From: a phage
DNA: 64,000 nucleotides
Assembly (NCBI GenBank): GCA_025832235.1
Contig: GCA_025832235.1_3649.1
Direction: 5' to 3' (one strand)
Part shown: piece after piece, positions 1 to 64,000 of the stretch
Layout: every line of letters starts with the position of its first letter
Numbering within the stretch: the first letter of the stretch is position 1
Made by a program: the position numbers and the translations under genes
Notes under the pieces: model-generated
The model's database searches: none
What the model saw: the letters and a program-made list of their open reading frames with translations, nothing else
What the model was told of the DNA's origin: nothing

Positions 1-122
1 CGCACCTAAAACTGTTTATACTGTTCTTAAAGAGATTGCGTTCTACGCAGATCTTAGCCCGGCACCTTTATGGGAAAAGAGCATGTATTTAAAATGGTGC
101 GTTAATTTAGGGAGGCCTTCCA

Positions 123-242
123 GTGTTTCAAGCCATGTTTATTGAGATGCTATCTGGGGTATTGTTACTGGTAGCCATCTTAGGTGGTGCAGTTCTGATG
201 TATAACTATCTTGAAAAAGGAGACAGCAATGGTAAAAAATAA
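123..242 (+). CDS. small hydrophobic peptide (about 39 aa, single predicted TM segment)
   Basis: Hand-translated ORF below the 60-aa track cut-off; GTG start 9 nt after GGGAGG (108-113); hydrophobic core LSGVLLLVAILGGAVL; overlaps next gene start. Confidence 0.3.
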   Translation: MFQAMFIEMLSGVLLLVAILGGAVLMYNYLEKGDSNGKK

Positions 243-414
243 ATCTTTAGAGCAGGCTGAAAACCTTCTCCACGAGCTGGTAAAGGAGTGGAAAGTTGAA
301 TACTCAGATTTTAATGCACGAGAGGGTGAAGATTATTGGCCTACGGAGCGCTCAGAGGGCGAATGGTATCAAGATTTTATAGAGTGGTTATATCAGACGT
401 GCGATGAGGGGTGA
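229..414 (+). CDS. hypothetical protein
   Basis: ORF track 211..414; ATG at 229 preceded by AAGGAG; no recognisable domain. Confidence 0.5.
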   Translation: MVKNKSLEQAENLLHELVKEWKVEYSDFNAREGEDYWPTERSEGEWYQDFIEWLYQTCDEG

Positions 415-881
415 CGATGTTTGTTAAATATGTAAAAACGTGCCTCAACAGTCTTGGCAGAGAGCATTGGTACACCTTGCTTGAAAAAGGGGAAATTTTA
501 ACAAAATCTGGAAAGATAACTTTGATACCTCTTGATAGTAAAGGTAAAGACCCGTCACGACTTGTTATAGATGATTACGTTACAGGTGTGACGTTCGAGG
601 TCTCTGTGGAGAGGTTAATACGCAGAGCTGGCGGCCCTTATGACCGAAGAGAGTATGTTTTCGATTCCGTTACAGAGATGGGGGAGCATCCGTCTTTAAT
701 GTTCAGGATGGTAATCAGAGATATGAGGTCATCTATAGATAGGATCGTAAAGGACATTAAGGAACCTTTTAGAGTAAAAGTTAAGAAGTTTTTCGATTCT
801 AAGATTAACATACTCGCCGTTGCACTAGGTGTAGTTCAACTTCTGTTAATTTTGCACTATTTTGAACTACTATTTAAGTAG
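411..881 (+). CDS. hypothetical protein with C-terminal hydrophobic segment
   Basis: ORF track; start overlaps upstream stop; C-terminus ILAVALGVVQLLLILHYF is TM-like. Confidence 0.55.
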   Translation: MTMFVKYVKTCLNSLGREHWYTLLEKGEILTKSGKITLIPLDSKGKDPSRLVIDDYVTGVTFEVSVERLIRRAGGPYDRREYVFDSVTEMGEHPSLMFRMVIRDMRSSIDRIVKDIKEPFRVKVKKFFDSKINILAVALGVVQLLLILHYFELLFK

Positions 882-943
882 TAGTTGAGATATGGCACAA
901 AGGATGTGCCATAGTGAAATAAACTAAGAAAGAGGTAGAGAGA

Positions 944-1291
944 ATGCCAAAGATTAAAACGTTATTACTGTGGGTAGCTGTTTTAGCTTTTATAGGGTAC
1001 TGGACTTGGGAAACTGAATTAAAAGATATCGGATATACCAGTCTTGAGAGCAAGGCGTGCATTGGCATAACCGATGCGTTCAGGCAAAATGCTATGGATC
1101 ACGAATGTGTTGATGCAGATATAGATGAGAAACTGTCTAAGGACAAAGATTTTTACCATGGGCATGCTTTACTTGATAGTGGTGACACTGTAGAGTTCTG
1201 GTCGTGGTTTCGTGAAGATGGAACAATAAAAACAGCAGTAAAGATTTCTAACAAAGAGTTAATGCTGTTGCAGCAAAAGGAGGCTCAATGA
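944..1291 (+). CDS. hypothetical membrane-anchored protein
   Basis: ORF track; SD GAAAGAGG upstream; N-terminal TM-like LLLWVAVLAFIGYW. Confidence 0.6.
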   Translation: MPKIKTLLLWVAVLAFIGYWTWETELKDIGYTSLESKACIGITDAFRQNAMDHECVDADIDEKLSKDKDFYHGHALLDSGDTVEFWSWFREDGTIKTAVKISNKELMLLQQKEAQ

Positions 1292-1575
1292 TTTGGATAT
1301 CCTATGCTGATGGCACCATGCTGTATACTGCAGGTACCAGATATGAAGTTCAGGAGAACGATAAAAAATTTATCGTAAAAACATTTGACAAGGACGACAA
1401 CCTTTTGCTAGAATTGACTTACAAAGTTGGAGAGGTATCCAATATCCAGTTGGATTGTGGTCATAAAGATAATCCACTCAAAAAACCTGGAGTAGGTAAG
1501 GCTTCAGAAGAACGTCTGTCTCGTATTGCAGAAAGCGTTTCTCCCCAAAAATCTAAGAAGAGGACTAGAAAATGA
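1288..1575 (+). CDS. hypothetical protein
   Basis: ORF track; start overlaps upstream stop (translational coupling). Confidence 0.55.
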   Translation: MIWISYADGTMLYTAGTRYEVQENDKKFIVKTFDKDDNLLLELTYKVGEVSNIQLDCGHKDNPLKKPGVGKASEERLSRIAESVSPQKSKKRTRK

Positions 1576-1766
1576 AAAACTTACGTTTTAACACTTATTA
1601 CTACAACACATTGAATGATTTGTATTATATTGTTCGAAGTAAAAGTCCTGAAACAGTCCTATTCTGCCGCGAACCTTTCAAAGGGGAGGAAGTAGAGTCT
1701 GAGATGAATGTTAGCCAGATCACCTCTTTGTTGCTCTCAGGCGCAATGGAAGAAGCAATATTCTAA
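1572..1766 (+). CDS. hypothetical protein
   Basis: ORF track; overlapping start/stop with upstream gene. Confidence 0.5.
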   Translation: MKNLRFNTYYYNTLNDLYYIVRSKSPETVLFCREPFKGEEVESEMNVSQITSLLLSGAMEEAIF

Positions 1767-1784
1767 ACCAGGCGGGAGGGTTTT

Positions 1785-1970
1785 ATGAAGCACTATTGCC
1801 TGTCTGGTAGAATGGGTGCAGATTGTGATTGGGTTTTCTTAAAACTTGTCAGCATTCGAGAGTTCATCCCAGAGGAAGAGCAAGAAAGCGAGCTGATGTC
1901 ATGGATCAACCATTACGGTAACACTTTTCGGCATGTTAAGGTAGAAGAGTTGCCAAGCGAGGCTGATTGA
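1785..1970 (+). CDS. hypothetical protein
   Basis: ORF track; SD GGGAGGG upstream. Confidence 0.5.
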   Translation: MKHYCLSGRMGADCDWVFLKLVSIREFIPEEEQESELMSWINHYGNTFRHVKVEELPSEAD

Positions 1971-1972
1971 CT

Positions 1973-2062
1973 ATGATTGCATCAATATTAACGTTTATGG
2001 GTGGCGTGGCATTCGGATTCATTGTTTGCCTGTTTATAGTGATTATGTCTATGCGAGGCTGA
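1973..2062 (+). CDS. small hydrophobic peptide (29 aa)
   Basis: Hand-translated MIASILTFMGGVAFGFIVCLFIVIMSMRG; fills the gap between 1970 and 2066; GAGG upstream. Confidence 0.35.
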   Translation: MIASILTFMGGVAFGFIVCLFIVIMSMRG

Positions 2063-2065
2063 ATT

Positions 2066-2362
2066 ATGAAACTTTTTGAGTGGTTTAAAAAGTTTAAATA
2101 TAAAGCTGTAGCCATCGTGCCGTGGTCCATTCAGTGGGTTGATGAAGGTGGTCTACCGATACCTGGTGACAAAGATACTGGGTACTGGATTATGATGGAG
2201 AACGGGTTTGGAAAGCGAAAGTATACGTGCACAAACTCTACTCGATCTGCACTTAATAGAGTGCCTGGTTACAAACTTATGGTTGTGTGGAAAATGTCAG
2301 GCGTGCCTCCAGCCAATGCTCAATTTCTTACTGACAATCCTACCACGGTAGAGGGAGATTGA
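2066..2362 (+). CDS. hypothetical protein
   Basis: ORF track. Confidence 0.55.
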   Translation: MKLFEWFKKFKYKAVAIVPWSIQWVDEGGLPIPGDKDTGYWIMMENGFGKRKYTCTNSTRSALNRVPGYKLMVVWKMSGVPPANAQFLTDNPTTVEGD

Positions 2363-2364
2363 TA

Positions 2365-2646
2365 ATGAAAAAGATTAACAGTAGTGAAGTCGAGTTTAAA
2401 CTTGTCGGAAAAGGCACTTACTGGGAAGTTCGTCAAAAGGTATATTTGTTCGGTCTTATTCCTTACTGGTCTAAATTCTACTGGGGAGCTAACGAGTGGG
2501 GAAGATACGCCACCAAATCAATGGCACTTATTGGTATAGCAGAGTACATTGCAGCCAGAGATAGGGTTGGAGACACTTATTACTATACTGCGGACGATAT
2601 TCGTAACAGTGTTTACGTCCCACAACCACCTGATGGAGACCGTTGA
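2365..2646 (+). CDS. hypothetical protein
   Basis: ORF track 2359..2646 (TTG); ATG at 2365 is 7 nt after GAGGGAG. Confidence 0.55.
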   Translation: MKKINSSEVEFKLVGKGTYWEVRQKVYLFGLIPYWSKFYWGANEWGRYATKSMALIGIAEYIAARDRVGDTYYYTADDIRNSVYVPQPPDGDR

Positions 2647-2870
2647 TGAAAGTTAAAGTTTTAGATTCGAGCTTCTATATTGGTCAGGAGCCCTTAGTGG
2701 GGAAAGTGTTTACTGCTGTCCCTAACGAAGATTACCCCGACCTTTTAAAAATAAAAGGGGCAGATCTTATTGCCGCTGGTGCATCTCAGGAATGCTTTGA
2801 CAGTCAGTGGACCTACAACTTTGCCCTAGGTGAGGATGTAGAGATAGTGGAGGACAATCATGAAGGTTAA
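2643..2870 (+). CDS. hypothetical protein, small early family A (MKVK-LDS...GADLI-AGA)
   Basis: ORF track; paralogous to 2860..3114 (shared MKVK(V/I)LDS, GKV, GADLI(A/T)AGA, acidic VE tail). Confidence 0.6.
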   Translation: MMKVKVLDSSFYIGQEPLVGKVFTAVPNEDYPDLLKIKGADLIAAGASQECFDSQWTYNFALGEDVEIVEDNHEG

Positions 2871-3114
2871 AATTCTTGATTCTAACGTCTACTTGGGACA
2901 ATCCTTCCTGAAGGGAAAGGTCGTTCCTGCGGTATACTTTGAAGGGTTGCCGTGGGATGATCCTGTTCGGCAACATCACAGTTATGTAGGCCACAACGTA
3001 GTGTTTATCTTAGGAGCAGACCTGATCACCGCTGGTGCACCTGAATATTATTTCGGGGAAGAGTCCTATTATGCCTTTGGGGTAGGGTCAGATGCAAATA
3101 TTGTAGAGCTGTGA
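2860..3114 (+). CDS. hypothetical protein, small early family A paralog
   Basis: ORF track; paralog of 2643..2870. Confidence 0.6.
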   Translation: MKVKILDSNVYLGQSFLKGKVVPAVYFEGLPWDDPVRQHHSYVGHNVVFILGADLITAGAPEYYFGEESYYAFGVGSDANIVEL

Positions 3115-3126
3115 TGGGTAACCGTT

Positions 3127-3525
3127 GTGAAAAATAAACTGTTTAAAGTTACAATGAAAATTCGCGGAGCTTGGAGCATAAAGCAAGGGCGTATTCCAGA
3201 ATTTGAGAAAGACTTCTACGTAGTCTCCACCTCGGAGGAGGCTGCATGCTGGCAAGCTGGCTATGCCTATGCAAGAACCTGGTACGAAGGATACCAGACT
3301 GGGGGCTATGACGGAGAAATTATCAGCAAGGGTGTAGAAGAAATTAATGTGTTGACAAGTGAAAAAGTTTTTGTTATAGTGCATCCAGATTCCAGAGTGA
3401 AGCATTACTGGAATGCCAGAACAAAAACTTGGACACCGTTTGCAGATTCTGCTACACCACTTTTAAACCAGAAAGCTCTTGACTCTGTCCCGAGCTATGG
3501 GGTTGTTGAAGAAAAGCTAAACTGA
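3127..3525 (+). CDS. hypothetical protein, family B (HYWNARTKTWTP motif)
   Basis: ORF track; paralogous to 5332..5727 (YYWDVLNNEWTP). Confidence 0.6.
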   Translation: MKNKLFKVTMKIRGAWSIKQGRIPEFEKDFYVVSTSEEAACWQAGYAYARTWYEGYQTGGYDGEIISKGVEEINVLTSEKVFVIVHPDSRVKHYWNARTKTWTPFADSATPLLNQKALDSVPSYGVVEEKLN

Positions 3526-3542
3526 AACAGTGGGGTACTAAC

Positions 3543-3833
3543 ATGATGGATTTAGTTCTGGACACTGATAACACCGGAGCGTTTAAAAAGGATGGTGTAA
3601 CAAGCGTTGACCAATCCTTCCCTGCCAAGATTGACTCAAAATGGACCTACAAGTTTGATGGAGAGATCTTCGCAAATGATGAGAAGGTTGTAGATGCTGC
3701 AGCCATTTTGAACGCTCTAGGGTACGACCCTGTGAATTCTTTGATCAAGGATCCTGTTGAGTTTGCAGAGTATGTTCGAAAAATGGCAGATCTTGCTGTG
3801 GATATTTTAAAAACTATCGACAACAATCTGTAA
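3543..3833 (+). CDS. hypothetical protein
   Basis: ORF track. Confidence 0.55.
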   Translation: MMDLVLDTDNTGAFKKDGVTSVDQSFPAKIDSKWTYKFDGEIFANDEKVVDAAAILNALGYDPVNSLIKDPVEFAEYVRKMADLAVDILKTIDNNL

Positions 3834-3839
3834 AAACTG

Positions 3840-3868
3840 TTGACACAACGCTTCAGATTTAGTATCAT
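3840..3868 (+). promoter_or_regulatory. sigma70-like promoter (TTGACA-N17-TATCAT) for the HPF-like gene
   Basis: TTGACA at 3840-3845, 17-nt spacer, TATCAT at 3863-3868. Confidence 0.5.
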
Positions 3869-3876
3869 TGTTTTCA

Positions 3877-3897
3877 AAGAGGGTTTGGTTCCCTCTT
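3877..3897 (+). promoter_or_regulatory. 5'-UTR stem-loop (AAGAGGG-7-CCCTCTT) followed by CTTT; possible dual terminator/leader hairpin
   Basis: Perfect 7-bp inverted repeat between promoter -10 and SD of 3916 gene. Confidence 0.45.
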
Positions 3898-3915
3898 CTT
3901 TAAAAGGAACACGTT

Positions 3916-4233
3916 ATGCAAATTGAAATCACTGGCAACGTAGAAATCACTGAAGGTATGGTGTCTTTCATTTCCAACAAAATGTCTAAACTGGAGCGTT
4001 TGCACCCCTCTGCCAACTATGCACGTGTGAGTGTAAAAGTTGAAAATGATCACCAGGAAGTTATGGCGTTCATTTTTGACAATTCTGGAAAAGAAGTTAT
4101 TGCCAAGGCTAAAGGTAGTGATGCTTACGAGGCAACTGACCGTATGGTAGATGTTGCAGCACGTCAGCTGGCTAAATGCGGTGGAAAGAAAGGTAAGGGG
4201 AAAGGCAAAGTAAAGATTGACTTTGGAAAATGA
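3916..4233 (+). CDS. hpf: ribosome hibernation-promoting factor / YfiA (RaiA) family homolog
   Basis: 105 aa; MQIEITGNVEITEGM...KLERL...VSVKVE...AKGSDAYEATDRMVDVAARQLAK parallels E. coli HPF (MQLNITGNNVEITEAL...KLEQY...VLKVE...AEGQDMYAAIDGLIDKLARQL) recalled from memory; Lys/Gly-rich tail; own promoter and SD. Confidence 0.75.
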   Translation: MQIEITGNVEITEGMVSFISNKMSKLERLHPSANYARVSVKVENDHQEVMAFIFDNSGKEVIAKAKGSDAYEATDRMVDVAARQLAKCGGKKGKGKGKVKIDFGK

Positions 4234-4242
4234 GGTGCTACA

Positions 4243-4344
4243 ATGGGTGTGATTAAGAAATTAGTCCCAAATGTAGAGATTGCATGCTTTGAAATTATGT
4301 TTGCAATCGCAGTTGTAGTTAATGTGTTAGGTTACGGCTATTAA
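4243..4344 (+). CDS. small hydrophobic peptide (33 aa)
   Basis: Hand-translated MGVIKKLVPNVEIACFEIMFAIAVVVNVLGYGY; GAGGTG SD 6 nt upstream. Confidence 0.35.
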   Translation: MGVIKKLVPNVEIACFEIMFAIAVVVNVLGYGY

Positions 4345-4370
4345 TATCAAATAATTGAGGAGACCTCTAA

Positions 4371-4640
4371 ATGAAAATTAAATTATTCAAAACTGAGCTG
4401 GCAGACAAAAACTGTGGACTGGTTGAAGGCATGATTGTTGAAGCACAACCAGTGGACTATATGAAGGTGGTTCGTGATGCCCTGGGTGAAGGTTTTGATC
4501 TGATGGAGCCAGCTCTGCGAGAAGATGTTATCGAGATGGCTAAAAAGCACACACCTGAAGGTTTGGTGGTGTTTGTTGCACCGGGTAACGGAGAAGAATT
4601 GATTGTAACTCCTGATGTGTATGAGATTGTAGAGGAATAA
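4371..4640 (+). CDS. hypothetical protein (acidic C-terminus ...VYEIVEE)
   Basis: ORF track; SD GAGGAG; C-terminal motif shared with 5000..5332, 5807..6064 and 6065..6415. Confidence 0.6.
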   Translation: MKIKLFKTELADKNCGLVEGMIVEAQPVDYMKVVRDALGEGFDLMEPALREDVIEMAKKHTPEGLVVFVAPGNGEELIVTPDVYEIVEE

Positions 4641-4731
4641 TCCTGCTTGGATTAGCATACTTCCTCGATAAGGAAGATTTGTAATTATTTGTGGGAAAGG
4701 AATCCCAATCTCTTACCAGAGGTGATACTAT

Positions 4732-4995
4732 ATGATTGTTTATTTTAAAACTTCAGGTGGATACCCTGATTCTCAAAGCTTGATCGGAAAAACGTGCACA
4801 GCATACTCACCTCTTGATGAGGAGGTAAGCGATATTCTACGAAATATGTATCGGATTGACCCCCAAGAAGCCTTTGATCAAAACCTTGTATTTGTCAAGG
4901 GTTCAGATATGAAGTCTTTGGGAGCATTCCCTGAAGCAGATGATGATGCCGTTTATTCGTTCATGACTCCTTTTGAAGCTATGGTTGTTGGGTGA
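4732..4995 (+). CDS. hypothetical protein
   Basis: ORF track; SD GAGGTG upstream. Confidence 0.55.
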   Translation: MIVYFKTSGGYPDSQSLIGKTCTAYSPLDEEVSDILRNMYRIDPQEAFDQNLVFVKGSDMKSLGAFPEADDDAVYSFMTPFEAMVVG

Positions 4996-4999
4996 TAAT

Positions 5000-5332
5000 A
5001 TGAAAGTACGCTTTATTGGTGAAACAATTCCTGTGCATCTCCGGTCTCCTGAGGATTCTGCAGATCTTGCATCTCAAAAGGCGAGAGGTTATGATAAGAA
5101 AGTAACCTCAACCGATGTAGTGCTTGAGGCTACCAGTCTACCTGACCCTGCTGCATTCTTTAATCATTATGGGTACTATTTCAGCAATCTGATGAATATC
5201 GGTGAGCTTGTGTTTATTAGTGGTGGAGAGATTGTTAGCAAGCTTGGCGGCGATCCAGATGTCTTTCATGAAACCTGTCCTTTTGCATTTGTGGTAGGTT
5301 CAGATGTGGAAGTTATTGAGGAGGTGCGGTAA
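5000..5332 (+). CDS. hypothetical protein (C-terminal ...VGSDVEVIEEVR)
   Basis: ORF track 4973..5332; in-frame ATG at 5000 avoids overlap with upstream gene. Confidence 0.5.
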   Translation: MKVRFIGETIPVHLRSPEDSADLASQKARGYDKKVTSTDVVLEATSLPDPAAFFNHYGYYFSNLMNIGELVFISGGEIVSKLGGDPDVFHETCPFAFVVGSDVEVIEEVR

Positions 5333-5727
5333 TGGTAAGCCTATACCGTGTTGAGTATAGCTCAGATACTGTATACAACGTAAGAAGCAAAGATCGCAGC
5401 GACAGAGTGCAAGAAATGTATGTTCTTGCCGACAGTCCGTTATCTGCAGCGTTCAAGGCAGGGGCTCTTGCATCTCGTTGGAAATTTGAAGGGGGATCTT
5501 TCTATGAAGAAACCCTTGAAGATTCTGTTGTTATTTCTTCTGTAGAGGTTTCAGACGACTACGAAGGGAAAAAGTTCGTAATGCGGCACCCACACAGCAA
5601 CATTGCGTACTACTGGGATGTTCTGAACAACGAGTGGACCCCAGATCTTCAGAAGGCTACTGTGCTAACACCGTTTTTGGCAGATAAGTTCCCACCAGAA
5701 GGTAATTTATCCGCACTGTTTCAGTAA
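5332..5727 (+). CDS. hypothetical protein, family B paralog (YYWDVLNNEWTP)
   Basis: ORF track; paralog of 3127..3525. Confidence 0.6.
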   Translation: MVSLYRVEYSSDTVYNVRSKDRSDRVQEMYVLADSPLSAAFKAGALASRWKFEGGSFYEETLEDSVVISSVEVSDDYEGKKFVMRHPHSNIAYYWDVLNNEWTPDLQKATVLTPFLADKFPPEGNLSALFQ

Positions 5728-5745
5728 TTTTCTTGCACACAGGTG

Positions 5746-5776
5746 TTGACAACGCCAACCCTGTGTGAAATAATAC
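5746..5776 (+). promoter_or_regulatory. sigma70-like promoter with -35 TTGACA embedded between an 8-bp inverted repeat (CACACAGG/CCTGTGTG)
   Basis: TTGACA 5746-5751; AT-rich -10 region AATAATAC 5769-5776; IR arms 5736-5743 and 5760-5767. Confidence 0.45.
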
Positions 5777-5806
5777 CTTCATCTTAACAAGACAGGAGAC
5801 CGATTG

Positions 5807-6064
5807 ATGAAGATTAAATTGAAAAACCTTGAAACGGCAGAGATTCAGGACGGTGTTGATTTCCGTTCTAAAGATGGTGACATCTTAGAGGTAAATATTC
5901 CAACCTACGAGCTGATTAAAGGTTTTGGCAACGTTCCGGAAGAGGATATTACAGAAATTCTTATGATGTTGATTCTTGACGGAACTGTGTTTGTAGGTGA
6001 AGGTGAGAACGCTATTGCAATCCCAGGCCATTTTTATGAAGTAGTTGACGAAGAGGTGCTGTAA
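5807..6064 (+). CDS. hypothetical protein (C-terminal ...FYEVVDEEVL)
   Basis: ORF track (TTG 5804); ATG 5807 after SD CAGGAGA. Confidence 0.6.
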   Translation: MKIKLKNLETAEIQDGVDFRSKDGDILEVNIPTYELIKGFGNVPEEDITEILMMLILDGTVFVGEGENAIAIPGHFYEVVDEEVL

Positions 6065-6415
6065 ATGAAAGTAGAAATTACCGGTTTTGATGTGAATGTG
6101 GTTCCGGAAGATATTTTAGCTAAACTTCCAGAAGGTTTTGGTAACGGCGTTGTGGTGGATGCTGTTCCTCCTACCAAAGACATTCTGCTGCAGTATGGTG
6201 TAGCAGAGGAAGATGTCGATAAAGTTCTTACAATGATGGCAATCGATCGTGTTGTCGTTGTTAAAGGTCTCGATAATTTTGAGAGTGATCCCCTGATTAT
6301 TCGTGGAGATGACTACAAAATCATCGATAATGAAGGCCAAGAGTTCTATGAACCTTGTGCAGAAGATATTCTTAACTTATTACTGGAAGCAGGTACCGAA
6401 GAGGAGGACGAATAA
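6065..6415 (+). CDS. hypothetical acidic protein
   Basis: ORF track; tightly coupled to neighbours. Confidence 0.6.
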   Translation: MKVEITGFDVNVVPEDILAKLPEGFGNGVVVDAVPPTKDILLQYGVAEEDVDKVLTMMAIDRVVVVKGLDNFESDPLIIRGDDYKIIDNEGQEFYEPCAEDILNLLLEAGTEEEDE

Positions 6416-6744
6416 TGAAGATTGACCCGTTACTGAAGGCTCGTGCAGAAAAAGCGTACACCATTAAGCTGACCAACCTGGTTCCTACTTGTCATCCAGA
6501 TGTAGGTTGGCCTGAAGGTCTGGTAGAGGGGACTGTAACAGCTGCATACCTCCCTAACATCAAATACCTTATGGAAATCTTGGAGCTGGATGAGGAAACG
6601 GCAGAAGAGTTCCAGTTGGACATGAAACAAAGTGGGACTCTGGTTATTCACGGGTGGTATAATACTAAAGACGCAGAAGACCCTCTGGTAACTTCTAATC
6701 TGGCATATGAAATCTTAGGGCCTTTGAACCTGGAGGAAGACTAA
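6415..6744 (+). CDS. hypothetical protein
   Basis: ORF track; ATGA overlap with upstream gene. Confidence 0.6.
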   Translation: MKIDPLLKARAEKAYTIKLTNLVPTCHPDVGWPEGLVEGTVTAAYLPNIKYLMEILELDEETAEEFQLDMKQSGTLVIHGWYNTKDAEDPLVTSNLAYEILGPLNLEED

Positions 6745-7031
6745 TGAAAGATCTGGTTAAGATTAAGATTAAAGATACCAATGGAGAACTCAGCCATTTT
6801 GGAATTAATGATGGTGACGAGCTGATCGCACACCTGCCTACCAAGGAGGTTGTAAGCAAAGCAGTTGCCGGAGAAGAAGCTGCAATGCAGGCTGCAGGTG
6901 TGGATGAAAACTATGTAGCTATGTGCATGTGCCGAGATCAGGTTGTTCTGTATAAAGCGTATCGACCAAACGGAGCCACGGAGTGGCTTGTATTCCGACC
7001 CGAAGGATATGAAATCTTAGAGGCACTATGA
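6744..7031 (+). CDS. hypothetical protein
   Basis: ORF track. Confidence 0.6.
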   Translation: MKDLVKIKIKDTNGELSHFGINDGDELIAHLPTKEVVSKAVAGEEAAMQAAGVDENYVAMCMCRDQVVLYKAYRPNGATEWLVFRPEGYEILEAL

Positions 7032-7111
7032 TAAATCTTGCCAAGGTTGCAACGGCACTGTTAATTATTTGCTGGTCAGTAACCTTAACACTGTGTCTTG
7101 TATTTCAGTGA
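7028..7111 (+). CDS. small hydrophobic peptide (27 aa)
   Basis: Hand-translated MINLAKVATALLIICWSVTLTLCLVFQ; ATGA overlap with upstream stop. Confidence 0.3.
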   Translation: MINLAKVATALLIICWSVTLTLCLVFQ

Positions 7112-7120
7112 GGTGCTTGT

Positions 7121-7384
7121 ATGAACATCCTGATGTGGGTTATAGCAGTGGCGTTTGTTGCATGTTTTTGCTGCTGGGTTGCGGTGAGGATTTCTGTAGC
7201 TACCCTTCGGAAGTTGGGGTTCTCAGAATGGGATATTAATATCCTTTCTTTTCGCAATGAAACAATCTCAGCCGCCCTGCTTTGTAAGAAATTTAAGTGG
7301 GAACCTTGTGAGGTCATGAGCTATCTAAGAACAGGCGATATCCCTGAAAGATTTAAAAAAGTTCTTGACGGCAAGGATAAATGA
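7121..7384 (+). CDS. hypothetical membrane protein
   Basis: ORF track; N-terminal TM-like WVIAVAFVACFCCWVAV. Confidence 0.55.
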   Translation: MNILMWVIAVAFVACFCCWVAVRISVATLRKLGFSEWDINILSFRNETISAALLCKKFKWEPCEVMSYLRTGDIPERFKKVLDGKDK

Positions 7385-7437
7385 CAGTATAGTGACTAAC
7401 AAGAGGTGAGGGGGTGACTGATTTTACTGAAGCTTTA

Positions 7438-7554
7438 ATGATGGCCTTGTCTGTTTTAGCGCTATCGGTGTGTTTTGGGGCGTTATTCACATCTCTGGTT
7501 AAAGTTTTACATACAGTATTATTACCCAAGGAGCGCAGTAATGACGAAGATTGA
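7438..7554 (+). CDS. small hydrophobic peptide (38 aa)
   Basis: Hand-translated MMALSVLALSVCFGALFTSLVKVLHTVLLPKERSNDED; overlaps start of 7541 gene. Confidence 0.3.
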   Translation: MMALSVLALSVCFGALFTSLVKVLHTVLLPKERSNDED

Positions 7555-7792
7555 CTTGAATGCTGGTGATCATGTTGTTGTCAAATGCATTGGAGATTAT
7601 CTTGGATTCACAATCGGCAATACTTACGAGGCGGTAGTGGCGAAGGTTTATCATGATAAAGTCCTCAGTCTTGTATTTGACTGTGATGATGACGGAGATG
7701 ACCGTTACGTCTGTGAGGTGCTGGCTCGTGACGATAGTGAAGACCAGAAATTCCTGGTTATTGAACTGAACGGTATTTTTGTAGAACGTTAA
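7541..7792 (+). CDS. hypothetical protein
   Basis: ORF track 7475..7792; ATG 7541 (MTKIDLNAG...) follows AAGGAG. Confidence 0.55.
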   Translation: MTKIDLNAGDHVVVKCIGDYLGFTIGNTYEAVVAKVYHDKVLSLVFDCDDDGDDRYVCEVLARDDSEDQKFLVIELNGIFVER

Positions 7793-7820
7793 TTTAAAAC
7801 AACATAAGGAGACTCTTACT

Positions 7821-8126
7821 ATGGCTAAATCTAAAGTTGAACTGTTCACCTCTCTTCCTTCTGACACTGCAGAACGTGATCGCCTTCGCAAAACAATTGA
7901 AGAACTGGTGGAACTCCAGCTTCAGATTAAAGATTTGAAAGATGCCATCAAGGATATCATTCTTGTTGAGAAGCAGGATCATCTGTATTCTCCTAAATTC
8001 ATCAAATCTTTGGTGGCTACAGAGTTTGATATCCGCTACGAAGCTGAAAAACGTCGCGCTAAGATTGAAGAAGAGGTTGAGCACATGTCTGAGGCAGACA
8101 TTCTGTTCAAACGCTCTGTAGAATAA
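7821..8126 (+). CDS. hypothetical protein (predicted coiled coil)
   Basis: ORF track; SD AAGGAG upstream. Confidence 0.6.
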   Translation: MAKSKVELFTSLPSDTAERDRLRKTIEELVELQLQIKDLKDAIKDIILVEKQDHLYSPKFIKSLVATEFDIRYEAEKRRAKIEEEVEHMSEADILFKRSVE

Positions 8127-8178
8127 TATGGCAGAGGGGCTACGGCCCCTCTTTCACTATTTGCAAAAGGAACCAGCT

Positions 8179-8505
8179 ATGAGAATGCCAATCACTGTGA
8201 AAGAGCTAAATGAACGTGATGCAGGTGGTCTATGGCCTGCACGAAAAATCCGCTGCGTCTATATGAAAGAGAATCTTGAACATCTTGATCAACAGATCAA
8301 GGTCGGTGATATTTTCGAGGTCTTCTATTCCAATCGTCGCAACTGGGAAACCATTCAGCCTTCTGGTTTTGTTCTTGCCAAACTTGACACTGGAGAAGTG
8401 ATTATTCCTGGGTTGGATATTGTCTTCGAAATTATCCAGGAGTGGGATCCGGATAAGATTAGATATGAAGAGTTATTCGGTGAAGGTATTATCAAACCTG
8501 TGTGA
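8179..8505 (+). CDS. hypothetical protein
   Basis: ORF track 8128..8505; ATG 8179 follows AAGGAA. Confidence 0.55.
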   Translation: MRMPITVKELNERDAGGLWPARKIRCVYMKENLEHLDQQIKVGDIFEVFYSNRRNWETIQPSGFVLAKLDTGEVIIPGLDIVFEIIQEWDPDKIRYEELFGEGIIKPV

Positions 8506-8513
8506 GGTGGATT

Positions 8514-8813
8514 ATGTCTACAAAGGCGGCTAAATACTCCTATATGCCATCAACCTCTGCAGAGGTAGACTTTAGTTTCGATGTGTTTCCACTGTTTGAG
8601 GTGGTTCTGGCATACCCAACAATACTATCTACTCCTGAATCACTTGTGCCTGTTAAGTTGCAGAACGCTATGCATTCCATGCACTACAACAACAAATGTA
8701 GGCACAGATGGTGTCAGGACGAGGAAAAAGATTTGGATAGTTTGAGAGATTTTGACAGTCACCTTTTGACACCTTTCAGCTACTCCAACCTTGATAAGCC
8801 CTCGTGGGTATAG
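8514..8813 (+). CDS. hypothetical protein
   Basis: ORF track 8502..8813 (GTG); ATG 8514 follows GAGGTGG. Confidence 0.55.
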   Translation: MSTKAAKYSYMPSTSAEVDFSFDVFPLFEVVLAYPTILSTPESLVPVKLQNAMHSMHYNNKCRHRWCQDEEKDLDSLRDFDSHLLTPFSYSNLDKPSWV

Positions 8814-8837
8814 CAAAATATCAAATTTAAGACACCT

Positions 8838-8865
8838 AGGACGCTCTGTGGCGTCCTTTTCTTTA
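8838..8865 (+). terminator. rho-independent terminator (AGGACGC-loop-GCGTCCT + TTTTCTTT)
   Basis: 7-bp stem, 6-nt loop and T-tract immediately after stop of 8514..8813. Confidence 0.6.
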
Positions 8866-9026
8866 TCTGGTGCACGATTGCATACCTTGGGTAGTTAATC
8901 TCATTACAGAGCGTTTAAGAGCTCCCTACAAACAACTCCATATTTCGAGCGTAGCGAGAACGCACGTCCGTTTTGACCCAAATCACCATACGCTCGGATT
9001 TTAACCAAACCCTCGCGGCGTTTCTG

Positions 9027-9055
9027 TTGACACATTACCGCTCTCGTGATAGTAT
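9027..9055 (+). promoter_or_regulatory. sigma70-like promoter (TTGACA-N17-TAGTAT)
   Basis: TTGACA 9027-9032, 17-nt spacer, TAGTAT 9050-9055, about 20 nt upstream of 9076 start. Confidence 0.5.
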
Positions 9056-9075
9056 CCACACATCGTTTGGAGAAT

Positions 9076-9177
9076 ATGGGATACACAATGAGAACATTGT
9101 CTGAAGTTTTAGTGGTGATCCTGATGATCATTACGTCCATAGCGGCTGTTGCCGGAATACTCACGGGTGGAACATGA
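9076..9177 (+). CDS. small hydrophobic peptide (33 aa)
   Basis: Hand-translated MGYTMRTLSEVLVVILMIITSIAAVAGILTGGT; SD GGAGA; ATGA overlap with next gene. Confidence 0.35.
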   Translation: MGYTMRTLSEVLVVILMIITSIAAVAGILTGGT

Positions 9178-9386
9178 TCAACACACATGCATCTGAAGAG
9201 ACATCCGAAGGAGTGACCATATGTCCCTTGGATGAGCCAGTTAAAGAGGAAAACTTCGATTCTGAAGATTCTCCATCTTCGCTCCAGGTAGATCCTGAGG
9301 CTGATGACTTGACGTGGGGAGACATCGTAGATATCTGGTTCTCTATTATGCCTGAGCACGAAGAGTTCAGAGGTGGTAGACTATGA
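9174..9386 (+). CDS. hypothetical acidic protein
   Basis: ORF track; coupled to upstream peptide; preferred over antisense ORFs 8904..9359 and 9161..9400. Confidence 0.45.
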   Translation: MINTHASEETSEGVTICPLDEPVKEENFDSEDSPSSLQVDPEADDLTWGDIVDIWFSIMPEHEEFRGGRL

Positions 9387-9507
9387 AGCACCGAGCCCAC
9401 ACAGGTTCCTCATGCTAAAGCATGGCCTGAAGAGGCAAACGTGCATAATTCCTGTGCATCGGAGCGTATAAAACCCTGTTCACACTCTCATTTCCAGAGG
9501 AGATTTC

Positions 9508-9723
9508 ATGAAGATAGAAATATTTGGTGGAGCTGACAACACTCGTGGCCTGATTTACCTTGAATTCGATGAATCATACCTGCCAGAGGTGTTAAATATA
9601 GACTCTGTTGCTGAGGCTTTGGGAGTAAACCCTAAAGAACTCCACTCTTGTGCTGAGATCGATGGTTGGGAAGAGACCATGAACATTGATTTCAGTGAAG
9701 TAGAGGATGAACCGCTGGACTGA
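9508..9723 (+). CDS. hypothetical acidic protein
   Basis: ORF track; SD GAGGAG upstream. Confidence 0.55.
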   Translation: MKIEIFGGADNTRGLIYLEFDESYLPEVLNIDSVAEALGVNPKELHSCAEIDGWEETMNIDFSEVEDEPLD

Positions 9724-11220
9724 CACACAATATTAGCTGCCCGGCTAAAGTGCTGGAAGCACCTATAACACATCTTTCAACTAAATTTCCTACCACCACA
9801 ATCACTTACCTCCCATACATGACTGTTTGCTTGTTTAGTGAGCAGTCATGCCTTGACATTCTTGCCTATCCTGATAAAATTAAGTTCTTCTCTTTTCTTT
9901 TACCGAGTAATTCGGGTTTTCTGTTCTCTTCGGTTTGAAGGGGTATGGAGATACACCTGAGTGAACAGGGTGAACAACCGAACCATTGGCTATGGCATTA
10001 GCATGGCGAAGCGGACGGGTGACGAAAGAGGGGCCGGAGGACACCAGTCACTGCCATATGATATATGGGTGATAACCTGAAGAGTCTGAATAAGTGTTTA
10101 AGTACCAGTCAGAGGAAAAGGTGAATGGTAGCCGAAGGGGGAGGGGGGTTTCTTGTATCTTTAATTTGTATATTATGTATACACTTGTAAACCAATTTCA
10201 TCTGAATCTGTTTACCACACAAAGTGGATAGAGACAAATATTACCTATTAAACTTGAATTATTTATAGAAAATACCACAACACCACTTAAGTCTTTGATT
10301 TTACACACAAATCTTACAGATATTCAACCTCCATATTTAACATACCTGTAACATATTCCATACTCTACCTGTCTGATCAATCTACCCAACCACATCCTTC
10401 ATATTTTCCCTGTCTGTACCACCCCTGCCCCGCCGGGAGTCCCGTCATATCTGGCTTTCCAGCAAATATCACACCCACAAATATCATTGCCTGAAGAGGG
10501 TTTCATCCCATAATACATGCCTTACCTGAAGAGCGCTTCATACACCACGTAAATTTTTTAATTGACCTGCAATTTTCCCGTCATGACCCCCTGCCCCGCC
10601 GGAGAGGTTGGCTTTTCCCACACAGACCTGAAGAGTCAGCCAGAAATATCTGAACAGGCCCAATTCTACCACGATTTTGACCTGACCTACAGGAGTGCTG
10701 CCAGGCGGACGAAATGGGAATACTTCTCATTCTTATAACAATTCTCAAATATCAAGGCAGTGAGGCAAATTAATAGGCTAGGCCGTTCACACAGTGGCAC
10801 AACATTTGCAATCTATTTTGTGTGGGGGAATGAGAATACATATCATTGTGAGAACCATTATCATTACGGGCAATTTAACATAATACCCATTATGCGCACC
10901 ACTGGCGATACATACAGGGATTGATAACATGAGTTACTGTTTACGCATATAACAATTATATTTATTACTATTTGTGTGGGATATAGTTAGCAGCCGATAG
11001 ATTAGATATTGACCTGCGGACTTCTGACCGTCTAGACGTCTAAACGCCCACACAGCAAGGGTTATACATACATCGCTGAATGTAAACAGGGCCGCAAAAA
11101 TGCTACCATACCAGTTTGTAAATTTTCAATGCAGCACTTGACAAAGAGGAGAAAAACTTGTCTGACACCTTATACACTTTCGATACAATAACGACTGTTA
11201 TTATTTCATGTTTCACTGTT

Positions 11221-11295
11221 CACGTATAGATTGTTCCCGCATAGACTGTTTACGCCTGGATAGTTTACACCTTGACAGTTTACGCATAGATGATA
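11221..11295. repeat. five tandem 15-bp iteron-like repeats (consensus NNCGCATAGAcTGTT)
   Basis: cacgtatagattgtt / cccgcatagactgtt / tacgcctggatagtt / tacaccttgacagtt / tacgcatagatgata in perfect 15-bp register. Confidence 0.6.
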
Positions 11296-11297
11296 AG

Positions 11298-11544
11298 CCA
11301 TGCCATTCGTTTGCATGAAAACAATTAGCAAGTTAACAATTAACAAGTTAATAATATATGACATAATATAAAAGCAGGGCAACTATTATTAGATCTATAG
11401 TTGCCTTGCTTATTATGTCATGATTAACTGAATATAAGGCAACTATGATCTGATTAATAGATTGCAGACAAACTATCACGGGGGTGATGGTTACTGCTTT
11501 TATATTATGTCGCGACTCCGTCGCGCCATGCCATTCGTTTGCAT
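11298..11544. repeat. 19-bp direct repeat CCATGCCATTCGTTTGCAT (11298-11316 and 11526-11544) bracketing an 18-bp inverted repeat
   Basis: Exact direct repeat; inverted arms GACATAATATAAAAGCAG (11360-11377) and CTGCTTTTATATTATGTC (11494-11511); inner palindrome GGCAACTAT/ATAGTTGCC (11378-11405). Confidence 0.55.
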
Positions 11545-12170
11545 AGTTGCCTTATTGTTACAGGTAAAACAATTACATTGTTAACTATTTCTTATCTTTC
11601 TCTTAGTCATCTAATGATTCCAGTCAGTATAGTTATGTGCAGTAAACATTAGACGACTAAAGATTTCTCTGATTATAGTAACCTATCGTGACAATTTCGA
11701 ACTGTTTACGAAAAATGTTGACACCTGGGCAGGTTTATGTTATGCAGTTTGTACGAATAATTATTTTGTACAGGTATTGACTATTCCGTTATTCTGTGGT
11801 TGGAATAAATACTTTGCAGGCTATAGAATGGTGATCGTACGTGGATTCTGAGATCTGTCGGCTATAGTTACACCCGATTTTTCACGTAGGACACGCTTTT
11901 TGGTTTGTGTAAGTGTATGACTTATAAGGGTTTTTAATTGTTGACAGTATACTGAAGATGTGCATCAGGTTAAATTTTGTGCAATAGCTGCATTACGTGC
12001 AATTTTGGGAGAGAAAACGGGTAAAAATAGCACCGCTACCACACAATGAAAGGTTATGCAATAGCTATTTTACATGTATATTTGTACAGTGTGCGGGATT
12101 GATGGCTCGTCAATTATTCCACTTGTCAGGTAGGGCCGTTTATGGTAGGAAAAGAGCAAACAAAAAGAAA

Positions 12171-12185
12171 GGGGCCTAAGCCCCT
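12171..12185 (-). terminator. rho-independent terminator ending the leftward unit
   Basis: GGGGC-CTAA-GCCCC stem-loop; on the minus strand it is followed by a U-rich tract; just downstream of stop of 12199..12462. Confidence 0.55.
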
Positions 12186-12198
12186 TGATAATGTTGTA

Positions 12199-12462
12199 TT
12201 ATTTGTTGCTCATCCAGTTTTCCCAAGCTGCCTGATAATCTGCCTCACTGCGGCGGATCTCTTCTTGTTCTTCAAGCCGGATCTCTTCTTCCAGGTACCC
12301 AAGGATGTCGGATTTTTTGGTCTGGCGTAACATCCAATCATCTTTTTTACGAGTAAAGATCTTGTACGCTTTCTCGCAAACCTCTTTTTTACTACCTTTT
12401 TGTACTTCAAGAACTTTGTAGGCCATGTACTGAACTAGTTTGAGCTGATCAAGACGTTTCAT
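12199..12462 (-). CDS. hypothetical protein
   Basis: ORF track; SD AAGAGG before ATG. Confidence 0.55.
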   Translation of the reverse strand: MKRLDQLKLVQYMAYKVLEVQKGSKKEVCEKAYKIFTRKKDDWMLRQTKKSDILGYLEEEIRLEEQEEIRRSEADYQAAWENWMSNK

Positions 12463-12494
12463 GATGTTTACCTCTTTATGCGGTTCTGATTAGT

Positions 12495-12508
12495 GGGCCT
12501 TTTGGCCC
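12495..12508 (-). promoter_or_regulatory. 5'-UTR stem-loop (GGGCC-4-GGCCC), member of recurring hairpin family
   Basis: GC stem about 30 nt upstream of start codon. Confidence 0.4.
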
Positions 12509-12522
12509 GTGTCATTATCTTA

Positions 12523-12795
12523 TTACTTATGGCGGCAGAATTCAAGCGTTTTTAATTGATAATCTTCCTCAGCCTGGAGTACGACCGCCTCGATCATTTC
12601 GTTGGCATTGTTAAAGCCATAACCTTTAGCGAAATCATCCGCGCCACCTTCGTGATCATGTTCTGCGTTCATCGCTTCCACAAAATGGAATTCAAGATTA
12701 TTGAGGTAAGGGCTTGATGTTCCGTCCTCTTTTTCGATGAGATTCCAAATAGCATTAAAACGTGATTCGACTTCTTGATTAATCCAGCTTGACAT
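12523..12795 (-). CDS. hypothetical protein
   Basis: ORF track; SD AGAGAGGAAAAC before ATG. Confidence 0.55.
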   Translation of the reverse strand: MSSWINQEVESRFNAIWNLIEKEDGTSSPYLNNLEFHFVEAMNAEHDHEGGADDFAKGYGFNNANEMIEAVVLQAEEDYQLKTLEFCRHK

Positions 12796-12824
12796 GATGT
12801 TTTCCTCTCTTCTGGTTGTTGTGT

Positions 12825-12838
12825 GGGCACTTTTGCCC
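12825..12838 (-). promoter_or_regulatory. 5'-UTR stem-loop (GGGCA-4-TGCCC)
   Basis: Hairpin followed by CA-rich spacer and SD. Confidence 0.4.
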
Positions 12839-12848
12839 CTTCAAGATA

Positions 12849-12877
12849 ATGTTACCCCACCCCCTGGCAGATGTCAA
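12849..12877 (-). promoter_or_regulatory. sigma70-like promoter (TTGACA-N17-TAACAT)
   Basis: TTGACA (plus-strand TGTCAA 12872-12877), 17-nt spacer. Confidence 0.35.
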
Positions 12878-12902
12878 CGGTTTTTATAGTTCTTATATGA
12901 CA

Positions 12903-12945
12903 GGCAGGCCCGGTGATTGTCTCCACCCGTCGCCAGGTGCCTGCC
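12903..12945. repeat. GC-rich element copy C: GGCAGGC...GAGACAATCACCGGG...GCCTGCC (7-bp terminal inverted repeat)
   Basis: Reverse-complement matches copies at 21536-21571 and 21688-21716. Confidence 0.5.
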
Positions 12946-13005
12946 GTGTAATAAGTATAACAAAAAACAGGACCATAGCAAGCCCTGTTTTGTAGTTTAT
13001 AAATA

Positions 13006-13197
13006 TTATATTTTTTCGCCTATGTAGTCCGGTCGGTTTTTCTCTGTCATGCGCTTTAGCAATTCTTGCATGTTACTTATGGCTTGTAGCGTATCCTCTT
13101 CCAGACTTGAATCAACATAATCAGGATCGTCTATAACCTTTCTATGATTATGATAACGCAGTACCGCCAATACCTTTCTAACTTGTTCGGTATTCAT
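13006..13197 (-). CDS. hypothetical protein
   Basis: ORF track. Confidence 0.5.
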   Translation of the reverse strand: MNTEQVRKVLAVLRYHNHRKVIDDPDYVDSSLEEDTLQAISNMQELLKRMTEKNRPDYIGEKI

Positions 13198-13346
13198 TTT
13201 TATCGCTCTTTAAAACAAGGTGCCAACCGTTTCCAATAGATCACTGACTATCAGGACAATACTGATCAGCACATACCTAACCATAAAGGGAAAGATCGCC
13301 AACATTGCCGCCACGATTCCCATGGTGATAATTATCTTTCTCATGA

Positions 13347-13631
13347 TTAACGGGTCACGTAAGTTTTCCCGTTTACGGTTATCTGCAGATCCTCCAGGTC
13401 TGGATCTTCTTTAAGGTCGCGAGCAAGCTCACCGCACCGGATACCCTCGAATCCGTAGTACTCTGTTGTACCGTCATTAAAAGTTTTAGCGGCAAGGCAT
13501 AAGCGATAAGTAACCCCGATTTGATTGACGGCATGAATATCCGTTAGATTAACCTCTTTTGCCAGCTCTTTAGCCATTACAGGCGCATTAAGTCCAACAA
13601 CCAGGGCAACCACTGCGATCATCTTTTTCAT
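13347..13631 (-). CDS. hypothetical secreted/periplasmic protein
   Basis: ORF track; N-terminal signal-peptide-like MKKMIAVVALVVGLNAPVMA. Confidence 0.6.
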   Translation of the reverse strand: MKKMIAVVALVVGLNAPVMAKELAKEVNLTDIHAVNQIGVTYRLCLAAKTFNDGTTEYYGFEGIRCGELARDLKEDPDLEDLQITVNGKTYVTR

Positions 13632-13722
13632 TGTGTCTATCCTCTTTCTGCTACGTTTAAGGCGGCGGTAACCGCCTGTTTAAGCTTTGTTGGTTAATTT
13701 TCGGGTATCGGTATAAATTAAA

Positions 13723-13938
13723 CTATGCTGTACGCTCAACTATAACAACGGTTTGGGGGATCTCCCCCTCCACCACTAGTAAGGCCTTTTTCTGCGTGAT
13801 AGATATCTTTACCCGTTGCAGCGTGGCGGTGAAGTCTTTCATTTCGTCACGCGGTGTTTTAGTGCAGTACCAGATCTCAGGCTTGCCGATCTGTAAGTTG
13901 CGTAAAAATTCTGTTTTGCCTGTTTTGTTAGTGATCAT
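13723..13938 (-). CDS. hypothetical protein
   Basis: ORF track. Confidence 0.5.
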   Translation of the reverse strand: MITNKTGKTEFLRNLQIGKPEIWYCTKTPRDEMKDFTATLQRVKISITQKKALLVVEGEIPQTVVIVERTA

Positions 13939-13947
13939 TTGTCAACC

Positions 13948-14052
13948 TCACCCGATACCGTTGGAAGACAAGATCACATTAGCCATGGTTGCAATCAGGC
14001 CAATACCCAGGGCAATAACCAGGATCACCGCATCAATTAATTTCTGTTTCAT
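13948..14052 (-). CDS. small hydrophobic peptide (34 aa)
   Basis: Hand-translated MKQKLIDAVILVIALGIGLIATMANVILSSNGIG; SD GAAGAGGAAAAC. Confidence 0.3.
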   Translation of the reverse strand: MKQKLIDAVILVIALGIGLIATMANVILSSNGIG

Positions 14053-14142
14053 TTTGTTTTCCTCTTCTTGTTCCAGGTGGCGGACCATTCCACCGCCTTA
14101 TGTATTATGCTTTGTAAGATGGTTGTTTGTTTTCAAACTATT

Positions 14143-14322
14143 TTAACGATAATCATCGTACGCTTTATTAACCTGGCGAATATAACATTCAAAAGCCAGA
14201 TCAATAGATTTATATTCACGGATATACTCACCATAGGAAACCACATACATTTCTATAGCTTCCTCATATGCGAGGAGAATAGAATCCAAGCCTACGATCT
14301 CAGTCTTTGCAATAATAGCCAT
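14143..14322 (-). CDS. hypothetical protein (59 aa)
   Basis: Hand-translated ORF just under the track cut-off; SD AAAGAGGATAAAAATC before ATG. Confidence 0.4.
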   Translation of the reverse strand: MAIIAKTEIVGLDSILLAYEEAIEMYVVSYGEYIREYKSIDLAFECYIRQVNKAYDDYR

Positions 14323-14369
14323 GATTTTTATCCTCTTTGTGGTTGGTGGGGCTTGCCCCTTTGATTTAT

Positions 14370-14397
14370 ATACTACAGTCTTATATGGTCATGTCAA
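14370..14397 (-). promoter_or_regulatory. sigma70-like promoter (TTGACA-N16-TAGTAT) followed by 5'-UTR hairpin at 14348-14359
   Basis: Plus-strand TGTCAA 14392-14397; hairpin GGGG-CTTG-CCCC. Confidence 0.4.
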
Positions 14398-14627
14398 CTA
14401 TTTTCAAAAAATTTTTCTGCTGTAATATTTTTCCCGGTAGGGTTCGCTACTTTCAAAATTCTATCATGCACCGGACGCCCAAAAGAATAAGCGCCGTACA
14501 CAGTAAACCAATAATCGCCGTCAGGCTGTACTATTACCGCCGCATATGGTACGCCTTTTTCGTTTTTGCTGACAAAATAGATCACATTGCCATTAATAAC
14601 CTCAGCGCGTTTAATTTGTTCCATCAT
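14394..14627 (-). CDS. hypothetical protein
   Basis: ORF track. Confidence 0.55.
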   Translation of the reverse strand: MMEQIKRAEVINGNVIYFVSKNEKGVPYAAVIVQPDGDYWFTVYGAYSFGRPVHDRILKVANPTGKNITAEKFFENS

Positions 14628-14681
14628 GATGATTTACCTCTCTTTATTTTCATAATTGGGGCCTTTTCGGCCCCGCCAGGT

Positions 14682-14966
14682 TTATTTATTGATAGCGTGC
14701 AGCGGGAAAGCTACGCCAGGTTGATAGATAACCTTTACAACCTCATCAGGACAAAAGAAATTGCAGAACTCACCGCAATAGGCCTCATCCTCTTTTAATT
14801 CTTCATCAGCATACTCAAAAAAGTAGTCGATGCTTGGATAATCCTGCCCTGGGTTATAGTCAACCATTGTCAAGACCAGTTCAAGATCGTTGCGCAGGAT
14901 ATGCATACCCGCTTTTAAGTATTTTGCTTCCATTTCTACTACATCGCCAGCGGTAACAATAGCCAT
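14682..14966 (-). CDS. hypothetical acidic protein
   Basis: ORF track 14682..15014; internal ATG at 14966 (MAIVTAGD...) follows AGGAG. Confidence 0.5.
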   Translation of the reverse strand: MAIVTAGDVVEMEAKYLKAGMHILRNDLELVLTMVDYNPGQDYPSIDYFFEYADEELKEDEAYCGEFCNFFCPDEVVKVIYQPGVAFPLHAINK

Positions 14967-15107
14967 AGTTTTAACTCCTGTTTCTGTTAATGATTGGGGG
15001 CCGCCCCCTGACACGTACTATTATCCATATTGTAGGGCTTGATGCAAGTACTTCTTTAAAAAAATTTTTAAGCGCCTTGGAGGCCGTTGTAACGCCAAAA
15101 TAATAAA

Positions 15108-15127
15108 GGCCATGCGGTTGCATGGCC
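15108..15127 (-). terminator. rho-independent terminator (GGCCATGC-GGTT-GCATGGCC)
   Basis: 8-bp stem; on minus strand followed by UUUAUUAUUUU; downstream of stop of 15189..15494. Confidence 0.5.
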
Positions 15128-15188
15128 TTTATGTGATTATATCGCTGTAGGCCCTGCTAGGGGCCTTATTTTGCATCATTTGCCGGAA

Positions 15189-15494
15189 CTATACAGAGAA
15201 AACATCGTTCACAATAGCGATCACAATGCCGCCCACCTTGTCACGGTCAACAATGCACAAATCACCATAGATCATGTGGTAGTCTGGATGATCTTTCACG
15301 GAATAGTCAATGAGCGTTTTCTTGTCGTCCAGCTTTGTAACTTCCATTCTCATAACGATATGAGAATCATCAAAGGCATTATTCCGAAAAGTCATAGCCT
15401 GACCACCAGGGCACCCAGTGATCTCCACTTCCACACCATCTACGATCTGACCATCAAAGAAATAAAGATTATTAGCCTGGATAAACATGATCAT
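15189..15494 (-). CDS. hypothetical protein
   Basis: ORF track; SD AAGGAG. Confidence 0.55.
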   Translation of the reverse strand: MIMFIQANNLYFFDGQIVDGVEVEITGCPGGQAMTFRNNAFDDSHIVMRMEVTKLDDKKTLIDYSVKDHPDYHMIYGDLCIVDRDKVGGIVIAIVNDVFSV

Positions 15495-15535
15495 TACTCC
15501 TTGTTAACTGCGTGGTATTTTAACAGGGTTTAAAT

Positions 15536-15579
15536 TTACTTTATTGATGGCCCTAGAGTCAAGGCCATCTAAAAATAAA
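15536..15579 (-). promoter_or_regulatory. conserved 45-bp element, copy 1: hairpin GATGGCC...GGCCATC with TTGACT in the loop, then TAAATT (-10-like)
   Basis: Near-identical to copies at 19248-19292 and 19868-19912. Confidence 0.5.
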
Positions 15580-15581
15580 TT

Positions 15582-15782
15582 TTACAGGCCTACAATCTCT
15601 TTGATTCGTTTAACCGCCGCCTCAGCGCCTTGGGGGTAAAAATTATGGTAACCAATCACGCGAGTGATACTAATCGCCGTTTGATGATCTTCATAGTCGC
15701 CCTTGAAGATTTCTTGACCGTCAATCAGCACGGCAATTTTTTCTTCTTTTTTGAAGTTAATAACGCGGATATTGTTGCTCAT
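15582..15782 (-). CDS. hypothetical protein
   Basis: ORF track. Confidence 0.55.
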   Translation of the reverse strand: MSNNIRVINFKKEEKIAVLIDGQEIFKGDYEDHQTAISITRVIGYHNFYPQGAEAAVKRIKEIVGL

Positions 15783-16040
15783 TTTTGTTTCTCCTTTCTG
15801 GTTTTTGTGTTGGTGGGGATGTTTCCCCGTTGATTGTTATTATCCATATTCAGGACCGGATTGCAACACCCCGGAAGAAAAATTTTTTGAAAAAAGTTAG
15901 GCCCCCAGGGATCGGGGGCCGTTATCAGTTACTTACAGAGATAAAATACATCCCTACGCCTAACAATATTTCAAGGGCGATGATCTCAAGCCATACCATA
16001 ACACGGCGCACCTTATCGGTGCGGGGCTTATCCTTGGGTG

Positions 16041-16286
16041 TCATCGTCTCCCCCTTCCCTCCTGGTAGTAGTGACGTGGTTTACAATGGCCCCCAGGAGT
16101 ACCATCACCACGCACATCACAAGAAAAATTATCTCCGCTGTTGTTCGATCCATTGTTATAAAATTCCTCAAGATCAGGCCTGAAAATAAAGCGTTCGTTA
16201 TTGAATCCGTCACGCCAGGCGGCTGGCTTCAAATCTTCACTAAAGGGATTAATTAACGTGGCATTATTTAAACGGTTGGCCCACAT
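16041..16286 (-). CDS. hypothetical protein
   Basis: ORF track 16041..16304 (TTG); ATG at 16286; overlaps 3' end of 16264..16635 in another frame, so uncertain. Confidence 0.35.
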   Translation of the reverse strand: MWANRLNNATLINPFSEDLKPAAWRDGFNNERFIFRPDLEEFYNNGSNNSGDNFSCDVRGDGTPGGHCKPRHYYQEGRGRR

Positions 16287-16635
16287 ATTTTCTATTCCTC
16301 TCAAATAGGCGATCCGCCTCAGTTAAACATATCTCATGGGCTTGATCTCTGGTTTTAGCTTCATCGAAAACTTGTTGTGCAAGGCTGCAACGCAAGGAGA
16401 CCGGAAGATCACTATAATAGGCGTTGACAAACGTTTGAGCGTCGTACAGGTCTGAAAATACTTTACCCTTTCTATTATTCCCCTTGTCAACAATTGCAAG
16501 GATAACCAATACAATAGTTGCAACCACCCCCAGGAAAATAGATATAATAAACCATAAAAAGGCGGATCTACCCATCTTGCCAGCGATCCAGGCGTTAAAC
16601 AAGGCAACCAATACAGCCAAAATAATAAATTCCAT
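16264..16635 (-). CDS. hypothetical membrane protein (two predicted TM helices)
   Basis: ORF track 16264..16668; ATG 16635 follows AAAGAGG; TM-like MEFIILAVLVALFNAWIAG and FLWFIISIFLGVVATIVLVILAIV. Confidence 0.55.
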   Translation of the reverse strand: MEFIILAVLVALFNAWIAGKMGRSAFLWFIISIFLGVVATIVLVILAIVDKGNNRKGKVFSDLYDAQTFVNAYYSDLPVSLRCSLAQQVFDEAKTRDQAHEICLTEADRLFERNRKYVGQPFK

Positions 16636-16699
16636 TCTATGTACCTCTTTTGCAGTTCTGTTTAACAATAAGGCGGCAAATATGCCGCCTGTTACCTGA

Positions 16700-17080
16700 T
16701 TAAAAATTATCGCCGTAAATCTTTCCGCTTTCTGCCCACACCACCACGCGGGGCATACTATCCCACACGTCTTGTTTTAGATTGAGCGCGTGCAATTCTT
16801 CGGTGGTGCCCATACCTGGCACGGGCTGATTGTATACTGCAAAACGACCACCCGCATAGTCATAGGCCAGAGTTAAATCACACTGGATCATCTTTTTGAT
16901 CATGGCATTAAGCATGGCATTAGCCGCATACTGATCACGTTTTAAAGGCAACTCTTTGATTAGTTTGCGATAGTTTTCAATGTGATCGCACACTGTTTCA
17001 CGTGGAAGATCTTTCATATCCTCGCGAAAGGTAACCAGGTTAAACATGACGGTGTCAATAGCTTTAGTAGTGTTTTTCAT
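16700..17080 (-). CDS. hypothetical protein
   Basis: ORF track 16700..17113; ATG 17080 follows AGAGGAAAAC. Confidence 0.55.
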   Translation of the reverse strand: MKNTTKAIDTVMFNLVTFREDMKDLPRETVCDHIENYRKLIKELPLKRDQYAANAMLNAMIKKMIQCDLTLAYDYAGGRFAVYNQPVPGMGTTEELHALNLKQDVWDSMPRVVVWAESGKIYGDNF

Positions 17081-17171
17081 GATGTTTTCCTCTTTGTTTT
17101 GTGTGGGGGGCAAACGTCTTGCCCCCTTGAGTTTTAATATAGCAGGTTTTTAGGTTATTGCAACACTTTAT

Positions 17172-17795
17172 TTATGAAAAAGTCATCTCGCCATATTCAT
17201 CCACATCAAACCGCCAATCATTGGCCTCGATAAGGCCGATCAGGTTTTCGGTAGTGAATTGTTCAAGATAGGCTTGCTCCAGGTCTACGTAAACCTTGCG
17301 GGATAGCTCCCGTACCGTCTCGGTGATCAGCTCTTCCAGCTCTTCAACTTTATCCTCTTGCTTGGTGGTCAGGTCTAGCCAATTGGTATCGATGCACCCG
17401 CCTATTGTGTTTTCGTGGTGATAATGGCTAAACGGGATACGCTCAACGCTTGCGGATAGCTCGCCATCGTGCATTGTGCCGAACAAGTGACGAATTGAGC
17501 GGAATTTAGTCAAAGACTTGACTTTACGCAAGAATTTTTCTAAGTTTACATTTTCAGCGCTAATTGACGCGCCGTCACCCTGGCACCAAAAGCCGGACCA
17601 ATGTACATCTGTATCTTCAAGCCCGTACTCTGGAAAAACATATTCTTTATAGTATTCAATTACACTTTCTGCAAAAAAGTTATCCCCGCTGTGTTCTTCT
17701 CTTTCGCGGACCATTTCAACGGCTTTTTCTTTTTGTTCGTCGGTCAGCACGTCGAAAGATAAATTGTAACCTGTGGTAATGTTAACGGTGGTCAT
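17172..17795 (-). CDS. hypothetical protein
   Basis: ORF track; own promoter and hairpin; no motif recognised. Confidence 0.6.
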   Translation of the reverse strand: MTTVNITTGYNLSFDVLTDEQKEKAVEMVREREEHSGDNFFAESVIEYYKEYVFPEYGLEDTDVHWSGFWCQGDGASISAENVNLEKFLRKVKSLTKFRSIRHLFGTMHDGELSASVERIPFSHYHHENTIGGCIDTNWLDLTTKQEDKVEELEELITETVRELSRKVYVDLEQAYLEQFTTENLIGLIEANDWRFDVDEYGEMTFS

Positions 17796-17823
17796 GATAT
17801 TTTCTCCTATTTTCTTTGTTGGT

Positions 17824-17842
17824 GGCGGGAAGTTTTCCCGCC
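17824..17842 (-). promoter_or_regulatory. 5'-UTR stem-loop (GGCGGGAA-3-TTCCCGCC)
   Basis: 8-bp GC stem a few nt downstream of the predicted -10. Confidence 0.5.
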
Positions 17843-17852
17843 TGTGTGTTTA

Positions 17853-17880
17853 AGTATACTTATCGAGATTTACTTGTCAA
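17853..17880 (-). promoter_or_regulatory. sigma70-like promoter (TTGACA-N16-TATACT)
   Basis: -35 overlaps last codons of upstream gene 17870..18130; -10 TATACT. Confidence 0.55.
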
Positions 17881-18130
17881 CACTATTTTTTAAATTATTG
17901 TGGCGCAAAATGTTTAAAATCTCTTCAACGTCATCAACACGGCGGCAATTTTTAAACGCTACCAATTGCCCCATGATTTTAATCACTGGGCGGCCTTGCC
18001 AGTGCCCCTGAAGAAAGCGCGCCTTGACTTTATCGGTGGAACTATCACGCCACCAAATAGCCTTGTTGTTGCAGTAGTAAAAATTATTCAGGATAACATC
18101 AACTTTATCAAAATTTTTTAATTTACGCAT
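17870..18130 (-). CDS. hypothetical protein
   Basis: ORF track. Confidence 0.55.
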   Translation of the reverse strand: MRKLKNFDKVDVILNNFYYCNNKAIWWRDSSTDKVKARFLQGHWQGRPVIKIMGQLVAFKNCRRVDDVEEILNILRHNNLKNSVDK

Positions 18131-18535
18131 GGCGTTTACTCCTTTCTCTCTTTGATGTGGTTAGTATAGCTAACCTGTTGACGATGTCAATGATATTTTT
18201 AACGCCATAAAACGGCCCTGGGCGATGTTTTCAGGTTAAAGGGGGCGATTGCATAGGTGGGGGCCTTTTTGGCACTTACAGGGCCAACCAGGGGCGCTAT
18301 TCGTAGGATAGAAATAAAAAGCCCCGCACAATGGCGGGGCGTTGGTTGTTATTTGTCTTTATGGCGGTACCGTTCCGCCTGTCGTTCACGTTCCAAAAGC
18401 AGGCCCGGCAGTTTACGATCATAATGATTCCGCCAGATCTTCCCAAATCTTTTTGGCTTATTCAGTTTATTGTTCCGCTGGCGGCGTTCCGGCAGCTCTT
18501 CGGAATCATGAGATCGCTTTAAAATCTTTTCAAAA

Positions 18536-18883
18536 TTAATCTTCATATATTCCCCCCTTGCTAACTTCAATATTGGCCTGAATAGCCCGGATACGGCGCT
18601 TTATAACTTCCTGATCTGTGTGATCGTATCCCCAAAAGTCTACAATTTTTGCGCCCCCAGCTTCCAGGCGGTACAGTGTTTCCTGCATTTTGTAAGCCGG
18701 GATCGGTCGCGGTGTTACTTGGTCACCTTCTTTATTTTTATACTTTATAATATAATCTTCATTATCGTTGAATGTCCAAAATGGATATTCTGCAAGGGCG
18801 GTACTTTCCTTTTTATCCTGGATCTTGTTTACAATTAAAGCCGTAGCAATAGCGCCAATAATAAAACTAGCCCCGCTGATCAT
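18536..18883 (-). CDS. hypothetical membrane-anchored protein
   Basis: ORF track 18536..18946; ATG 18883 follows GAAAGGAG; N-terminal TM-like ISGASFIIGAIATALIV. Confidence 0.55.
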   Translation of the reverse strand: MISGASFIIGAIATALIVNKIQDKKESTALAEYPFWTFNDNEDYIIKYKNKEGDQVTPRPIPAYKMQETLYRLEAGGAKIVDFWGYDHTDQEVIKRRIRAIQANIEVSKGGIYED

Positions 18884-18958
18884 GTACTTTCTCCTTTCAT
18901 TGTGTTGATAAACTATCTTTATAGATGGCCCTGCTACCAGGACCACCGAAAAACCAGC

Positions 18959-19204
18959 TTATTTGACGATACCGACAAAACAGATCCCGCCTTCCCCTAT
19001 ATAGGCGATATCGGTAATTTGATAATTTGTCAAGATCCGCGTGTTCAGATCATTAATAAAATCGGTCATCGCGTTGGTGTAGTTGTCTTCCGTGTCTAAG
19101 GCATAATCCCAGGTGTAAACCTTTTTACGTCCGAAGCCTTTTACCATGATACGGGCGCTTTTGGTGTTGGTAGGGGCATAATATTTGGTAATTAGTGCGG
19201 CCAT
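18959..19204 (-). CDS. hypothetical protein
   Basis: ORF track; SD GAGGAG. Confidence 0.55.
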   Translation of the reverse strand: MAALITKYYAPTNTKSARIMVKGFGRKKVYTWDYALDTEDNYTNAMTDFINDLNTRILTNYQITDIAYIGEGGICFVGIVK

Positions 19205-19247
19205 TGTTTTAACTCCTCTGTATTAGTTCAGTGTTAACAGTGTAAAG

Positions 19248-19292
19248 TTTACTTTATTGATGGCCCTGGAGTCAAGGCCATCTAAAAATAAA
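19248..19292 (-). promoter_or_regulatory. conserved 45-bp element, copy 2 (hairpin with TTGACT in loop + TAAACT)
   Basis: Immediately downstream of stop of 19294..19635 and about 45 nt upstream of 18959..19204 start. Confidence 0.5.
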
Positions 19293-19293
19293 T

Positions 19294-19635
19294 TTACTCG
19301 TTTTCTTCCAGTTCTGCAAGCTCTTCTTTCACTTCTTCAAGCTCTGTTTGCAATTCCTGGTATTCTTCATCGTCCTCAATATCCAGGCTGTCGATGTAGT
19401 CGCTAAATCCGCAGCGGTAAGCGATAGGATCTAACTCCTTGAGGATACGCGACGGAAGAAAAGAAATGTTTCCGATCATAATTTCGCCATAGATCTCGTC
19501 TAACCATTCATCATAGTTTTCGTCGTACTTGTCCTCGTCGATTTCAAAATTATCGATCTTGTTCTCAAGGTCTGCGATCTGTTTTTTCAGCGCGGCGATC
19601 TGCATGGCTTTTTCTGTGGCGGTCATAGTAGTCAT
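19294..19635 (-). CDS. hypothetical highly acidic protein
   Basis: ORF track; about 30% Asp+Glu with acidic C-terminal tail; own promoter/hairpin. Confidence 0.55.
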   Translation of the reverse strand: MTTMTATEKAMQIAALKKQIADLENKIDNFEIDEDKYDENYDEWLDEIYGEIMIGNISFLPSRILKELDPIAYRCGFSDYIDSLDIEDDEEYQELQTELEEVKEELAELEENE

Positions 19636-19660
19636 AGTGTTTTCTCCTTTTGTGTGCTTT

Positions 19661-19673
19661 GGGAAGTTTTCCC
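19661..19673 (-). promoter_or_regulatory. 5'-UTR stem-loop (GGGAA-3-TTCCC)
   Basis: Same hairpin family. Confidence 0.45.
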
Positions 19674-19686
19674 GTTTACGTGTTTA

Positions 19687-19714
19687 AGTATACTGATTTA
19701 AGTTAGCTTGTCAA
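19687..19714 (-). promoter_or_regulatory. sigma70-like promoter (TTGACA-N16-TATACT)
   Basis: Plus-strand TGTCAA 19709-19714 and AGTATA 19687-19692. Confidence 0.55.
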
Positions 19715-19834
19715 TTAAAAGTTTAAGAAAAATTTTGCTACACCGTTGGCACTACCCATCAACATTTGCGCCAGGATGTAACCAATGATGCAAACGATAA
19801 TAGTTACCTTTGTGTGCTGGCGTGTAGTACTCAT
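19715..19834 (-). CDS. small hydrophobic peptide (39 aa)
   Basis: Hand-translated MSTTRQHTKVTIIVCIIGYILAQMLMGSANGVAKFFLNF; SD AAGGGGG; preceded by element copy 3. Confidence 0.4.
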   Translation of the reverse strand: MSTTRQHTKVTIIVCIIGYILAQMLMGSANGVAKFFLNF

Positions 19835-19867
19835 CTTTAAGCCCCCTTTCCGCTCAACTGTGGTTAG

Positions 19868-19912
19868 TTTACTTTATTGATGGCCCTGGAGTCAAGGCCA
19901 TCTAAAAATAAA
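19868..19912 (-). promoter_or_regulatory. conserved 45-bp element, copy 3
   Basis: Directly downstream of stop of 19914..20309. Confidence 0.5.
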
Positions 19913-19913
19913 C

Positions 19914-20309
19914 TCAGTAAGTTTTCAGTACTTTCCCGTCCAACCTGTCTAACTGAATCTCAATAGCTGCAGAAAACCTATTGTAAACCACATCGCCCAG
20001 GGAGTCCAGCCAATCTATGACGTTATACACCTGCTCTTTATTCTTGCAAGTCCGGATCCGTTTCATTACGTAAGACGGATCAATATTAGCGCTCTCGTTG
20101 TTGTGGTCATGCGCCTGGCCTGCTGCGCTAGTTATAGATTTTACAACCACCTGAAAGGGCTTTAAGGTGCCTTTTGCGTTCATCTCACGCGCTTTCGCGG
20201 CGCGGTTGTTGTATGTTACACAACGGCGGCAAATGTTGACCAAATGCATATCAATAATTTTTTCATCGTTTGCCAGTTCGTTCATGATGCGGCGTACGTT
20301 CTTATTCAT
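19914..20309 (-). CDS. hypothetical protein
   Basis: ORF track; SD AGGAAAAAAG. Confidence 0.55.
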   Translation of the reverse strand: MNKNVRRIMNELANDEKIIDMHLVNICRRCVTYNNRAAKAREMNAKGTLKPFQVVVKSITSAAGQAHDHNNESANIDPSYVMKRIRTCKNKEQVYNVIDWLDSLGDVVYNRFSAAIEIQLDRLDGKVLKTY

Positions 20310-20329
20310 GATCTTTTTTCCTTTGTGTT

Positions 20330-20348
20330 GGCGGGAAACATTCCCGCC
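20330..20348 (-). promoter_or_regulatory. 5'-UTR stem-loop (GGCGGGAA-3-TTCCCGCC)
   Basis: Same stem as 17824-17842 with a different loop. Confidence 0.5.
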
Positions 20349-20358
20349 TTTTGTGTAT

Positions 20359-20386
20359 AGTTTACTTGAATTTTGCAGCGTGTCAA
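20359..20386 (-). promoter_or_regulatory. sigma70-like promoter (TTGACA-N16-TAAACT) abutting an A18 tract
   Basis: Plus-strand TGTCAA 20381-20386; homopolymer immediately upstream on the minus strand. Confidence 0.5.
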
Positions 20387-20389
20387 TAA

Positions 20390-20407
20390 TTTTTTTTTTT
20401 TTTTTTT
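20390..20407. repeat. 18-nt homopolymer (T on plus, A on minus strand)
   Basis: Uninterrupted T run; overlaps stop codon of 20406..20804. Confidence 0.7.
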
Positions 20408-20804
20408 ATTCGTGGGCACATGTTACAATGTGCTTTTTATATCCCAGGCGGTCAGCAAGTGCCGACAAAAACTCTTCTTCGTAGATCCAGCCGTCGGCAG
20501 TGATCCCCATAGCATTTAATGCGCTCTCAAGTGCTGCGTTAGCTTTATCATAACCGTGACCGCTCGCCTTGCCGCCAGTATAGCCGTACTTATTGTTCTT
20601 GTTGTCGTGTATCCAAAAAACGCAGTAGTGAGTGTTCCCACTGGCGGCGGCATAATACCGGATCTCAGCTACTTCGTGCAAATTATTGTCATCGTCCAGG
20701 CCCACCAGATTATAAGCCTTATAAAATCCACGATCACGGCGGCAGTTCTTGACATCAGAAAAAGAAAAGTCCGCATTGTCAAAATTAAAGGTAGTGGTTT
20801 TCAT
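20406..20804 (-). CDS. hypothetical protein
   Basis: ORF track. Confidence 0.55.
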   Translation of the reverse strand: MKTTTFNFDNADFSFSDVKNCRRDRGFYKAYNLVGLDDDNNLHEVAEIRYYAAASGNTHYCVFWIHDNKNNKYGYTGGKASGHGYDKANAALESALNAMGITADGWIYEEEFLSALADRLGYKKHIVTCAHE

Positions 20805-20868
20805 GATTTTATCCTCTTAGTGTTTTTTGTGCTTTTAGTGTATTTTGTGTCAGGCTATATGTCAATAC

Positions 20869-21066
20869 TTATTTTTTATTAAACCAGTGGTTGATCTGGC
20901 CTTTTGTCAGGGCGCAACGATTAAGCTGTTGCAGGGTATAGCTATGACCGCGACGAAATTTATAAAGGCCTTGCCCGTTGTTGATGGTTACATCCGCCCG
21001 GCAAATCACTTGATTGGTGACCACCTGGCGAGTGTTGCGACGTGCTTTGATTCCGTATGCGTTCAT
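20869..21066 (-). CDS. hypothetical protein
   Basis: ORF track; SD GAGAGGACAAG. Confidence 0.45.
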   Translation of the reverse strand: MNAYGIKARRNTRQVVTNQVICRADVTINNGQGLYKFRRGHSYTLQQLNRCALTKGQINHWFNKK

Positions 21067-21144
21067 GATTTCTTGTCCTCTCTGTTAATTAGTGGGGTGT
21101 TGTTCACCTTGCGAGAATAAGAATAACAAGAACTGTCCGAGCTG

Positions 21145-21327
21145 TCAACCATTAGTTAAAATTATTTTTTGGGTAGAATTCTCCAGCCGCCGCCCCTGCC
21201 AGGTTAACCACCGTTTTTCGTACTCTTCTTTATGTTCCAACGCTCCCGCCATAGCCTTTTCAACCAGGGCGATAGCCTCAGCGTCATTAATCGCTACATT
21301 TCCCAGGTGAGTAGCATTACCTTTCAT
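21145..21327 (-). CDS. hypothetical protein
   Basis: ORF track; SD GAGGAGG. Confidence 0.4.
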   Translation of the reverse strand: MKGNATHLGNVAINDAEAIALVEKAMAGALEHKEEYEKRWLTWQGRRLENSTQKIILTNG

Positions 21328-21535
21328 TTTTGTACCTCCTCTTCAATTGTTACCTATCCTATAGCATAGGCCCACCAGGTTTGCAAGCCTTCATTCTCTC
21401 CTACCTGGTCAGTTAGGCCCTGCCAGGCTGGCCCCGCCAGGTTGCAGCGGTCAGCGCATCAGGTTAGAAATTTTTTTTTTTGAAAAGTGTTGACAGCGGC
21501 CCCGCCAGGTGGCAAAATATACCTATCGAAAGGAC

Positions 21536-21716
21536 GGCAGGCACCGGTGACGGGGGAGACAACCACCGGGGATGGGCGCTGCATAAAATGAGAACGGTTA
21601 TCATTATCATTTAAAAATTTATGCAAAAAAAAAAATCCTTGCTTTCTTTGTCCTGTGTGATACTATAATAACAAGCCGGGGCAACAGGGGCCGGGAGACA
21701 ATCACCGGGCCTGCCC
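21536..21716. repeat. GC-rich element copies A (21536-21571) and B (21688-21716), each followed by a conserved AT-rich tail
   Basis: Shared core GGGAGACAA(C/T)CACCGGG; third inverted copy at 12903-12945. Confidence 0.5.
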
Positions 21717-21957
21717 GTTATTCTGCAAACGAGAATGATTATCATTCAAAATTCTAAATGAGAACTCCTCGCATTTAATAAATTTAATTAGCATGCTAAT
21801 TACCTTCCGTAACAATCTCCTATAAAATAGTGCCCCATAAAATATTCCCATATAGAAATTTTAAAAATCCATTTCTGAAAACGAAAAATCGATTTCGTCC
21901 CCAAAAATTTCAGGTCGAGAGCTGGAACGATTTCCAGAAAATCCGATTCAGAAAACG

Positions 21958-22039
21958 AAAAACAGATCGAGTACTGAGAAATTTGTCGAGAAAAATTTTC
22001 AGAAAATCAGGTCTTTGAAATGAAAAACAGATCGAGTAC
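21958..22039. repeat. 17-bp perfect direct repeat AAAAACAGATCGAGTAC (21958-21974 and 22023-22039)
   Basis: Exact repeats 65 bp apart; related GAAAACGAAAAATCGAT at 21877-21893. Confidence 0.55.
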
Positions 22040-22351
22040 CGAAAGAGATGTGCCGAAACTTTCTGATAATAATGGACTTATTGTTATAAAAGGTCAGAGG
22101 TAAGCTGGGAAAGTTCTGGTAGAAGGGTGAGAGTATGTGCGGAAAATCTGGAATAGTGACTTAAAGTACGGTGCGAACGATAGAATGAGCAGCACATCTT
22201 ATCGTGCCTGTCTTGAAAAATCCATTTTAGTTTTCGATCCATTTTCTGATTTTCTAAGAATTTTAAAATATCTGGCCCGGTGAAATATCAAAAGGAGGAA
22301 ATCCATTTTAGAAATCCTCCTTACACTTGATATGCCAGGGATTTTCAAGTA

Positions 22352-22681
22352 TCAGCTGTCTTTGTTTTTAGGTTTGTACATGCGCAGAGGTATGGTCTTT
22401 GTAACATTCCATTTCCTCAACCCTTCCCAGCTCCAGTTGTGGGCGTGATACCCGGTTATGCATGCACTGCTGGCGTGATCATAAGCATAAGAGAACGCTA
22501 TGTGCACCAGGTGGGGCCAGTCCTTCCACGGCTGTGGACCGTAAGCCTTTCTCCAACACCGACACAAACTAATTGTCTCAAGAATAGGGAGAATAACAAT
22601 TCCATATACCACCACCAGAATGGTCAGTGCAATGATTGTCAGGAACACATACCCTGCAGTTGAAATGATGATCTCTGTCAT
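22352..22681 (-). CDS. hypothetical membrane protein
   Basis: ORF track; N-terminal TM-like ISTAGYVFLTIIALTILVVVYGIVILPIL. Confidence 0.5.
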   Translation of the reverse strand: MTEIIISTAGYVFLTIIALTILVVVYGIVILPILETISLCRCWRKAYGPQPWKDWPHLVHIAFSYAYDHASSACITGYHAHNWSWEGLRKWNVTKTIPLRMYKPKNKDS

Positions 22682-22875
22682 TTGTCGTCCCCTTTCTTAC
22701 GAATATAGATGTGAGAGCCTGCCTGTATATAAATTTCTCGACCATCTTCTGCAAAGATATGAAATACACGATCACCTTCGTACTCGATACGAGATATCTT
22801 CATAATGGTCTTTCCACCTGGGATGCGGATCTCGTCCCCCACAGCGATGTTCCATGCAGATTTAAGCTTAAACAT
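22678..22875 (-). CDS. hypothetical protein
   Basis: ORF track 22678..22941; ATG 22875 follows AGGAGGG. Confidence 0.5.
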   Translation of the reverse strand: MFKLKSAWNIAVGDEIRIPGGKTIMKISRIEYEGDRVFHIFAEDGREIYIQAGSHIYIRKKGDDK

Positions 22876-23113
22876 CCGCACCCTCCTTTGGGAGCTCGAA
22901 CTCTGGCATAGCCATATACGCCACAACAGGGTTGTAATCAAAGTAGAAATGACCGTTAATTATCCCAGTTTTGTGAGCATAGTCACCAGATCCTGCAAGA
23001 ACAACCTCGCAAGCTCCGAAATCTACATTGCCATCCTCATCAGCCATGGCTACGATATACTTTCCTAGAGGCATGTTTTTAACGCCGTCTACAAATGTCC
23101 ACCCTTTGTTCAT
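22868..23113 (-). CDS. hypothetical protein
   Basis: ORF track. Confidence 0.5.
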   Translation of the reverse strand: MNKGWTFVDGVKNMPLGKYIVAMADEDGNVDFGACEVVLAGSGDYAHKTGIINGHFYFDYNPVVAYMAMPEFELPKEGADV

Positions 23114-23133
23114 ACTTTATCTCCTGCACTTTC

Positions 23134-23466
23134 TTAAGGTAACCAGTAAACAATCTCGCCTTTCAGCTTCATGTCGTTTCCAACATAAATTTCCCAGCCA
23201 TCCATCTTAGCAACTGTAGGCCCAAAGTCATCCGCACCCCTTACCTCTTTCCAGGCTCCGTAGTCAGGTTGCCAGATATAGAATCCACCTTCTTTGTCCC
23301 ATGCTCCGTACACTACGTTTAACAGGTTTCCCATTGCAACAATGGTGGGCCGTGGGAATAATACATCTACAGATGCGCCACAATTTCGGGTATCTTTTAA
23401 GTTGCAATCCCAAAAGATGTCTGCCAGTGTGGCGGCGATAGCTTTACGTCTTTCCAATGTTACCAT
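23134..23466 (-). CDS. hypothetical protein
   Basis: ORF track. Confidence 0.5.
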   Translation of the reverse strand: MVTLERRKAIAATLADIFWDCNLKDTRNCGASVDVLFPRPTIVAMGNLLNVVYGAWDKEGGFYIWQPDYGAWKEVRGADDFGPTVAKMDGWEIYVGNDMKLKGEIVYWLP

Positions 23467-23476
23467 GGCACGATAC

Positions 23477-23668
23477 TCACTTGTTGTTAATAAGTTCTAA
23501 AACTTTCTGTCTTACTTTGTCAAGGTCTGTTGATTCAAAAACTGTGCGATATCCCCAACTTTGCCCATAGGAGTGACTGCAATCTCCGTAGCACCATTGC
23601 TCAATTTGATAGTATTCAAGGAAGGGGTGCTGTCTAACTATGATGCCATCCCGGTTAAAAATTACCAT
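23477..23668 (-). CDS. hypothetical protein
   Basis: ORF track. Confidence 0.45.
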   Translation of the reverse strand: MVIFNRDGIIVRQHPFLEYYQIEQWCYGDCSHSYGQSWGYRTVFESTDLDKVRQKVLELINNK

Positions 23669-23731
23669 AATACGTCGCTCTCTGTTAGTCTGTGCGTATA
23701 TTATACACTGTAGTTTTCAGATGTCAATCTT

Positions 23732-23983
23732 TTACAGGTTACTCCAGTATACTCGGCATTTACATTTCGGGCAATGAGGCTCTTTTATGTAATAACCATC
23801 AGTCTTTGGAACACTTTTTGGTGCAGTTTTAAGATTGTACCGAGTAAAACACCGGAAGCAGGTTACCTCTCCAACCTGTTGATCGTTTATCCACTCGCCA
23901 GAGTAAAGCTCTCTCTTGTTTCTCATAATTCTCTCCCAAATCCTCTGCAATCTTATACCAAAATCTCCAGCCAGAAAGCACAC
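23732..23983 (-). CDS. hypothetical protein with Cys-rich zinc-ribbon-like motifs
   Basis: ORF track; CFRCFTRY ... CPKCKC. Confidence 0.5.
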   Translation of the reverse strand: MCFLAGDFGIRLQRIWERIMRNKRELYSGEWINDQQVGEVTCFRCFTRYNLKTAPKSVPKTDGYYIKEPHCPKCKCRVYWSNL

Positions 23984-24176
23984 GGGAACACTTTGATGAT
24001 TGAATCTTTACCTGGTTCAGCAGTTCTTTTTCCGTAGGGTAGGTAGAAATACCCTCCTGCAGATTCGAACACAGCCCCTTCGGTTGTATCTATCACAGCC
24101 AGAATTAAGATTTTAGTCTCCATAGTGCTCCCTCTCTCAATCGTTGTGGTGACTATACCATCTCAAAAACCCGCTG

Positions 24177-24635
24177 TCAACACTTTTTGTACTCCACCAC
24201 GATAATATTCATATCAAAAGTGGCAAGGTTAATAACGTCCTCTACGTGCTCCCACTTCAAACCGCCTATGCCGCACCCGATCTTAGGGATGTAGAATGGT
24301 AAAGTCGATCCACTGAATACCTCATTGACTAGCTCAAAGCCTTTCAGGATTGAGAAATATTCAGCATTAGGTCCTGGGTAGAACTGAGTATACAGATTGA
24401 TTCCGTAGACAATACCTCTCGGAGATAAGTGCTCCCATCGGGAGAACGCACCCAGTTTACTTAGGCAACCGTGTCTGGTCTCTTTGTCAGCTGCCAATGC
24501 TTGAGGGAACTCACGGGCAATCTGTTTTGCTATCCCCTTGCCCATTGTGTGGAAGCAGTTACAACCGTGGATCAGGTGACCAGCACCGCTCTTAAAAAGG
24601 GAGATTAAATCTCCCTCTACAGTATCAATAATCAC
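24177..24635 (-). CDS. macro-domain protein (ADP-ribose binding / ADP-ribosyl hydrolase family)
   Basis: HLIHGCNCFHTMGKGIAKQIA and IPKIGCGIGGL parallel the two glycine-rich ADP-ribose-binding motifs of macro domains such as E. coli YmdB; probable GTG start at 24635 (SD GAGGAG) rather than track start 24734. Confidence 0.65.
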   Translation of the reverse strand: MIIDTVEGDLISLFKSGAGHLIHGCNCFHTMGKGIAKQIAREFPQALAADKETRHGCLSKLGAFSRWEHLSPRGIVYGINLYTQFYPGPNAEYFSILKGFELVNEVFSGSTLPFYIPKIGCGIGGLKWEHVEDVINLATFDMNIIVVEYKKC

Positions 24636-25050
24636 GGTATGCCAGCTCCTCTTCCGCAATTTCAAAAAACTCAGTCCAGCACTGTGGCATATTGGAGTTA
24701 CCGAAGTGGCTTTCATAGTAAAGGTTCTCACCACTTGGAAGATAGAAATCTGTTACCTCATAGAATCCACAATCGTCGCACTCGCCTTCTTCAAACTTAG
24801 CCTCAACCTTAATACCGAGGAAGGTGAAAAGTTTATGGATATCTTCAGTTTCGAACTCCCAGTGAATGTTGTTTTCCGCATCGGTGTAGAACTGGATCAG
24901 CAGACCATTGTCCAGTTTACCAAAATACTCTGTGAAGTAACTTCCTTCCCAGAAATCTTTATGACAAATAATATCCATGCGTTTGCCCATAATAATGGTG
25001 TGAGCGTTTTGGGCATCGTCACGAATCAGTTTTGGCATTTCATAGATCAT
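24625..25050 (-). CDS. hypothetical protein
   Basis: ORF track; coupled to macro-domain gene. Confidence 0.5.
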   Translation of the reverse strand: MIYEMPKLIRDDAQNAHTIIMGKRMDIICHKDFWEGSYFTEYFGKLDNGLLIQFYTDAENNIHWEFETEDIHKLFTFLGIKVEAKFEEGECDDCGFYEVTDFYLPSGENLYYESHFGNSNMPQCWTEFFEIAEEELAYRDY

Positions 25051-25118
25051 CTTAGTTCTCCGGGTTCAACAGGTGGTGGTGCTACAGGAAGATCATAAAA
25101 CATGGCTATCACAGTCTC

Positions 25119-25316
25119 TTACACAGGAATTGCTTCAAACAGGCCGTTATCTATACCATCCTTCAGATAAAGATTATACTCTATGTCGGTATCTGTATAA
25201 AGGGCAGCATCCAGCATTCTATCTGTGAGTCCATCCATTGGGTGGAGAAACCACCACCCACGCCAGTCAAAGTAACAACCTGGTGCATCTTCTCTTACAC
25301 GGATTCGATAAATCAT
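25119..25316 (-). CDS. hypothetical protein
   Basis: ORF track. Confidence 0.4.
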   Translation of the reverse strand: MIYRIRVREDAPGCYFDWRGWWFLHPMDGLTDRMLDAALYTDTDIEYNLYLKDGIDNGLFEAIPV

Positions 25317-25412
25317 GGGCAGTGGCCTCCTGTTAGTTATACATCCCAGTTTTCTTCGTTCATCACGTCCTCCCGTTTTATGAAGTTATAATTGCACACC
25401 TTTCAACCTGTG

Positions 25413-25829
25413 TCAACAGAAAACTTCAACAAATTCTTCCACAGTTTTAATGTCATGGGAAAAAGGTTTACGGCTATAACGGGCAATAGCACTATCAACC
25501 ACCGCCCGGTACTCCAAATCTTCAGAATATTTCATGAAGCATTGCAGCGTCTCTGGGCAGATAGCTAAATAGCTCCACCACCCCTCTTCAGATTGGTAGT
25601 CGAATCCCATACTCTCCAACCATGAAGCATACACACCTGCACCCTCAAGCCAGTGAGTATTTTCATCCAGAAACTTGTTAATAGACATGTGAGCTTCTAA
25701 GCATTTATCCAGCTCTTTTCCGTTAACCATCCACGCACTGACCGTGGCGCATCCAAGGTCTACAGATTGAGTTGACAGGTTGTATTGGTCATAGTTCTCA
25801 GGTTTAACAATGATATCTTCTAATGTCAT
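25413..25829 (-). CDS. hypothetical protein
   Basis: ORF track. Confidence 0.55.
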   Translation of the reverse strand: MTLEDIIVKPENYDQYNLSTQSVDLGCATVSAWMVNGKELDKCLEAHMSINKFLDENTHWLEGAGVYASWLESMGFDYQSEEGWWSYLAICPETLQCFMKYSEDLEYRAVVDSAIARYSRKPFSHDIKTVEEFVEVFC

Positions 25830-25891
25830 TTTTCAGATCTCCTTATACAAAAATGCCCCACCCTTTCGGGCAGGGCTATGTTAGTTATGTG

Positions 25892-26470
25892 TTAAAAGTA
25901 TTCGTATAAGTATCCATCTGGAGCTGGAATTTTTTCATGAATGTAGTAACCAATATATATTCCGGTTTCTCTGCTACAAGAGTTGTGAGATACCCATTCT
26001 TCAAGAACGTTACCATTCATGTCCAACCTCCTTACATTTTTGCACCGTCTACCGCTGGTGCTTCTATGTAACAGAATATCCTCTGTCTGCTTGTCTTTAT
26101 TTTCTCCCCAAGTCGTTAAACGGATATTATCAAAAGAGTACCCTTTGAAATCATCTATCCTGTCACAAGAAGGCTTTTTCCTTTTGTCGTATCCGCTGGC
26201 TACCCACTGATCATACAACTCTTTGTAACCGTTAAGGTATAGCCACTCCTTAAACTCTTTTTTGGTGTAAGTCGGAGGAGGGTGACCTCTTTGCTTGCTG
26301 TTGCACTTTTGAGCCTTGTACAACACACGTATTACACCTTTTTCTGAAGAGTCTTTAGCAAATTGGTCAGCCTCCCTGCTGGCCTTCTTGCAACACTCTT
26401 TGCACGTTGATTTGTTACTGGTGTAGAAGTCGGAGGCCTCCTTGTCCTCTCCACAACGTTTGCATTTCAT
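25892..26470 (-). CDS. putative HNH-family (homing) endonuclease with N-terminal zinc ribbon
   Basis: CKRCG...CKECC zinc ribbon; SCDRIDDFKGYSFDNIRLTTWGENKDK resembles HNH-type motif; same motif in 48815..49795. Confidence 0.45.
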   Translation of the reverse strand: MKCKRCGEDKEASDFYTSNKSTCKECCKKASREADQFAKDSSEKGVIRVLYKAQKCNSKQRGHPPPTYTKKEFKEWLYLNGYKELYDQWVASGYDKRKKPSCDRIDDFKGYSFDNIRLTTWGENKDKQTEDILLHRSTSGRRCKNVRRLDMNGNVLEEWVSHNSCSRETGIYIGYYIHEKIPAPDGYLYEYF

Positions 26471-26478
26471 AACTGACC

Positions 26479-27705
26479 TCAGAAAGGGATCGAGTCATCG
26501 AACTCATACTGCGCCGGATTCTGATCCATCGGGTCATCTTCCTCATCATTTACAGGAGGAGCGTCTACAGTGTTTTGCTGTAGAGCTGTTTCCTGTTTGG
26601 CAGCCTGAGGTTCTTGATGGTCAGTTGACCCAGCACCGTTCTTGATCCAATCGTACAACGGCTCAGCCAGATTAGTCAAGACATCTTTTGCTTCTGCAGT
26701 AATTGCCGCTGCAAAATCATCAACTTTAGTTTTCTTGTCAATACGGCGACAAGCGTTCAACACCGCATTACCGACACTGGCACCTACTTCATCTTCAGTT
26801 CGGTTGGTGGCTTGAGCATACTCTTTCTTAAGCTCAATAGTGACTACGTGCAGTGTTTTAGCCACGCCTAGTGGGTCGTCTACCTTAAACCCGCGATCCA
26901 GGATGATTTGCAACGCATTGATGCTATGTCCCGTCTCCACACCAATAGGGTCGTAAGAGGATTTACGCTTGCCACCAGAGCCTTGAGTGCCGTTCTCTGC
27001 CTTAGGTGGGTAGGCTTTGAAACCACTGATAATGTTTCCGGTGTCTTTGTCAACAATGGCTGCAACACGACCACCTACCACCAGGTCTTTAAGCTGCTCA
27101 TCAGTGACAACCATAGCACCTTCGCCAATCTTGTGGTCATTAACAGTAACCACGTTGCCAACAATCTGAGTCACATCACCATAGATGCGTAAAACGTCCT
27201 GATTGGCATTCTGCTGAGGTTTCTGCTTCTGGCCTTGTGATTGTGCACCTTGTTGCTGTTTTTGCTGCTGAGTCGCTGCTGGAGCCTCTCCTGCACCCAG
27301 CTTGACCATCTTAGCCAGTGAGCCTTTGTAATAGGTCTTACCGTTATGCTCGTTTGCCTTCAAAGGGATATTTACGATCCATCCCGGTGTTACGGTTTCC
27401 CACTTGTCATCAATTTTAACAGAGACAGAGTCTTGATGACCCGGTTTAAGCAGTTTATCACCCATACTGATCCAGACTTCTTCACCACCTTGAAGTAGGT
27501 TATCAGAGGAATCCAGTTCAGAAATCAGTAAAGAGATGGTGTGGCTGGATTCAATTTTCTTACCTTGCCACACAGTGGTTTTAATACCTGTTGTAGGATC
27601 AGCACCTTTGATAGGCTTGATGCTGACACGTTTAATCATGCCGTGAGCCAGTAAAACAGTTTCACGCGGATTCATCGGGTTAGCGAATTGTTGAATAACG
27701 CTCAT
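26479..27705 (-). CDS. putative single-stranded DNA-binding protein
   Basis: Gln/Gly-rich linker and acidic C-terminal tail ...EFDDSIPF like bacterial SSB ...DDDIPF; sits beside the replication module; OB fold not verified. Confidence 0.4.
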   Translation of the reverse strand: MSVIQQFANPMNPRETVLLAHGMIKRVSIKPIKGADPTTGIKTTVWQGKKIESSHTISLLISELDSSDNLLQGGEEVWISMGDKLLKPGHQDSVSVKIDDKWETVTPGWIVNIPLKANEHNGKTYYKGSLAKMVKLGAGEAPAATQQQKQQQGAQSQGQKQKPQQNANQDVLRIYGDVTQIVGNVVTVNDHKIGEGAMVVTDEQLKDLVVGGRVAAIVDKDTGNIISGFKAYPPKAENGTQGSGGKRKSSYDPIGVETGHSINALQIILDRGFKVDDPLGVAKTLHVVTIELKKEYAQATNRTEDEVGASVGNAVLNACRRIDKKTKVDDFAAAITAEAKDVLTNLAEPLYDWIKNGAGSTDHQEPQAAKQETALQQNTVDAPPVNDEEDDPMDQNPAQYEFDDSIPF

Positions 27706-28070
27706 TATTTGTCTCCTTGTTCTTCGTTAGTGTTTGCCGTGTGTGCAAACCCTGCTTGAATTAATTTGTCCTGAACTTGAGCCAGCAGGCCCATTGCAAA
27801 ACTTGTGGTCCCAGAGAGGGCCATCAGCATATCTCGTTGTTGAGCTACCCAACCTAAGGCATAGTCCAAACGACGATATTTTTCTTCTTCACGCAAAGCT
27901 TGGAATAATTGTTCAGCCTCTGGCTGTTGTGTGAGCTCCTGAAGTCTTCCCATGAAAGAAGAAAGCACTAGCAGAAGAGACACTTGATCTTTACTTAACC
28001 CTAAGAAAAATTCTTGAGGTTGTTCTTGCTCGTTCATCGCAACCGACGCTTGATCGTTCATTTGTTCCAT
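27705..28070 (-). CDS. hypothetical protein
   Basis: ORF track; coupled to SSB-like gene. Confidence 0.5.
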   Translation of the reverse strand: MEQMNDQASVAMNEQEQPQEFFLGLSKDQVSLLLVLSSFMGRLQELTQQPEAEQLFQALREEEKYRRLDYALGWVAQQRDMLMALSGTTSFAMGLLAQVQDKLIQAGFAHTANTNEEQGDK

Positions 28071-28153
28071 TATGGAATCTCCGATTTTATTTGAACAACA
28101 TAGAAGGAGACACTATTTTAGCATCCCCTTCTGTAAATTACAATAGGTATTTG

Positions 28154-28399
28154 TTAGCCAATCACTTCGAAAGTTCCCCAATTCCCGTCCAGCAGGCAGG
28201 TGATCGGATCTCCATCGTCGTCAAAGATTTCAAAGTTTTCAGCATCCAGGATGTGGCCCTCGAACACAATACTCTCGTCGCCACCACCAGAAATAACAGC
28301 GTATTCCTTACCTTGAGTCAAGTTTTGACACCCTTTGCCACCAAAACCTACTTCCACACAACGTACTTTCTGTCCTGCGCGAGCAACTACTTCAGCCAT
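28154..28399 (-). CDS. hypothetical protein
   Basis: ORF track. Confidence 0.5.
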   Translation of the reverse strand: MAEVVARAGQKVRCVEVGFGGKGCQNLTQGKEYAVISGGGDESIVFEGHILDAENFEIFDDDGDPITCLLDGNWGTFEVIG

Positions 28400-28416
28400 C
28401 TTAAGGTCTCCTGATA

Positions 28417-28737
28417 TTAATCGTCAAGTTCAAAATAGATTTTAACAGCTTCATCAAAGATTGGAATCCCGATGTTGTTGATAAGCTGCCAAACTACCAT
28501 ATCTTTACCTGGATCTGGGAGAATGTCAACCTTTCTCCATGCGCTGTATATCCAGTTCGGACCACCTTCTGCACTAACTGGCAGATTTTCACCAGCTTCC
28601 TGTAGATACTTATACAGCAAAAGATATTCTGGATACTCTAGAACACTGTCCTCTGTAGTATATAGCAGTTCACGGTATACTTTTAAAAACCCTGCGGGGG
28701 TGATGTTTTCAGTCTTCATTTGCTGCTTCTCCTGCAT
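28417..28737 (-). CDS. hypothetical protein
   Basis: ORF track. Confidence 0.5.
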   Translation of the reverse strand: MQEKQQMKTENITPAGFLKVYRELLYTTEDSVLEYPEYLLLYKYLQEAGENLPVSAEGGPNWIYSAWRKVDILPDPGKDMVVWQLINNIGIPIFDEAVKIYFELDD

Positions 28738-29101
28738 TCATCAGATCTGCCATAGCGTCACCAACGAAGAGGACAACCACATCGTTGACAGCGTCAGCAT
28801 CATCTTTGTTGACGTTGCTGAATTTAGGACACACAGCAATGATCATATAGACACCGTTGCCCACCTGAACTGTCCGTGTGGTGCACATCATGGCGGTATT
28901 TGTGCCTTCTTTGAAGGCGAAGCCTTGAAGACGCTCCTCTAGAGTGTTACCGGTAGATTTCAGAAGCGCCAGCTCGTCCAAGGCATATATGATATCTCCG
29001 GAAGTTAGTGTTGCCTTTCCATCAGACACCATAATCACTCCATCAGCACCGTCAAGCTTAGAGGCTTCAAAGATATCAATATCCCAAATATTTTTCATCA
29101 C
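28709..29101 (-). CDS. hypothetical protein
   Basis: ORF track. Confidence 0.5.
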   Translation of the reverse strand: MMKNIWDIDIFEASKLDGADGVIMVSDGKATLTSGDIIYALDELALLKSTGNTLEERLQGFAFKEGTNTAMMCTTRTVQVGNGVYMIIAVCPKFSNVNKDDADAVNDVVVLFVGDAMADLMNAGEAANED

Positions 29102-29430
29102 GCTTCCTCGTCGTCTAAGTAATCATCAAGAGAGGTGAAGATTTCACCGAAGTATTCTAAGATTTCTAGCTCACGTGTGGTGCAGCAAACATAATCTCCT
29201 TGGTCGTCCTTAATAGTGGCCTCTTTACCCAGAATATCTACTTCAAGTTCATCGTTCAACAGGACGGCCCCTGTGTAAACTTTGTCAGCTGTGCAGTCCC
29301 GAAAAGCAGAGTCCTTCTCCAGATAGTCTGGCTTAACCTTGGCTTTAATTCGTTGATATTGTTTGGTCATTGCTGTGGTCCCCTTTCGTTTTGATAGGGC
29401 CATTATAGTAGGCCCTATCACTGTTGTCAA
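29098..29430 (-). CDS. hypothetical protein, Cys-motif family (D-AF-DCT ... DDQGD-V-CT)
   Basis: ORF track; paralog of 29434..29688. Confidence 0.55.
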   Translation of the reverse strand: MTTVIGPTIMALSKRKGTTAMTKQYQRIKAKVKPDYLEKDSAFRDCTADKVYTGAVLLNDELEVDILGKEATIKDDQGDYVCCTTRELEILEYFGEIFTSLDDYLDDEEA

Positions 29431-29433
29431 GTA

Positions 29434-29688
29434 TTAATGTTCAGGTTTTACAAAAACTACTTCATTAACAGTGCACCAGACAGAGTCTCCTTCATCATCT
29501 TTAAAGGTAAGGCACTGTGCTGAGTTTTCCAGCTCATCGATCTCTTCTTGTGATAAAGGGGCCCCTTCTTCCAGGAGGGCTTTTACCAGAGGGTTCTCAC
29601 AAAACTCTGCTTCATAAATTGCACCGACTGTGCAATCTTTAAAAGCTCGGTCATTTGCAACGCATTCTGACTTCAAAGTAATTTTCAT
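29434..29688 (-). CDS. hypothetical protein, Cys-motif family paralog
   Basis: ORF track; DRAFKDCT ... DDEGDSVWCT. Confidence 0.55.
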   Translation of the reverse strand: MKITLKSECVANDRAFKDCTVGAIYEAEFCENPLVKALLEEGAPLSQEEIDELENSAQCLTFKDDEGDSVWCTVNEVVFVKPEH

Positions 29689-29764
29689 CTTAGCAGTCTC
29701 CTTAGTTATTTAAAAATCAACGCTCTGTTTGTGTAAAGCATCTTATATCTAATCTTACTTCTTG

Positions 29765-30136
29765 TCAATGACTATTTTCAATCAGCCACACAGGGTCGAG
29801 GTAAATTTGTTGGCGTGTTGCCCAATGACAAACTTCATTGTACATCTGAACCTCTTTGTCCGTCAGTTCACGAATAGGCTCATCTATACCCTCATTTTTG
29901 TGGTAATCCCAGTCGGCATCGATTTCCCACAGCCATGACTTGTTGTCACCACGCTTACGCACACAGAAGTCACCAGGACGGCCTGCCAGTGCATTTAAGA
30001 ACTCGTTCTCCGCTCGCTCCTGAAGAATACTAAGGAGCAAAACGTTGGAGCATGACCGTAAAATATGCTTCAGCTCACAATCATCAATCTCAACTTCAAT
30101 ACGTTGTTTGACTGTGTGGGTACCTTTTACTAACAT
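29765..30136 (-). CDS. hypothetical protein
   Basis: ORF track 29765..30163; ATG 30136 follows GAGGAGG. Confidence 0.55.
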   Translation of the reverse strand: MLVKGTHTVKQRIEVEIDDCELKHILRSCSNVLLLSILQERAENEFLNALAGRPGDFCVRKRGDNKSWLWEIDADWDYHKNEGIDEPIRELTDKEVQMYNEVCHWATRQQIYLDPVWLIENSH

Positions 30137-30146
30137 ACTACCTCCT

Positions 30147-30341
30147 CTAAACGAACTCTGCAAGAGTTGTGTTGTTCACTGCACCGCAGTAAATGGAGTA
30201 TCCCAGCCCATTAGAGTGCAGAAACCACGGCGTGCCGAAATTATCTTTCACGTAGACATCACCGTTGTTTGTAAAGGGCCAATATTCTTCCCCAAGGGTA
30301 AAATACCTATTCATACCTTCAGCAAGATACTTTACTTTCAT
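30147..30341 (-). CDS. hypothetical protein
   Basis: ORF track. Confidence 0.45.
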   Translation of the reverse strand: MKVKYLAEGMNRYFTLGEEYWPFTNNGDVYVKDNFGTPWFLHSNGLGYSIYCGAVNNTTLAEFV

Positions 30342-30565
30342 AGGTCCTCTTCAACAACTACAAACTTGGCAAGCAAAGTGGTTCCGTAGATATGATACTC
30401 ACCGTTTGCCAGGTGAGAGATATACCAGGCAACCCCTTCCTCGTCTTTAATCATTTTGTTTGCACGAGCTTTATCGTAATAAACCTCGTAGGTCTTTCCT
30501 TCTTTAAAGAATGACAGGTCTGTCATCTTTTCTTCTACAAAGGTAGCTTTAACCAAAGTCGTCAT
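30338..30565 (-). CDS. hypothetical protein
   Basis: ORF track. Confidence 0.5.
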   Translation of the reverse strand: MTTLVKATFVEEKMTDLSFFKEGKTYEVYYDKARANKMIKDEEGVAWYISHLANGEYHIYGTTLLAKFVVVEEDL

Positions 30566-30969
30566 TGATCAGTCTCCTTCTTGTTAAGTCTGAATACTGC
30601 AATAATAGCATTCCCAAGGTGCAGTGTCAAGTCATTTCCAAGATACCACAGCATTCCACGGTCATCTTTGATGAAAGGGTAGCAATTTGGTGCCTTCTCT
30701 TTAATGAAAGGGTGACAATCTGGTGCTTTCCAGACATTGTACACTTTCCCAACCTGAAAGAAATCAGGCCCTGTTGGGATTTTAGTGCCTGGCCACACTT
30801 GAGATACCTGAACACACTCCACCTGCATAATAACAGGGATAGTCATGGATGTAAATGTTTTTGTTGGTTCTACTACCATAAAAGTCTCCTCTTTGCTCAA
30901 CAACACTTCCATGTGTTGATAGTTTACATTAGTGACAATCACCCCAGTTACGACCACACAAGTATTCAC
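30562..30969 (-). CDS. hypothetical protein
   Basis: ORF track (GTG start overlapping end of polymerase exon 2); true start uncertain. Confidence 0.45.
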   Translation of the reverse strand: MNTCVVVTGVIVTNVNYQHMEVLLSKEETFMVVEPTKTFTSMTIPVIMQVECVQVSQVWPGTKIPTGPDFFQVGKVYNVWKAPDCHPFIKEKAPNCYPFIKDDRGMLWYLGNDLTLHLGNAIIAVFRLNKKETDQ

Positions 30970-31282
30970 CTGTGATCTGGAACGGGACTCCCATCATTTT
31001 AGAAGCTTGCCAGAAGCAATGCACCACCATTTCACCCACAGGGCTCCAGATAAGTTCAAGCTTTCCGTCATCGTTCAGGATAGGATCGTACACCGTGTTT
31101 CCGTCTCTGTCAACCACTTCGTTTCCGTTTTCATCCTTGCGTGCCTTTTTGTACTTATGACCGTCGAACACATGAAGTTTGGCTTCCTGCTCTGCCTTAA
31201 ATGCTTCCAGTTCTTCAATTGTGTCGAAGGTGTACACAGTCTTATACTTCGGTGTGTCAGGCACTTGAAGTTGGTACTCATC
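30929..31282 (-). CDS. DNA polymerase (family A, T7 gene 5-like), exon 2 (C-terminal, begins with the DE of motif C)
   Basis: Translation DEYQLQV...GEYLCGRNWGDCH; C-terminus parallels T7 DNA polymerase ...TEGKMGPNWAICH; no SD or start codon of its own. Confidence 0.7.
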   Translation of the reverse strand, partial: DEYQLQVPDTPKYKTVYTFDTIEELEAFKAEQEAKLHVFDGHKYKKARKDENGNEVVDRDGNTVYDPILNDDGKLELIWSPVGEMVVHCFWQASKMMGVPFQITGEYLCGRNWGDCH

Positions 31283-31558
31283 CAATAGTTCAGGTAGGTC
31301 GTTAAGCTACCCCGCACCATTACGTGCATAGCCATACGTTTTCACGTAGGATCGGACCATCTCATATTCCTATGATAAGCAACCACAGGAATCCTCCCAT
31401 TTCGACCGCACTTGCTGGTCTACTTCCTTTCGGAATGGCCTCTGAGCGTTCGCTCTTTTGAGCGCTTCGTTGCGGATTACCTTGCCATAAGGTTTAGGCT
31501 TCCCGCAGTTAAAGAGGTTATTCGACATAGATTACTCTATGAAGCCACAATGTTATTT
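31283..31558 (-). mobile_element. group I intron (276 nt, ORF-less) in the DNA polymerase gene
   Basis: Splits H|DE of motif C; 5' exon ends in U, intron ends in G; IGS GUGG pairs with exon CCAU; P-like AACUGCGGGAAG (31499-31510), Q-like AAUCCGCA (31471-31478), R-like GCUCAGAGGCCA (31436-31447), S-like GAGAUGGUCC in canonical order; stops in all frames. Confidence 0.7.
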
Positions 31559-34500
31559 ATGGTAATAAATAATACGACGAACACCTTCATCGTACCACCC
31601 ACGCTTCACCATCTGGCGGTGCATGAGTATTCCAACTAAGTCACACAGCGATGCACCACCATTTTGTTGGTATGCATTAAGTAAAGAGTGTTTAGATCTG
31701 GTCCAGATAGCATGACCATCAAAAGAGTAGATAAACTTCTTACCCGTTGCTTCCCAGAATTTCTCCAGATCTTCTTTACGCCCCTTAAGACCAGGGTTGG
31801 CATCCCAGAGTGCATCGATTACCCTTTGTCCCAACTCTGGAGAGATGTCCAGCATATCTGCAACTTTATCTTTTTGTGCCCCATACATAACCCCATACGT
31901 GATAGGTTTACCGTCGTTACGGGAAATCTCCTTGCCTGCTACAGAAGAGTAAGCTTTGGCGTTATTACAGTTACCGCACACTGCCACTTTACCATTCCTT
32001 CTCACAATGATTGCTCCAGAAGGGACGGTAACGCAATAAACCAAAGAACCGCTCACCTCGACAGACTCTTTAGATAGTGTCAGCAACCCTGCTCTCTGTT
32101 TGCTACCAATTGTGATTCTGTGCTGCACGGCACGACCTTTTTTGTGAATCGCCACCGTATTATTCCGTAAACCACACTGAGTAGCCAGCGCAGACACCAC
32201 CTCTACAGATTTCTTCCTGCACTCGGCCTGGGAGTAGTAAGCAACCTTTCCACCTTCGGAAGATACCCACCCGTCCCAGTTAGATAAAGAAGCTATAAAC
32301 AGGTTTTTAGATTCTTTATCAAGGTTCATCAGGTTATAGGTGAAATCCTTATTGTTGTCCAAAAACTCAAATACCCAGGACGGAACGTGGAATTGGAACC
32401 TTCTCGCCAGTAAGCCTCCTTTTGTGGTTTTCCCGCTCTGCTCTACATAACTAAGGCTTAGAGCAGAAAAAGTATCTAAAAGCGTTGCAACTTTTCTTCC
32501 CTTTCCGACCTGAATCCTGCACACGATGCTGCCGTCCTTATTTGTATGCAAGTGCCCATCATCGTGAATAGCAATAAGCAAATTAACCTGGGCAGGAGAT
32601 AAGGTTGTATTCCCATAAAACTCTGCCGCATGGATAAACCTTCTTCCTGAATTAGACCCTTTACCTGCTTTCAGGTCTTTTGCCAAATCTTCAAACAATT
32701 TATTGCTTCTGTGATCCACAGTCAGCATCCTGTGTTGATCTGTAACCATAAAATCCACACTACTGTTGTGGAAATGATACATATCCCCACAATAACTACG
32801 CTTAACGTAATTTAATGGAGTAACAAGGTTCATTGACGAGGTGTTGTGATCGTACTGGAACACTTGTGTTCCCGGATCAAGATCTTCAAACCTCACCCAC
32901 CCTTTCTCCGTGAGAATTTGTGTATCTCCTGAATAACAGTGTGCATCGCCGTTACTTACAACATCGTAATACAGGCCGTTGTCGAACTCAAAGGCACCCC
33001 AAGCCCCGATAAGCTGCTCTAAGTTGGACCCGTCAATACCGATCTCAAAGTATCCTGGAGGAACACCCCACAGACTACGCATCTCTTTACCCATAACCAC
33101 TTTAGGAGATGGTTTAGGCATGTTTGCACAAATACTGTGTTTCTGTCGGGAAGTGTTTGTTAATCCAGAACTTTTAGCAGGAAGCTTATGGTCAATCTTC
33201 AAACGTGGGTGATTAAGAAGACCAGTATCAACCTTATCCTCCTTGATTGGATCAAGGACCGATCTGCGGTTTCGCAATGATAACCACAAGACGATATCTT
33301 TAGCCATCTCTCCGTTCAATTTTTCAAGATTCGGGCATAGGTGTCCAAACGTATCTTTCAGTTGCGGAGAAGTAATAAGTGCCCTAGCTTTTCTACGTAT
33401 TTTCCCGAATACTTCCTTTTTAATCCTTTCGGAGTTAGGAAAGCTTCTGAACTTGTGCACGGTTGTCTGGAACTTAGCATCAGTTTTGTTCCAGAAGTTG
33501 ATAATTAGGTCACAATACTCTGACTCTAAAAGCTCGTCCATATATGCATACACTCGTGCATCAACATCTGCATCAGGTAGAGCTTTCTTCTTGCTGTCTT
33601 TAGTTACATCCTTAGTTCTCCACATTGTCGGAAGCCAACCAGCACTGATCAGGTATCGCTTAATATCGTCCTGATTGCTGATTTTCATAGGTATCTTGCA
33701 GTCAGGCATTCGCTTCTGCTGTAGATCACTTATTGCCTGATCCATTAGCTCTTTAGGTAAAGGTTGTGGTGTGGAGGTGCCCTTGATATAGCCCCTCAAG
33801 AAATCCGCCATCTTATCAGGGTCTTTACAGCCCATCTCTTCACACCATTTTATCCCCATCTTACTGACATCTCCTGTGGAGGTAAATGCTCGCTTAGGAG
33901 GAGCTTTGAATTCTAAAGCACTCATGTCCACAGGGTAGCCAAGCTTGTCTTTTAACCATTTCCAACCATTATTGGAGATTGTCCCATCCTGGTTAAACGG
34001 CTTTTCAGGGAACTTAGGCCGCTGAGACATTGATAACTCTTTTAAAGGAAGTTGTGGTTCAACACGATCAGCGATCTCTTTCATCCACGCATCGCAGCGG
34101 TCACGTAAAGCAATAGCCCCATCTATGTCGAAATACACACCCTGTCGAGCCTGCAGCTCCATCAGGAAATGTTGCAGCATGCCTCGGCGTAATGCATTCT
34201 TCCAGGTAATCTTCTTGAATCCTTTAGGCTTCTCTTTGGCAGGGTCATACATAAAGTTCTGCATGTCAGATTTGCCGTAGAATACACCTTTTGATTCCGC
34301 TACCAACTCTTTCCAGAGCAACTCCTGGATGATAACGTCCTCGAACACACGATCCACATATTTCCACAGCGGAAGATCGCGCCAGTCATCAATTTGAACT
34401 TTCTGGTTACCAAGGGCGTAGCCCCATGCCATAAGGCCGTGAGGACCAACAGGTTGCATTTTCTTAGTAACCGGGTTGAATACAGCGTCCGGACAACCTT

Positions 34501-34951
34501 TTGGTAAAGGGCGATCAGGCCACAAGATTCGGCTCATAGCCAACGTATCAAACAGGTTAACCTGGTGGTCGTTGATAGTCCCCATGCATTTAGGATCACG
34601 GAACATATCAAAATGAATACCGGATAATCTTTCCATTAGCATAAAGTCATAACTGTAGCAGTTATGGCAGTTCAAAGCTGTTGGTGACCAGTCAGAATTG
34701 CCTGTAAGCCAACCTTCCAACTCCGAAAAATCTGCTATGCGAACTTCAAAATCTTTATAAAGAGTTTTCTTTGCCAGAATGAAGTTCTTAGCCTTTTCTA
34801 TATCCTCCTCGGAGTAGTGTGTGCGGTCATTTAGAGGAAGGAACAGCATAAAACGGTTCTTATTCAGCTCTTTAAACAGACCGCAGTGATAATAAAGATC
34901 TGGGTCTTCCAGCAAACCGGATGACTCAAAATCGAAAGACCACATACTCAT
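31559..34951 (-). CDS. DNA polymerase (family A, T7 gene 5-like), exon 1, containing an in-frame intein
   Basis: N-terminal 3'-5' exonuclease motifs (FDFESSG, CHNCYSYD, GPHGLMAWGYALG); motif A IDGSNLEQL; motif B KPITYGVMYGAQK; ends ...RRIIYYH where HDE is expected. Confidence 0.85.
31970..32938 (-). mobile_element. intein (323 aa) with LAGLIDADG-type homing endonuclease domain
   Basis: Block A CYSGDTQILTEKGW, block B LTVDHR, LAGLIDADG-like LLIAIHDDGH and FIASLSNWDGW, C-terminal VYCVTV...VAVCGN followed by +1 Cys; flanking exteins NGDAH|CNNAKAY restore a T7-like NGDIHTKNQIA segment. Confidence 0.75.
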
Positions 34952-35009
34952 ATACAGTTCTCCTTAAAGGGGAGGCGGTTGTACTACCCCTCCCACTCTT
35001 TGTTAAACA

Positions 35010-37088
35010 TTAAAAAGGCGTTTCATCATCCTCAAAACCAGGGACCGGGTCAGAGGATGGATCATCGTACTGGAGGTCTTCCTGCGTGTCAACAGGCTTA
35101 ACAGTAGGAGTTACAACCTTATCAGCCACAACCTTGCCCATAGGTGTTTCTACAACTGCATGCTCCTGATCCTCAAACATAGCCTGAGGTCTCCAAACAA
35201 CCTCCCCACCTTCTCCGTCTGTAAACATTTGCATTTCTTTGTCCCAGTACCAATTACTGGCATCATGGAACTTACCTGTATGCGGATCCATAACTAAAGT
35301 GTCAGCAATACCTAAAGTTTTTGCTGGACGGTTTTTAAGACCTACCAGACGGACACGTCCACGAGAACGATCCACCATTTCTTCAGCCTCGACACCTATG
35401 ACTACCCAACTCAACTGTTCAAGCCCAGCCGATCCTCGCAAATTCTCTTTTCGCACAGGATACCAGAAAGGTAACGGGTTACCATCCTTGTCCTTAGGAG
35501 GCACAATCTCTGTACGTTTGAGGTGAGCGATCACCAAGATAAACACGTTAAACTGCTTACAAAACGCAGCCAGCTGAGTCATAGCCATGTCCAGTTCTTT
35601 TCGCTCATCCTTAACATTAAGCCCTGAAATTACCATGGACAGGTGATCCAGCACAATATAACGGCAATGGTACAGGCAAACCATTTGCTTAAGCTTGGTA
35701 ATCAACTCGTCCACCGGAATAGATCCGAAATGTTTGAACACTTTGATTTTTCCAGCTTTTGCCCATGATTGGTGAATCTCTGCGTGTTCTTGATCAGTTA
35801 AAAACTGGCTAGGATCTTCAACAAACTCTTTAACATCAAACCCTAACTGGTTTGCATACAAGGAGTTAATTGCTTCCTCTGGGTCCTCCTCAAGATGGAT
35901 CATACATAGACGATCATCCTCTTCATAGTCATCAGCCTTCGGGCATGTCGGGTCCATTAGGTATCTTGCAATACAATGTTCCAGTTTTTTAGCTACAGTT
36001 GTTTTACCGCCCCCTGATGGCCCTGTAAGCATTACGAGTGTCCCTTTGTGCAAGCCTTTTAGCATTTTTTGCAGTTTTGGGAACTCTGCGCTGATATCTA
36101 CCCCGTTGGAAGTCTTTTTCCGCAAAGACTCGATAGAGAAGTCTTCTAAATCCGACACAGCATCAGGCACATATTTAACAGGGTGCCGGAACATGTTGAC
36201 AATATCTTCCAGCTTTTTAGCCTTCAGCATGTCACGGATATCTTTTACCCCGTCAGGGTCATTTACTTCACCAGGGTATTCTACGTGGTAAACGTTATCA
36301 GCCATCAAAAATGCTGCGATATTGTGCGTGGCCTCAACACCTTTAATGACGTGTTTTTGCTTCTCTACCTCGTTAGCTGCATCGTTATCCATTGCCAGCA
36401 CAACTGTTCCATAGCTACGGATAAACTTCTCATTGTTTGCAAAAGTATCTACTGCGTTTGCACATCCACAGTTAATTCCAACAAAAGGCAGGCAGGGTTT
36501 TCCTGCCAGATCACCACCGTTGATAACTGCGTCGATCCCGTCCTGGACCTCTTTAGCCCACTGCTTCACCTTTGCCGGGGCTTTAGCGTTGGTGAGAATC
36601 CCTTTTACTTGTATCTGATATGCAGCCTGCCATGCTGCAATAACATCACCTTCCCCCTCACAAACGTTAATCTGCTTACGGTTGTTGGAAGATGCACACA
36701 GCTTTTGACCAAACATCTGGGAGTTGGCCTTTACGATGCCAACAACGGAGAAGTGGCCCCTTTGTTCTTTAGGAATAGTCCAGTCACGCTTTTTGAAACC
36801 GGACAGATTTCCGTAGCGGTCGTAATATGGGAAATATGTTGCAGTGACTGTCACACCGTCTTCTTGTGACAATGCTGATCGCACACCAAAATATTGTGCA
36901 GCCATCAGACCGATATTTTGTTGTGGGACAGGGACAATTTTAGTATTTTCTAAAACAGTCTCTACAGTTTCAACTTCTTTTTCATCACGATAGTCTCGTT
37001 TCACACTTCCCCCACTTTTATACTTAGTTGCTTTCGGGTTTGGCTCACCGAAACGGTTGTATGCAGATGCCATAAATTTACTTCCCAT
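35010..37088 (-). CDS. primase-helicase (toprim domain + DnaB-like helicase; T7 gp4-like)
   Basis: Toprim motifs CEGEGD and LAMDNDAANE; Walker A LTGPSGGGKTT; Walker B IVLDHL; AHLKR; acidic C-terminal tail ...FEDDETPF. Confidence 0.8.
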   Translation of the reverse strand: MGSKFMASAYNRFGEPNPKATKYKSGGSVKRDYRDEKEVETVETVLENTKIVPVPQQNIGLMAAQYFGVRSALSQEDGVTVTATYFPYYDRYGNLSGFKKRDWTIPKEQRGHFSVVGIVKANSQMFGQKLCASSNNRKQINVCEGEGDVIAAWQAAYQIQVKGILTNAKAPAKVKQWAKEVQDGIDAVINGGDLAGKPCLPFVGINCGCANAVDTFANNEKFIRSYGTVVLAMDNDAANEVEKQKHVIKGVEATHNIAAFLMADNVYHVEYPGEVNDPDGVKDIRDMLKAKKLEDIVNMFRHPVKYVPDAVSDLEDFSIESLRKKTSNGVDISAEFPKLQKMLKGLHKGTLVMLTGPSGGGKTTVAKKLEHCIARYLMDPTCPKADDYEEDDRLCMIHLEEDPEEAINSLYANQLGFDVKEFVEDPSQFLTDQEHAEIHQSWAKAGKIKVFKHFGSIPVDELITKLKQMVCLYHCRYIVLDHLSMVISGLNVKDERKELDMAMTQLAAFCKQFNVFILVIAHLKRTEIVPPKDKDGNPLPFWYPVRKENLRGSAGLEQLSWVVIGVEAEEMVDRSRGRVRLVGLKNRPAKTLGIADTLVMDPHTGKFHDASNWYWDKEMQMFTDGEGGEVVWRPQAMFEDQEHAVVETPMGKVVADKVVTPTVKPVDTQEDLQYDDPSSDPVPGFEDDETPF

Positions 37089-37872
37089 TAATTCTGCTCC
37101 TTACTACAGGCTCGTTTGCTAGGAATACGGCTTTTGCCCAGCCACGTGGTGTGAGGCTTCGAATCATCTTCGTTCTTGCACTCTTTCCACCCAGCTTGGC
37201 GTGTTGCATGGAATACCCGCTAACCGCGTCAACTATTTGCGGGACAGGTTTTGTGGCTGGGATTATAAATCCATTACCTATCCAGCCGCAAGTTATTTTT
37301 GGATAGGCATCACGTGGAGCTATAAATTCAGGAAACCATGGGTTTACATCATCTTCCGGTAAATACCCGCCATAATCCGAAGGGTGAAAACGGTAATCAG
37401 GTTTGCGCCACAGTGTGGACATAACACCCACAGGATTCTCTACATGCCACGGGCAATCGTAAATCTCTCCCAGCTCTTCCGCAACCCGAGCATCCTTTAC
37501 AGCATTAATTTGGATCATGGGGTCCTTAGCCAGCTTTTTCTTAAAATGTGCAGCACCTGATACCGCTAAATGCGTGCACGGAGGAAATGCAAGAATAAAA
37601 TCTGGAGCCGGATACATGCAAAAAGTTTCCTGAGGGAACCACGGGTCAATCCAATAGTCCACATAGTGAATGTTGGGATGATCGGTGATCACCTCTGCAT
37701 AACTGCCGTGATCAGCGCCTTCTGCATTAAAGCACAGGCACAGGTACCCAGCTTTTGCCCAGTCAATGGCTGCACCACCAGACCCGTCAAATAGACTCCA
37801 CACAACACCTTTGTGGTAGTGTTCTTTGTAGATAAATTTCAATTTGCTGTCTCCTAATGCAAAAAGCCCCAC
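37078..37872 (-). CDS. DNA (cytosine-5)-methyltransferase-like protein (tentative)
   Basis: Motif I-like LFDGSGGAA, motif IV-like FPPCTHLAVSGA (PCT instead of PCQ), motif VI-like HVENPVG, in canonical order; only 264 aa. Confidence 0.4.
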   Translation of the reverse strand: MGLFALGDSKLKFIYKEHYHKGVVWSLFDGSGGAAIDWAKAGYLCLCFNAEGADHGSYAEVITDHPNIHYVDYWIDPWFPQETFCMYPAPDFILAFPPCTHLAVSGAAHFKKKLAKDPMIQINAVKDARVAEELGEIYDCPWHVENPVGVMSTLWRKPDYRFHPSDYGGYLPEDDVNPWFPEFIAPRDAYPKITCGWIGNGFIIPATKPVPQIVDAVSGYSMQHAKLGGKSARTKMIRSLTPRGWAKAVFLANEPVVRSRINGK

Positions 37873-37893
37873 CCTTTCGGGCAGGGCCTAGTG

Positions 37894-38376
37894 TTAAACC
37901 CGGATACCTATTGTATACTCGGTGGATACCAATGTCAAATCTAAATTTAAAATTTCTTGCATCTCATAATATGCGTCCAGGGTTAGATACATTTCCCCAT
38001 CCTTTTCTGCATACTTGTCCAAGTGCTTAAGGCATTTCGGATAACTATCGAGTGCAGCTTTCAGACACTCAAATTCTGTGCTGTTAATGAATCCTTCCAT
38101 CTTAGCTACCCGTTCTGGAGTAACGATAGCACTGTAGTGAGATTTAGCTTCCTGAATGCAATGGGTCCAAGCATCAACTTTCTCTTCGAAAAGCCCGAAG
38201 AACTTCTTTTTGGTGAGCTTCAGATTCTTTAAGTGCTTAAGCACTCGGTTGCCGATCACAGCCACATCACGAAACTTAAGGATCACTTTGTCGATATCCT
38301 CGCGGCCTATTTTCACAAAGCAAGCCTCGCACATTTCAGGAGTGGCATAGCCTACTTTCCACATAAAATCTGACAT
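37894..38376 (-). CDS. hypothetical protein
   Basis: ORF track. Confidence 0.55.
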   Translation of the reverse strand: MSDFMWKVGYATPEMCEACFVKIGREDIDKVILKFRDVAVIGNRVLKHLKNLKLTKKKFFGLFEEKVDAWTHCIQEAKSHYSAIVTPERVAKMEGFINSTEFECLKAALDSYPKCLKHLDKYAEKDGEMYLTLDAYYEMQEILNLDLTLVSTEYTIGIRV

Positions 38377-38388
38377 AACACCCTCTCC

Positions 38389-38784
38389 TTATTCCTGAAA
38401 AGCAACGATATCATATGAACTTGCAGATGATCCTGGTGAAGAATGACTCCAGTCTAGGTCATCAGAGTAGTCAGCGTACTGTGCACCACTACGTAGTTTG
38501 TATTTTACCCACTTACCTGGTGCAGGGTTTTCACCACCTTCCCATACTTCCCAGCCTTCTGGCAGGCCGTCCTGAGAGTAGTCATCCACCTCACTAATGA
38601 TCTTAGGGTTTGGCACCAAGATCCCCGCAGGCTCTTCCTTCCGGATAAGTGTCCACACAGCGTAGGTGTCGGAGCAGGCGCACGATAGCAAAGTATATCC
38701 ACTGTTCAGAACTTCTGCAATCTCTTTTTCAGCATCTTCCAATTTAGTTAAGTGGTATTGGAGAATCTTCACACCTGTAATCAT
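38389..38784 (-). CDS. hypothetical protein
   Basis: ORF track. Confidence 0.55.
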   Translation of the reverse strand: MITGVKILQYHLTKLEDAEKEIAEVLNSGYTLLSCACSDTYAVWTLIRKEEPAGILVPNPKIISEVDDYSQDGLPEGWEVWEGGENPAPGKWVKYKLRSGAQYADYSDDLDWSHSSPGSSASSYDIVAFQE

Positions 38785-39086
38785 CAGAAACCTCCCACTT
38801 CTTCGGCAAATGCAGCTGCTGTCGTCGCTGCATCCAGATAGGACTCTAGTTCACGGGCTGCACGTTTGTAAATTGAGTGGCGCATATCGTTTGGCAGTTG
38901 GTGGAAGTCCACCTCTTCACCGTTGTGGTAAACATGCACATCGGTAATTTGTCTAAATCCGTAATAGTCAACATCAGAATCACGGCACTCCGGGTCTGGC
39001 AACTGGACAACTGCCTGAGCTTCCACAGTAAACATATCGTCAAGTTCGAAATCGATTTCAAAAGTGTATGGTTTATAACGTTTCAT
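38784..39086 (-). CDS. hypothetical protein
   Basis: ORF track; overlapping start/stop with neighbour. Confidence 0.55.
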   Translation of the reverse strand: MKRYKPYTFEIDFELDDMFTVEAQAVVQLPDPECRDSDVDYYGFRQITDVHVYHNGEEVDFHQLPNDMRHSIYKRAARELESYLDAATTAAAFAEEVGGF

Positions 39087-39146
39087 CGTTTAGTGCTTCC
39101 TTAGTTTTTGTGGGGAGGAGTGCCTCCCCTTTAGACCCACATCTTA

Positions 39147-39488
39147 CTACTCAAGGTCTTCAGAGTCAAGCTCAAAAAGAATCAAACTGTGCATACCTGC
39201 AGAGAGATCAACACACCCTGCAACAATAAGGGTCTGATAGTAAGGTTCAGTACCCTCGATGTCTTCGTTAAAATCCACAACAAGGTAGTCACCTTTGTTA
39301 AAGGTGTATTTGTCCGATGTAAATGCAAAACCTGCCCAGTCCCCTACTGCAGGATCTTTATCAGTCACCTTTGTTAGCAGTAGATCTTTTTCACGAGATC
39401 TTTTAGTAAAATCGTGAATCACAACATCCTTCTCTTCAGGAGTTGGATTTCCACACACGTAGTTAACTATATTTCTCCACAAACTCAT
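39147..39488 (-). CDS. hypothetical protein
   Basis: ORF track. Confidence 0.55.
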   Translation of the reverse strand: MSLWRNIVNYVCGNPTPEEKDVVIHDFTKRSREKDLLLTKVTDKDPAVGDWAGFAFTSDKYTFNKGDYLVVDFNEDIEGTEPYYQTLIVAGCVDLSAGMHSLILFELDSEDLE

Positions 39489-40855
39489 ACGTCCCCCTCT
39501 TCGGCTCTGGTTTCAAAATCTTTCCTGACAATTTTGTCTAAGTCAGGGAATGTTGTATTGTAAAACTCTACGACTCGCGGGTCAACAATAATGTCAACTT
39601 CTCTTAGTGGACGCAACAAGTTTATTCCTTGTATCGTCTTAACTCTACTCAAAGCGACATACGTCATCCCAGGAGAGAAAGCTCCGTTCTTTCCAAGGTC
39701 CAGGTTGTAACAATCTAGCGTAAGTCCTTGACTTTTATGAGATGTTACGGCGTACCCAGATTTCAGAGGGAGTTGCTTGTATGATCCAATCACTACCCTC
39801 TCTATAAACTTCTCCATCTTCCTTTCTGCAATGTTGTATCTTTGAGATGGCTTATACTCGTTATTCTCCCACAACCTTTGTTCTATGTCAACCTGTGTTC
39901 CATCTTCAAGCTCCACCACCACCGCCTTGTTCTTAAATTTAACAATTGTGGCACGTGTTCCGTTAACATAATAAGGTACTTTGTGCGTCGGGTCAACATC
40001 GTTGGCGGTTATCATAACTTTCATGCCAATTTTCAACTTCATCTCCTGCTCAACTGGCAAGGTGGAGGGAAACTTACCCTTCATTTCACCAGTGTATACC
40101 TTCTCTGGGGCGTTGATGGCATCATAGAACCTTCTGTTCACTTCCTCTGCTTGTTTGTTGGTGGCGCAAATTGTGAGAGCGTCTGTTGGTACACCTCCTT
40201 TGTAACAGCGAGCATTAAGTTCTGCTACAACCTCTTTTATACGACGACCCTCACGAACACAGTTGAGCATTGTAGCAAATCGAATAGACTCCTGTCGGAA
40301 CTGATCTATTAGGGCTATGTTGTGGAGGTCAAGCTCTTTCCAAGATTCGGTATAGCAACACAAGTCCGTATGGTAGAAATTGAAGTAGGCTTCCTTCTCC
40401 ATAGAAGAGACAACAGGAGGTGCCTGGTAAAAATCGCCAAACAATATGACCTGTATGCCTCCGAAAGGTTTGTCATTTTTTCGAAGGAAGCGGAGTTTCC
40501 TATCCATCTCTATAAACTTATCAGCACGGATCATAGAGATTTCATCGATAATTAGGATGGTAAATGCCTTGCTCTTCAAAGGCTTTGCTGTTTTTGCCCT
40601 TATTGCGGTCCAGTCTGACTCCATGCTCACACCTGCTGCAAGATCGAAGGTTCGGTGTGCTGTTGCTCCATTAACGTTTAAAGCGGCTACCCCTGTCGGG
40701 GCAACCGTTATGCAAGAGTCTCCATACATTGACTGGATCATGTTGATGAGGTACGTCTTCCCACAACCTGCGGGTCCTGAAACGAAGACATTCTCACCGC
40801 TCATGATTGCAACGAGGGCAGCATCTGTGCCTACATCATACTGCCCTTTTTCCAT
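39485..40855 (-). CDS. dda: SF1B DNA helicase (Dda/RecD/Pif1-like)
   Basis: Walker A GPAGCGKTY; Walker B ILIIDEISMI; AVTSHKSQGLTLD; YVALSRV. Confidence 0.8.
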   Translation of the reverse strand: MEKGQYDVGTDAALVAIMSGENVFVSGPAGCGKTYLINMIQSMYGDSCITVAPTGVAALNVNGATAHRTFDLAAGVSMESDWTAIRAKTAKPLKSKAFTILIIDEISMIRADKFIEMDRKLRFLRKNDKPFGGIQVILFGDFYQAPPVVSSMEKEAYFNFYHTDLCCYTESWKELDLHNIALIDQFRQESIRFATMLNCVREGRRIKEVVAELNARCYKGGVPTDALTICATNKQAEEVNRRFYDAINAPEKVYTGEMKGKFPSTLPVEQEMKLKIGMKVMITANDVDPTHKVPYYVNGTRATIVKFKNKAVVVELEDGTQVDIEQRLWENNEYKPSQRYNIAERKMEKFIERVVIGSYKQLPLKSGYAVTSHKSQGLTLDCYNLDLGKNGAFSPGMTYVALSRVKTIQGINLLRPLREVDIIVDPRVVEFYNTTFPDLDKIVRKDFETRAEEGDV

Positions 40856-42060
40856 TACGCCTCCTCGTAAAGAATGTCGATAGTGTTACCATCACGGTCA
40901 ACCACGTATTCAATCGGATCGCCATCTTTGCGTGATTCCGGTGCTGCTACGATTTCGTAGCGGCATGCACGGCACTTAGCACTGTTGTGTTGGTATGGCA
41001 CACTAACCACATCCGCAGGGTCAACCATAACCATCATTACGGTGCCATAGCCCGCTGCATACTCTTTGCTGGCGCAGTGCAGGCCATAAGAACACGCAGC
41101 TTCCGGATCATCTTCTACAAAGTTACGAGGCATGGATACAAAAGCACCCTGGTATTGTGGAACTTTACCGCTGTGCCAATCCACCCACTTGCTTCCGTTA
41201 AACTGAACCCCCTTATAGCAAATGATTCGACCATCTTCTGCAACCTGGATGTCATTAGCCTGCATGAAATCGTAGAGCATGTTCACAGATTTTGCAGACG
41301 GGTTGCGTAGCAGACGGACAAGGAATTTAACATATCGGTCGTCCAGTGTTCCATCTATATAATCTTCCTCAATTTTCTTTGCAATGGTAGATTGCATCTC
41401 TACACCGTAGTAATAGAGCTTACCATCTTTCATAATCAGGTTGTCTGCAAGTGTAGTGAACTCATTCTTGCGTTCCAACCAGACAAGGATTTCACCAATT
41501 GCCTCGTCATATTCCTGAACAGAGATATGGTCGAAGACTTTCTGGTAAACTTCCTCACTTTCGCTGCGGCGAATTTCAAAAATGCCTTCGTTGCAGGTGA
41601 TCTGGAGGAGTTCCCCACAAATAACCACCAAAGGCTCGATGTTTCGAGTCTGTTGCTGAGACACACTGCTCACCACCTCCAGCACCGGATCTTTGACTTC
41701 TACTAAAGGTTCTTCTGACTTGATTGCCACCCCAGTGAACCCCACACCGTGAACAACACACAGTGGGTATACCACGCCCCAACGTTTAACGGAACCTTCG
41801 CCTAAATCTAAGATCATAGCGTACTTACCGTTATCTTCCAGACCGTATCGAAATAAACGGGCCTCTTCGCGGGTTTCAAAATCCTCACGGGTGTAGCAGA
41901 CGCTGTCACGGTCAGGATTGAACAACTCTGGGGCACCAACTGCCAGTGTCCAGGTTGTGTCGCCTTTCTCAATGGCACATGTGAAACCCTTCTTCTCAAG
42001 TTCTGCACGGCGGTCTCGTGCTTCTTTACGGGTTTTGAAATGTTCGTAGATGAAAATCAT
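40855..42060 (-). CDS. rIIB: rIIB-like protein
   Basis: Immediately downstream of rIIA-like gene (T4 order); SAKSVNMLYDFMQANDIQVAEDG and MPRNFVEDDPEAACSYGLHCASKEY...VDPADVVSVP...NSAKCRACRYEIV parallel T4 rIIB as recalled from memory. Confidence 0.6.
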   Translation of the reverse strand: MIFIYEHFKTRKEARDRRAELEKKGFTCAIEKGDTTWTLAVGAPELFNPDRDSVCYTREDFETREEARLFRYGLEDNGKYAMILDLGEGSVKRWGVVYPLCVVHGVGFTGVAIKSEEPLVEVKDPVLEVVSSVSQQQTRNIEPLVVICGELLQITCNEGIFEIRRSESEEVYQKVFDHISVQEYDEAIGEILVWLERKNEFTTLADNLIMKDGKLYYYGVEMQSTIAKKIEEDYIDGTLDDRYVKFLVRLLRNPSAKSVNMLYDFMQANDIQVAEDGRIICYKGVQFNGSKWVDWHSGKVPQYQGAFVSMPRNFVEDDPEAACSYGLHCASKEYAAGYGTVMMVMVDPADVVSVPYQHNSAKCRACRYEIVAAPESRKDGDPIEYVVDRDGNTIDILYEEA

Positions 42061-42070
42061 CTTGGTCTCC

Positions 42071-44053
42071 TTATTTGATGTTATTCTTTGTATCGATCAG
42101 CTCACGGTATTCAATCATAGCAGGGGTGTCCCAATATTTCAAGCCCACATGCTTCAAAAGTGGATATTTCTTTTCCAATCTTGCAATATAGGCCTTCCCG
42201 CACTTAACCCGGTTGGTGATTAAGATTTTGGCACGATGATTTAGCTCACTGTGCTTCCACGCGGTGTTACCTTCCCACTTGTGGAAATGTGGCCGATAAT
42301 TTCCAAAATCCTGCATGGGGATAATTTTCCCTAATTGTCTATACAAGCTGTCATATGAAGTTTCATTTGCTGCGCGAGTCAGTAAGAATTTCCAAGCATC
42401 CTCTTTCAACAAATGTTCCACATTCTTCTCTGTAACATACTGGCAATCAGGATCAGTCCAAAGCAGACGAGATTCTGATACCAAGTACAGATCTTCACCT
42501 TCAGGAATCTGGAGTGCAGCACGCACACGGTCATAATTTTGCTGGTAGATGTTACTCAGCTGTCCCAGCCAACAACTTCCACGTTGGATATCACCCTCAT
42601 AAGGAATGCAGTGCTTAATCTTCTTGAACTCTGCCTTAGTAATACGTTCACGACGGAAGTAACCATCCTTCTCAAGCTTTTTAACCCAATAACCTGGCTC
42701 GTAATGAGTTTTTGTTTCACCTTTCTTCGCAGGTCGGCGAGGGAGCTCTGATAACAATTTGACAGTATCTGCAAAGAACGGATGGTGTGCCGCCTCTTTA
42801 AACTCTTTCACCAGATCCGTGTTCCGGCAATAGAAAACGTTGCGTCCGGTGATTTCGCTTAAGTAGTTACACTTATTTCGGTTATATTTGCCGTCTCCGT
42901 CGTTAAATACAAGGTATACACCTCGTAAGAACTCCGACTTTCCGTAACAAGCGTAACCTATGCGGCCTTTATTTAAGCCGCCAGCGAAGATCTCACAGTC
43001 CCCCAAATTTCCTAGGCCTGTCTCTTCCCATCGTTCCCACATAAAATTCTTACCGAAGATGTGCCCGAACACTCCACTGTTCTTCATCATCTCGCGTGCT
43101 TCTGAGGATGTTTTTGCTGTCTCCAATTCCGCAACAACTTCTGCCCCACGTAAACGGATACCCTCTTTGACAAAAGCCTCCAGGCGATCCTGGAATCCAC
43201 CGTCGTCATGGCCCTCTATGGTCCATTCGCGCCCAGGGTTAATATTGCAATCCCCAATAGGAATCTCTACACAGATTGCAGGGTAGTCTGTCAATGTTTC
43301 CAGGAATTTAGATCGGTAAGGTTGGTGACCCATTACCACGCGACTCTCGTCAGAGCTGGTATAACCTTTCAGGATAGTCATTTTCCAACCATCTTTCTCG
43401 TAGCGATACTGAGCCTCAACCTTGTCACCTTCCAGCATCTTACTGGTCATAGGGTCGGTAACGGTAAACGGAAACTTTGCATAGCGTAGGCATGACGCAA
43501 TAGCAGTGCGATATTTCAGAACATGCTCTTTCTTAACATGGAACTGAACTTTTACCCCGTTGTGCTCTTCAGTCTTCCGCTCGCGGATCTTGGTAACGTT
43601 TGGGATACCCTGATCCAAGAACAATAGATATGTGCTTTCAACACCGTTGTGCACACTAATCACATCGAAAGTGTCCACCATGCTGAACGGGGCCTTTGAA
43701 CCTACACCTTTATTACCTACCAGAGCGTTGCTGTTGCGCTTGGTTGACTCCCCGAGGTTCATGAAAGTGTTGCGGACCATCTCTTCTGACATACCCAATC
43801 CAACGTCCTGCACAAAGAAGTATGGTTCAAGGTCTGTAGGAGAGTGAATGATGATCGGTACATCACCCCGTCCAGACTCAACATGGGAGTCCACAGCATT
43901 GAAGATTGGTTCACGGCAGCTTGCCAGCACCTTATCTTCGTAAATCCCTTTAATGATTAGCCCAAAAGTCTCTTTGTTCAGAGAAATTGAGCCCCTGGTG
44001 ACCTCCATATTTCCGGTCAGCACTGCTTTAGTTTCATTACTGTTTACAATCAT
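42071..44053 (-). CDS. rIIA: rIIA-like protein (N-terminal GHKL/HATPase domain)
   Basis: Bergerat-fold motifs: N-box IFNAVDS, G1 VQDVGLGMS, G2 VGNKGVGSKAPFS; 660 aa; upstream of rIIB-like gene. Confidence 0.7.
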   Translation of the reverse strand: MIVNSNETKAVLTGNMEVTRGSISLNKETFGLIIKGIYEDKVLASCREPIFNAVDSHVESGRGDVPIIIHSPTDLEPYFFVQDVGLGMSEEMVRNTFMNLGESTKRNSNALVGNKGVGSKAPFSMVDTFDVISVHNGVESTYLLFLDQGIPNVTKIRERKTEEHNGVKVQFHVKKEHVLKYRTAIASCLRYAKFPFTVTDPMTSKMLEGDKVEAQYRYEKDGWKMTILKGYTSSDESRVVMGHQPYRSKFLETLTDYPAICVEIPIGDCNINPGREWTIEGHDDGGFQDRLEAFVKEGIRLRGAEVVAELETAKTSSEAREMMKNSGVFGHIFGKNFMWERWEETGLGNLGDCEIFAGGLNKGRIGYACYGKSEFLRGVYLVFNDGDGKYNRNKCNYLSEITGRNVFYCRNTDLVKEFKEAAHHPFFADTVKLLSELPRRPAKKGETKTHYEPGYWVKKLEKDGYFRRERITKAEFKKIKHCIPYEGDIQRGSCWLGQLSNIYQQNYDRVRAALQIPEGEDLYLVSESRLLWTDPDCQYVTEKNVEHLLKEDAWKFLLTRAANETSYDSLYRQLGKIIPMQDFGNYRPHFHKWEGNTAWKHSELNHRAKILITNRVKCGKAYIARLEKKYPLLKHVGLKYWDTPAMIEYRELIDTKNNIK

Positions 44054-44550
44054 TTATTGCGCTCCTTGTAGTAGATATGGCTCCCGAATTGAGCTGTCCT
44101 CTGCATCTTTTTTGCCCATTTCGGTCGTACTTTGGTTGTATGGTAGTGTGTTGCTCCACCTGTTATGTCCATAGCCATGTATGCAACATGGTTGTTATTA
44201 TAGACCTTTAGAAGCATCTTTGCAAGACTTTTAGCGTGATCCCATGAATCTTTTTCTGTCACCTTAAAAGTTTTGCCGTGGTTTGTCCACGAAAACTGGT
44301 TAGGTTGGTAGACAATCTTTCTTATAGTGTCTGGGTATTTGGGGTGAGATTTCCTGTTTAGTGTGGCAAACCCTGATGCCAGCATACCCATCGTGCCATC
44401 CCCTCTAGCCTCCCTGTAGATATTGCATGCCAGAATGTTTTCCTTAGTATCTGAGGGCTTGCAAGTATGATATACTTTTTGTTTTGGTGCTGCAACAACA
44501 GGCAGCGATAAAAATGCGCTCAAAATAATAGCAAAGATCTTAATTTTCAC
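44050..44550 (-). CDS. secreted cell-wall hydrolase (SleB/Hydrolase_2-like); candidate endolysin
   Basis: N-terminal signal peptide MKIKIFAIILSAFLSLPVVAAP; motifs NIYREARGDG and YQPNQFSW; start overlaps rIIA stop. Confidence 0.6.
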   Translation of the reverse strand: MKIKIFAIILSAFLSLPVVAAPKQKVYHTCKPSDTKENILACNIYREARGDGTMGMLASGFATLNRKSHPKYPDTIRKIVYQPNQFSWTNHGKTFKVTEKDSWDHAKSLAKMLLKVYNNNHVAYMAMDITGGATHYHTTKVRPKWAKKMQRTAQFGSHIYYKERNK

Positions 44551-44599
44551 AATAACTCCAAATAGAAAATCCCCGCCGAAGCGGGGGAGGTCTTAGAAA

Positions 44600-44980
44600 T
44601 TAATCGTAGTGTGCCAAAATCTCTCCATCGTTGCAAGTTCCCTCTACAAAGTTATGAAGATTCATGCACTCATCTTGATAGAAGAATTTACCGCTTTTCA
44701 GCCGTAAGCCAAACAACTCCGCATCTCCACGATGGCAAGCCTCTACAAGTTCATAGATTTCATACGGCAACTCTCCGTCGTCATGGAAGAACCCAGCCTT
44801 ATCGTTGACATAGATGAAGAAATAATCACTGCTATCGCAAGCGTCCAATATTTTAAACCAGATTTCATCTACATCTTTTTCTCGGATATCAATCACGCAA
44901 GTGGAGCTGCATTCGTACTCCTTCTCCGGCTCCTCGGTCAATACCACCCGGTAATTTCCCCGCTTACCTACTTTAGCCAT
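44600..44980 (-). CDS. hypothetical protein
   Basis: ORF track. Confidence 0.55.
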   Translation of the reverse strand: MAKVGKRGNYRVVLTEEPEKEYECSSTCVIDIREKDVDEIWFKILDACDSSDYFFIYVNDKAGFFHDDGELPYEIYELVEACHRGDAELFGLRLKSGKFFYQDECMNLHNFVEGTCNDGEILAHYD

Positions 44981-44989
44981 ACAACCCCC

Positions 44990-46174
44990 TTAAGCTTTAG
45001 CTAAAATGGCGCTAAACTCTTCACCAAACTCTTTTACAATCTTCATCAGGTTTGGGTACGCTTTGATCAGTTGAGCAACGATCTTGTCACGCCCTTTACC
45101 GATAAGCAAGGCATTTCCTAAGGCGTTAGGTTTCATCATCGCCATAAAGACTGAGAATACAAAATCTCGGTTCTCGTCCTTGAAATTTTCCCAAAGGAAA
45201 TCGAGGAAGTTTGCCACACAGCTAACAAGATCTTCGTCAGAGATACTTGCATTTTCCATCATATTACGAATAGCGATACAACCTTCAGATCCAAGAATCC
45301 ACAAGATGTCTGGCTGCTTAGGCCCTACGTATTCTTTGCAACCCCCTGCCATAATCCGACCGATTTCCGGTAAATTGCGTTTCTTGGTGTGGTAGGTCCA
45401 GATCTCTACCGCTGCAGTGTGACCAATAGCACCTTGCAGAAGAACACGGGCCATAGCGTCAGAAATAATACCGCTGTCAAAATCGTGCAGGATATCAGAT
45501 GCAGCAACCCAAGATCGCGGTGTGGCAAAAGATGGGCAATTAATTTCAGCCATAGCCTCATAATTATCAATAGCTGATGGAACTCTTTTCAGATACCCAA
45601 TTACAGAGGAGTGAACCCCGTTGAGGAATGCGTAGTCCTCAATAAACACCTCTGCATTGCTTGTAACCTCTACAATGATAAAACGGTTAGCCAGAGGGGC
45701 TTCGAGCGCCGAAAGAACCGCACCATCTGTAGAACGGTTACCCGCAGCCACAAAAACAGAACCCTTAGGGAATGCATAGGTGCCGCACTTGTGGTCAAGC
45801 ATAATTTGCATTGCAACCTTTTGCAGGTAGTTATCTGCATGAGTGAGCTCATCCAGAAAGATAATTCCGCTCCAGTCAGGATCCGCAGGCCAAAATTCTG
45901 GAATTGCAAACACTGTACGTGTAGTTCCATCCGCTTCTACAGGGATAGGTAGCCCAGATAAGTCGGCAGGATCTTTATCTGACAGTCGCACGTCAACAAG
46001 GTTGTCATCTCGCTCACCGAACATATTATCAGCGATCTGCTTCATCACCTGGCTTTTACCCACACCCATTGGTCCCAAAATTAGGACAGATCGGCTATGA
46101 CGTTGGGCAAACTGAATAATAGCTGGCAACTCACGGACAGTGATTTGACCACTTTCGAATACGTTTCTTGACAT
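44990..46174 (-). CDS. AAA+ ATPase (MoxR/AAA_5-like)
   Basis: Walker A LILGPMGVGKSQ; Walker B IIFLDELTHA; 394 aa. Confidence 0.6.
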   Translation of the reverse strand: MSRNVFESGQITVRELPAIIQFAQRHSRSVLILGPMGVGKSQVMKQIADNMFGERDDNLVDVRLSDKDPADLSGLPIPVEADGTTRTVFAIPEFWPADPDWSGIIFLDELTHADNYLQKVAMQIMLDHKCGTYAFPKGSVFVAAGNRSTDGAVLSALEAPLANRFIIVEVTSNAEVFIEDYAFLNGVHSSVIGYLKRVPSAIDNYEAMAEINCPSFATPRSWVAASDILHDFDSGIISDAMARVLLQGAIGHTAAVEIWTYHTKKRNLPEIGRIMAGGCKEYVGPKQPDILWILGSEGCIAIRNMMENASISDEDLVSCVANFLDFLWENFKDENRDFVFSVFMAMMKPNALGNALLIGKGRDKIVAQLIKAYPNLMKIVKEFGEEFSAILAKA

Positions 46175-46443
46175 TAGTAAAAGTCCTCTACTTGTGTGTA
46201 AGTGTTTTCAAAGTTTTCCAAAACAGATATCACATCGGATCTGTCAATATTATACGTGACTTTCCAGTTGAACGCAACCCTTTCTGCTGTTGCCTCTTCT
46301 GGCGCTAGTCGTCTGCTGGCATAAAAGAGTGTTGGAGTACACTTTCTTGCTTGCCCTCTAACTTTCCCATAATAATATCTGTGAATATCTTTGTCAAAAT
46401 TTAACTCTTTTTCTGCACGAAGTTCATATTGCTGGTATAACAT
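46174..46443 (-). CDS. hypothetical protein
   Basis: ORF track; ATGA-type coupling with upstream gene. Confidence 0.55.
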   Translation of the reverse strand: MLYQQYELRAEKELNFDKDIHRYYYGKVRGQARKCTPTLFYASRRLAPEEATAERVAFNWKVTYNIDRSDVISVLENFENTYTQVEDFY

Positions 46444-46487
46444 CTCTACTACTCCTTAAGCAGCATCCTTGCCGCCATTCCTGCCCA

Positions 46488-46868
46488 CTAGAATGCAGTC
46501 CGAATCCAGACAAGGTTCTTATCTGCCCAATCATAGAGGCAAGTCATTGCACTATTGAATTGCTCACACGGAGGATAATCTTCTTCCATCTGGCGCATAG
46601 CAGAGCCTTGTGGGTAAAGCTCCCGTGCTGCAAACCACGCATCGTAGTCATCCACGGTATCGAAGTAGTATACAACATCCTCCAACTCAGGATCGAACTT
46701 TGAACTATCAGGATCCAGTTGTTCAGGGAACTTGGAGCGTAACTTACCAGCCACAATACTTGCCAACTCGCTAACATGCTTATTGTCCCACTCCACTAGC
46801 TTCCCGTCTTCAGTGATGCGTCCTAACCACTGATCATGCAGGTCAACTGTTGTCTTCCACCGGGCCAT
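46488..46868 (-). CDS. hypothetical protein
   Basis: ORF track. Confidence 0.55.
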   Translation of the reverse strand: MARWKTTVDLHDQWLGRITEDGKLVEWDNKHVSELASIVAGKLRSKFPEQLDPDSSKFDPELEDVVYYFDTVDDYDAWFAARELYPQGSAMRQMEEDYPPCEQFNSAMTCLYDWADKNLVWIRTAF

Positions 46869-46870
46869 TA

Positions 46871-47128
46871 TCAGTCCACCTCTTCTTCTCGTTGTAGTTC
46901 AAGATACCCGTAGGTCTGGATATCTTCAAGAGTGTGGAACTCCCCATCTGCCGCTAAGGCACGAACAACTTGGCACAAAACCTTATGAGGAACTTCATCC
47001 AGACCCATATTCAGTGCAGGGAACACCTTATCTAAGTCAACAAAATAAATGAACTGTAGCTCACCAGCTTCAAAAGGTGTATCTTCAATAAACATCTTCT
47101 CGGCATTGGTCAAGATCTGCACTTTCAT
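46871..47128 (-). CDS. hypothetical protein
   Basis: ORF track. Confidence 0.55.
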   Translation of the reverse strand: MKVQILTNAEKMFIEDTPFEAGELQFIYFVDLDKVFPALNMGLDEVPHKVLCQVVRALAADGEFHTLEDIQTYGYLELQREEEVD

Positions 47129-47505
47129 TATTCTACCTCCTCTTCTTTTTCTTCGGCATTAGTTTCAGAGCTACCCCACTCTGGAGTTTCCACCTCGATA
47201 GTGAACTCACGCACTACACGGTAATTGCCCATGAAGCGCTCCACTTCGTCAAGGTTTATGGAGAGGCCATTGGCAACCAGGTCTGCAGCACCCTCTTCTA
47301 CCAGGTAGTCCAGATTGGCTTCCAAAGCTTCAGGCTCAAACCCTGTCAATGCAATCAGATAACCTTTCCCTTCATCAGGGAGGACAATACAGCCCAACTG
47401 ATTTTCTTTAAAAAGACAGTGACCATCATTATTGATTGGGTGTTCATTGCAGTAAATAGCTGCACGATAAGTAACTTTAGACATCGGTAAGGCCTCCTTA
47501 GGCAA
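47128..47505 (-). CDS. hypothetical protein
   Basis: ORF track. Confidence 0.55.
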   Translation of the reverse strand: MPKEALPMSKVTYRAAIYCNEHPINNDGHCLFKENQLGCIVLPDEGKGYLIALTGFEPEALEANLDYLVEEGAADLVANGLSINLDEVERFMGNYRVVREFTIEVETPEWGSSETNAEEKEEEVE

Positions 47506-47776
47506 TTGTCATTTTACATTCTTGAAATTTTAACACAAGACGGTGATTGTGTCTAGTGTCTAAAAAGATTTTTTCAACCATCAGGCACACGGTATAACCG
47601 TCCATCTTGTTAACAACAAAATCTCCAGGGTGAGGGAGGATGTCTCCCGGGTTGGGGAAACATAGTCCGCTCAAGAAGGCATCGTCGGTGGTAGACTTAA
47701 TAGATTTCCACACGCTATCTGCCTGAACATTCTCACCCACATAGTATACGCTACCACATGTCTTCATCATAGTCAA
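47498..47776 (-). CDS. hypothetical protein
   Basis: ORF track. Confidence 0.55.
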   Translation of the reverse strand: MTMMKTCGSVYYVGENVQADSVWKSIKSTTDDAFLSGLCFPNPGDILPHPGDFVVNKMDGYTVCLMVEKIFLDTRHNHRLVLKFQECKMTIA

Positions 47777-48672
47777 ATCTCCGCGTAAATTAAACTGGAA
47801 TCAGTATACTTCTTTAATGGGTAAATATCCTGTCCATAGATGCAGTCATTAAACACCTCATCTACCCAAAGGCTACACTTATATCCCATCATTTCTAAAA
47901 CGCCCATCTCTTCTTCGGTGAACTTATCACCGCTCTTGCAAGATGTCAATACCTCATTCTGTACTCTTGCTACCTCGAAGCGGTTATTGGCAATATCACT
48001 ATTGGCAATCAAATACTCACCTAAAGGGTGTGCAGCATTAAAGATGCACAGTGGACGGTTGACGTAATAGTCTCCCGGTGTATAAAAATTGTTGAGATCC
48101 TTCACCAGAACATTCTTATCAGTCACTTCATTTATAACATCATGCATATCACACATCTTTATATGTTTGAGGATTCCATCCCCCATCACAAAATAAAAAC
48201 TTGCTGAGACACTCTCGGCATAGATCTTACTAGATCCGTTGTAGTTGTATTTTACGCGAATGCTTACAGGGGTTTTGCCTGTCGCGTTAGCCATCATCCA
48301 AAGGAACGGAAGTTCAAACCTCTCCTCTGAGGAAACAAAAGGTGAAGTTGCCAGAGATCGGAAACCTCCAGAAAAGTTGAAAGTTACAGAGCCGCTCCGG
48401 CGATATGATACCGCATATTCTACTTTTATATCGACATAGCCGTTGGAGTAAGTGTGGCCTCCATTATCCAGATATGTCCACTTATCAGATCCGGATACCA
48501 GCCTACGCTCAATAACCTTCATTACTATAGGAATTAGCGGGTTGGTACAAACCGATTTTGAAGTAGCTTTATCATCCAAAGCCTCGTAAATTGCAGAAAG
48601 GATATCACCTGCTGAGAGATTGGTTGTGATATCTTGTTTCCACCGAGTGCTAAAGCTGTTAAGATTTGCCAT
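47773..48672 (-). CDS. hypothetical protein (first gene of the leftward operon)
   Basis: ORF track 47773..48714; ATG 48672 follows CAGGAG and lies downstream of the predicted leftward promoter. Confidence 0.55.
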   Translation of the reverse strand: MANLNSFSTRWKQDITTNLSAGDILSAIYEALDDKATSKSVCTNPLIPIVMKVIERRLVSGSDKWTYLDNGGHTYSNGYVDIKVEYAVSYRRSGSVTFNFSGGFRSLATSPFVSSEERFELPFLWMMANATGKTPVSIRVKYNYNGSSKIYAESVSASFYFVMGDGILKHIKMCDMHDVINEVTDKNVLVKDLNNFYTPGDYYVNRPLCIFNAAHPLGEYLIANSDIANNRFEVARVQNEVLTSCKSGDKFTEEEMGVLEMMGYKCSLWVDEVFNDCIYGQDIYPLKKYTDSSLIYAEI

Positions 48673-48712
48673 GATTAAGTGCTCCTGTGTTCGTTTTCTT
48701 TCGAATGGGTGC

Positions 48713-48741
48713 ACTATATCGTAGATTTATAGTAAAGTCAA
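48713..48741 (-). promoter_or_regulatory. leftward sigma70-like promoter (TTGACT-N17-TATAGT)
   Basis: Plus-strand AGTCAA 48736-48741 and ACTATA 48713-48718; -35 lies in one arm of palindrome GTCAAC-N11-GTTGAC. Confidence 0.5.
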
Positions 48742-48754
48742 CACGTTTTTGAGG

Positions 48755-48783
48755 TTGACATCTGTCGAGGCACTTGATAAGAT
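48755..48783 (+). promoter_or_regulatory. rightward sigma70-like promoter (TTGACA-N17-TAAGAT)
   Basis: TTGACA 48755-48760 in the other palindrome arm; TAAGAT 48778-48783. Confidence 0.5.
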
Positions 48784-48814
48784 TTCTTCACCTACAGAGC
48801 ACGAGAGACAACTC

Positions 48815-49795
48815 ATGAATCTTGAAAAATATTATACACCAGAAGAGTTAGAGCGCCTGCTCAAAAAATACAGACGCAAACAAAATAATGCACGGAAACG
48901 AGATATAGAGTTCAACCTGTCATGGGAAGAATACCTCCTATTTGGTAAAAAACTTTTAGGAGAGGGGGTATGCGACTATACCCTTATACCTTTCGACATG
49001 CACACAGATGAAAACGGGCTGGGGAATCCTTTCTACCCATCTCTGGAGCGGATAGATGATGAAGGTCCTTACGCAATTGACAATTGTTGTGTGGTAGGGT
49101 TGAGGTGCAACGCTCTGAAAGACTGTCTGGTAGATAAAAAGACTGCAATATTGATAAAAGACAAAACTGATCGAAAAATTGTCCAGCAGATGATGCTTCA
49201 CCTGAGCGAAGAGCGTATGGAGAAATTGAAAGGTGATTATACTTTTGAAGATTTCATCTTGCAATACGGGACAGAAGAAGATAAACTAGCACTTTTTGAC
49301 GAAGAGGAAGAAGATATGTCACCAATGCAGGACTTTAAAAATTTCATGGCTGATCGTGCAGCCAACAAACACATTTCAGACATCGTAAACGAAACTGTGA
49401 CAGAAGAAATTGGAGAACAGAACTCTGAAGAGGAAAAAGAGCCTCAGGAGGTCGAAGAGGAGATTGCAGAAGAGGTTCCTGCACTGCCTGACGATGTTGA
49501 GATTGCCAAAGCTTACACTTTCTATTGCCAGACGTTCTACGATGCAGGTATGAAAGTTGATCTGTCATTCAGCCAGTTTAAGAGCACATACATTCGAAAA
49601 TGTTGTGCTTTAACTGGTGAACGTCTCGGTGCCGGACTTAAACCCCTATTAGTTACCGACTGGAACAAAGGTTTCACCAAAGGTAACTTCATGGTAGTAT
49701 CTCCAATCATGGAGAAGGCTATGACAGACCTTATGAAGACCACTCGCATGACAATGACCGAGTTGGCTGGTATTTTCAAGCACGTTAAACAATGA
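48815..49795 (+). CDS. hypothetical protein with HNH-like motif and acidic linker
   Basis: ORF track 48749..49795; ATG 48815 is downstream of promoter; PSLERIDDEGPYAIDNCCVVGLRCNALK shares motif with 25892..26470. Confidence 0.45.
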   Translation: MNLEKYYTPEELERLLKKYRRKQNNARKRDIEFNLSWEEYLLFGKKLLGEGVCDYTLIPFDMHTDENGLGNPFYPSLERIDDEGPYAIDNCCVVGLRCNALKDCLVDKKTAILIKDKTDRKIVQQMMLHLSEERMEKLKGDYTFEDFILQYGTEEDKLALFDEEEEDMSPMQDFKNFMADRAANKHISDIVNETVTEEIGEQNSEEEKEPQEVEEEIAEEVPALPDDVEIAKAYTFYCQTFYDAGMKVDLSFSQFKSTYIRKCCALTGERLGAGLKPLLVTDWNKGFTKGNFMVVSPIMEKAMTDLMKTTRMTMTELAGIFKHVKQ

Positions 49796-49804
49796 CAGGG
49801 GCCA

Positions 49805-51286
49805 ATGGCCCCTTCTGGAGTTTTAATGGATAGCAGAAGTTCAGAAATCATTACCGCACAAAAAGATGATGCCTTGCGAATGCTGCAGGCCGCTCGCATG
49901 TACCTTCTTGAAAAGCTGCCGTTTTATGGCACACTGTTGTCAGGGTTGCAGTTCGTAGAAAACCACACATGGTGCTCCACCATGGCAACAGACCATAAAC
50001 GCATCTACTACAGCCCTGAGTTCATTATGGGGTTGGCAGATGAGCGTAAAACCATTCTTAAAGCATCTCTGACTGACAAGCAGTTTGAGATGGCTGAGGT
50101 TTTCTATTCCCCAAAATCTGTGAAAGAGGTGGCCTTTCTTCTGTCACATGAGGTGGGGCATATTATCTGTGATCATCTGGTCCGTGGTAAAAGCTTTGAG
50201 CCGGAACTGTTCAATATTGCTTGTGATCACGTTATCAACACAGGTCTTGTGGTTGACTTTAGCAAGCCTCCTTGTGTTTTCTTCCCGAAGGGGAAAAGCA
50301 CTGAGTTCGTAAAAGGTAAGCCTTTTGGCTTCTTAGCTAATTGCTACTGCGACATGAGGTTTCATGGATGGATTGCTGAGAACGTCTATGCAGTTCTTGA
50401 TAAACAAAGAGATCAGAATGGCGGTAAAAGTAAGAACGGTAAAGGTGAGAACTCCCAAGGAGATAAACGACAAACCGATGATCACATGAGCGGGAACGGT
50501 GGCACTAGTGATGATCTTGGAAAGGCTATGGGGTATGATCAGCCGCAACCAGTAATCAGTCAATCTGACAAAGATCAGGCCATGCAGGACTCTGGTGACA
50601 TGTTGGAAGCAGCAATGCAAGCTTCAGGAGGTCGTTGCCCCGAGGCGGTGCGCGAGTTTGTCAAAAACAGAGGCAAGCCTGTAATCAATTATATAGATAT
50701 TATTAAGCAACGTATGTTATCTAAAAGAAAGGCTGAGTTAACCTACAGAAAACCTGGTCGCCGATCTGGGTCTTTGACCACCACAATGCGAAAAGTTGGA
50801 GCTATAAACAAGAATCAACACGTTATTGTTCCTGGTCGTAATCCGGAAAACACTATAGATATTGTAGTGGCTTTAGACGTTTCTGGGTCGATCTCACAAA
50901 GAACTTTAAAGAAAATGTTCAATGAGATCACCGGGTTGTGCAATTTGTATAAAGAGTTTAAGGTTACTATGTTCTGTTGGTCAACGGAGGTTGGAGAGGT
51001 TAAAGTATACACTCGCGGTAACATCGATGAGATGATTAACTATGAGGTCCACTCAACATGGGGCACAACAGCCGCCTGCGTGTTCGAGTATCTGGATGCT
51101 AACATACCGAATGCAAAAGATGTCATCGTCCTTACCGACCTCTACTTTGAGCATAACTTTGAACAAAAGGCTGTTGACAACAAGTGGAAAAAGTACGATA
51201 CTTTATGGGTTCTCACCGAAGGGTATAATAAAAATTATATCCCGAGCTTTGGGAAAACTGTGGAATTAATCGAGTACGCTAAGTAA
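49805..51286 (+). CDS. VWA-domain protein with N-terminal zinc-metallopeptidase-like HExxH motif
   Basis: SHEVGHIICDH (HExxH); VWA MIDAS-like IVVALDVSGSIS; 493 aa. Confidence 0.6.
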   Translation: MAPSGVLMDSRSSEIITAQKDDALRMLQAARMYLLEKLPFYGTLLSGLQFVENHTWCSTMATDHKRIYYSPEFIMGLADERKTILKASLTDKQFEMAEVFYSPKSVKEVAFLLSHEVGHIICDHLVRGKSFEPELFNIACDHVINTGLVVDFSKPPCVFFPKGKSTEFVKGKPFGFLANCYCDMRFHGWIAENVYAVLDKQRDQNGGKSKNGKGENSQGDKRQTDDHMSGNGGTSDDLGKAMGYDQPQPVISQSDKDQAMQDSGDMLEAAMQASGGRCPEAVREFVKNRGKPVINYIDIIKQRMLSKRKAELTYRKPGRRSGSLTTTMRKVGAINKNQHVIVPGRNPENTIDIVVALDVSGSISQRTLKKMFNEITGLCNLYKEFKVTMFCWSTEVGEVKVYTRGNIDEMINYEVHSTWGTTAACVFEYLDANIPNAKDVIVLTDLYFEHNFEQKAVDNKWKKYDTLWVLTEGYNKNYIPSFGKTVELIEYAK

Positions 51287-51292
51287 GAGAGG

Positions 51293-51559
51293 GTGGTATT
51301 TATGGCAACAGAGGTAGTAATTAAAGCTGAACGCCCAGTTAAAAAAGCTATCAACACGTTCCCTGTAGGAACCATTGTGAGCATGATTACAGAGTCAGGC
51401 CGTGTATCTACACTGCTAATCGTGAAATCTGCATGCTCATCTTGTGTGTGGGCATACGATCTTGACGAGAAAGAACTGAAAGATTTTGTTGGGGAGCTGA
51501 AAGCAACAGAGCTTGACGCTCGTATCGAAGTATTTGGTGAAACTATGAAGGAAGAGTAA
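51293..51559 (+). CDS. hypothetical protein
   Basis: ORF track; SD GAGAGGGTGG. Confidence 0.55.
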   Translation: MVFMATEVVIKAERPVKKAINTFPVGTIVSMITESGRVSTLLIVKSACSSCVWAYDLDEKELKDFVGELKATELDARIEVFGETMKEE

Positions 51560-51822
51560 TGACTACAAAAATCACTATTGCAGAACCAAAAGCTAACACG
51601 CAACCTATCGAAAAGTTTAAATGCGGTGAGGTGGTAACATTCACACCGGATAATGAAGATGCTAAGATTTTTGCCATGGTCACAGCCGAGTGGATGTGTG
51701 ACAATACCACACAGGTGCTGCGTTTTGACACCTATCTTACAGATGAAATCAGGAACGACAAGATCGTGACTGGTGTGGATACTGAGATTATTTTCTACAA
51801 GAGCTTTTTAGAGGGTTTCTGA
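51559..51822 (+). CDS. hypothetical protein
   Basis: ORF track. Confidence 0.55.
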   Translation: MTTKITIAEPKANTQPIEKFKCGEVVTFTPDNEDAKIFAMVTAEWMCDNTTQVLRFDTYLTDEIRNDKIVTGVDTEIIFYKSFLEGF

Positions 51823-51823
51823 T

Positions 51824-52057
51824 ATGGCAAAAATTCGTAAATTATCCAGCAATCAGGTTGTGAAAGACTTTGAATCTGGAGAGATTTTGTATGTTCGTGA
51901 TGCAGATGAGGAAGGTGAAGATCTTGTTATGCTGGTAGGGCACGCTGAAGACGGATGCATACAGGCTGTTTTTCTTGAAACAGCTATGGTGCACTGGATA
52001 GAGCTGGACCTGAAAGCACGAAAACCTAAAGCAGAGATCCTGATTTACGAAGATTAA
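51824..52057 (+). CDS. hypothetical protein
   Basis: ORF track. Confidence 0.55.
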   Translation: MAKIRKLSSNQVVKDFESGEILYVRDADEEGEDLVMLVGHAEDGCIQAVFLETAMVHWIELDLKARKPKAEILIYED

Positions 52058-52073
52058 CAAAAAGGAGATAGCC

Positions 52074-52523
52074 GTGTTGAGCAAGCGTGAATGCGACAGC
52101 ATTAGCCGGAATTCTTATAAGAAACAATGGTTTGGGGTAGAAGTTTGCCGACTGCGGCTAGGCTCCTACCTGAACTTCGTTTATTATGAGAGCGATAGTC
52201 GTATCGTTTCTTATGAAGTGTTCTACACTAAGAACACCTTCGAACTGCGCCGTAAAGTGGAGGGTGGGAGAACTACCCCCCAGAATAATTGGGAAACTAT
52301 CCTACCTACAGATGTTATAGGAAGTCCCCTGAATGTATCTGAAGATGAAAATCTTATGGTTCATGCTATGATGGGACTTGACAGCTTAGAGCTGGCGATC
52401 TATGATATGTCCATCGAAGCAGTTAAGCTGGACTACATCGAAAACACTTTAGAGGAAGGTATCAAGAGGTTTCTCAGTGAGAAATTAAAAGACCACTTTC
52501 ATAAGGAGCTATACCTGTTATGA
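52074..52523 (+). CDS. hypothetical protein
   Basis: ORF track; SD AAAGGAGA upstream. Confidence 0.5.
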   Translation: MLSKRECDSISRNSYKKQWFGVEVCRLRLGSYLNFVYYESDSRIVSYEVFYTKNTFELRRKVEGGRTTPQNNWETILPTDVIGSPLNVSEDENLMVHAMMGLDSLELAIYDMSIEAVKLDYIENTLEEGIKRFLSEKLKDHFHKELYLL

Positions 52524-52765
52524 AGACCCGTAAAGAACGTAACAAAATTTTACCTGGAGCTCTAGAACACCTGATGAAGTGCAGATCTATCTGGCACTCT
52601 GCCAAGGAAGGGCAGAAGGTGGTTGTGGTTAGTGACAATACCAACCCGTTTGGAGATTATACCACCATGATGGCCCCATATGTCCGTGATGGCGTTGTGG
52701 AAGTGGTCCCTTACAACGGTCTGCATGAACGGCACTTTGAAAGCACTTTGCTAGTGGAGCTATAG
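52520..52765 (+). CDS. hypothetical protein
   Basis: ORF track. Confidence 0.55.
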   Translation: MKTRKERNKILPGALEHLMKCRSIWHSAKEGQKVVVVSDNTNPFGDYTTMMAPYVRDGVVEVVPYNGLHERHFESTLLVEL

Positions 52766-52767
52766 TC

Positions 52768-53334
52768 ATGGCGGTCAATGTGGCTTACAACACAGGAAAG
52801 CTTGACAGAGACATTGGGTGTCTTGTCCTTTCAGATACAGAAGAGTATTGGGGTTATGGGTTGCTGTCAGACCCACACCCGAGCAACCTTGTATCAACAG
52901 TGCTATACCGCTACGACCCTGTGCCAACGGTACACGACAAAGACATTCACGACCTTCGGATCAAGTGTCTGGAAGATCTGCTGAACAATGGTTGCAATGA
53001 TCTGAGGGTAGCCAAAGAGAAGCTTACAAACATTCACAAAGAGGAAGTGATGAGCACCCTCAGTAAGAGATCAGTGCACAAAAAGATGATGCTGAACTTT
53101 GCAATGGGTATCTACATGGACGGGTATAAGGGAGGTGATCCGATTCTCAAGCTTCGCTGCCCAACACTGTGGGAAAGGGTGGTTGACAGTAAGGACGGCA
53201 CTGCCCTGCTTGAGCTTCACACTGCAGGTTGGATATGGCGGTATGTTGATGGATACCCTCTATGGGCATGTGGGCCTGGGGAATTTGTTGACAGGCCTAG
53301 TGCGGTGGTGGACTTGCTATTGCAGTTTGAATAA
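52768..53334 (+). CDS. hypothetical protein
   Basis: ORF track. Confidence 0.55.
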   Translation: MAVNVAYNTGKLDRDIGCLVLSDTEEYWGYGLLSDPHPSNLVSTVLYRYDPVPTVHDKDIHDLRIKCLEDLLNNGCNDLRVAKEKLTNIHKEEVMSTLSKRSVHKKMMLNFAMGIYMDGYKGGDPILKLRCPTLWERVVDSKDGTALLELHTAGWIWRYVDGYPLWACGPGEFVDRPSAVVDLLLQFE

Positions 53335-53389
53335 AAGTGAGATATAAGGTGTTCATGCACCTACTAACAATACAACAAGAGAGACTGAG

Positions 53390-53665
53390 ATGACGAAAGA
53401 AGAAGCTGACGTATTAGACTTTGCACTGGAGGCTACGCAAGAGGCTCTGGTGTTAGCTTGGAAAATGAACCAGCGTGCTGCAGAATGCAACCGCCGAATC
53501 AATGAGATCCTGGGCATGTCTATGTATGATTTCACCATGCATGCTGGAGAGATTCCTGAATTAACTGCTGAGATGAATGATCTTGACGATAAAATTAATA
53601 TCATTCTGAAGACAGCAGAAACAACTCACCAAACCGCCCGTAAATTTATCAACGAGAAGGTGTGA
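53390..53665 (+). CDS. hypothetical protein
   Basis: ORF track. Confidence 0.55.
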   Translation: MTKEEADVLDFALEATQEALVLAWKMNQRAAECNRRINEILGMSMYDFTMHAGEIPELTAEMNDLDDKINIILKTAETTHQTARKFINEKV

Positions 53666-54132
53666 ATATGGACTACAGCTACTGCGGGGAAGAGGTCCCT
53701 TTTAACTACAGCAATCTTACCACAAGCAATCCATATGAGACACGCCACGGCACACACATCATTGCCATTGACTTTGATGGAACATTTAATGCGAGTCCTT
53801 TCATCTTCTCCCGCCTGATCAGGGACCTGAAGAAGGAGAGGTGGACAGTATACCTTGTGACTTTCCGATTCATTACTCAAGACAATGTGGACATTGAGTA
53901 TTGGCGCAAGGAGCTTGATGTTGGTGTGTTTTATACTGGAGGTATTCAGAAGGCAGCCTATCTGGCGCAGTTTGATATCTACCCAGATATTTGGATTGAT
54001 GATTCTCCGGCATGTATTCCGGCTAAAAATCAGTTAGAGTTTGCAATGAAGGAGATCGAGTATAAGTCTGAGGCTAAGCGGAACGGATGGCCTTTTATTA
54101 TTGAAGATTACCCAGATCCTGAACCGGAGTAA
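53662..54132 (+). CDS. HAD-superfamily phosphatase-like protein (possible nucleotidase)
   Basis: Motif I HIIAIDFDGTF (DxDGT) and motif IV-like IWIDDSP. Confidence 0.5.
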   Translation: MNMDYSYCGEEVPFNYSNLTTSNPYETRHGTHIIAIDFDGTFNASPFIFSRLIRDLKKERWTVYLVTFRFITQDNVDIEYWRKELDVGVFYTGGIQKAAYLAQFDIYPDIWIDDSPACIPAKNQLEFAMKEIEYKSEAKRNGWPFIIEDYPDPEPE

Positions 54133-54137
54133 GAGCC

Positions 54138-54308
54138 ATGAGGCGAAGATATCATTACCTGATGTGGAAGTTATATCATGGTGCTGCTAAAGCTTACCGC
54201 ACCGTGTTTAGTAATGACAATCACTGCATTATGTTACGCCTTGCCGCCATTGGACATCACAATGAGTGGATTCGTGCAATCGTAATAGGTGACAAAGATT
54301 TTAAGTAA
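54138..54308 (+). CDS. hypothetical small protein (56 aa)
   Basis: Hand-translated ORF below track cut-off; GGAG 8 nt upstream. Confidence 0.3.
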   Translation: MRRRYHYLMWKLYHGAAKAYRTVFSNDNHCIMLRLAAIGHHNEWIRAIVIGDKDFK

Positions 54309-54338
54309 AGTATTGCTTTCTAGATGGAGACTGATTAA

Positions 54339-54719
54339 ATGTGCAAGTGTAAATCCTATAATTGGAAAGTGAAAGGTGCCAAGCATCAAAATGTTATCGT
54401 TGATGTGCCTAAAAAGCTCCGTGACGGCAAAAAACATGTGTGCCTTGATAAGTGCATGGCTAAGCCTATCATGAGTCTATGGGCGGCAGGATTGAAAACT
54501 CTAAACTGCTGCTGTGGTCATAACAAAGATGTTCCAAGTATCATTATCCCAGAAGATGCAGACCCTAAAGCTTATGCCAAAATACTGACCCGCTACCCCA
54601 GCACCTTCCTGATCGGAAAATGGTGTCACGATGAACTTCAATGGTGGGTAGCATACGGTAGTATAGGTACTGCTTTTGGCTTTCCAGCCCTGTCAGAGCG
54701 CTACGTAAAAGTGTCATAA
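54339..54719 (+). CDS. hypothetical Cys-rich protein
   Basis: ORF track; CKCKSYNW...CLDKC...NCCCGHN. Confidence 0.55.
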   Translation: MCKCKSYNWKVKGAKHQNVIVDVPKKLRDGKKHVCLDKCMAKPIMSLWAAGLKTLNCCCGHNKDVPSIIIPEDADPKAYAKILTRYPSTFLIGKWCHDELQWWVAYGSIGTAFGFPALSERYVKVS

Positions 54720-54884
54720 TCGATTTTAAGGCCTCAAACGAGGCCTGTGCCTTCATAAATTGTCCTACCCTATGTGATTACCCACCCTGAACAAAATACC
54801 TCTCCAAAATCGTTTAAAATTAAGCTTGACCCCAACATCAGATCTATGTATGATTACCTCACCAACCAAACAGAGGAGATCGTC

Positions 54885-55292
54885 ATGAACAATCTTGCAG
54901 ATGTAAATGTCGAAATTGTTAAACTAAAGTTCTTGGGCTTTCGAGACCCTTATTCTTTAACAGCTATACTAATGGGCACTCACTTCACACCAGGTAAAGA
55001 GTACACAGCCTTCCGTTATATTTGTGGAGATCACGAATCAGCTTATAGTGTGAATACAAACCTCGGCGAGGGATATTTCATCAGAGATATCACAGATCAC
55101 TTATGGGGAATGTGGGAGTTGGTGGAAGAAGAGAATAAATCCCTTCCTAAAGAGATTTGGGTGCACACCTTCCACACAGGTAAGTTTGGAGGTACGGAAC
55201 ATAAGTCTATCCACTATGATGAAGAAAGTGCCATCAAACAACAAGCTGTGCTTGGTGGATCTGTAGAAAAATTTTTTAAATGCGAGGACTGA
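54885..55292 (+). CDS. hypothetical protein
   Basis: ORF track 54774..55292; ATG 54885 follows CAGAGGAG; upstream hairpin AGGCCTC-AAAC-GAGGCCT at 54731-54748. Confidence 0.55.
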   Translation: MNNLADVNVEIVKLKFLGFRDPYSLTAILMGTHFTPGKEYTAFRYICGDHESAYSVNTNLGEGYFIRDITDHLWGMWELVEEENKSLPKEIWVHTFHTGKFGGTEHKSIHYDEESAIKQQAVLGGSVEKFFKCED

Positions 55293-55295
55293 GAA

Positions 55296-55496
55296 ATGGC
55301 TGATTTTTGTAAAGATTGCTCTGAAGAGTTGTTTGGCTTTGACTGCAAAGATTTGGAAGGTCTGATCACTGAGGATCAGTGGAAGGAAGGCTATGCAGCA
55401 CCTGTTATTTGTGAAGGTTGTGGCTATACCTATGTTGACCATAAAGGTAAGCGCGTCAAGCCGTCTGAAGATGGGGCATGTTGGGAGTATTACTAA
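55296..55496 (+). CDS. hypothetical Cys-containing small protein
   Basis: ORF track; CKDC...CEGCGY. Confidence 0.55.
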   Translation: MADFCKDCSEELFGFDCKDLEGLITEDQWKEGYAAPVICEGCGYTYVDHKGKRVKPSEDGACWEYY

Positions 55497-55508
55497 CTAT
55501 AAAAAGAA

Positions 55509-55526
55509 AGGGGCCGTTTGGCCCCT
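55509..55526. terminator. bidirectional rho-independent terminator between convergent units
   Basis: AGGGGCC-GTTT-GGCCCCT flanked by A-rich (left) and T-rich (right) tracts. Confidence 0.65.
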
Positions 55527-55542
55527 TTTTATTTACCCCTTG

Positions 55543-58500
55543 TTAACGAGAAAAGGTTGCGTAGGCTTCTAGACGATACTGCTGGTCACCAGGGAACATA
55601 ACACCTATAGAGGCTGTCCCTAGAATCCTGCCTTCCCTTCCAGACTCCATTCTGAACCCTACCCATCCTGAACTCCTTGCAGCCTCGATGTTGTCGCTAT
55701 ACCCGAAAGTGGCAAGATCGTCAACACCAGCCCCAAACAGCAACTGAAGCTGACTTCTCGGAAGCCCTATAATTTCAGGAATATACGCACCAAAGTACAC
55801 CATCTGCCCTACCTTAGGACCGCTGCCGTACTCCATCGGTTTGCTTGTAGAGAAAGTCTTCATACCAGAAGTACCTGCCGGATTAGGGTATGCCCCGTTT
55901 GTTGCTGTACCTATCCACATTCTCCACTGTGGTGCCATCTGTTTAACAGTAAAAGATGTTGAGGACGTTTTGCGGCCTGCATCATCTGTAACTACAAACT
56001 TTATGGTGACATTCCCAGTAGCTTTAAATGTTACCAGTCCTGTGGTAGCATCCACTGTTGCAATGTTGGTATTGCTACTTTCCCAAGTCTTTCTAATCCC
56101 AGATACGTTGGAAGGGGTAATAGAAGGTTCCTGCATCTGCAGTTTACCGCCCACAATCCCTATGCCGTTGCCAGGATTATACAGTGCACCAACCTCGTCT
56201 ATAATGTTCCCTGCTTTGAGACTATACTTCCTTGAGAAATTGTAGGTTCCGTTATAAGTGTGTGTCCCTGAGAAGGTGACATCTGCCTTCCCGTAAGAGA
56301 TGCAAACCAACGCATACTTCCTGTCAGGCAACGTTTCTCCAGTCTCTGGGTGAGTTTTACCTACCTGGAACACACTCGGGTCAGCAGAGTCGTGACTATC
56401 ACTAACGGAGCTTGGACCGCCCATCAACTGTGACAAACAATTCCTTACCCATGTCCAGTTATTATCGCTGGAGAAGTCCACAGTCAAATCAAACACAACC
56501 CACTCATTTGGCTTCCACACAGGTGTTGTAATGGACTTGCCTACACCACCTCCTTGGAGTGTTGCCGACTGTTCAGTGATCAGGGCCGCATAGGCCAGAG
56601 TTCCTAAACTCAGAGTCTGGCTTGCTGTCCTCACTACCTTAGAATCAGCATCTGTGAAGTTGTTGATGATTTGGAATGTGCCATAAGTGTTTTTACAGGT
56701 AATTCTGGCGTTCAGTGTGTCAATCTTCCTCACATCTGCCATAGCAGTGTTAGACACAGAGAAGTCAGAAGCTTTAGCTGAGTTTGCCGCAACAGCAGGA
56801 TCAACGTTAAGAGTTGCGTTGAACTGACAAGCAGGAGTAACCAGTAGCTTGTTATCGCCTATTTGCTTCCATGAAACACTTTGAACAGGGAGATTCCATT
56901 TAATACCTGAGAAAACCTTAGCAACCCTTGGCCCCAAAGCTCCAGCCCTGTTGTCTTTACAGCACATAGACATGGTGATCGTTGACGGAGTGGCCTGACC
57001 AAATAATTGCTGTGCTTTTGCAGAGGACATAGTGTAGAAATTGTCCTTAACAAACTCATCAGCAGCTAAAGATCCATCAGCTCTCCACCACTGAACCTGA
57101 TACCCTGTTTTGTCCCAACCACCGACCTGCTTCAAGTCCTCCCAGGAGATTTCCAGATCCCCGGTGGTAGGATTGATTGCAGCAGTTCCTGGTGTTCCAG
57201 ATGACCATATTGGAATATCGAACCACGCTGGTTTAACCGACTGCACTGCGCTGGGACCTATTGCGGCAGCAAGTTGCTGGCCCATCAATACGCGAGCATC
57301 TTTCACATAACCCCACTCGATCATAGACCCAGAGTAACCCTCTTTCTTATACGCGGATGACCCATTCAAGTGAATAAGTCTACTTGTGCCGAAGTTATAC
57401 GCCCCACCACCATTATCATCTGCAAAATTGTATATGATTCTATCCCTAATATCTTTCCATGCCCTACCGCCAATCTCGTAGTCATGGTCATAGCATCTTT
57501 GCAGCGTTGTCCAGCAGATGATTGCCATCCTTCTACCGTTACTGAAGCCGAAAGCCTGATCGTTAAGCTCTCTCCACAAGTAGCAGTTGGTGGTCCACAT
57601 GGCTCTGTGAATGTTGTACCAGTTTATAGATTTGGCAGAGTTGTTCCACTGAGTTCCGGGTAATTCAGGCCATACTGCATTAACCAGCATGTCCTCTGTC
57701 CCTGCATCTATCAAGAAGCCTCTCACCTTCTTACCCATACCTACTCTGTCTTTGGCAATCCATGTGCCAAACAATCTCAGTTTTGGACCGTAAACATCCT
57801 CTTCGCGATGCTCAAGAGAAACATACTTTAGATATACCGTAGGGTCACCGTAGGTACCATCACAAACACTTTTATGCATGTTCTCACCAAGGTCCAGACG
57901 GATACCTGTGAGAGTTTTGGTATCATCTGTGAACTTATCTGTCAAATCAAACTCGTACCACCACCACCCGGCTCCAAGTAAAACTTTCTTACAGCGCTTA
58001 GAGTCTGTGTCGGATATTCTTTTATCCCCTGCATATGGTGAGTCTGCAAACTGGTAGTGCAGAGCAACTTCAAAAGGATGTGTGGATGTTCCGTTTTCTG
58101 CAAGAACTTGCTTCCCGATCAGATCGCATTTAATAATCATCACGACACGTTTGTACCCCCAGGTTAACGGAACAACAAACGGATATCTCCCTCCATCCAT
58201 ATTAGCATGTATAGCTGCGAAATTTATGTACGGGTCAACAGCATTACCTAAAGTTTCAGGTCCAGGAATCATCTTGTACTTCTTGACCTGACCCATAATA
58301 TAGTCACTGCCATAGGTTGCAGCCTCGAAGCAAGAACCACTATCAGGCAGTTCACCAGGTCCCCAAAATATTGCTCCGGAACAGTTGTAGAACCACTTGT
58401 TAGGATCATAGTTGTTCTTGAAGGTCTGAACCTCGTTTGCCTGTTTCAACAAGAAAACATGAGTATCTGTGAAGATTGCAGGATTCACTCTTGCCTGTCG

Positions 58501-61179
58501 ATCAGCATATCCAGGTTGGTTAAACCACTGATTGCAAGAATAGTCCCGCATATAGTCATAATCAGAGTATTTGTTGTTTGCATCCTCGTTCCAACACAAG
58601 TTCAGGTTGGTGCCGCCCATGCACACAATATATTCTTCAACGTATTTATCACTTCGGGTGGGAATACCTATGAACCATCTGTTAACAGGTTCGTCCCAAG
58701 CTGTGCGCTCATCTTTAACGCAGATAGCAATCCAGTCATGTGTTCCTGTTTTCTTGCACACATCGCGCTTCATACCGTAGTAGAACTCTTTAGTATTTGG
58801 CTCAGGTGCGCTTATCAGGTAGCTCCACGCCTGGTCTGCATAGGTTCCGTTGGTGCGAGGGTCATGATCAAAGGCATACATGATGATCCTTTCCCCACCA
58901 AGATGTTCGCCAAGAGTAACTTTGACATTCACATCGCCGTAACCGTTGCGAACAACATCCATATTGTCAATAGAGATGCCTCTAGGGGTGTAGGCAATTT
59001 TCAGTGAGTTATCCTCACTAGTGCCACCAAGGGTGATCCCTATGTTATTTGTTGTCCCGTCGGCATATCTTACTGTAGCTTCCCAGCGTATTCCGAAATA
59101 TCCTGCATCATGGCTAACAATTTTCAGTGTACGAGCACCAGAGTTAGGTTTTCCAGGATCAGGCCAAGGGTTTGGGTGTTCGTGAACAGTCAACGATGTC
59201 CCGTTTTGTTCATTGACCTGCAACATTTTACCACCTCTGCCGTTTGGGTTGAACTCCCATAAGGCCTGTGTCTGCACCAAGTTATCATAGGTATTTCGTC
59301 GCTGATTATAAATCTCTTGGGTAACATCATAAGTTACTGATCCAGCATCCATTCTGTGGAGTCTGACCATATACGATGTATCCCCTTCTACTGCAGGCTG
59401 AGCCGCATTCAGCCCAAAGTATACAGTATCATTAACATGGAACTGTTTGTTTCTACCGACAGTATGCCATTTACCATCAGACGGGTACGCTGGGACGATA
59501 GTGTTCCAGTTCAAAGTCCTTGTTGTGTGGGTTCTGCCTGTGCCATGTTTGTCATGATAGGTTATTTTTACAGAGTACAGTCCACGTCTGTTAACATTTC
59601 TGTTATATTGGGTAATAACAACTTCGTTGGCCCCGCCGTGGTTCCAGTTGGTGGAGAATTGGTAATTTGCATCTGTAACAACCGTGCCTGCAGCATTTAC
59701 CAGTTCAATCTTGTCAATAATGAACGTAGCCCCCTCTGGCTGAGGCTTCAATTTCATCTTGACCGTGTCACCAATGTAAATATTGCTAACGCTGCTAACA
59801 CCGTTAACTTCGAAAATATCATCAACACCCCAACTGTCTACTGGGACATTTTTATACCAATTCTCAGGAACCTCTGTGAACCCCTGGCTATTAAGTCTGC
59901 CGCCAAACAGGTTGTTAGATCCTGCAAAACTTCCCCTTGGGATGCCTGACCACCAAAGTTTACCATTAACAACAGTAAAGGTTCCTAAGAAACCTTCTCT
60001 GTGGATGCCTTGGAAATAAACACTCTCTGTCCAGCTAACTGGCAGGCGTTGCTCAACATATTTAGCTGTAGCAAGAGCTTGATAGTGGATAAAATTAGCC
60101 CTAGGGCTATTGTTTGCAGATTGTGCACCAATATCATTACACAAGTTGCGAGAGAATCCACGATACTGTTTAGTGCCATTATTGAAGAAAATGCCACTTG
60201 TGCCATATCCACGAGCCATTATCACCTCATGGGTGTAGGTGATATTTAAGGAACGCCATGTGTCATCTCCCCAGACGTCTTGCCCGTAGAATACGTTAAC
60301 AAGCTGCTGGTCATTGGGTTTGTGCATCCTCTGTGTGGCAATTATTGCCCCGTTAGGGCCACACATAAACCCTTTCCACTCCTCATCTGCAGGAATGCCC
60401 CTCAAATCGTTACGAGTAATCTGCACAGGGGGCCAAACAAGGTCGTTTCTACTGTTATTTCTCAGAAAGTCGTATCCAGCAATCCAGAAACCCCTAGGAC
60501 CACCGAAAATAACAGAATTGTCATGCACCTCGCAGTTGATGCTTGGGTTTTTCCAAGGTCCTGTTTCAGGATTTTCCGATGTCTCACCAATCTTCACAGG
60601 GGTTGCATGCTGATTTTTATCTACATGTAAAGATCCGTAGGTGTTGTTACCAGATCCATACAGGTTAAGTATGCCAGTACCTTCTGCCTCTGCAATAACC
60701 CAGACAGTGTTGTTAATACCGCCCATCACCTCAATAAGGCGTTCTGGGTGGGTGTCAAGGTGCAATCCTTTAACAATCTGCTCTGGGAGTGGTGTCCACT
60801 CGTTTACGCAAACATCATTACCGCCTGCAGCAGTGGATCCGATAAGACCTGCAGTGCAGCCGATGTAGAAAAACTGGTTATCAAAAGTCCGGATCACAAA
60901 CGCGCGGTCTGCTCTCCACACATGATCAACATTCCAGGCTGTTTCGCTCGGATAGTTTATAGGGCTACGATCCCCAGTGCGGCACTCTCCGAACTTGTTA
61001 TAGCCGGTAATATTAAGCTGACCATCATCAAAAAGTATAGCTAAGCTATTTACATAGGATACTGTGTTGCTTGTACCATCACTGTTGTCTATTGGGTATG
61101 ACAGAACAGCAAGTTCCTTAATTCCACCCCTCTTATCGAGGAAATGACGACCAAGTTTTAGCAAAGGGATTGGAAGCAT
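55543..61179 (-). CDS. large structural protein, probable tail fibre / host-recognition protein with Ig-like domain
   Basis: 1878 aa, Gly/Asn/Thr/Trp-rich; Big_2-like segment SNTNIATVDATTGLVTFKATGNVTIKFVVTDDAGRKTSSTSFTV. Confidence 0.5.
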   Translation of the reverse strand: MLPIPLLKLGRHFLDKRGGIKELAVLSYPIDNSDGTSNTVSYVNSLAILFDDGQLNITGYNKFGECRTGDRSPINYPSETAWNVDHVWRADRAFVIRTFDNQFFYIGCTAGLIGSTAAGGNDVCVNEWTPLPEQIVKGLHLDTHPERLIEVMGGINNTVWVIAEAEGTGILNLYGSGNNTYGSLHVDKNQHATPVKIGETSENPETGPWKNPSINCEVHDNSVIFGGPRGFWIAGYDFLRNNSRNDLVWPPVQITRNDLRGIPADEEWKGFMCGPNGAIIATQRMHKPNDQQLVNVFYGQDVWGDDTWRSLNITYTHEVIMARGYGTSGIFFNNGTKQYRGFSRNLCNDIGAQSANNSPRANFIHYQALATAKYVEQRLPVSWTESVYFQGIHREGFLGTFTVVNGKLWWSGIPRGSFAGSNNLFGGRLNSQGFTEVPENWYKNVPVDSWGVDDIFEVNGVSSVSNIYIGDTVKMKLKPQPEGATFIIDKIELVNAAGTVVTDANYQFSTNWNHGGANEVVITQYNRNVNRRGLYSVKITYHDKHGTGRTHTTRTLNWNTIVPAYPSDGKWHTVGRNKQFHVNDTVYFGLNAAQPAVEGDTSYMVRLHRMDAGSVTYDVTQEIYNQRRNTYDNLVQTQALWEFNPNGRGGKMLQVNEQNGTSLTVHEHPNPWPDPGKPNSGARTLKIVSHDAGYFGIRWEATVRYADGTTNNIGITLGGTSEDNSLKIAYTPRGISIDNMDVVRNGYGDVNVKVTLGEHLGGERIIMYAFDHDPRTNGTYADQAWSYLISAPEPNTKEFYYGMKRDVCKKTGTHDWIAICVKDERTAWDEPVNRWFIGIPTRSDKYVEEYIVCMGGTNLNLCWNEDANNKYSDYDYMRDYSCNQWFNQPGYADRQARVNPAIFTDTHVFLLKQANEVQTFKNNYDPNKWFYNCSGAIFWGPGELPDSGSCFEAATYGSDYIMGQVKKYKMIPGPETLGNAVDPYINFAAIHANMDGGRYPFVVPLTWGYKRVVMIIKCDLIGKQVLAENGTSTHPFEVALHYQFADSPYAGDKRISDTDSKRCKKVLLGAGWWWYEFDLTDKFTDDTKTLTGIRLDLGENMHKSVCDGTYGDPTVYLKYVSLEHREEDVYGPKLRLFGTWIAKDRVGMGKKVRGFLIDAGTEDMLVNAVWPELPGTQWNNSAKSINWYNIHRAMWTTNCYLWRELNDQAFGFSNGRRMAIICWTTLQRCYDHDYEIGGRAWKDIRDRIIYNFADDNGGGAYNFGTSRLIHLNGSSAYKKEGYSGSMIEWGYVKDARVLMGQQLAAAIGPSAVQSVKPAWFDIPIWSSGTPGTAAINPTTGDLEISWEDLKQVGGWDKTGYQVQWWRADGSLAADEFVKDNFYTMSSAKAQQLFGQATPSTITMSMCCKDNRAGALGPRVAKVFSGIKWNLPVQSVSWKQIGDNKLLVTPACQFNATLNVDPAVAANSAKASDFSVSNTAMADVRKIDTLNARITCKNTYGTFQIINNFTDADSKVVRTASQTLSLGTLAYAALITEQSATLQGGGVGKSITTPVWKPNEWVVFDLTVDFSSDNNWTWVRNCLSQLMGGPSSVSDSHDSADPSVFQVGKTHPETGETLPDRKYALVCISYGKADVTFSGTHTYNGTYNFSRKYSLKAGNIIDEVGALYNPGNGIGIVGGKLQMQEPSITPSNVSGIRKTWESSNTNIATVDATTGLVTFKATGNVTIKFVVTDDAGRKTSSTSFTVKQMAPQWRMWIGTATNGAYPNPAGTSGMKTFSTSKPMEYGSGPKVGQMVYFGAYIPEIIGLPRSQLQLLFGAGVDDLATFGYSDNIEAARSSGWVGFRMESGREGRILGTASIGVMFPGDQQYRLEAYATFSR

Positions 61180-61227
61180 TGTGTTCTCCAGATAAGAAAA
61201 CCGCCCCGTCAGGAGCGGTTAGATATA

Positions 61228-62973
61228 TTAACGTTGTGCAATTACTACGTCTACGATATCACCAACACCACAATACGTTAATTGCAGCAAGGTAACACTG
61301 TTAGCCTTGTTGTTAATAACAGGTGTTGCCGACAGGATAGCATACTTATCGTGCAAAGTCACGTTGTGACCTACAGCATCCTGAATTACATAGATAACCG
61401 CAGTGAATGGATAAGGTTTATCTTCCGCTGATGTCCCAGGCCACTGTCCTATTGTAAAATCCCCTTTCGCGTGAACAACATACATACTGGCCTGCCCGTT
61501 AGGTGTCCATGTCCCACTGGACGCGTCAACCTCCTCTAAATCAAAATCTACCTTTCCTGCGTGGAAAGTAGGGGCAGTAATGGTTTTACCCGCCTCAATT
61601 TCTTGAGAGGTGGTTATCTTGCCACTGGAGTTAATGCCATTACAGACAAAGTTGACATTAGAGAAGTCAGGCAACCACCCAGTCACCGTGCCGGATATTT
61701 CAAGGTTGTGAACAGAGGTGGTGCCAGTCCCTGCTGCGTTTAAACTGACATCTCCATTTACCTGCAAGTTGCGGGTAACGTTGCAGTTTTCAGAGTTTGC
61801 AGTTGTTGCAGTTAAAGTGGTTGTTGTCAGCTCGGTAATTACACCTTTGTTGGCTGTAAGCCCTTCTCCTTCAAAAGTTGCACGCTCATTGACTCTTAAG
61901 GTATTCAGAGCTATGTTTTGGATAGAGGCCGTACCTCGAATAACTACAGACCCGCCAATCTCCAAATCGCCATTTATCAATGCATCACCAGTGCTTTCAA
62001 TATAGCTAGGGTAGATCATGGTGCCATCGACAGAGTATGTTATCCCTGTAACGGTACCTGTCACCTCAAGGTTCTTAACCCTGGTGGTCCCATCGACCTG
62101 CAATGTCGGTTCGGTTGCTGCCTTCATGGCATTACCACGAATGTACACGTAGTCAAAAAAGTTATTACCCAGACCATCAAAATGCACATCGTTATTATTA
62201 GCCACTGGTTTCCCAGAAGTTATAGTGTCAGCTATAACCCTGTGGGTGGACACTTCATGAGGTTGCAGCTCTGTACTTCTCCAGTCTGCATGCTTAGGAT
62301 CGCTCCACGCAAAAGTAAGTGTAGAAGTATTTGCCGTGAGGATTAGATTCCTAAAGCGTGCAGTAGAATCTGCCCCATTAACAGGTCCATGTAAGGTAAG
62401 GGTGCCACCAACTATAGTGTTAGCGAGTTCTGTAAGACCTTTTACCACCAAAGATCCTACAGTAACTTTCATCCCCTCCATGGCTTTAAATATGCTATCA
62501 ACATAGTCAACAACAAACTCTGTGTTTGCTATGGACTCTGACTTATCGTCCATTGGAGGTGTAGGTACTCGCGGGTCACCTTCGAACCTTGGGCTGTTAA
62601 GTTTTGCGTAGTATTTTGCCATTACTGCAGAGTCGGTGTATAATCTCCAGTTTGGAGATTGTGAAGGATCTGCTGGCATTCTAACCGGGTTAGATTTTGA
62701 TGCTGCTGGGGCGTACCACCACTGAGTGCCTGTATCCCCTTTAAACTCATACAACTGGTTAAAAACTGTTGTGGATGCACCATACGCCCAAGGGATTGGT
62801 GGCGTTTTAAAATAAAGGGTGTCAAGCATGGCTTTTCGTACCGTAGGGATAGTGGTCCCATCCTCTACGACAACTTCATCCACAGCGTTACCGTTGACAA
62901 TCAAGTGCAAACGTTCAGAATCAACAATTACTTGATCTACCGCCTGCTCGAAGCTTGTCATGTCTTGCGCCAT
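61228..62973 (-). CDS. tail fibre-like protein
   Basis: 581 aa; repetitive beta-rich Thr/Gly/Asn segments. Confidence 0.5.
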   Translation of the reverse strand: MAQDMTSFEQAVDQVIVDSERLHLIVNGNAVDEVVVEDGTTIPTVRKAMLDTLYFKTPPIPWAYGASTTVFNQLYEFKGDTGTQWWYAPAASKSNPVRMPADPSQSPNWRLYTDSAVMAKYYAKLNSPRFEGDPRVPTPPMDDKSESIANTEFVVDYVDSIFKAMEGMKVTVGSLVVKGLTELANTIVGGTLTLHGPVNGADSTARFRNLILTANTSTLTFAWSDPKHADWRSTELQPHEVSTHRVIADTITSGKPVANNNDVHFDGLGNNFFDYVYIRGNAMKAATEPTLQVDGTTRVKNLEVTGTVTGITYSVDGTMIYPSYIESTGDALINGDLEIGGSVVIRGTASIQNIALNTLRVNERATFEGEGLTANKGVITELTTTTLTATTANSENCNVTRNLQVNGDVSLNAAGTGTTSVHNLEISGTVTGWLPDFSNVNFVCNGINSSGKITTSQEIEAGKTITAPTFHAGKVDFDLEEVDASSGTWTPNGQASMYVVHAKGDFTIGQWPGTSAEDKPYPFTAVIYVIQDAVGHNVTLHDKYAILSATPVINNKANSVTLLQLTYCGVGDIVDVVIAQR

Positions 62974-62982
62974 GATTTCTCC

Positions 62983-63249
62983 TTAAGCTTTTTGCTCTTC
63001 GTTTTTAACGTGGTCAGGGTGCTGGCAACCCCACCGGAGCGAGATGAATTTGCTAATAAGCTGGGGGCAGGCTACTGAAGGTGCATATATCCACGCATAC
63101 CATTCAGGAAGCGTATCATTATACCCCATATGAATAAACACCCCAGTCATCACCGCCATGCCTATGTTCGACCATAGCTTAGATTGGGATACTTTCGTAG
63201 GGTCATCAGATGCCGCAACCAGTCCCCATAAAAACTGAGTTAGTTTCAT
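62983..63249 (-). CDS. hypothetical protein with hydrophobic segments
   Basis: ORF track; 88 aa. Confidence 0.45.
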   Translation of the reverse strand: MKLTQFLWGLVAASDDPTKVSQSKLWSNIGMAVMTGVFIHMGYNDTLPEWYAWIYAPSVACPQLISKFISLRWGCQHPDHVKNEEQKA

Positions 63250-63260
63250 TTACCCTCTTT

Positions 63261-63998
63261 TTAAGCATAAGATATAGTGATCCATTGACCGTTTACAAGT
63301 TTTTGGATAGCACCTGTCCAGTAATCACCTTGATAAGGGTGTTTATAAGCGTAGTTACCAGAGCACATCACATGTCCAGGGTAGACTCTTGACTCTCTGT
63401 AGGTGGTTTTGAAACGGTTTGCTATCCTTACATCGTCAACCCCTCTACTGGGCATAGGGACAGTAAGGTTACCACTACCGTCTGCGCTGTTACCGTTTAC
63501 CCTGCGGACCACGTTTCTTCCACCAACGGTTGCATATTGGCCTCTAACGGTTTCATCGTTACAATCAACTCTTCCACCTATTTGAGCGCTTCCGCAGGAT
63601 TGTTGTCCGTTAACAGTGGCTCTTGGTATCGTGACCGCATTGGCATTTGCAGAGGAACTTTTTGCATCGTTGCATTCAAGATTTCCTTGGATAGCCAGTC
63701 TTGCACGGTTGGCAGTTATAGCATTGAGCTTCATAGCCGAAAACACAGGCTGCCCACCAGAAGGTTGAAATCTCCAACGGAACCCGTCTATTTGGTGAGA
63801 AGGATCATCAAGGTCTGTGCCGTCAGCACCACCGATGTTGTCCATAATCCAGAAATCCATCGTCGTCTTGTCTGGCGTTATGGTGGTATATATTGCCGCA
63901 CTGTCTGTTGACGCAGATGCAAACTCGATTCTTTGGAGACCTAAAGTTTGAGTCTGAGTCATTATGTCTCCAGACTTGTCAACATATAGATCGTCCAT
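63261..63998 (-). CDS. tail fibre-like / structural protein
   Basis: ORF track; Gly/Asn/Ser-rich; transcription unit continues past window end. Confidence 0.45.
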   Translation of the reverse strand: MDDLYVDKSGDIMTQTQTLGLQRIEFASASTDSAAIYTTITPDKTTMDFWIMDNIGGADGTDLDDPSHQIDGFRWRFQPSGGQPVFSAMKLNAITANRARLAIQGNLECNDAKSSSANANAVTIPRATVNGQQSCGSAQIGGRVDCNDETVRGQYATVGGRNVVRRVNGNSADGSGNLTVPMPSRGVDDVRIANRFKTTYRESRVYPGHVMCSGNYAYKHPYQGDYWTGAIQKLVNGQWITISYA

Positions 63999-64000
63999 TT

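Follow-up and report, generated by a model that had tools for sequence, protein, structure and literature searches.

The stretch of phage DNA analysed here (64,000 nucleotides, referred to as the window) belongs to an rV5-like Vequintavirus infecting E. coli. Its minus strand carries the genes of a 408-aa SSB-like protein (26479..27705, phrog_4477), of a T7-like family A DNA polymerase (30929..34951) and of a gp4-like TOPRIM/SF4 primase-helicase of 692 aa (35010..37088; phrog_239, E 6e-160; DnaB_C, AAA_25). The same strand contains a 121-aa ORF of unknown function (27705..28070, phrog_7310), whose stop overlaps the start of the SSB-like gene. In the close relative JLBYU08 the only genes annotated as SSB are the counterpart of the 408-aa gene and this adjoining ORF ("putative SSB"), which might possibly encode a partner subunit of the SSB-like protein.

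The polymerase gene is split by an intein (residues 672-994, 31970-32938) and by a group I intron (31333-31568, RF00028, 64.7 bits), exon 2 occupying positions 30929-31282. Among solved structures, the mature polymerase (intein-free and spliced) is closest to T7 gp5 (E 8e-16, versus 0.13 for Klenow), which bears out the T7-like character attributed to it in an earlier note on this DNA; its C-terminus is ...GRNWGDCH. The closest solved structure to the primase-helicase is T7 gp4 (E 4e-16), the TOPRIM motif EGEGD being aligned with EGEID of T7, and no Cys4 zinc-binding domain is visible in the window protein.

The SSB-like protein begins with a beta domain predicted to adopt an OB fold (residues 1-138, 27292..27705, minus strand, as for all its parts), followed by a second small beta domain defined by the alignment and the AlphaFold2 model (residues 171-232, 27010..27195), which is missing in the short members of the family (~275-305 aa). 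A four-helix domain (residues 253-356, 26638..26949, pLDDT 88-96) is the region that family members share most widely, and distant matches mostly score best from this domain through the C-terminal tail, not over the N-terminal domain. Next comes an acidic, Pro/Gln-rich linker predicted to be disordered (residues 359-400, 26506..26631), with variable, gappy alignment columns. The protein ends in ...NPAQYEFDDSIPF (QYEFDDSIPF), whose last eight residues (EFDDSIPF, residues 401-408, 26482..26505) make up a putative docking peptide of the SSB-Ct type; pLDDT is below 50 over the whole of residues 359-408. An alignment of 25 family members, with identities as low as 29%, shows no change at P407 or F408 and hardly any at D403, while the ~45 residues preceding the tip vary. 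Moreover, an acidic ...[ILV]PF end ([DE][DE]x[ILV]PF) is kept in 117 of 147 representatives sharing at most 50% mutual identity.

The family is large, with 246 clusters at 50% identity matching it at E <= 1e-3. The phrog_4477 profile covers the window protein at full length (residues 1-408, E 2.6e-172), and all ten divergent representatives compared (10/10) fall in the same group. In a fold comparison of the predicted structure, the OB fold superposes on SSB folds. Sequence and profile searches were negative: in Pfam none of the 25 members gave a match at E <= 1, PF00436 included; neither phmmer with the 408-aa protein nor the N-terminal-domain profile yielded a link to known SSBs among PDB sequences; and hhalign against phiEB49 gp26, which has an 'E-x-NGK-x-Y' stretch in common with the protein, gave a probability of 9.6%. 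The likeness to classical SSBs lies at the level of the fold only. Foldseek returned nothing from the PDB at E <= 1e-3; its matches to OB folds of the IF1 type (prob 0.99, 67-71 alignment columns) probably belong to the second small beta domain. The search of BFVD retrieved only uncharacterised homologues and weak SSB and DUF2815 matches. It is quite improbable that the protein is some other OB-fold factor of replication or recombination, for instance a mediator or a PriB-like or RecO-like protein, carrying an SSB-Ct-like peptide, and not the replicative SSB. By tblastn, no E. coli-type SSB was found either in the window or across 114 kb of JLBYU08 (best E = 0.37).

The primase-helicase is built similarly at its C-terminus, which reads ...DPVPGFEDDETPF (PGFEDDETPF). 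An acidic linker predicted to be disordered (residues 640-684, 35037..35171, minus strand), gappy and variable in the alignment, leads to the tip FEDDETPF (residues 685-692, 35013..35036, minus strand), and in the AlphaFold2 model pLDDT is below 50 throughout residues 640-692. In 96 distinct sequences P691 is kept in 96% and F692 in 99%, the tips of the relatives being DFDDDTPF or DFDNDTPF. The low pLDDT of both C-terminal regions indicates flexible tails, and in the two families alike the PF tip is the best-conserved C-terminal feature, a sign of strong purifying selection beside a variable linker. The last 30 residues of each protein contain 10 D/E, 0-1 K/R and 5 Pro. The ORF ends confirm the acidic, Phe-ended tails that had been noticed on both proteins from the letters alone, and the homologue alignments show that these tails are conserved.

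Among the 329 window ORFs (six frames, at least 50 aa), only these two end in PF. Residue frequencies lead one to expect an estimated ~0.6 such ORFs, so the count by itself is weak evidence and leaves some room for two unrelated acidic C-termini having met in the same dipeptide. Such a coincidence is nevertheless extremely improbable, given the similar linker composition of both proteins and the occurrence of the same optional 15-residue add-on in relatives of each; the near-invariance of PF in both families rules out chance. A recent duplication, in which one tail was copied onto the other gene, was also ruled out, since the tail-coding DNAs have only 13 of 30 nucleotides in common.

The strong acidity of both tails could also point to regulation in cis, with each tail acting as a DNA mimic on its own OB cleft or on the helicase exterior, tuning DNA affinity and cooperativity with no shared heterologous site. 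For E. coli SSB and T7 gp2.5, the tail is reported to inhibit DNA binding and to compete for the OB fold with ssDNA (PMC9917605; PMC5928155). Charge alone, however, does not call for an invariant terminal Pro-Phe in two unrelated folds, and such tails also bind partners in every system characterised, which makes a purely autoregulatory role highly improbable.

The precedent invoked in the earlier note was phage T7, and it was invoked correctly: in gp5, the front basic patch receives the peptide DTDF of gp4 as well as the tail of gp2.5 (PMC12339929; PMC8472574). The window shares with that replisome a gp4-like primase-helicase, a gp5-like family A polymerase and a disordered acidic tail with a terminal Phe on both the SSB(-like) protein and the helicase. 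In the claim that the same device is present here, the acidic, disordered, Phe-ended tails stand, whereas the sequence of the tips does not follow T7: they are Pro-Phe tips like that of the host SSB, while T7 has D-x-D-F. The matching tails are, then, real and conserved, and as a variant of a device already known in phage T7 and in bacteria they are fairly expected.

The front basic patch of T7 gp5 consists of K587, K589, R590 and R591 (PMC12339929), two of which (2/4) have aligned basic counterparts in the window polymerase. These are the two Lys of a G-K-K stretch (31736..31744, minus strand), aligned with R590/R591; an adjacent 6-residue deletion removes the counterparts of K587/K589. The site reads GKR in BIS47 and again GKK in the distant L011. 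Docking of the tips on the phage polymerase would be an analogy with T7, and host SSB-interacting proteins are equally possible targets. That this polymerase specifically is the partner of the tips is the weakest step of the explanation given below, and a somewhat doubtful one.

BIS47, L010, L011 and Vibrio phage 277E43-1 show the same succession of helicase, polymerase and SSB-Ct-tailed protein, and in 277E43-1 the helicase is PF-tipped too. In L010 and L011 the SSB retains DDDIPF and the helicase ends in NKDF or EGSY. The SSB tail therefore persists without the helicase tail in more distant relatives, which makes the pairing lineage-specific, and the helicase tip is no general requirement of this type of replisome.

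In bacteria, the SSB-Ct is the interaction hub of more than 14 genome-maintenance proteins. The motif is an acidic DDDIPF-type hexapeptide at the extreme C-terminus, with the carboxylate of its Phe free (PMC5872125, PMC3159472), and the architecture of the pocket receiving it has been described (PMC3159472). In sequence, the tip of the SSB-like protein is this bacterial motif and not a T7-type one: DDSIPF matches DDDIPF at 5/6 positions, the helicase tip DDETPF at 4/6, and the C-terminus of distant family members, EPPMDFDDDIPF, is the same as the terminal 12 residues of E. coli SSB (12/12). The predicted OB fold and the disordered linker are further points of likeness. Unlike a bacterial SSB, the window protein lies outside the classical SSB sequence family and has extra beta and helical domains; the phage, moreover, carries a second copy of the motif on its replicative helicase. 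A replicative helicase bearing an SSB-Ct copy has, to our knowledge, not been described in bacteria.

These likenesses are the main argument for regarding the tips as functional copies of the host SSB-Ct, directed mainly at SSB-interacting proteins of E. coli such as Pol III chi, PriA, RNase HI, ExoI, RecQ, RecO or DnaG, which the tips would either bring to phage forks or titrate from the host SSB. Such mimicry, which is compatible with docking on the polymerase, is somewhat unlikely as the main explanation. It draws on the five-of-six match to DDDIPF (PMC5872125), on the 12/12 identity in distant members, on the maintenance of [DE][DE]x[ILV]PF across diverse representatives, on helicase relatives ending in DFDDDTPF, on the lack of a Pro-Phe tip in DTDF of T7 (PMC12339929) and on the retention of the SSB tail even where the helicase tail is absent; the 12/12 identity, as a sequence match, would fit host partners at least as well as the phage polymerase. 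On the other hand, the phage has its own polymerase, primase-helicase, RNase H, exonucleases and ligase, so that it may not need host factors, and tail identity could stem from modules exchanged with the ssb genes of classical phages or of the host and not from selection by host partners.

A phage-encoded partner has a precedent in HK620, whose divergent SSB likewise has a PF-ended acidic tail (NDYPPF), needed to engage the phage-encoded Sak4 on ssDNA (PMC5928155). There the partner differs, Sak4 being a recombinase-like annealase and not a replisome component, and no matching helicase tail has been described (PMC5928155).

The explanation that we favour as somewhat probable is that the 408-aa protein is the SSB of the phage and that both tips dock on replisome partners, the polymerase being the likeliest shared one. 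It starts from directly supported elements, namely the conserved tails with their predicted disorder, the predicted OB fold and the T7-like identity of polymerase and helicase. The SSB would combine the OB fold, the second beta domain, the four-helix domain and a linker of ~50 residues ending in EFDDSIPF-COOH, and would be expected to bind ssDNA. The gp4-like primase-helicase of this lineage would have acquired an equivalent FEDDETPF-COOH on its own disordered acidic linker of ~50 residues; as a hexamer with one tip per subunit, it would display six copies. The terminal Phe and alpha-carboxylate of both tips would enter the same type of site, a hydrophobic pocket with a basic rim, and presumably the very same docking site. 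With the adjacent T7-like polymerase as the likeliest shared partner, the polymerase would be tethered to the helicase and would take over the SSB-coated template, much as gp4 and gp2.5 act with gp5 in T7. The recurring gene order, the basic pair aligned with R590/R591, the tblastn result, the T7 and HK620 precedents and the pocket architecture of the SSB-Ct also speak for this reading; the Pro-Phe tips with their exact match to E. coli SSB in distant relatives, the deletion in the front patch, the helicase ends of L010 and L011 and the Phe buried under an extension in some relatives speak against it.

Several consequences follow from these findings. A functional annotation, as SSB with an SSB-Ct hub peptide, becomes available for the 246-cluster family, which is listed in PHROGs under 'unknown function' and lies outside Pfam. 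By analogy with T7, large rV5-like myoviruses may run a three-protein replisome joined by terminal-Phe acidic tails. Furthermore, as the tip is that of the host SSB itself, these phages make it simple to test whether tails of this kind act on phage partners, on host partners or on both.

Finally, some relatives of both proteins carry, after PF, a conserved extension of 15 residues (AP[IV]GL[QP]Y...[IL][HY]x[LIV]), which both window proteins lack. The same optional extension follows DDDIPF in classical SSBs of the unrelated phages mEp235 and Vibrio phage BT-1011 and in phiEB49 gp26; these share the DDDIPF-type tip with the window SSB-like protein, but have a classical OB domain (or that of the phiEB49 type) and lie in recombination modules. 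Its presence in relatives of both proteins and in classical SSBs suggests that the tips are treated as equivalent modules. A Phe buried under 15 residues is hard to reconcile with a site needing a free carboxylate, and the extension raises the question of whether SSB-Ct recognition needs a free C-terminal Phe, as is accepted. It also enters a broader proposal, which we consider unlikely, that both tips are working host SSB-Ct copies through which the SSB and the hexameric primase-helicase plug into, or compete for, the host SSB interactome, with the portable extension as a cap or an additional motif by which the hub is switched or re-targeted. If the tips were such copies, the helicase would effectively pass for SSB, which would be unusual for a hexameric replicative primase-helicase.

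Endonuclease genes often adjoin the extension, and in L003 the start codon of a homing endonuclease lies inside it. An origin as a scar or by-product of homing endonucleases is insufficient, since the extension also occurs without a neighbouring endonuclease in L004, BIS47, mEp235 and BT-1011. A literature search on the extension strings gave nothing relevant. In BIS47 the two copies have 52% nucleotide identity with the peptide kept, 7/8 of the identical residues being encoded by different codons.

The 408-aa SSB-like (single-stranded-DNA-binding) protein, encoded at 26479-27705 on the minus strand, ends ...DDPMDQNPAQYEFDDSIPF, and the 692-aa gp4-like primase-helicase, encoded at 35010-37088 on the same strand, ends ...QYDDPSSDPVPGFEDDETPF, which bears out the acidic PF-ended tails claimed for both proteins in an earlier note. 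A six-frame scan of the window yields 329 ORFs of 50 aa or more, and only these two have a PF C-terminus; the final 30 residues of each protein include 10 Asp or Glu, five Pro and none or one Lys or Arg. The tail-coding DNAs of the two genes are identical at 13 of 30 nt, so neither tail is a recent copy of the other. For the family of the 408-aa protein, one search gave 56 proteins and another gave 246 clusters (50% identity); P407 and F408 are invariant in 25 aligned members with identity down to 29%, the ~45 residues ahead of the tip being variable and gappy in the same alignment, and an acidic ...[ILV]PF C-terminus is found in 117 of 147 mutually distant representatives. Among 96 distinct primase-helicase homologs (identity to ~42%, Vibrio phages included), P691 is present in 96% and F692 in 99%, with linker columns that are chiefly gaps or less than 50% conserved. 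By this conservation, rather than by the count of PF ends, a chance origin of the tails can be considered excluded. Moreover, in AlphaFold2 models pLDDT stays below 50 over the C-terminal stretches of the 408-aa protein (residues 359-408) and the primase-helicase (residues 640-692), so that both tips are predicted to be carried on flexible acidic tethers of ~50 residues.

The tails belong to a known class, the terminal-Phe acidic docking tails of replisomes, with some variant features. The docking peptide of bacterial SSB (SSB-Ct, DDDIPF) serves over 14 E. coli proteins as a hub (PMC5872125), and in the structurally characterised sites the Phe side chain lies in a hydrophobic pocket, while its alpha-carboxylate meets a basic residue and the Asp residues meet a basic ridge (PMC3159472). 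In the 408-aa family the tip is DDSIPF in the window and DFDDDIPF in many relatives, and distant members end EPPMDFDDDIPF, with a 12-residue identity to E. coli SSB (PDB 1eqq/4mz9). The primase-helicase relatives end DFDDDTPF, DFDNDTPF or DEPF, Thr, Ser or Glu replacing the Ile of SSB-Ct. In sequence, the window tip is a bacterial SSB-Ct motif and is not T7-like. The proposal that the same tail device as in T7 is used here stands as regards the T7-like context and the Phe-ended acidic tails, but not as regards the tip itself, which is of SSB-Ct type (DDSIPF), whereas the T7 gp4 peptide observed on the gp5 polymerase is DTDF (PMC12339929). In Vibrio phage 277E43-1, a 402-aa protein of the same module (L014, 17866-19074) ends YNETPMDFDDDIPF; BLASTP gave no significant similarity between it and the window 408-aa protein, the only local matches covering 30 residues (E 0.005) and the tail (E 0.18), and it may represent a second, unrelated SSB-Ct-bearing family.

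Pfam searches with the 408-aa protein and 24 relatives gave zero matches at E up to 1, and the protein has no sequence match among solved structures. It is assigned to phrog_4477 ('unknown function'), and a few GenBank records of the protein or its relatives carry the label 'putative SSB'. In its structural model (mean pLDDT 73.8), residues 1-138 form a predicted beta domain followed by a disordered Q-rich linker, residues 171-232 a second small beta domain, which is missing in the short family form of ~275-305 aa, and residues 253-356 a four-helix domain followed by the disordered tail. Across 114 kb of JLBYU08, a close relative, no other SSB is annotated aside from the adjoining 121-aa ORF, whose 'putative SSB' label in that phage is without visible support, and tblastn with classical SSB OB domains against the window and the JLBYU08 114 kb returned nothing at E <0.3. 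The identification of the 408-aa protein as an SSB, already proposed in the earlier note, is well supported by the predicted fold and the architecture (SSB-Ct tail, replication-module position), rather than by sequence homology, and can be retained. The 121-aa ORF (27705-28070, minus strand; phrog_7310, unknown function) is also conserved in relatives, ahead of the SSB-like gene, and the overlap of its stop with the start of that gene suggests translational coupling.

The primase-helicase is assigned to phrog_239 'DNA primase/helicase' (E 6e-160), with Pfam DnaB_C and AAA_25 matches, and its nearest solved relative is T7 gp4 (E 4e-16). Its first ~120 residues (1-120, window 36729-37088, minus strand; 1-37 predicted disordered) are Cys-free, so that a Cys4 zinc-binding domain of the T7 type does not seem to precede the TOPRIM fold. 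The DNA polymerase gene (30929-34951, minus strand) carries two insertions. One is an intein of 323 residues (672-994; 31970-32938), missing from JLBYU08, with the C-terminal junction ...VCGN/C, where Gly occupies the penultimate position, usually held by His. The second insertion, a group I intron at ~31283-31558 (Rfam RF00028 match at 31333-31568; score 64.7 bits, gathering score 50), interrupts motif C as YYH/DE; the polymerase CDS of phage WalterGehring is annotated as two joined pieces with a homing-endonuclease gene between them. The mature polymerase, reconstructed as 925 aa ending ...GRNWGDCH, matches T7 gp5 at E 8e-16 as against 0.13 for Klenow. By these similarities, both enzymes merit the label 'T7-like'.

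All the genes concerned are minus-strand genes of the replication module, in the transcription order Dcm-like methylase, primase-helicase, DNA polymerase, about a dozen small ORFs, 121-aa ORF, 408-aa ORF and homing-endonuclease-like ORF. A 192-aa Cys-rich ORF (25892-26470, minus strand), without a Pfam match, starts 8 nt past the stop codon of the SSB-like gene; relatives have it annotated as 'putative homing endonuclease', and JLBYU08 lacks it at this site. Further downstream, among small early genes, a Macro-domain ORF (PF01661, E 3e-6) is found at 24177-24734 (minus strand). The segment 26000-38000 matched 141 phage records by megablast, mostly Escherichia phages of the genus Vequintavirus at 93-98% identity, which are rV5-like myoviruses of 136-143 kb. 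Sixteen of the matching GenBank records (MG0656xx) are titled 'Campylobacter phage', the seven listed having 96-98% identity to this otherwise E. coli rV5-like region; their host labels look doubtful.

As for the docking partner, T7 gp5 has basic patches, above all K587/K589/R590/R591, to which the tails of gp4 and of the SSB gp2.5 bind (PMC12339929; PMC8472574), and by analogy the phage polymerase would receive the tips. For T7 gp2.5 without its terminal Phe, suppressors map to the polymerase. In alignments of the window polymerase with gp5, a 6-residue deletion takes out the K587/K589 segment, and the residues aligned with R590/R591 are K-K in the window, K-R in Klebsiella phage BIS47 and K-K in the distant metagenomic myovirus contig L011; the alignment is compatible with a residual basic patch, and goes no further. 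Host SSB-interacting proteins are an equally open target, given the exact identity of the tip in distant relatives with the host SSB motif. In phage HK620 the PF-ended tail (NDYPPF) of the phage SSB serves a phage-encoded partner (PMC5928155).

The order helicase, polymerase, SSB-Ct-tailed protein also occurs in BIS47, in L011 and a second such contig, L010, and in 277E43-1, where an RNase H gene immediately precedes the PF-tipped helicase. On helicases, the PF tip is found only in Vequintavirinae-like and Vibrio lineages: the helicases of L010 and L011 end NKDF and EGSY, respectively, while the SSBs of both contigs retain DDDIPF, which argues that the SSB tail is ancient and general and that the helicase tail was added on its model in particular lineages. 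L010 has a further T7-type element for a myovirus replication module, a T7 gp5.9-like ORF (PF25708) at 9837-10001, directly upstream of its SSB-like gene.

Finally, some members of both families have 15 conserved residues beyond PF, AP[IV]GL[QP]Y[GA]xxx[IL][HY]x[LIV], for which a literature search found nothing. Examples are ...DDDIPF-APIGLQYANHTIYVL and -APVGLQYGKSRIHAL on SSB-like proteins and ...DDDTPF-APIGLQYAKHAIYVI on a primase-helicase, and tblastn found the extension in 231 phage records; its positions in relatives include L003 4225-4272, L004 4185-4230 and L005-L007 ~919-966. Among its carriers are classical SSBs of the E. coli type, in lambdoid phage mEp235 (...DFDDDIPFAPVTLPFPRHAIHAI) and in Vibrio phage BT-1011, as well as the unrelated SSB gp26 of phiEB49. 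Such an extension would make the Phe internal and bury its carboxylate, which does not fit recognition that depends on the carboxylate. The start of a homing-endonuclease gene often falls inside the extension or just past it (L003, phiEB49, GAP31), but not always (L004, BIS47, mEp235); in L003 a longer allele of the 192-aa Cys-rich ORF starts inside the SSB extension. In BIS47 both proteins are extended (L008 2729-2776; L009 1711-1758), the two DNA copies having 39 of 75 nt in common; 8 of the 15 residues are identical, and different codons are used for seven of these eight, so that selection acts on the extension peptide itself. The extension occurs on both proteins, on the SSB-like protein only, on the helicase only or, as in the window phage, on neither, and its sharing by the two families suggests that the tips of the SSB and the helicase are handled in evolution as one module.

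Follow-up and report, generated by a model that had tools for sequence, protein, structure and literature searches.

The RNR genes of the Bacillus prophage SPbeta carry an intein and a group I intron in the same gene. Pectobacterium phage CB7 also harbors an intein plus an intron in NrdA and NrdB, each representing one essential gene of DNA metabolism which needs RNA as well as protein splicing, and contains two spliced introns in its DNA polymerase gene, as established for a polymerase intron by RT-PCR and cDNA sequencing (PMC7344957). Phages phiI and W31 have group IA2 introns in their polymerase genes, placed at "site 881" when counted along E. coli Pol I (Bonocora and Shub 2004; summary in PMC3428280). 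Among the inteins, that of the Mycobacterium phage Bethlehem RDF has been reported to splice, and phage class 1 inteins are reported to function with Gly in the penultimate position (PMC5050341).

The locus described here resembles NrdA and NrdB of CB7 in that a single gene would need both types of splicing, but the gene carrying intein and intron is that of the DNA polymerase. No paper was found which describes an intein and a group I intron together in a polymerase gene. An earlier note on this DNA had called the presence of two self-splicing elements in an essential replication gene unusual, which is overstated in view of the CB7 genes. Intron and intein are members of well-known mobile families and represent neither a new kind of element nor a new mechanism; the recognition of the polymerase intein is apparently new.

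Layout of the interrupted polymerase gene

The window, which denotes the whole stretch of 64,000 nucleotides analysed, originates from a Vequintavirus (rV5-like) Escherichia myophage, and its family A (T7-like) DNA polymerase gene is interrupted by a group I intron and an intein. All coordinates and lengths of the earlier note were reproduced, and every feature is located on the minus strand:

30929..34951, minus strand: complete gene of the family A (T7-like) DNA polymerase with its interruptions, consisting of N-extein, intein, C-extein, intron and exon 2 (PHROG 17 and T7 gp5 alignment)
31559-34951, minus strand: exon 1
32939..34951, minus strand: N-extein part of exon 1 (aa 1-671), with exonuclease region, motif A (IGIDGSNLEQL) and the end ...SNGDAH (T7 gp5 counterpart ...GIDASGLE...ILNGDIH)
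31970..32938, minus strand: intein of 323 aa (precursor aa 672-994), CYSGDT...VAVCGN (precise absence in orthologues, family alignment, relatives in other proteins)
32159..32605, minus strand: LAGLIDADG-type homing endonuclease domain of the intein (about intein aa 112-260), with motifs LIAIHDDGHL (D127) and FIASLSNWDGW (D222)
31559..31969, minus strand: C-extein part of exon 1 (+1 Cys995 to His1131), with motif B (KPITYGVMYGAQK) and the end ...RRIIYYH, the His of motif C (PHROG 8888 positions 49-185)
31283..31558, minus strand: group I intron, 276 nt, ORF-less, IA2-like (Rfam RF00028, covariation, intron-less relatives, MaxTheCat CDS join)
31545..31562, minus strand: P1 helix, exon CCAU plus intron AA (31562-31557) paired with the guide UUGUGG (31550-31545) (Rfam alignment and fold)
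31355..31440, minus strand: catalytic core of the intron, P7 pseudoknot of GGCCA (31440-31436) with UGGUC (31359-31355)
30929..31282, minus strand: exon 2 (117 aa plus stop), DEYQLQ...GEYLCGRNWGDCH (PHROG 8888 positions 186-295)

As the earlier note had observed, the polymerase ORF stops directly after the His of motif C, and the missing DE resumes 276 nt downstream in another frame: the ORF of 1132 aa (31553-34951, minus strand) terminates with ...RRIIYYHK*, and the next one (30929-31285, minus strand) reads (TTG)DEYQLQ...NWGDCH*. Removal of 31283-31558 (276 nt, with 31559 joined to 31282) results in a single open frame, which codes for a precursor of 1248 aa and a mature product of 925 aa. 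Exon 2 contributes two residues of motif C, Asp and Glu, as well as the T7-like His at the C-terminus.

The gene matches the DNA polymerases of PHROG 17 (E = 3.9e-84) and constitutes the sole polymerase ORF of at least 250 aa within the window. Its extein-joined sequence was said in the earlier note to track the T7 gene 5 polymerase, and the alignment of the conceptually spliced product to T7 gp5, proposed there as a check, is indeed continuous over residues 469-658 (E = 1.6e-13) and includes motifs A, B and C (GIDASGLE, K..Y.G..YG and VHDE in T7 gp5), with VHDEIQV of T7 gp5 corresponding to YHDEYQL in motif C. The three motifs, the catalytic Asp and Glu and the homology to T7 gp5 are thus all present, as expected for a family A (T7-like) polymerase; Pfam DNA_pol_A reaches 17.7 bits on the unspliced precursor, which is under the cut-off of 34.3. 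The match to PHROG 8888 runs continuously across the splice, from positions 49-185 in exon 1 to 186-295 in exon 2. A natural allele without either element is known from phage EduardKellenberger, whose polymerase CDS of 2778 nt (925 aa) aligns with the conceptual spliced product without gaps and with 9 aa differences, and the predicted junctions are identical to those of natural alleles missing each element. Since this exact match of the junctions coincides with an E value of 3.8e-15 for the intron model Rfam RF00028, the arrangement is far beyond chance.

The group I intron within motif C

The gap in the polymerase is a group I intron located between the His and Asp of motif C (HDE), in agreement with the assignment in the earlier note and as indicated by the Rfam match, covariation and natural intron-less junctions. 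Positions 31333-31568 (minus strand) match the full model (1-253) of Rfam RF00028 with 64.7 bits, the gathering threshold being 50 bits, and five relative introns at the same site reach 70-91 bits. The intron opens with the codons AAA UAA, so that the frame of exon 1 ends there, and closes with a terminal G (omega G) at 31283, directly before GAUGAG; the context UGG|AUGAG does not vary among the aligned introns. The U.G wobble pair of the 5' splice site is formed by U31559 and G31548, and all six P1 pairs are invariant in 6/6 divergent introns. The P7 pseudoknot encloses P7.1 (31435-31424), a GUA linker, P7.2 (31420-31404), the 3' strand of P3 and P8. Subgroup IA2 is defined by two additional helices, P7.1 and P7.2, which lie between P7 and P3' with G-U-A as their linker (PMC3428280), and this is the order found here, with P7.1 UUCCGAAAGGAA, GUA and P7.2 GACCAGCAAGUGCGGUC; the GUAG is invariant, and P7.1 is missing from the two Vibrio versions.

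Conservation of the structure was assessed with six same-site introns of 66-100% identity (window/rV5 type, JLBYU08, JEP1, Avunavirus 19-1-2, Vibrio K470 and Vibrio VpB-34). Their alignment fits P1-P9.2 plus the P7 pseudoknot with 98.6% of the cells paired, as opposed to 35-40% in slid controls, a value to be read with the set comprising only six distinct sequences, the structure being derived from one of them and the intron being 100% identical across about 23 records. Compensatory (double) changes occur in 25/59 pairs, including one in P7, and P3, P7.2 and P8 covary as well. On four of five measures, none of 500 shuffles reached the observed value, and 15/500 did so for further pair types.

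The H|DE splice position is retained despite highly diverged exons. We take Pol I site 881 to be the His881|Asp882 boundary of motif C, i.e. the H|DE junction used here, and by this reading the intron occupies the site used in the T7-like phages phiI and W31. As far as the summary describes them, the phiI and W31 introns share with the window intron the host gene, a family A polymerase of the T7 type, and the IA2 features P7.1 and P7.2 joined by GUA; by the same description, they contain an HNH endonuclease ORF in P6a, whereas the window intron has none within its 276 nt. The hosts differ too, being a 138-kb myovirus here and podovirus coliphages in the case of phiI and W31. More closely related are the introns of CB7 and phiTE (Certrevirus, Vequintavirinae), which share the subfamily with the window phage and are inserted at exactly this H|DE junction, with P1 and guide sequences that are almost unchanged (UUACCAU|AAGUAACAUUGUGGCUU), but which are about 687 nt long and code for an HNH endonuclease, unlike the ORF-less intron of 276 nt. 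In CB7, the polymerase gene contains a further intron but lacks an intein, whereas the window phage has a polymerase intein. The 276-nt intron itself recurs with 100% nucleotide identity in rV5, LL12, MaxTheCat and other Vequintavirus phages, from which the intein is missing.

The polymerase intein and its endonuclease domain

The insert of 323 aa, which the earlier note had correctly delimited at 31970-32938 and described as intein-like, is an intein with a homing endonuclease domain. It is located after NGDAH and before (Q/C)NNA, between motifs A and B; exactly these 323 aa are missing from the orthologues of rV5, CM1 and EduardKellenberger, and the +1 Cys is found only in alleles with the insert. 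The residues expected of a splicing domain are all present: an N-terminal Cys (Cys1), T-x-x-H in block B (VTDQH, with T66 and H69) and a C-terminal Asn (...VCGN, N323) followed by the +1 Cys. Block F (VYCVTVPSG) contains a Cys (C302) where Asp is the commonest residue. In a family alignment of nine members, C1, H69, D127, D222, C302, G322 and N323 are invariant. The penultimate His (G:6) is not present in the window intein, which has Gly322 instead, and this Gly is conserved in 9/9 family members, representing seven different host proteins. A penultimate His is common in inteins, but is not obligatory. The penultimate Gly and the block F Cys could slow or alter splicing.

Full-length relatives of the intein with 25-30% identity reside in NrdA, NrdB, NAMPT, PhoH, ThyA, ClpX-like and other proteins. 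In Pfam searches, the window intein reaches 23.6 bits for Hint_2 (cut-off 28.4) and gives no direct LAGLIDADG match; Intein_splicing is matched by 2/9 family members (best E = 7e-7) and LAGLIDADG_3 by 4/9, the window copy not being among the latter. End-to-end homology was found with the Bethlehem RDF intein (E = 9e-12), which shares Cys1, the block F Cys, the ...GN terminus and two LAGLIDADG motifs; compared to phage class 1 inteins of this type, the window intein shows about 21-30% identity and differs in host protein and insertion site (polymerase, after NGDAH). The solved structure closest by sequence is the class 3 split intein of AceL NrdHF (PDB 6zgq, PMC7891396), matched by the family profile with E = 5e-8. 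Both inteins have Met at N3:12, Cys at C2:4 and no His at C1:6, but AceL NrdHF has Ala1 as its first residue, occurs naturally in split form and contains no endonuclease domain, whereas the window intein has the invariant Cys1, is contiguous and bears the endonuclease. Assignment of the window intein to class 3 was rejected, as Cys1 is invariant and the triplet at B:12, F:4 and G:5 is Met71-Cys302-Cys321 rather than Trp-Cys-Thr; a Cys at F:4 is found in class 1 inteins too (PMC4031507).

An AF2 model of the intein, which is only moderate overall (mean pLDDT 69, with the Hint domain partly below 50), predicts two alpha-beta-beta-alpha-beta-beta-alpha repeats in the endonuclease domain, with motif helices 115-127 and 208-222 each followed by beta-beta-alpha-beta-beta; pLDDT values are about 81-95 over residues 111-220 except for one block at 65, and lower beyond. 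The modelled fold matches that of PI-SceI, the structural archetype (Foldseek, 4e-9), and of I-DmoI (about 1e-4), as well as PI-TkoII and I-SceI. The two predicted helices with a conserved acidic residue each and the pseudo-dimeric alpha/beta fold are those of a double-motif LAGLIDADG endonuclease.

Proposed splicing, distribution and mobility

The locus is very probably best explained by two independent homing-type mobile elements in an rV5-like polymerase gene, each of which removes itself to leave an intact enzyme of 925 aa. As judged from its structure, the intron is likely to be self-splicing and to ligate the exons: an external guanosine would attack after the U of the P1 U.G pair (CCAU|AAAUAA), and the freed exon 1 would then attack after the terminal G (CUAUUG|GAUGAG), restoring ...YYH-DEY.... 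In the resulting precursor of 1248 aa, Cys1, the +1 Cys and the terminal Asn would drive standard class 1 protein splicing and free an intein of about 36 kDa with its putative double-motif LAGLIDADG homing endonuclease. The intact residues, the essential host gene, the seven viable isolates and a family member reported to splice all argue for protein splicing.

If the gap were instead kept in the RNA, two polypeptides of 1132 aa and about 117 aa might assemble non-covalently, like Aeh1 NrdA split by mobE. Split proteins arising from non-splicing intervening sequences of phages are indeed known (PMC7344957), two separate CDSs are annotated in many GenBank records, and a TTG codon directly precedes exon 2. 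However, the split would fall within the catalytic HDE triad, and exon 2 lacks a Shine-Dalgarno-like sequence and a regular start codon, as the earlier note had pointed out: GGAG, GAGG, AGGA and AAGG are absent from the 25 nt preceding it, an in-frame TAG is located 9 codons upstream, and translation could begin only at the TTG that makes up the final 3 nt of the intron. Moreover, the gap contains every part of a ribozyme, exceeds the Rfam threshold and covaries strongly; a structure without use would not be kept in this state. For CB7, in vivo splicing of the homologous intron is established. Two separately translated polypeptides thus appear highly improbable.

Equally little probability is assigned to a decayed or non-splicing insert, e.g. 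an endonuclease domain domesticated in the polymerase, or to a pseudogene. Apart from the sub-threshold Pfam Hint score, such a reading could draw on the Gly at the penultimate position in place of His. The Gly-Asn intein of Chlamydomonas ClpP is said to splice poorly. It provides a precedent for this terminus, as cited in PMC4031507. Against this stands the invariance of Gly-Asn in all nine family members and their seven host proteins, and the Bethlehem RDF intein also ends in Gly-Asn, a change of its Gly to His having led to accumulation of the precursor (PMC5050341). Furthermore, the nucleophiles and block B residues of the insert are all intact, and seven independent isolates, all of them propagating, carry it between motifs A and B of this essential enzyme (92-99% identity, zero frameshifts). 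An artefact of assembly or recombination in the window sequence is hardly conceivable, as the same architecture with the same relative coordinates is present in the independent records YP-6, EPFV3-03/2025 and 241Ecol014PP (China, Poland and elsewhere), and no point in its favour was found.

Beyond the reading as two self-removing elements, a rather unlikely extension would be that the intein uses a hybrid or redox-gated mechanism, making maturation of the polymerase conditional, an idea arising because, in the phage-wide lineage to which it belongs, Cys1, the F:4 Cys, the B:12 Met and the missing penultimate His match the one solved relative, which takes the class 3 branched-thioester route. 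Separately, the intron could be mobilised in trans by free-standing HNH endonucleases, which some relatives have shortly downstream of the polymerase gene, similar to the "collaborative homing" in cyanophage psbA, and the elements would perhaps not be purely selfish.

In the seven intein-bearing records, the precursor of 1132 aa is entered either as a hypothetical protein or as an ordinary polymerase, and no intein is named in their product names or feature tables examined. The gene is split into two or more unrelated CDSs, with spurious small ORFs called inside the intron, in numerous Vequintavirus records, among them the RefSeq type genome rV5; in MaxTheCat, the identical 276-nt intron is already annotated by a two-piece joined CDS. 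The main value of the analysis is therefore practical: if the gene were entered as a two-exon join with the intein marked, annotation would gain, as would polymerase phylogenies and taxonomy, which is relevant as Vequintavirus phages are under development for biocontrol of E. coli O157.

In a set of 50,697 phage records, 7 have the intein in their polymerase. Among genomes of about 96-97% identity, intein and intron are found in all four combinations of presence and absence. The intein is accompanied by the 276-nt intron in YP-6, by a variant of 328 nt in JEP1 and, as concluded from the length, probably by an 842-nt HNH form in Mangalyan and WM, and occurs without intron in NHEP1. The intron site exhibits at least four states in the Vequintavirus group, and about 60 Vequintavirus-like records have a contiguous junction without intron. 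These combinations represent a natural experiment usable for studying homing, co-conversion and interference between neighbouring elements in coinfection crosses. In mixed infections, the intein endonuclease would be expected to cut intein-less alleles, and the intein would be copied in together with flanking sequence. The intron has no endonuclease gene of its own; recombination might account for its spread, or else HNH endonucleases acting in trans, whose genes are located in relatives either inside the intron or a short way downstream of the polymerase. Downstream of the intein insertion site, 15 substitutions occur within 27 nt, compared to a background divergence of about 1.5%.

Organization of the interrupted polymerase gene

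The polymerase gene lies on the minus strand, with a 692-aa ORF upstream whose counterpart is annotated as DNA primase/helicase in close relatives. The region is matched by 136 phage records, the best of them from Escherichia phages of the genus Vequintavirus (94-97% identity), which are rV5-like myoviruses of ~138 kb. Recomputing the ORFs, the join and the insert reproduced all coordinates and lengths of the earlier note exactly, and its interpretation as a T7-like polymerase gene containing a group I intron and an intein is correct. The gene consists of the following parts:

31553-34951, minus strand: exon 1 ORF of 1132 aa, ending with ...RRIIYYHK and a stop codon
31970-32938, minus strand: intein of 323 aa (CYSGDT...VAVCGN), an in-frame insert
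31283-31558, minus strand: intron of 276 nt, between CAU (ends at 31559) and GAUGAG (starts at 31282)
30929-31285, minus strand: exon 2 ORF, DEYQLQ...GEYLCGRNWGDCH and a stop codon, in a frame different from that of exon 1

Conceptual joining as CAU|GAUGAG with the 276 nt taken out yields a single open frame of 1248 codons (predicted ligated junction ...UAUUACCAU|GAUGAGUAC...), and 925 aa remain once the 323-aa insert is also removed. The same gene exists in nature without either element: the polymerase CDS of phage EduardKellenberger (2778 nt, 925 aa) can be aligned with the conceptual mature product without any gap, and the two differ by 9 aa and 70 nt. A 176-aa peptide that crosses the predicted exon junction is encoded by one uninterrupted 528-nt piece in natural intron-less Vequintavirus genomes at 97-99.4% identity (e.g., EduardKellenberger, JES2013, A6-1, nom, rV5_ev168, MiataMamis, and ECP26), and a 54-nt probe of the ligated junction finds it contiguous in 142 records, comprising ~60 Vequintavirus-like phages and 82 Vibrio phages, namely ICP1 and relatives. 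In the polymerase profile PHROG 8888 (295 positions), the exon 1 tail covers positions 49-185 and exon 2 continues at 186-295. The alignment to T7 gp5 proposed in the earlier note is likewise continuous over residues 469-658, running via NGDIH|TKNQ and across VHDEIQV, and its score rises from 37 to 54.5 bits once both elements are removed.

The group I intron and its relatives

The Rfam group I intron model matches at 31333-31568 with 64.7 bits, the gathering score being 50 (E = 3.8e-15), while the whole window contains no other Rfam matches or introns even at E <= 0.1 and no tRNAs were found in it. P1 is formed by CCAU|AA paired with UUGUGG and includes the splice-site U.G pair; the terminal G of the intron is at 31283, and the first two intron codons, AAA UAA, terminate the exon 1 frame. 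P7 pairs GGCCA with UGGUC and is accompanied by P7.1 and P7.2, two additional hairpins with GUA between them; a P7.1/P7.2 pair linked in this way is the criterion for subgroup IA2 (PMC3428280). As judged by eye, GAUG of exon 2 may pair with CAUU in the guide region as a candidate P10.

The 276-nt intron is 100% identical in ~23 records, intein-less ones among them, and this insertion point is shared by diverged introns of JLBYU08 (329 nt), JEP1 (328 nt), Avunavirus 19-1-2 (317 nt) and the Vibrio phages K470 (254 nt) and VpB-34 (252 nt), each of these five exceeding the Rfam threshold. HNH-carrying forms are found in CM1 and APECc02 (842 nt) and in phiTE (687 nt). In every same-site case, exon 1 ends with ...(Y/S)YH and UUACCAU and exon 2 starts with DE(Y/I/F) in another frame, even when the exons have diverged strongly. 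A structure of 59 pairs, curated by hand, was projected onto six ORF-less intron sequences, one of which had served to derive it; with this small set, standard pairs occur in 98.6% of the cells and 25 of the 59 pairs show compensatory double changes. For four of five measures, the observed value was not attained by any of 500 shuffles (for further pair types, it was attained by 15 of them), and slid controls with the partners moved by 1-3 columns gave only 35-40% pairing. P1 is invariant, and covariation is seen in P2, P3, P4, P6, P7, P7.2, P8, P9, P9.1, and P9.2.

A polymerase annotated as a two-piece join of 3054 nt (2778 + 276) is already present in MaxTheCat of the BASEL collection. Motif C of E. 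coli Pol I is His881-Asp882-Glu883, and we therefore take site 881 in this numbering to be the same junction as that of the intron in the window. Site 881 is the position of the introns in the T7-like phages phiI and W31 (PMC3428280). In Pectobacterium phage CB7 of the same subfamily, polymerase exon CB7_51 ends with ...RRIIYYH at UUACCAU|AAGUAACAUUGUGGCUU, the polymerase resumes in CB7_49 at DEYQLEV, and the HNH gene CB7_50 is located in the intervening intron; splicing of this intron has been demonstrated by RT-PCR and Sanger-sequenced cDNA (PMC7344957). The rV5 genome paper describes introns in the terminase only and gives the polymerase as a 775-aa protein. Two ORFs of the window, one of 52 aa lying entirely within the intron (31370-31528, minus strand) and one of 86 aa running out of frame over the intron/exon 2 boundary (31075-31335, minus strand), correspond in size and position to the 'hypothetical proteins' gp222 and gp221 of RefSeq rV5 (3105-3263 and 3298-3558 in the rV5 piece L003), and are almost certainly spurious genes. 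The rV5 polymerase CDS begins at Met35 and thereby loses the N-terminal MSMWSFDFESSG, a stretch which contains the Exo I D-x-E motif, as recognized by eye.

In the ICP1 phages of Vibrio cholerae (match rows H264, H265 and ~80 more), the 54-nt stretch spanning the intron site retains ~86% nucleotide identity, although their polymerase proteins share only ~37% identity with this one over the last 176 aa. The putative homing target of the intron is an unusually conserved DNA stretch. Other genes, too, have introns in which pieces of this one recur with 73-85% identity, as seen in the records H74 (Av-05 terminase), H82 (nrdB region of Vibrio phage 1.161.O), and H81 and H83 (Pseudomonas and Pseudaeromonas phages). 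The piece in the gene for a terminase large subunit comprises positions 8-148, and that near a split nrdB gene the last ~80 nt (P9-P9.2). This recurrence suggests a modular exchange between introns of different genes.

The intein and its family

Intein-less alleles read NGDAH|QNNAEAYTKVAGREVS in rV5 and CM1 and ...GACGCACAC|CAAAACAATGCTGAGG... in EduardKellenberger, as compared to NGDAH|[323 aa]|CNNAKAYSSVAGKEIS in the intein-bearing ones, the +1 nucleophile being present only where the insert is present. A tblastn search of 50,697 phage records finds the intein with 92-99% identity in seven, all of them Vequintavirus polymerases, and relatives of <60% identity in a further 391. Among the matches listed, the latter are of full length, share 25-30% identity and reside in other proteins, namely NrdA, NrdB, nicotinamide phosphoribosyltransferase, PhoH, thymidylate synthase, and Pol I at other sites; further hosts from a profile search are ClpX-like, ankyrin-repeat, peptidase M15, and prohead protease proteins. 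The intein alone gave no match at E <= 0.001 in a collection of 5.8 billion proteins, despite proteins of 98-99% identity in GenBank phage records; it seems that the collection is without such phage proteins or that the word filter missed them.

All nine family members compared share C1, H69 (block B), D127 and D222 in two LAGLIDADG-like motifs, C302 and V305 in block F (VYCVTVPSG), and G322-N323. Because the latter pair is invariant, the penultimate Gly is regarded as a family trait rather than decay. The endonuclease domain is recognized from its counterparts in the family, from a modelled structure and from fold matches: Pfam LAGLIDADG_3 is matched by four of the nine members and Intein_splicing by two, while the intein of the window alone yields no LAGLIDADG match and a sub-threshold Hint_2 match only. 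Its AlphaFold model (mean pLDDT 69, best in the first part of the central domain) contains two alpha-beta-beta-alpha-beta-beta-alpha repeats, and the best fold matches are PI-SceI (4e-9), PI-TkoII, I-DmoI, I-SceI, and the AceL NrdHF intein.

Among relatives of solved structure, AceL NrdHF is the closest. It is assigned to class 3, has Met at N3:12 and Cys at C2:4, and lacks His at C1:6; M71, C302 and G322 represent the same deviations in the window's intein. A class 3 assignment, as raised by this relative and the block F Cys, is rejected: unlike AceL NrdHF, the family keeps an invariant Cys1, there is no Trp at B:12, and Cys at F:4 is common in class 1 inteins. In class 1 inteins of mycobacteriophages, the penultimate His is often replaced by Gly, and changing this Gly to His in the Bethlehem RDF intein leads to precursor accumulation (PMC5050341). 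The latter intein aligns end to end with that of the window (E = 9e-12) and shares Cys1, VWCLRVP and ...TGN with it. Based on the invariant Cys1 and this likeness, the intein is filed as a putative class 1 member of a known phage lineage, with C302 as a candidate for a class-3-like contribution.

Some relatives were considered as further cases at the same site and rejected. That of Vibrio phage 1.161.O (L013, 3473-8404) resides in a different protein, a 930-aa 'hint domain protein' next to nrdB; the adjacent gene for the ribonucleotide reductase small subunit is split in two by a 167-aa ORF, making this another locus where an intein adjoins a probable intron. The relative in Proteus phage RS1pmA belongs to a gene adjoining that of the polymerase. 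The family A polymerase of the gut phage DP SC_2_H4_2017 (L015) has an uninterrupted DIH motif and contains two inteins after LIHG and after ALRQ, the first with a segment looking HNH-type by eye; inteins thus use several different sites in family A polymerases.

Alternative readings, novelty and mobility

A separate translation of exon 2, which would make the two ORFs independent polypeptides, is unlikely, as the break falls within the HDE triad of motif C and the gap is filled by a conserved ribozyme. Moreover, the sole candidate start is a TTG from the last three intron bases, without a ribosome-binding site, and a stop lies 9 codons upstream. It is similarly improbable that the intein is dead or the gene a pseudogene, since the catalytic residues are intact and the intein is carried by seven independently isolated phages. 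That the arrangement arose in assembly is excluded, since independent records share it.

The earlier note overstated how unusual the arrangement is. Both the intron and its insertion site are known, and sister genomes already have the intron annotated; the intein is one of a phage family that is widespread and includes a member whose splicing has been shown by experiment. Genes with an intein as well as an intron have been documented within the same subfamily (CB7 NrdA and NrdB) and elsewhere. The polymerase intein at the NGDAH site and its presence together with the intron in a polymerase gene appear to be unreported, and the finding should be of use chiefly for annotation and as a natural system in which to study homing.

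The intein occurs together with the 276-nt intron in YP-6, EPFV3 and 241Ecol014PP, with the 328-nt variant in JEP1, without an intron in NHEP1, and probably with the 842-nt HNH form in Mangalyan and WM, as judged from a match ~566 nt longer. Intron-only genomes (rV5, LL12) and empty ones (EduardKellenberger, Murica) are common, and these combinations indicate that the two elements assort independently. Nucleotide differences from the empty allele cluster at the intein site, with 15 substitutions in the first 27 nt downstream and 5 in 36 nt upstream, fading by about +220; the background is 26 differences in ~1780 nt. Such a cluster would be expected from co-conversion with a diverged donor, or if the endonuclease target had been lost.

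A free-standing HNH endonuclease gene is located just downstream of exon 2 in 241Ecol014PP (L002, 4693-5340), K470 and VpB-34 (from 1094 onward in piece L007 and from 1089 onward in L008), the intron being ORF-less. This layout resembles 'collaborative homing', in which an ORF-less intron is mobilised by an endonuclease encoded next to it; no HNH gene follows exon 2 in the window itself. Finally, sixteen 'Campylobacter phage' records (MG0656xx) with Campylobacter jejuni as labelled host are 96-97% identical to E. coli Vequintavirus phages in this region, and their host labels look doubtful.

Follow-up and report, generated by a model that had tools for sequence, protein, structure and literature searches.

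What separates the codons of two catalytic residues in this phage's DNA polymerase gene, and how could a whole polymerase still be made from it? The window, as we call the entire stretch of 64,000 nt that was analyzed, comes from an rV5-like Vequintavirus, a myovirus; in the region concerned it shares 97.4% identity with Escherichia phage 241Ecol014PP, and more than 100 further Vequintavirus records match there as well. The interrupted gene is the family-A DNA polymerase of this phage. On the minus strand, exon 1 runs as ...UAUUACCAU up to 31559, and exon 2 opens with GAUGAG at 31282; in codons, the strand reads ...CGT CGT ATT ATT TAT TAC CAT / AAATAACATTGTGGCTTC ... CTGAACTATTG / GAT GAG TAC CAA.... 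The length of each exon is a multiple of three, and the two are mutually in frame, so that the joined exons read ...RRIIYYHDEYQLQVP... (ligated product, ...RRIIYYHDEYQLQ...). Without splicing, the frame of exon 1 stops two codons into the insert (AAA TAA, 31558..31553). The start codon of exon 1 is not settled, the rV5 annotation beginning 34 codons further in.

Once the insert and an intein upstream of it are taken out, the C-terminal portion of the polymerase aligns unbroken to residues 490 to 658 of T7 DNA polymerase (E value of 5e-11), and the alignment passes through ...WVHDEIQV in T7 and ...YYHDEYQL in the window, that is, through motif C (VHDE). The insertion point separates the His codon of this motif from its Asp codon (YYH/DEY; H653/D654 in T7), which is site 881 in E. 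coli Pol I numbering. The Pfam model DNA_pol_A scores the spliced protein at 21.8 bits, under its cut-off of 34.3, and because this match is weak, the assignment of motif C rests on the PDB/T7 alignment.

We conclude, with a probability of roughly 93%, that 31558..31283 is a group I intron of subgroup IA2 that splits the catalytic HDE motif of the rV5-like family-A polymerase. An earlier note on this DNA, which had proposed an ORF-less group I intron here, suggested a scan with the Rfam covariance model RF00028. That scan is positive above the gathering score: the match at 31568..31333 reaches 64.7 bits (gathering score, 50; E value of 4e-14) and covers the full model from 1 to 253, which itself ends after P9. 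Even when the threshold is relaxed, no other RNA-family match appears anywhere in the 64 kb of the window, nor was a second RF00028 match found in the window, outside of which the terminase gene lies. The same model matches all 10 intron-bearing sister loci (six ORF-less and four HEG-bearing) and is negative for an intron-less control locus.

The boundaries are exact. In tblastn searches across the junction, some close relatives give a single, intron-less match of 528 nt and others give 804 nt, a difference of exactly 276. The intron-less sister phage EduardKellenberger contains precisely the predicted ligated junction, ATTTATTACCAT/GATGAGTACCAA (full string, ATTTATTACCATGATGAGTACCAA); at the DNA level, the spliced junction can also be written ATTACCAT/GATGAG and ATTATTTATTACCAT/GATGAGTACCAA. 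Spliced proteins built with this junction from MaxTheCat and LL12 are residue for residue those deposited in GenBank (QXV82815.1 and AXC42883.1), and the reading frame through motif C is restored. The earlier note had thus placed the intron correctly at 31283 to 31558 on the minus strand, with a 5' exon ending in U and an intron ending ...CUAUUG before GAUGAG, and its central proposal is borne out by the RF00028 match, the exact boundaries, the restored motif C, and the identity with deposited proteins.

The insert was also described as lacking an ORF of consequence, and this holds. Stops occur in all three frames, and a 52-aa ORF is the only one inside. We judge this ORF to be spurious because its ATG coincides with the 3' strand of P2, JLBYU08 and JEP1 lack it, and Pfam returns no match for it. 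No homing endonuclease ORF was found in the intron, whose longest ORF is this nonconserved one, and tblastn of the window with the HNH genes of sister introns gave no match anywhere in it. The features of the locus are collected in Table 1.

Table 1. Features of the interrupted polymerase locus and of comparable loci in relatives. Intron nucleotide i lies at window coordinate 31559 - i; paired strands are separated by a slash.
Feature	Coordinates	Strand	Intron nt	Details
Exon 1	31559..34951	-		Family-A DNA polymerase, ends ...RRIIYYH; CAT at 31561..31559
Intein, 323 aa, in exon 1	31970..32938	-		CYSGDTQIL...VAVCGN, Cys at +1, after ...NGDAH; 411 nt upstream of intron
Group I intron, subgroup IA2, no endonuclease ORF	31283..31558	-	1-276	276 nt; Rfam, folding, covariation, intron-less alleles
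P1	31545..31562	-	-4..2/9..14	Exon CCAU (31562..31559) plus A1-A2 with internal guide U9-G14 (31550..31545)
P10 guide (putative)	31549..31552	-	7-10	C7-A8-U9-U10 can pair with exon-2 GAUG (31282..31279), one G.U pair
P2 hairpin	31526..31541	-	18-23/28-33	GNRA loop GUAA; 5/6 pairs compensatory
P3, 5' strand	31512..31517	-	42-47/161-166	3' partner at 31398..31393; 2/6 pairs compensatory, 100% of cells paired
P4 enclosing P5 and distal hairpin	31471..31507	-	P4 52-57/83-88; P5 60-62/78-80
P6 and minimal P6a	31447..31469	-	P6 90-91/111-112; P6a 95-108	P6a CGCUC-AAAA-GAGCG
P7, 5' strand (R)	31436..31442	-	117, 119-123/200-205	G117, bulged A118, G119-A123; pseudoknot with P3
P7.1, linker, P7.2	31404..31435	-	P7.1 124-135; linker 136-138; P7.2 139-155 (139-142, 144-145/150-155)	Linker G136-U137-A138
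P3, 3' strand, then P8 hairpin	31366..31398	-	P3 161-166; P8 167-193 (167-172/188-193)	5/6 P8 pairs compensatory
P7, 3' strand (S)	31354..31359	-	200-205	UGGUCC
P9, P9.1, P9.2	31292..31350	-	P9 209-227 (209-215/220-227); P9.1 232-245 (232-235/242-245); P9.2 247-267 (247-252/262-267)	Invariant GAAA loop in P9
Omega-G, terminal G276	31283..31283	-	276	Directly before exon 2; invariant in 7/7
52-aa ORF (rV5 gp222 equivalent)	31370..31528	-		Sole internal ORF
Window equivalents of rV5 hypothetical ORFs	31370..31528, 31075..31335
Exon 2	30929..31282	-		DNA polymerase, DEYQLQVP...GRNWGDCH plus stop codon
Second upstream intron, TH18	614-817 (locus)
Second upstream intron, GEC_vB_MG	1858-2499 (locus)
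Second upstream intron, phiTE	396-1066 (locus)
Downstream HNH gene, 241Ecol014PP	4093-4740 (locus)
Downstream HNH gene, K470	1994-2641 (locus)
Downstream HNH gene, IBT_VpB-34	1689-2429 (locus)
Downstream HNH gene, CB7_48	3666-4151 (locus)

The helices that the earlier note had picked out by eye are all present. In P1, GUGG at nt 11 to 14 pairs with exon CCAU, leaving a U(-1).G11 wobble at the 5' splice site, and the pairs A1-U10 and A2-U9 extend the helix around the loop AUAACA; all six pairs are invariant in 7/7 homologues. The P- and Q-like elements AACUGCGGGAAG and AAUCCGCA form P4 (UGCGGG/UCCGCA), and the R- and S-like elements GCUCAGAGGCCA and GAGAUGGUCC form P7 (G117 and G119-A123 with U200-C205). 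Two of the six P7 pairs are compensatory, and G119-C204, next to bulged nt 118, is a GC pair in every one of the seven homologues. In Tetrahymena, the G264-C311 pair binds guanosine, and by analogy G119-C204 would be the guanosine-binding pair of the window intron. Downstream of the P7 5' strand, P7.1 (UUCC-GAAA-GGAA, with a GAAA loop) is followed by the GUA linker, which is invariant in the alignment, and by P7.2, which has three compensatory pairs. A pair of hairpins, P7.1 and P7.2, joined by GUA and set between P7 and P3', is a published criterion of subgroup IA2 (PMC3428280), and by this signature the window intron belongs to IA2. At the other end, the GATGA that begins exon 2 is invariant in the alignment of the seven ORF-less introns, and its complementarity to nt 7 to 10 suggests a P10 pairing.

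Two loops stand out in homologues that have diverged to 66% identity: those of P7.2 (A.CAAGUG, nt 143 to 150, 31416..31409) and P9.2 (UUAACGA, nt 253 to 261, 31306..31298) are almost invariant, which suggests that they may take part in tertiary contacts. Inspection by eye of L7.2 (CAAGUG) against L9.2 (UUAACGA) across the homologues revealed no consistent pairing between them.

The architecture is under selection, as covariation demonstrates. The comparison set consisted of the window intron together with the same-site ORF-less inserts of six phages (n = 7), namely, JLBYU08 (329 nt), JEP1 (328 nt), TH18 (317 nt), Klebsiella phage VLCpiM5b (343 nt), and the Vibrio phages K470 (254 nt) and IBT_VpB-34 (252 nt), each preceded by ...TACCAT and followed by GATGA.... 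By itself, the window sequence folds to a minimum free energy with a z score of -2.69 (0/200 shuffles fold as well), and this fold draws P1, P2, P3, P4, P5, P6a, P7.1, P7.2, P8, P9, P9.1, and P9.2. RNAalifold on the seven sequences predicts 70 pairs, 29 of them compensatory, and recovers P1 to P5, P7.2, P8, P9, P9.1, and P9.2. It also pairs the 3' strand of P7 with the intron 3' end and exon 2 (columns 359 to 365 with 432 to 438), an alternative that we rejected because P7 has the invariant GC pair and two compensatory pairs.

RNAalifold is unable to draw pseudoknots, and an explicit model was written to include P3 and P7 (pairs as in Table 1). P5-distal, P6a, and P7.1, which vary in length and align poorly in MAFFT, were excluded from the covariation count. 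In the 64 pairs of this model, 99.8% of 446 cells hold a standard pair, and 28 pairs have changed on both sides. Shuffled alignments reached the observed covariation in 0/500 trials on four of five measures and in 4/500 on the fifth (further pair types), and when the 3' partners were slid by 1 to 3 columns, pairing fell to 34 to 40%. For P1 and P6, in which all pairs are invariant, the support is conservation, and P1 lacks covariation because the exon codons within it are conserved.

Given this structure, we infer that the 276-nt intron is catalytic, and it is almost certainly functional. The pre-mRNA would fold into a ribozyme comprising P1 to P9.2, in which the internal guide (nt 9 to 14) would pair with the end of exon 1 and set the U.G wobble at the 5' splice site. 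Free guanosine held in the G119-C204 pair of P7 would then attack this site, after which the terminal G276 would take the place of guanosine in the P7 pocket; P10, between exon-2 GAUG and nt 7 to 10, would position exon 2, and ligation of the exons would restore an uninterrupted polymerase. A homologous intron at the same site in phage CB7 has been demonstrated to splice by reverse transcription-PCR (RT-PCR) and Sanger sequencing (PMC7344957). The isolated phages rV5, LL12, and MaxTheCat carry the 100% identical insert in their polymerase gene, the product of which is presumably essential to these phages.

The intron is already known and annotated, and it is a member of a well-known kind. Escherichia phages LL12 (MH491969, gp212) and MaxTheCat/Bas57 (MZ501094) have the same 276 nt, 100% identical, at the same site. 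The GenBank note for LL12 reads 'intron-interrupted gene; intron splice site predicted based on homology,' the genome announcement of that phage mentions a polymerase gene disrupted by a predicted intron (PMC6658697), and the BASEL collection, to which MaxTheCat belongs, already annotates the exon join. In both records, the intron was predicted through protein homology or comparative genomics only, and the literature searched yielded no paper that folds the ORF-less Vequintavirus intron, places it in a subgroup, or tests its splicing. The window allele further differs from those of LL12 and MaxTheCat in carrying an intein in exon 1.

Comparable introns fall into several types. Within the genus, the AlexBoehm/FV3/APECc02 type (842 nt) shares the site and ribozyme architecture of the window intron but has a 168-aa HNH ORF in P6a (QXV75625.1 in AlexBoehm), and in sister introns generally, the HNH endonuclease ORF is placed where the window intron has a 14-nt P6a hairpin. 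Coordinates from blastn had suggested that the HEG of the AlexBoehm type lies in P7.1; direct comparison, in which window nt 80 to 94 correspond to AlexBoehm nt 106 to 120, rejects this and places it in P6a. The shorter JEP1/JLBYU08 type is a deletion derivative of the 842-nt form, JEP1 being AlexBoehm minus nt 121 to 648. The ribozyme parts of the AlexBoehm type are 83 to 86% identical to the 276-nt form, which argues that the latter is a separate ORF-less lineage and not a fresh deletion of the former. P5 and P7.1 of the AlexBoehm and JEP1 types are longer than those of the window intron. Once spliced, the polymerases of AlexBoehm and MaxTheCat have the same sequence.

Outside the genus, the CB7 intron matches RF00028 and shares with the window intron the YYH/DE site, the 5' end (AAGUAACAUUGUGGCUU), and the 3' end (...AAACUUUUG/GAUGA), but it is 687 nt long with an HNH ORF in its P6 region, and the CB7 gene, unlike that in the window, has a second, upstream intron. 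The introns of Seunavirus GEC_vB_MG and Certrevirus CR9 carry homologous HNH genes (that of GEC_vB_MG is 55% identical to AlexBoehm's), and the HNH of phiTE is a more distant relative (34 to 38% identity). Searching by tblastn with the HNH of sister introns returned 774 records, which indicates a large, unspecific HNH family. According to their published description (PMC3428280), the introns of phiI and W31 (AY769989 and AY769990) are, like the window intron, of subgroup IA2 with P7.1-GUA-P7.2 and lie at site 881, the His of VHDE, and both they and the window intron occur in phages of enterobacteria. In the same description, they differ from it in having an HNH ORF (I-TslI in W31) in P6a, and their phages are T7-like podoviruses with a different polymerase lineage. 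The IA2-type introns in the family-A polymerase genes of SPO1, SP82, Bastille, and Pf-WMP3 resemble it by class and are associated with HNH nicking endonucleases; they are inserted elsewhere, at site 674 within the fingers subdomain, and each of them encodes an endonuclease (PMC3428280). A retron paper that mentions both Vequintavirinae and introns was set aside, as it concerns a group II intron.

Two further observations concern group I introns elsewhere in these genomes. Several relatives have a second, further-upstream group I intron in the polymerase gene (47 to 64 bits with RF00028) that the window gene lacks. Separately, nt 8 to 148 of the window intron match, at 73% identity, part of the terminase large-subunit region in the Vequintavirus phage Av-05, and the HNH of the rV5 terminase intron shares 40% identity with the HNH of polymerase introns in sister phages; on these matches, the terminase and polymerase introns look paralogous.

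Of the 114 Vequintavirus records, 60 were sampled at even spacing: about 31 of these lack the intron, 12 have the 276-nt form, and 17 have a long insert. The insertion site is identical in all intron-bearing relatives compared, and the absent, ORF-less, and HEG-bearing states co-occur within single ICTV species (e.g., V. murica includes LL12, JLBYU08, and EduardKellenberger). When six phages that carry the 276-nt form are compared, the intron has 0/276 segregating sites and the flanking exon has 76/754 (Fisher P = 1.7e-11), so the intron allele is younger than the surrounding exon diversity. A short polymorphism-free stretch extends from about -21 to +12 around the intron, and the other exon polymorphisms form a mosaic.

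These frequencies bear on a first alternative, in which the insert is a decaying remnant, late in the homing cycle, that has lost its endonuclease gene, splices poorly or only with a protein cofactor, and is heading for loss. The minimal P6a at the place of the sisters' HNH ORF, the absence of the intron from about half of the genus, and its RF00028 score, which lies below those of all six ORF-less homologues (69.8 to 91.2 bits), would all fit such decay. Yet every core helix is intact, including the putative guanosine-binding GC pair and the omega-G, the lack of polymorphism fits a young and recently spread element, and the carrier phages are viable isolates; we regard decay as very unlikely.

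Even slimmer is the prospect that the insertion does not splice at all and that two polypeptides, exon 1 ending ...HK-stop and exon 2 starting from an in-frame TTG at 31285, assemble after translation. The stop two codons into the insert and this TTG, 3 nt before exon 2, would allow such an arrangement, many GenBank records annotate an 809-aa polymerase with a separate small ORF, and a nonsplicing precedent exists in the mobE-split NrdA of Aeromonas phage Aeh1, described in the CB7 paper (PMC7344957). The break, however, would part His from Asp within the catalytic HDE triad, a complete group I core with 28 compensatory pairs would go unexplained were the RNA nonfunctional, and the homologous intron at this very site in CB7 does splice (PMC7344957). 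A fortuitous likeness, or an error of assembly or sequencing that interrupts an otherwise continuous frame, is refuted by the Rfam match (E value of 4e-14), the stops in all three frames, the covariation, the same 276 nt at 100% identity in more than 20 independently sequenced phages, and the clean absence at the same base in others, and no point in its favor was found.

With a spliced IA2 intron as the preferred reading, its distribution can be considered in terms of movement. The intron in Vibrio phage K470 occupies the same site and is 67% identical to that of the window, in a polymerase with only 22% protein identity, and the exon DNA of the two is similar over just about 27 nt around the site; judged from these sequences, the pattern is the one classically left by lateral movement into a conserved target. 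Within Vequintavirus, comparison of the alleles indicates that the intron or its flanks have been moved by recombination, and zero polymorphism in the intron against 10% in the exons suggests a recent lateral spread without an endonuclease of its own. The ORF-less form is probably unable to home by itself, so that its spread would be passive, through recombination, or in trans.

That the 276-nt intron is still spreading among diverged Vequintavirus polymerase alleles, mobilized in trans, is a tentative idea that we consider somewhat doubtful. It would be compatible with the lack of segregating sites in the intron and with the co-occurrence of all three states in single species. Candidate drivers would be HNH endonucleases supplied in a mixed infection by sister introns that bear an HEG; free-standing HNH genes directly downstream of the polymerase gene, as in 241Ecol014PP, Vibrio phage K470, and IBT_VpB-34; and hitch-hiking with the homing of the apparently LAGLIDADG-type intein upstream. 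More simply, the intron may have arisen once, recently, with its flanks since reshuffled by ordinary recombination. If the intron is in fact mobilized in trans, it would be a coliphage example of 'collaborative homing.'

Free-standing HNH genes lie directly downstream of the last polymerase exon in four relatives, three of which have ORF-less introns, an arrangement that recalls the 'collaborative homing' of an ORF-less intron and a neighboring endonuclease. Those of 241Ecol014PP, K470, and IBT_VpB-34 are mutually unrelated by blastp, and among these three, only the 241Ecol014PP protein, WLY85645.1, resembles the intron HNH (33% identity). In the window, there is no HNH gene at this position downstream of the last polymerase exon.

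The intein and the intron together make the window polymerase a single gene with two intervening elements. The intein is absent from rV5, LL12, and MaxTheCat, in which the +1 position is Gln, and the flanking residues differ as well (NNAEAYTKVAGREVS against NNAKAYSSVAGKEIS), which suggests that co-conversion may have taken place. Its match to Hint_2 in Pfam is below the cut-off (23.6 bits), two LAGLIDADG-like motifs can be recognized by eye (NLLIAIHDDGHL and NLFIASLSNWDGWV), and it ends in GN in place of the usual HN.

The intron leaves current understanding unchanged, and its practical value lies in annotation: many records still show a truncated polymerase, one or two fictitious 'hypothetical proteins' within the intron, and, as an ORF of its own, a small 'DNA polymerase.' In the RefSeq entry of rV5 (NC_011041), gp222 and gp221 appear as 'hypothetical proteins' located within the intron or overlapping exon 2 in a different frame, together with two 'DNA polymerase' fragments (affected features, 2504-2662, 2697-2957, and 2768-3103 in locus coordinates). 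Many other GenBank records give the 809-aa truncated polymerase, which is exon 1 plus Lys, and that of rV5 is 775 aa; the rV5 genome paper, which reports this 775-aa polymerase, mentions introns in the terminase gene only and missed the one in the polymerase gene. In addition, about 15 records labeled 'Campylobacter phage' (MG0656xx, host Campylobacter jejuni) are 96 to 98% identical in this region to rV5-like phages of E. coli, and some hold the 100% identical intron; the host label of these records looks doubtful.

For the biology of these phages, one genus displays a series of states from the homing cycle: the empty site, the HEG-bearing intron, the HEG-deleted intron, and the minimal ORF-less intron. 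The site within the HDE motif is common to T7-like, Certrevirus, Seunavirus, and Vibrio phages, an illustration of conserved codons in an active site serving as landing pads for introns.
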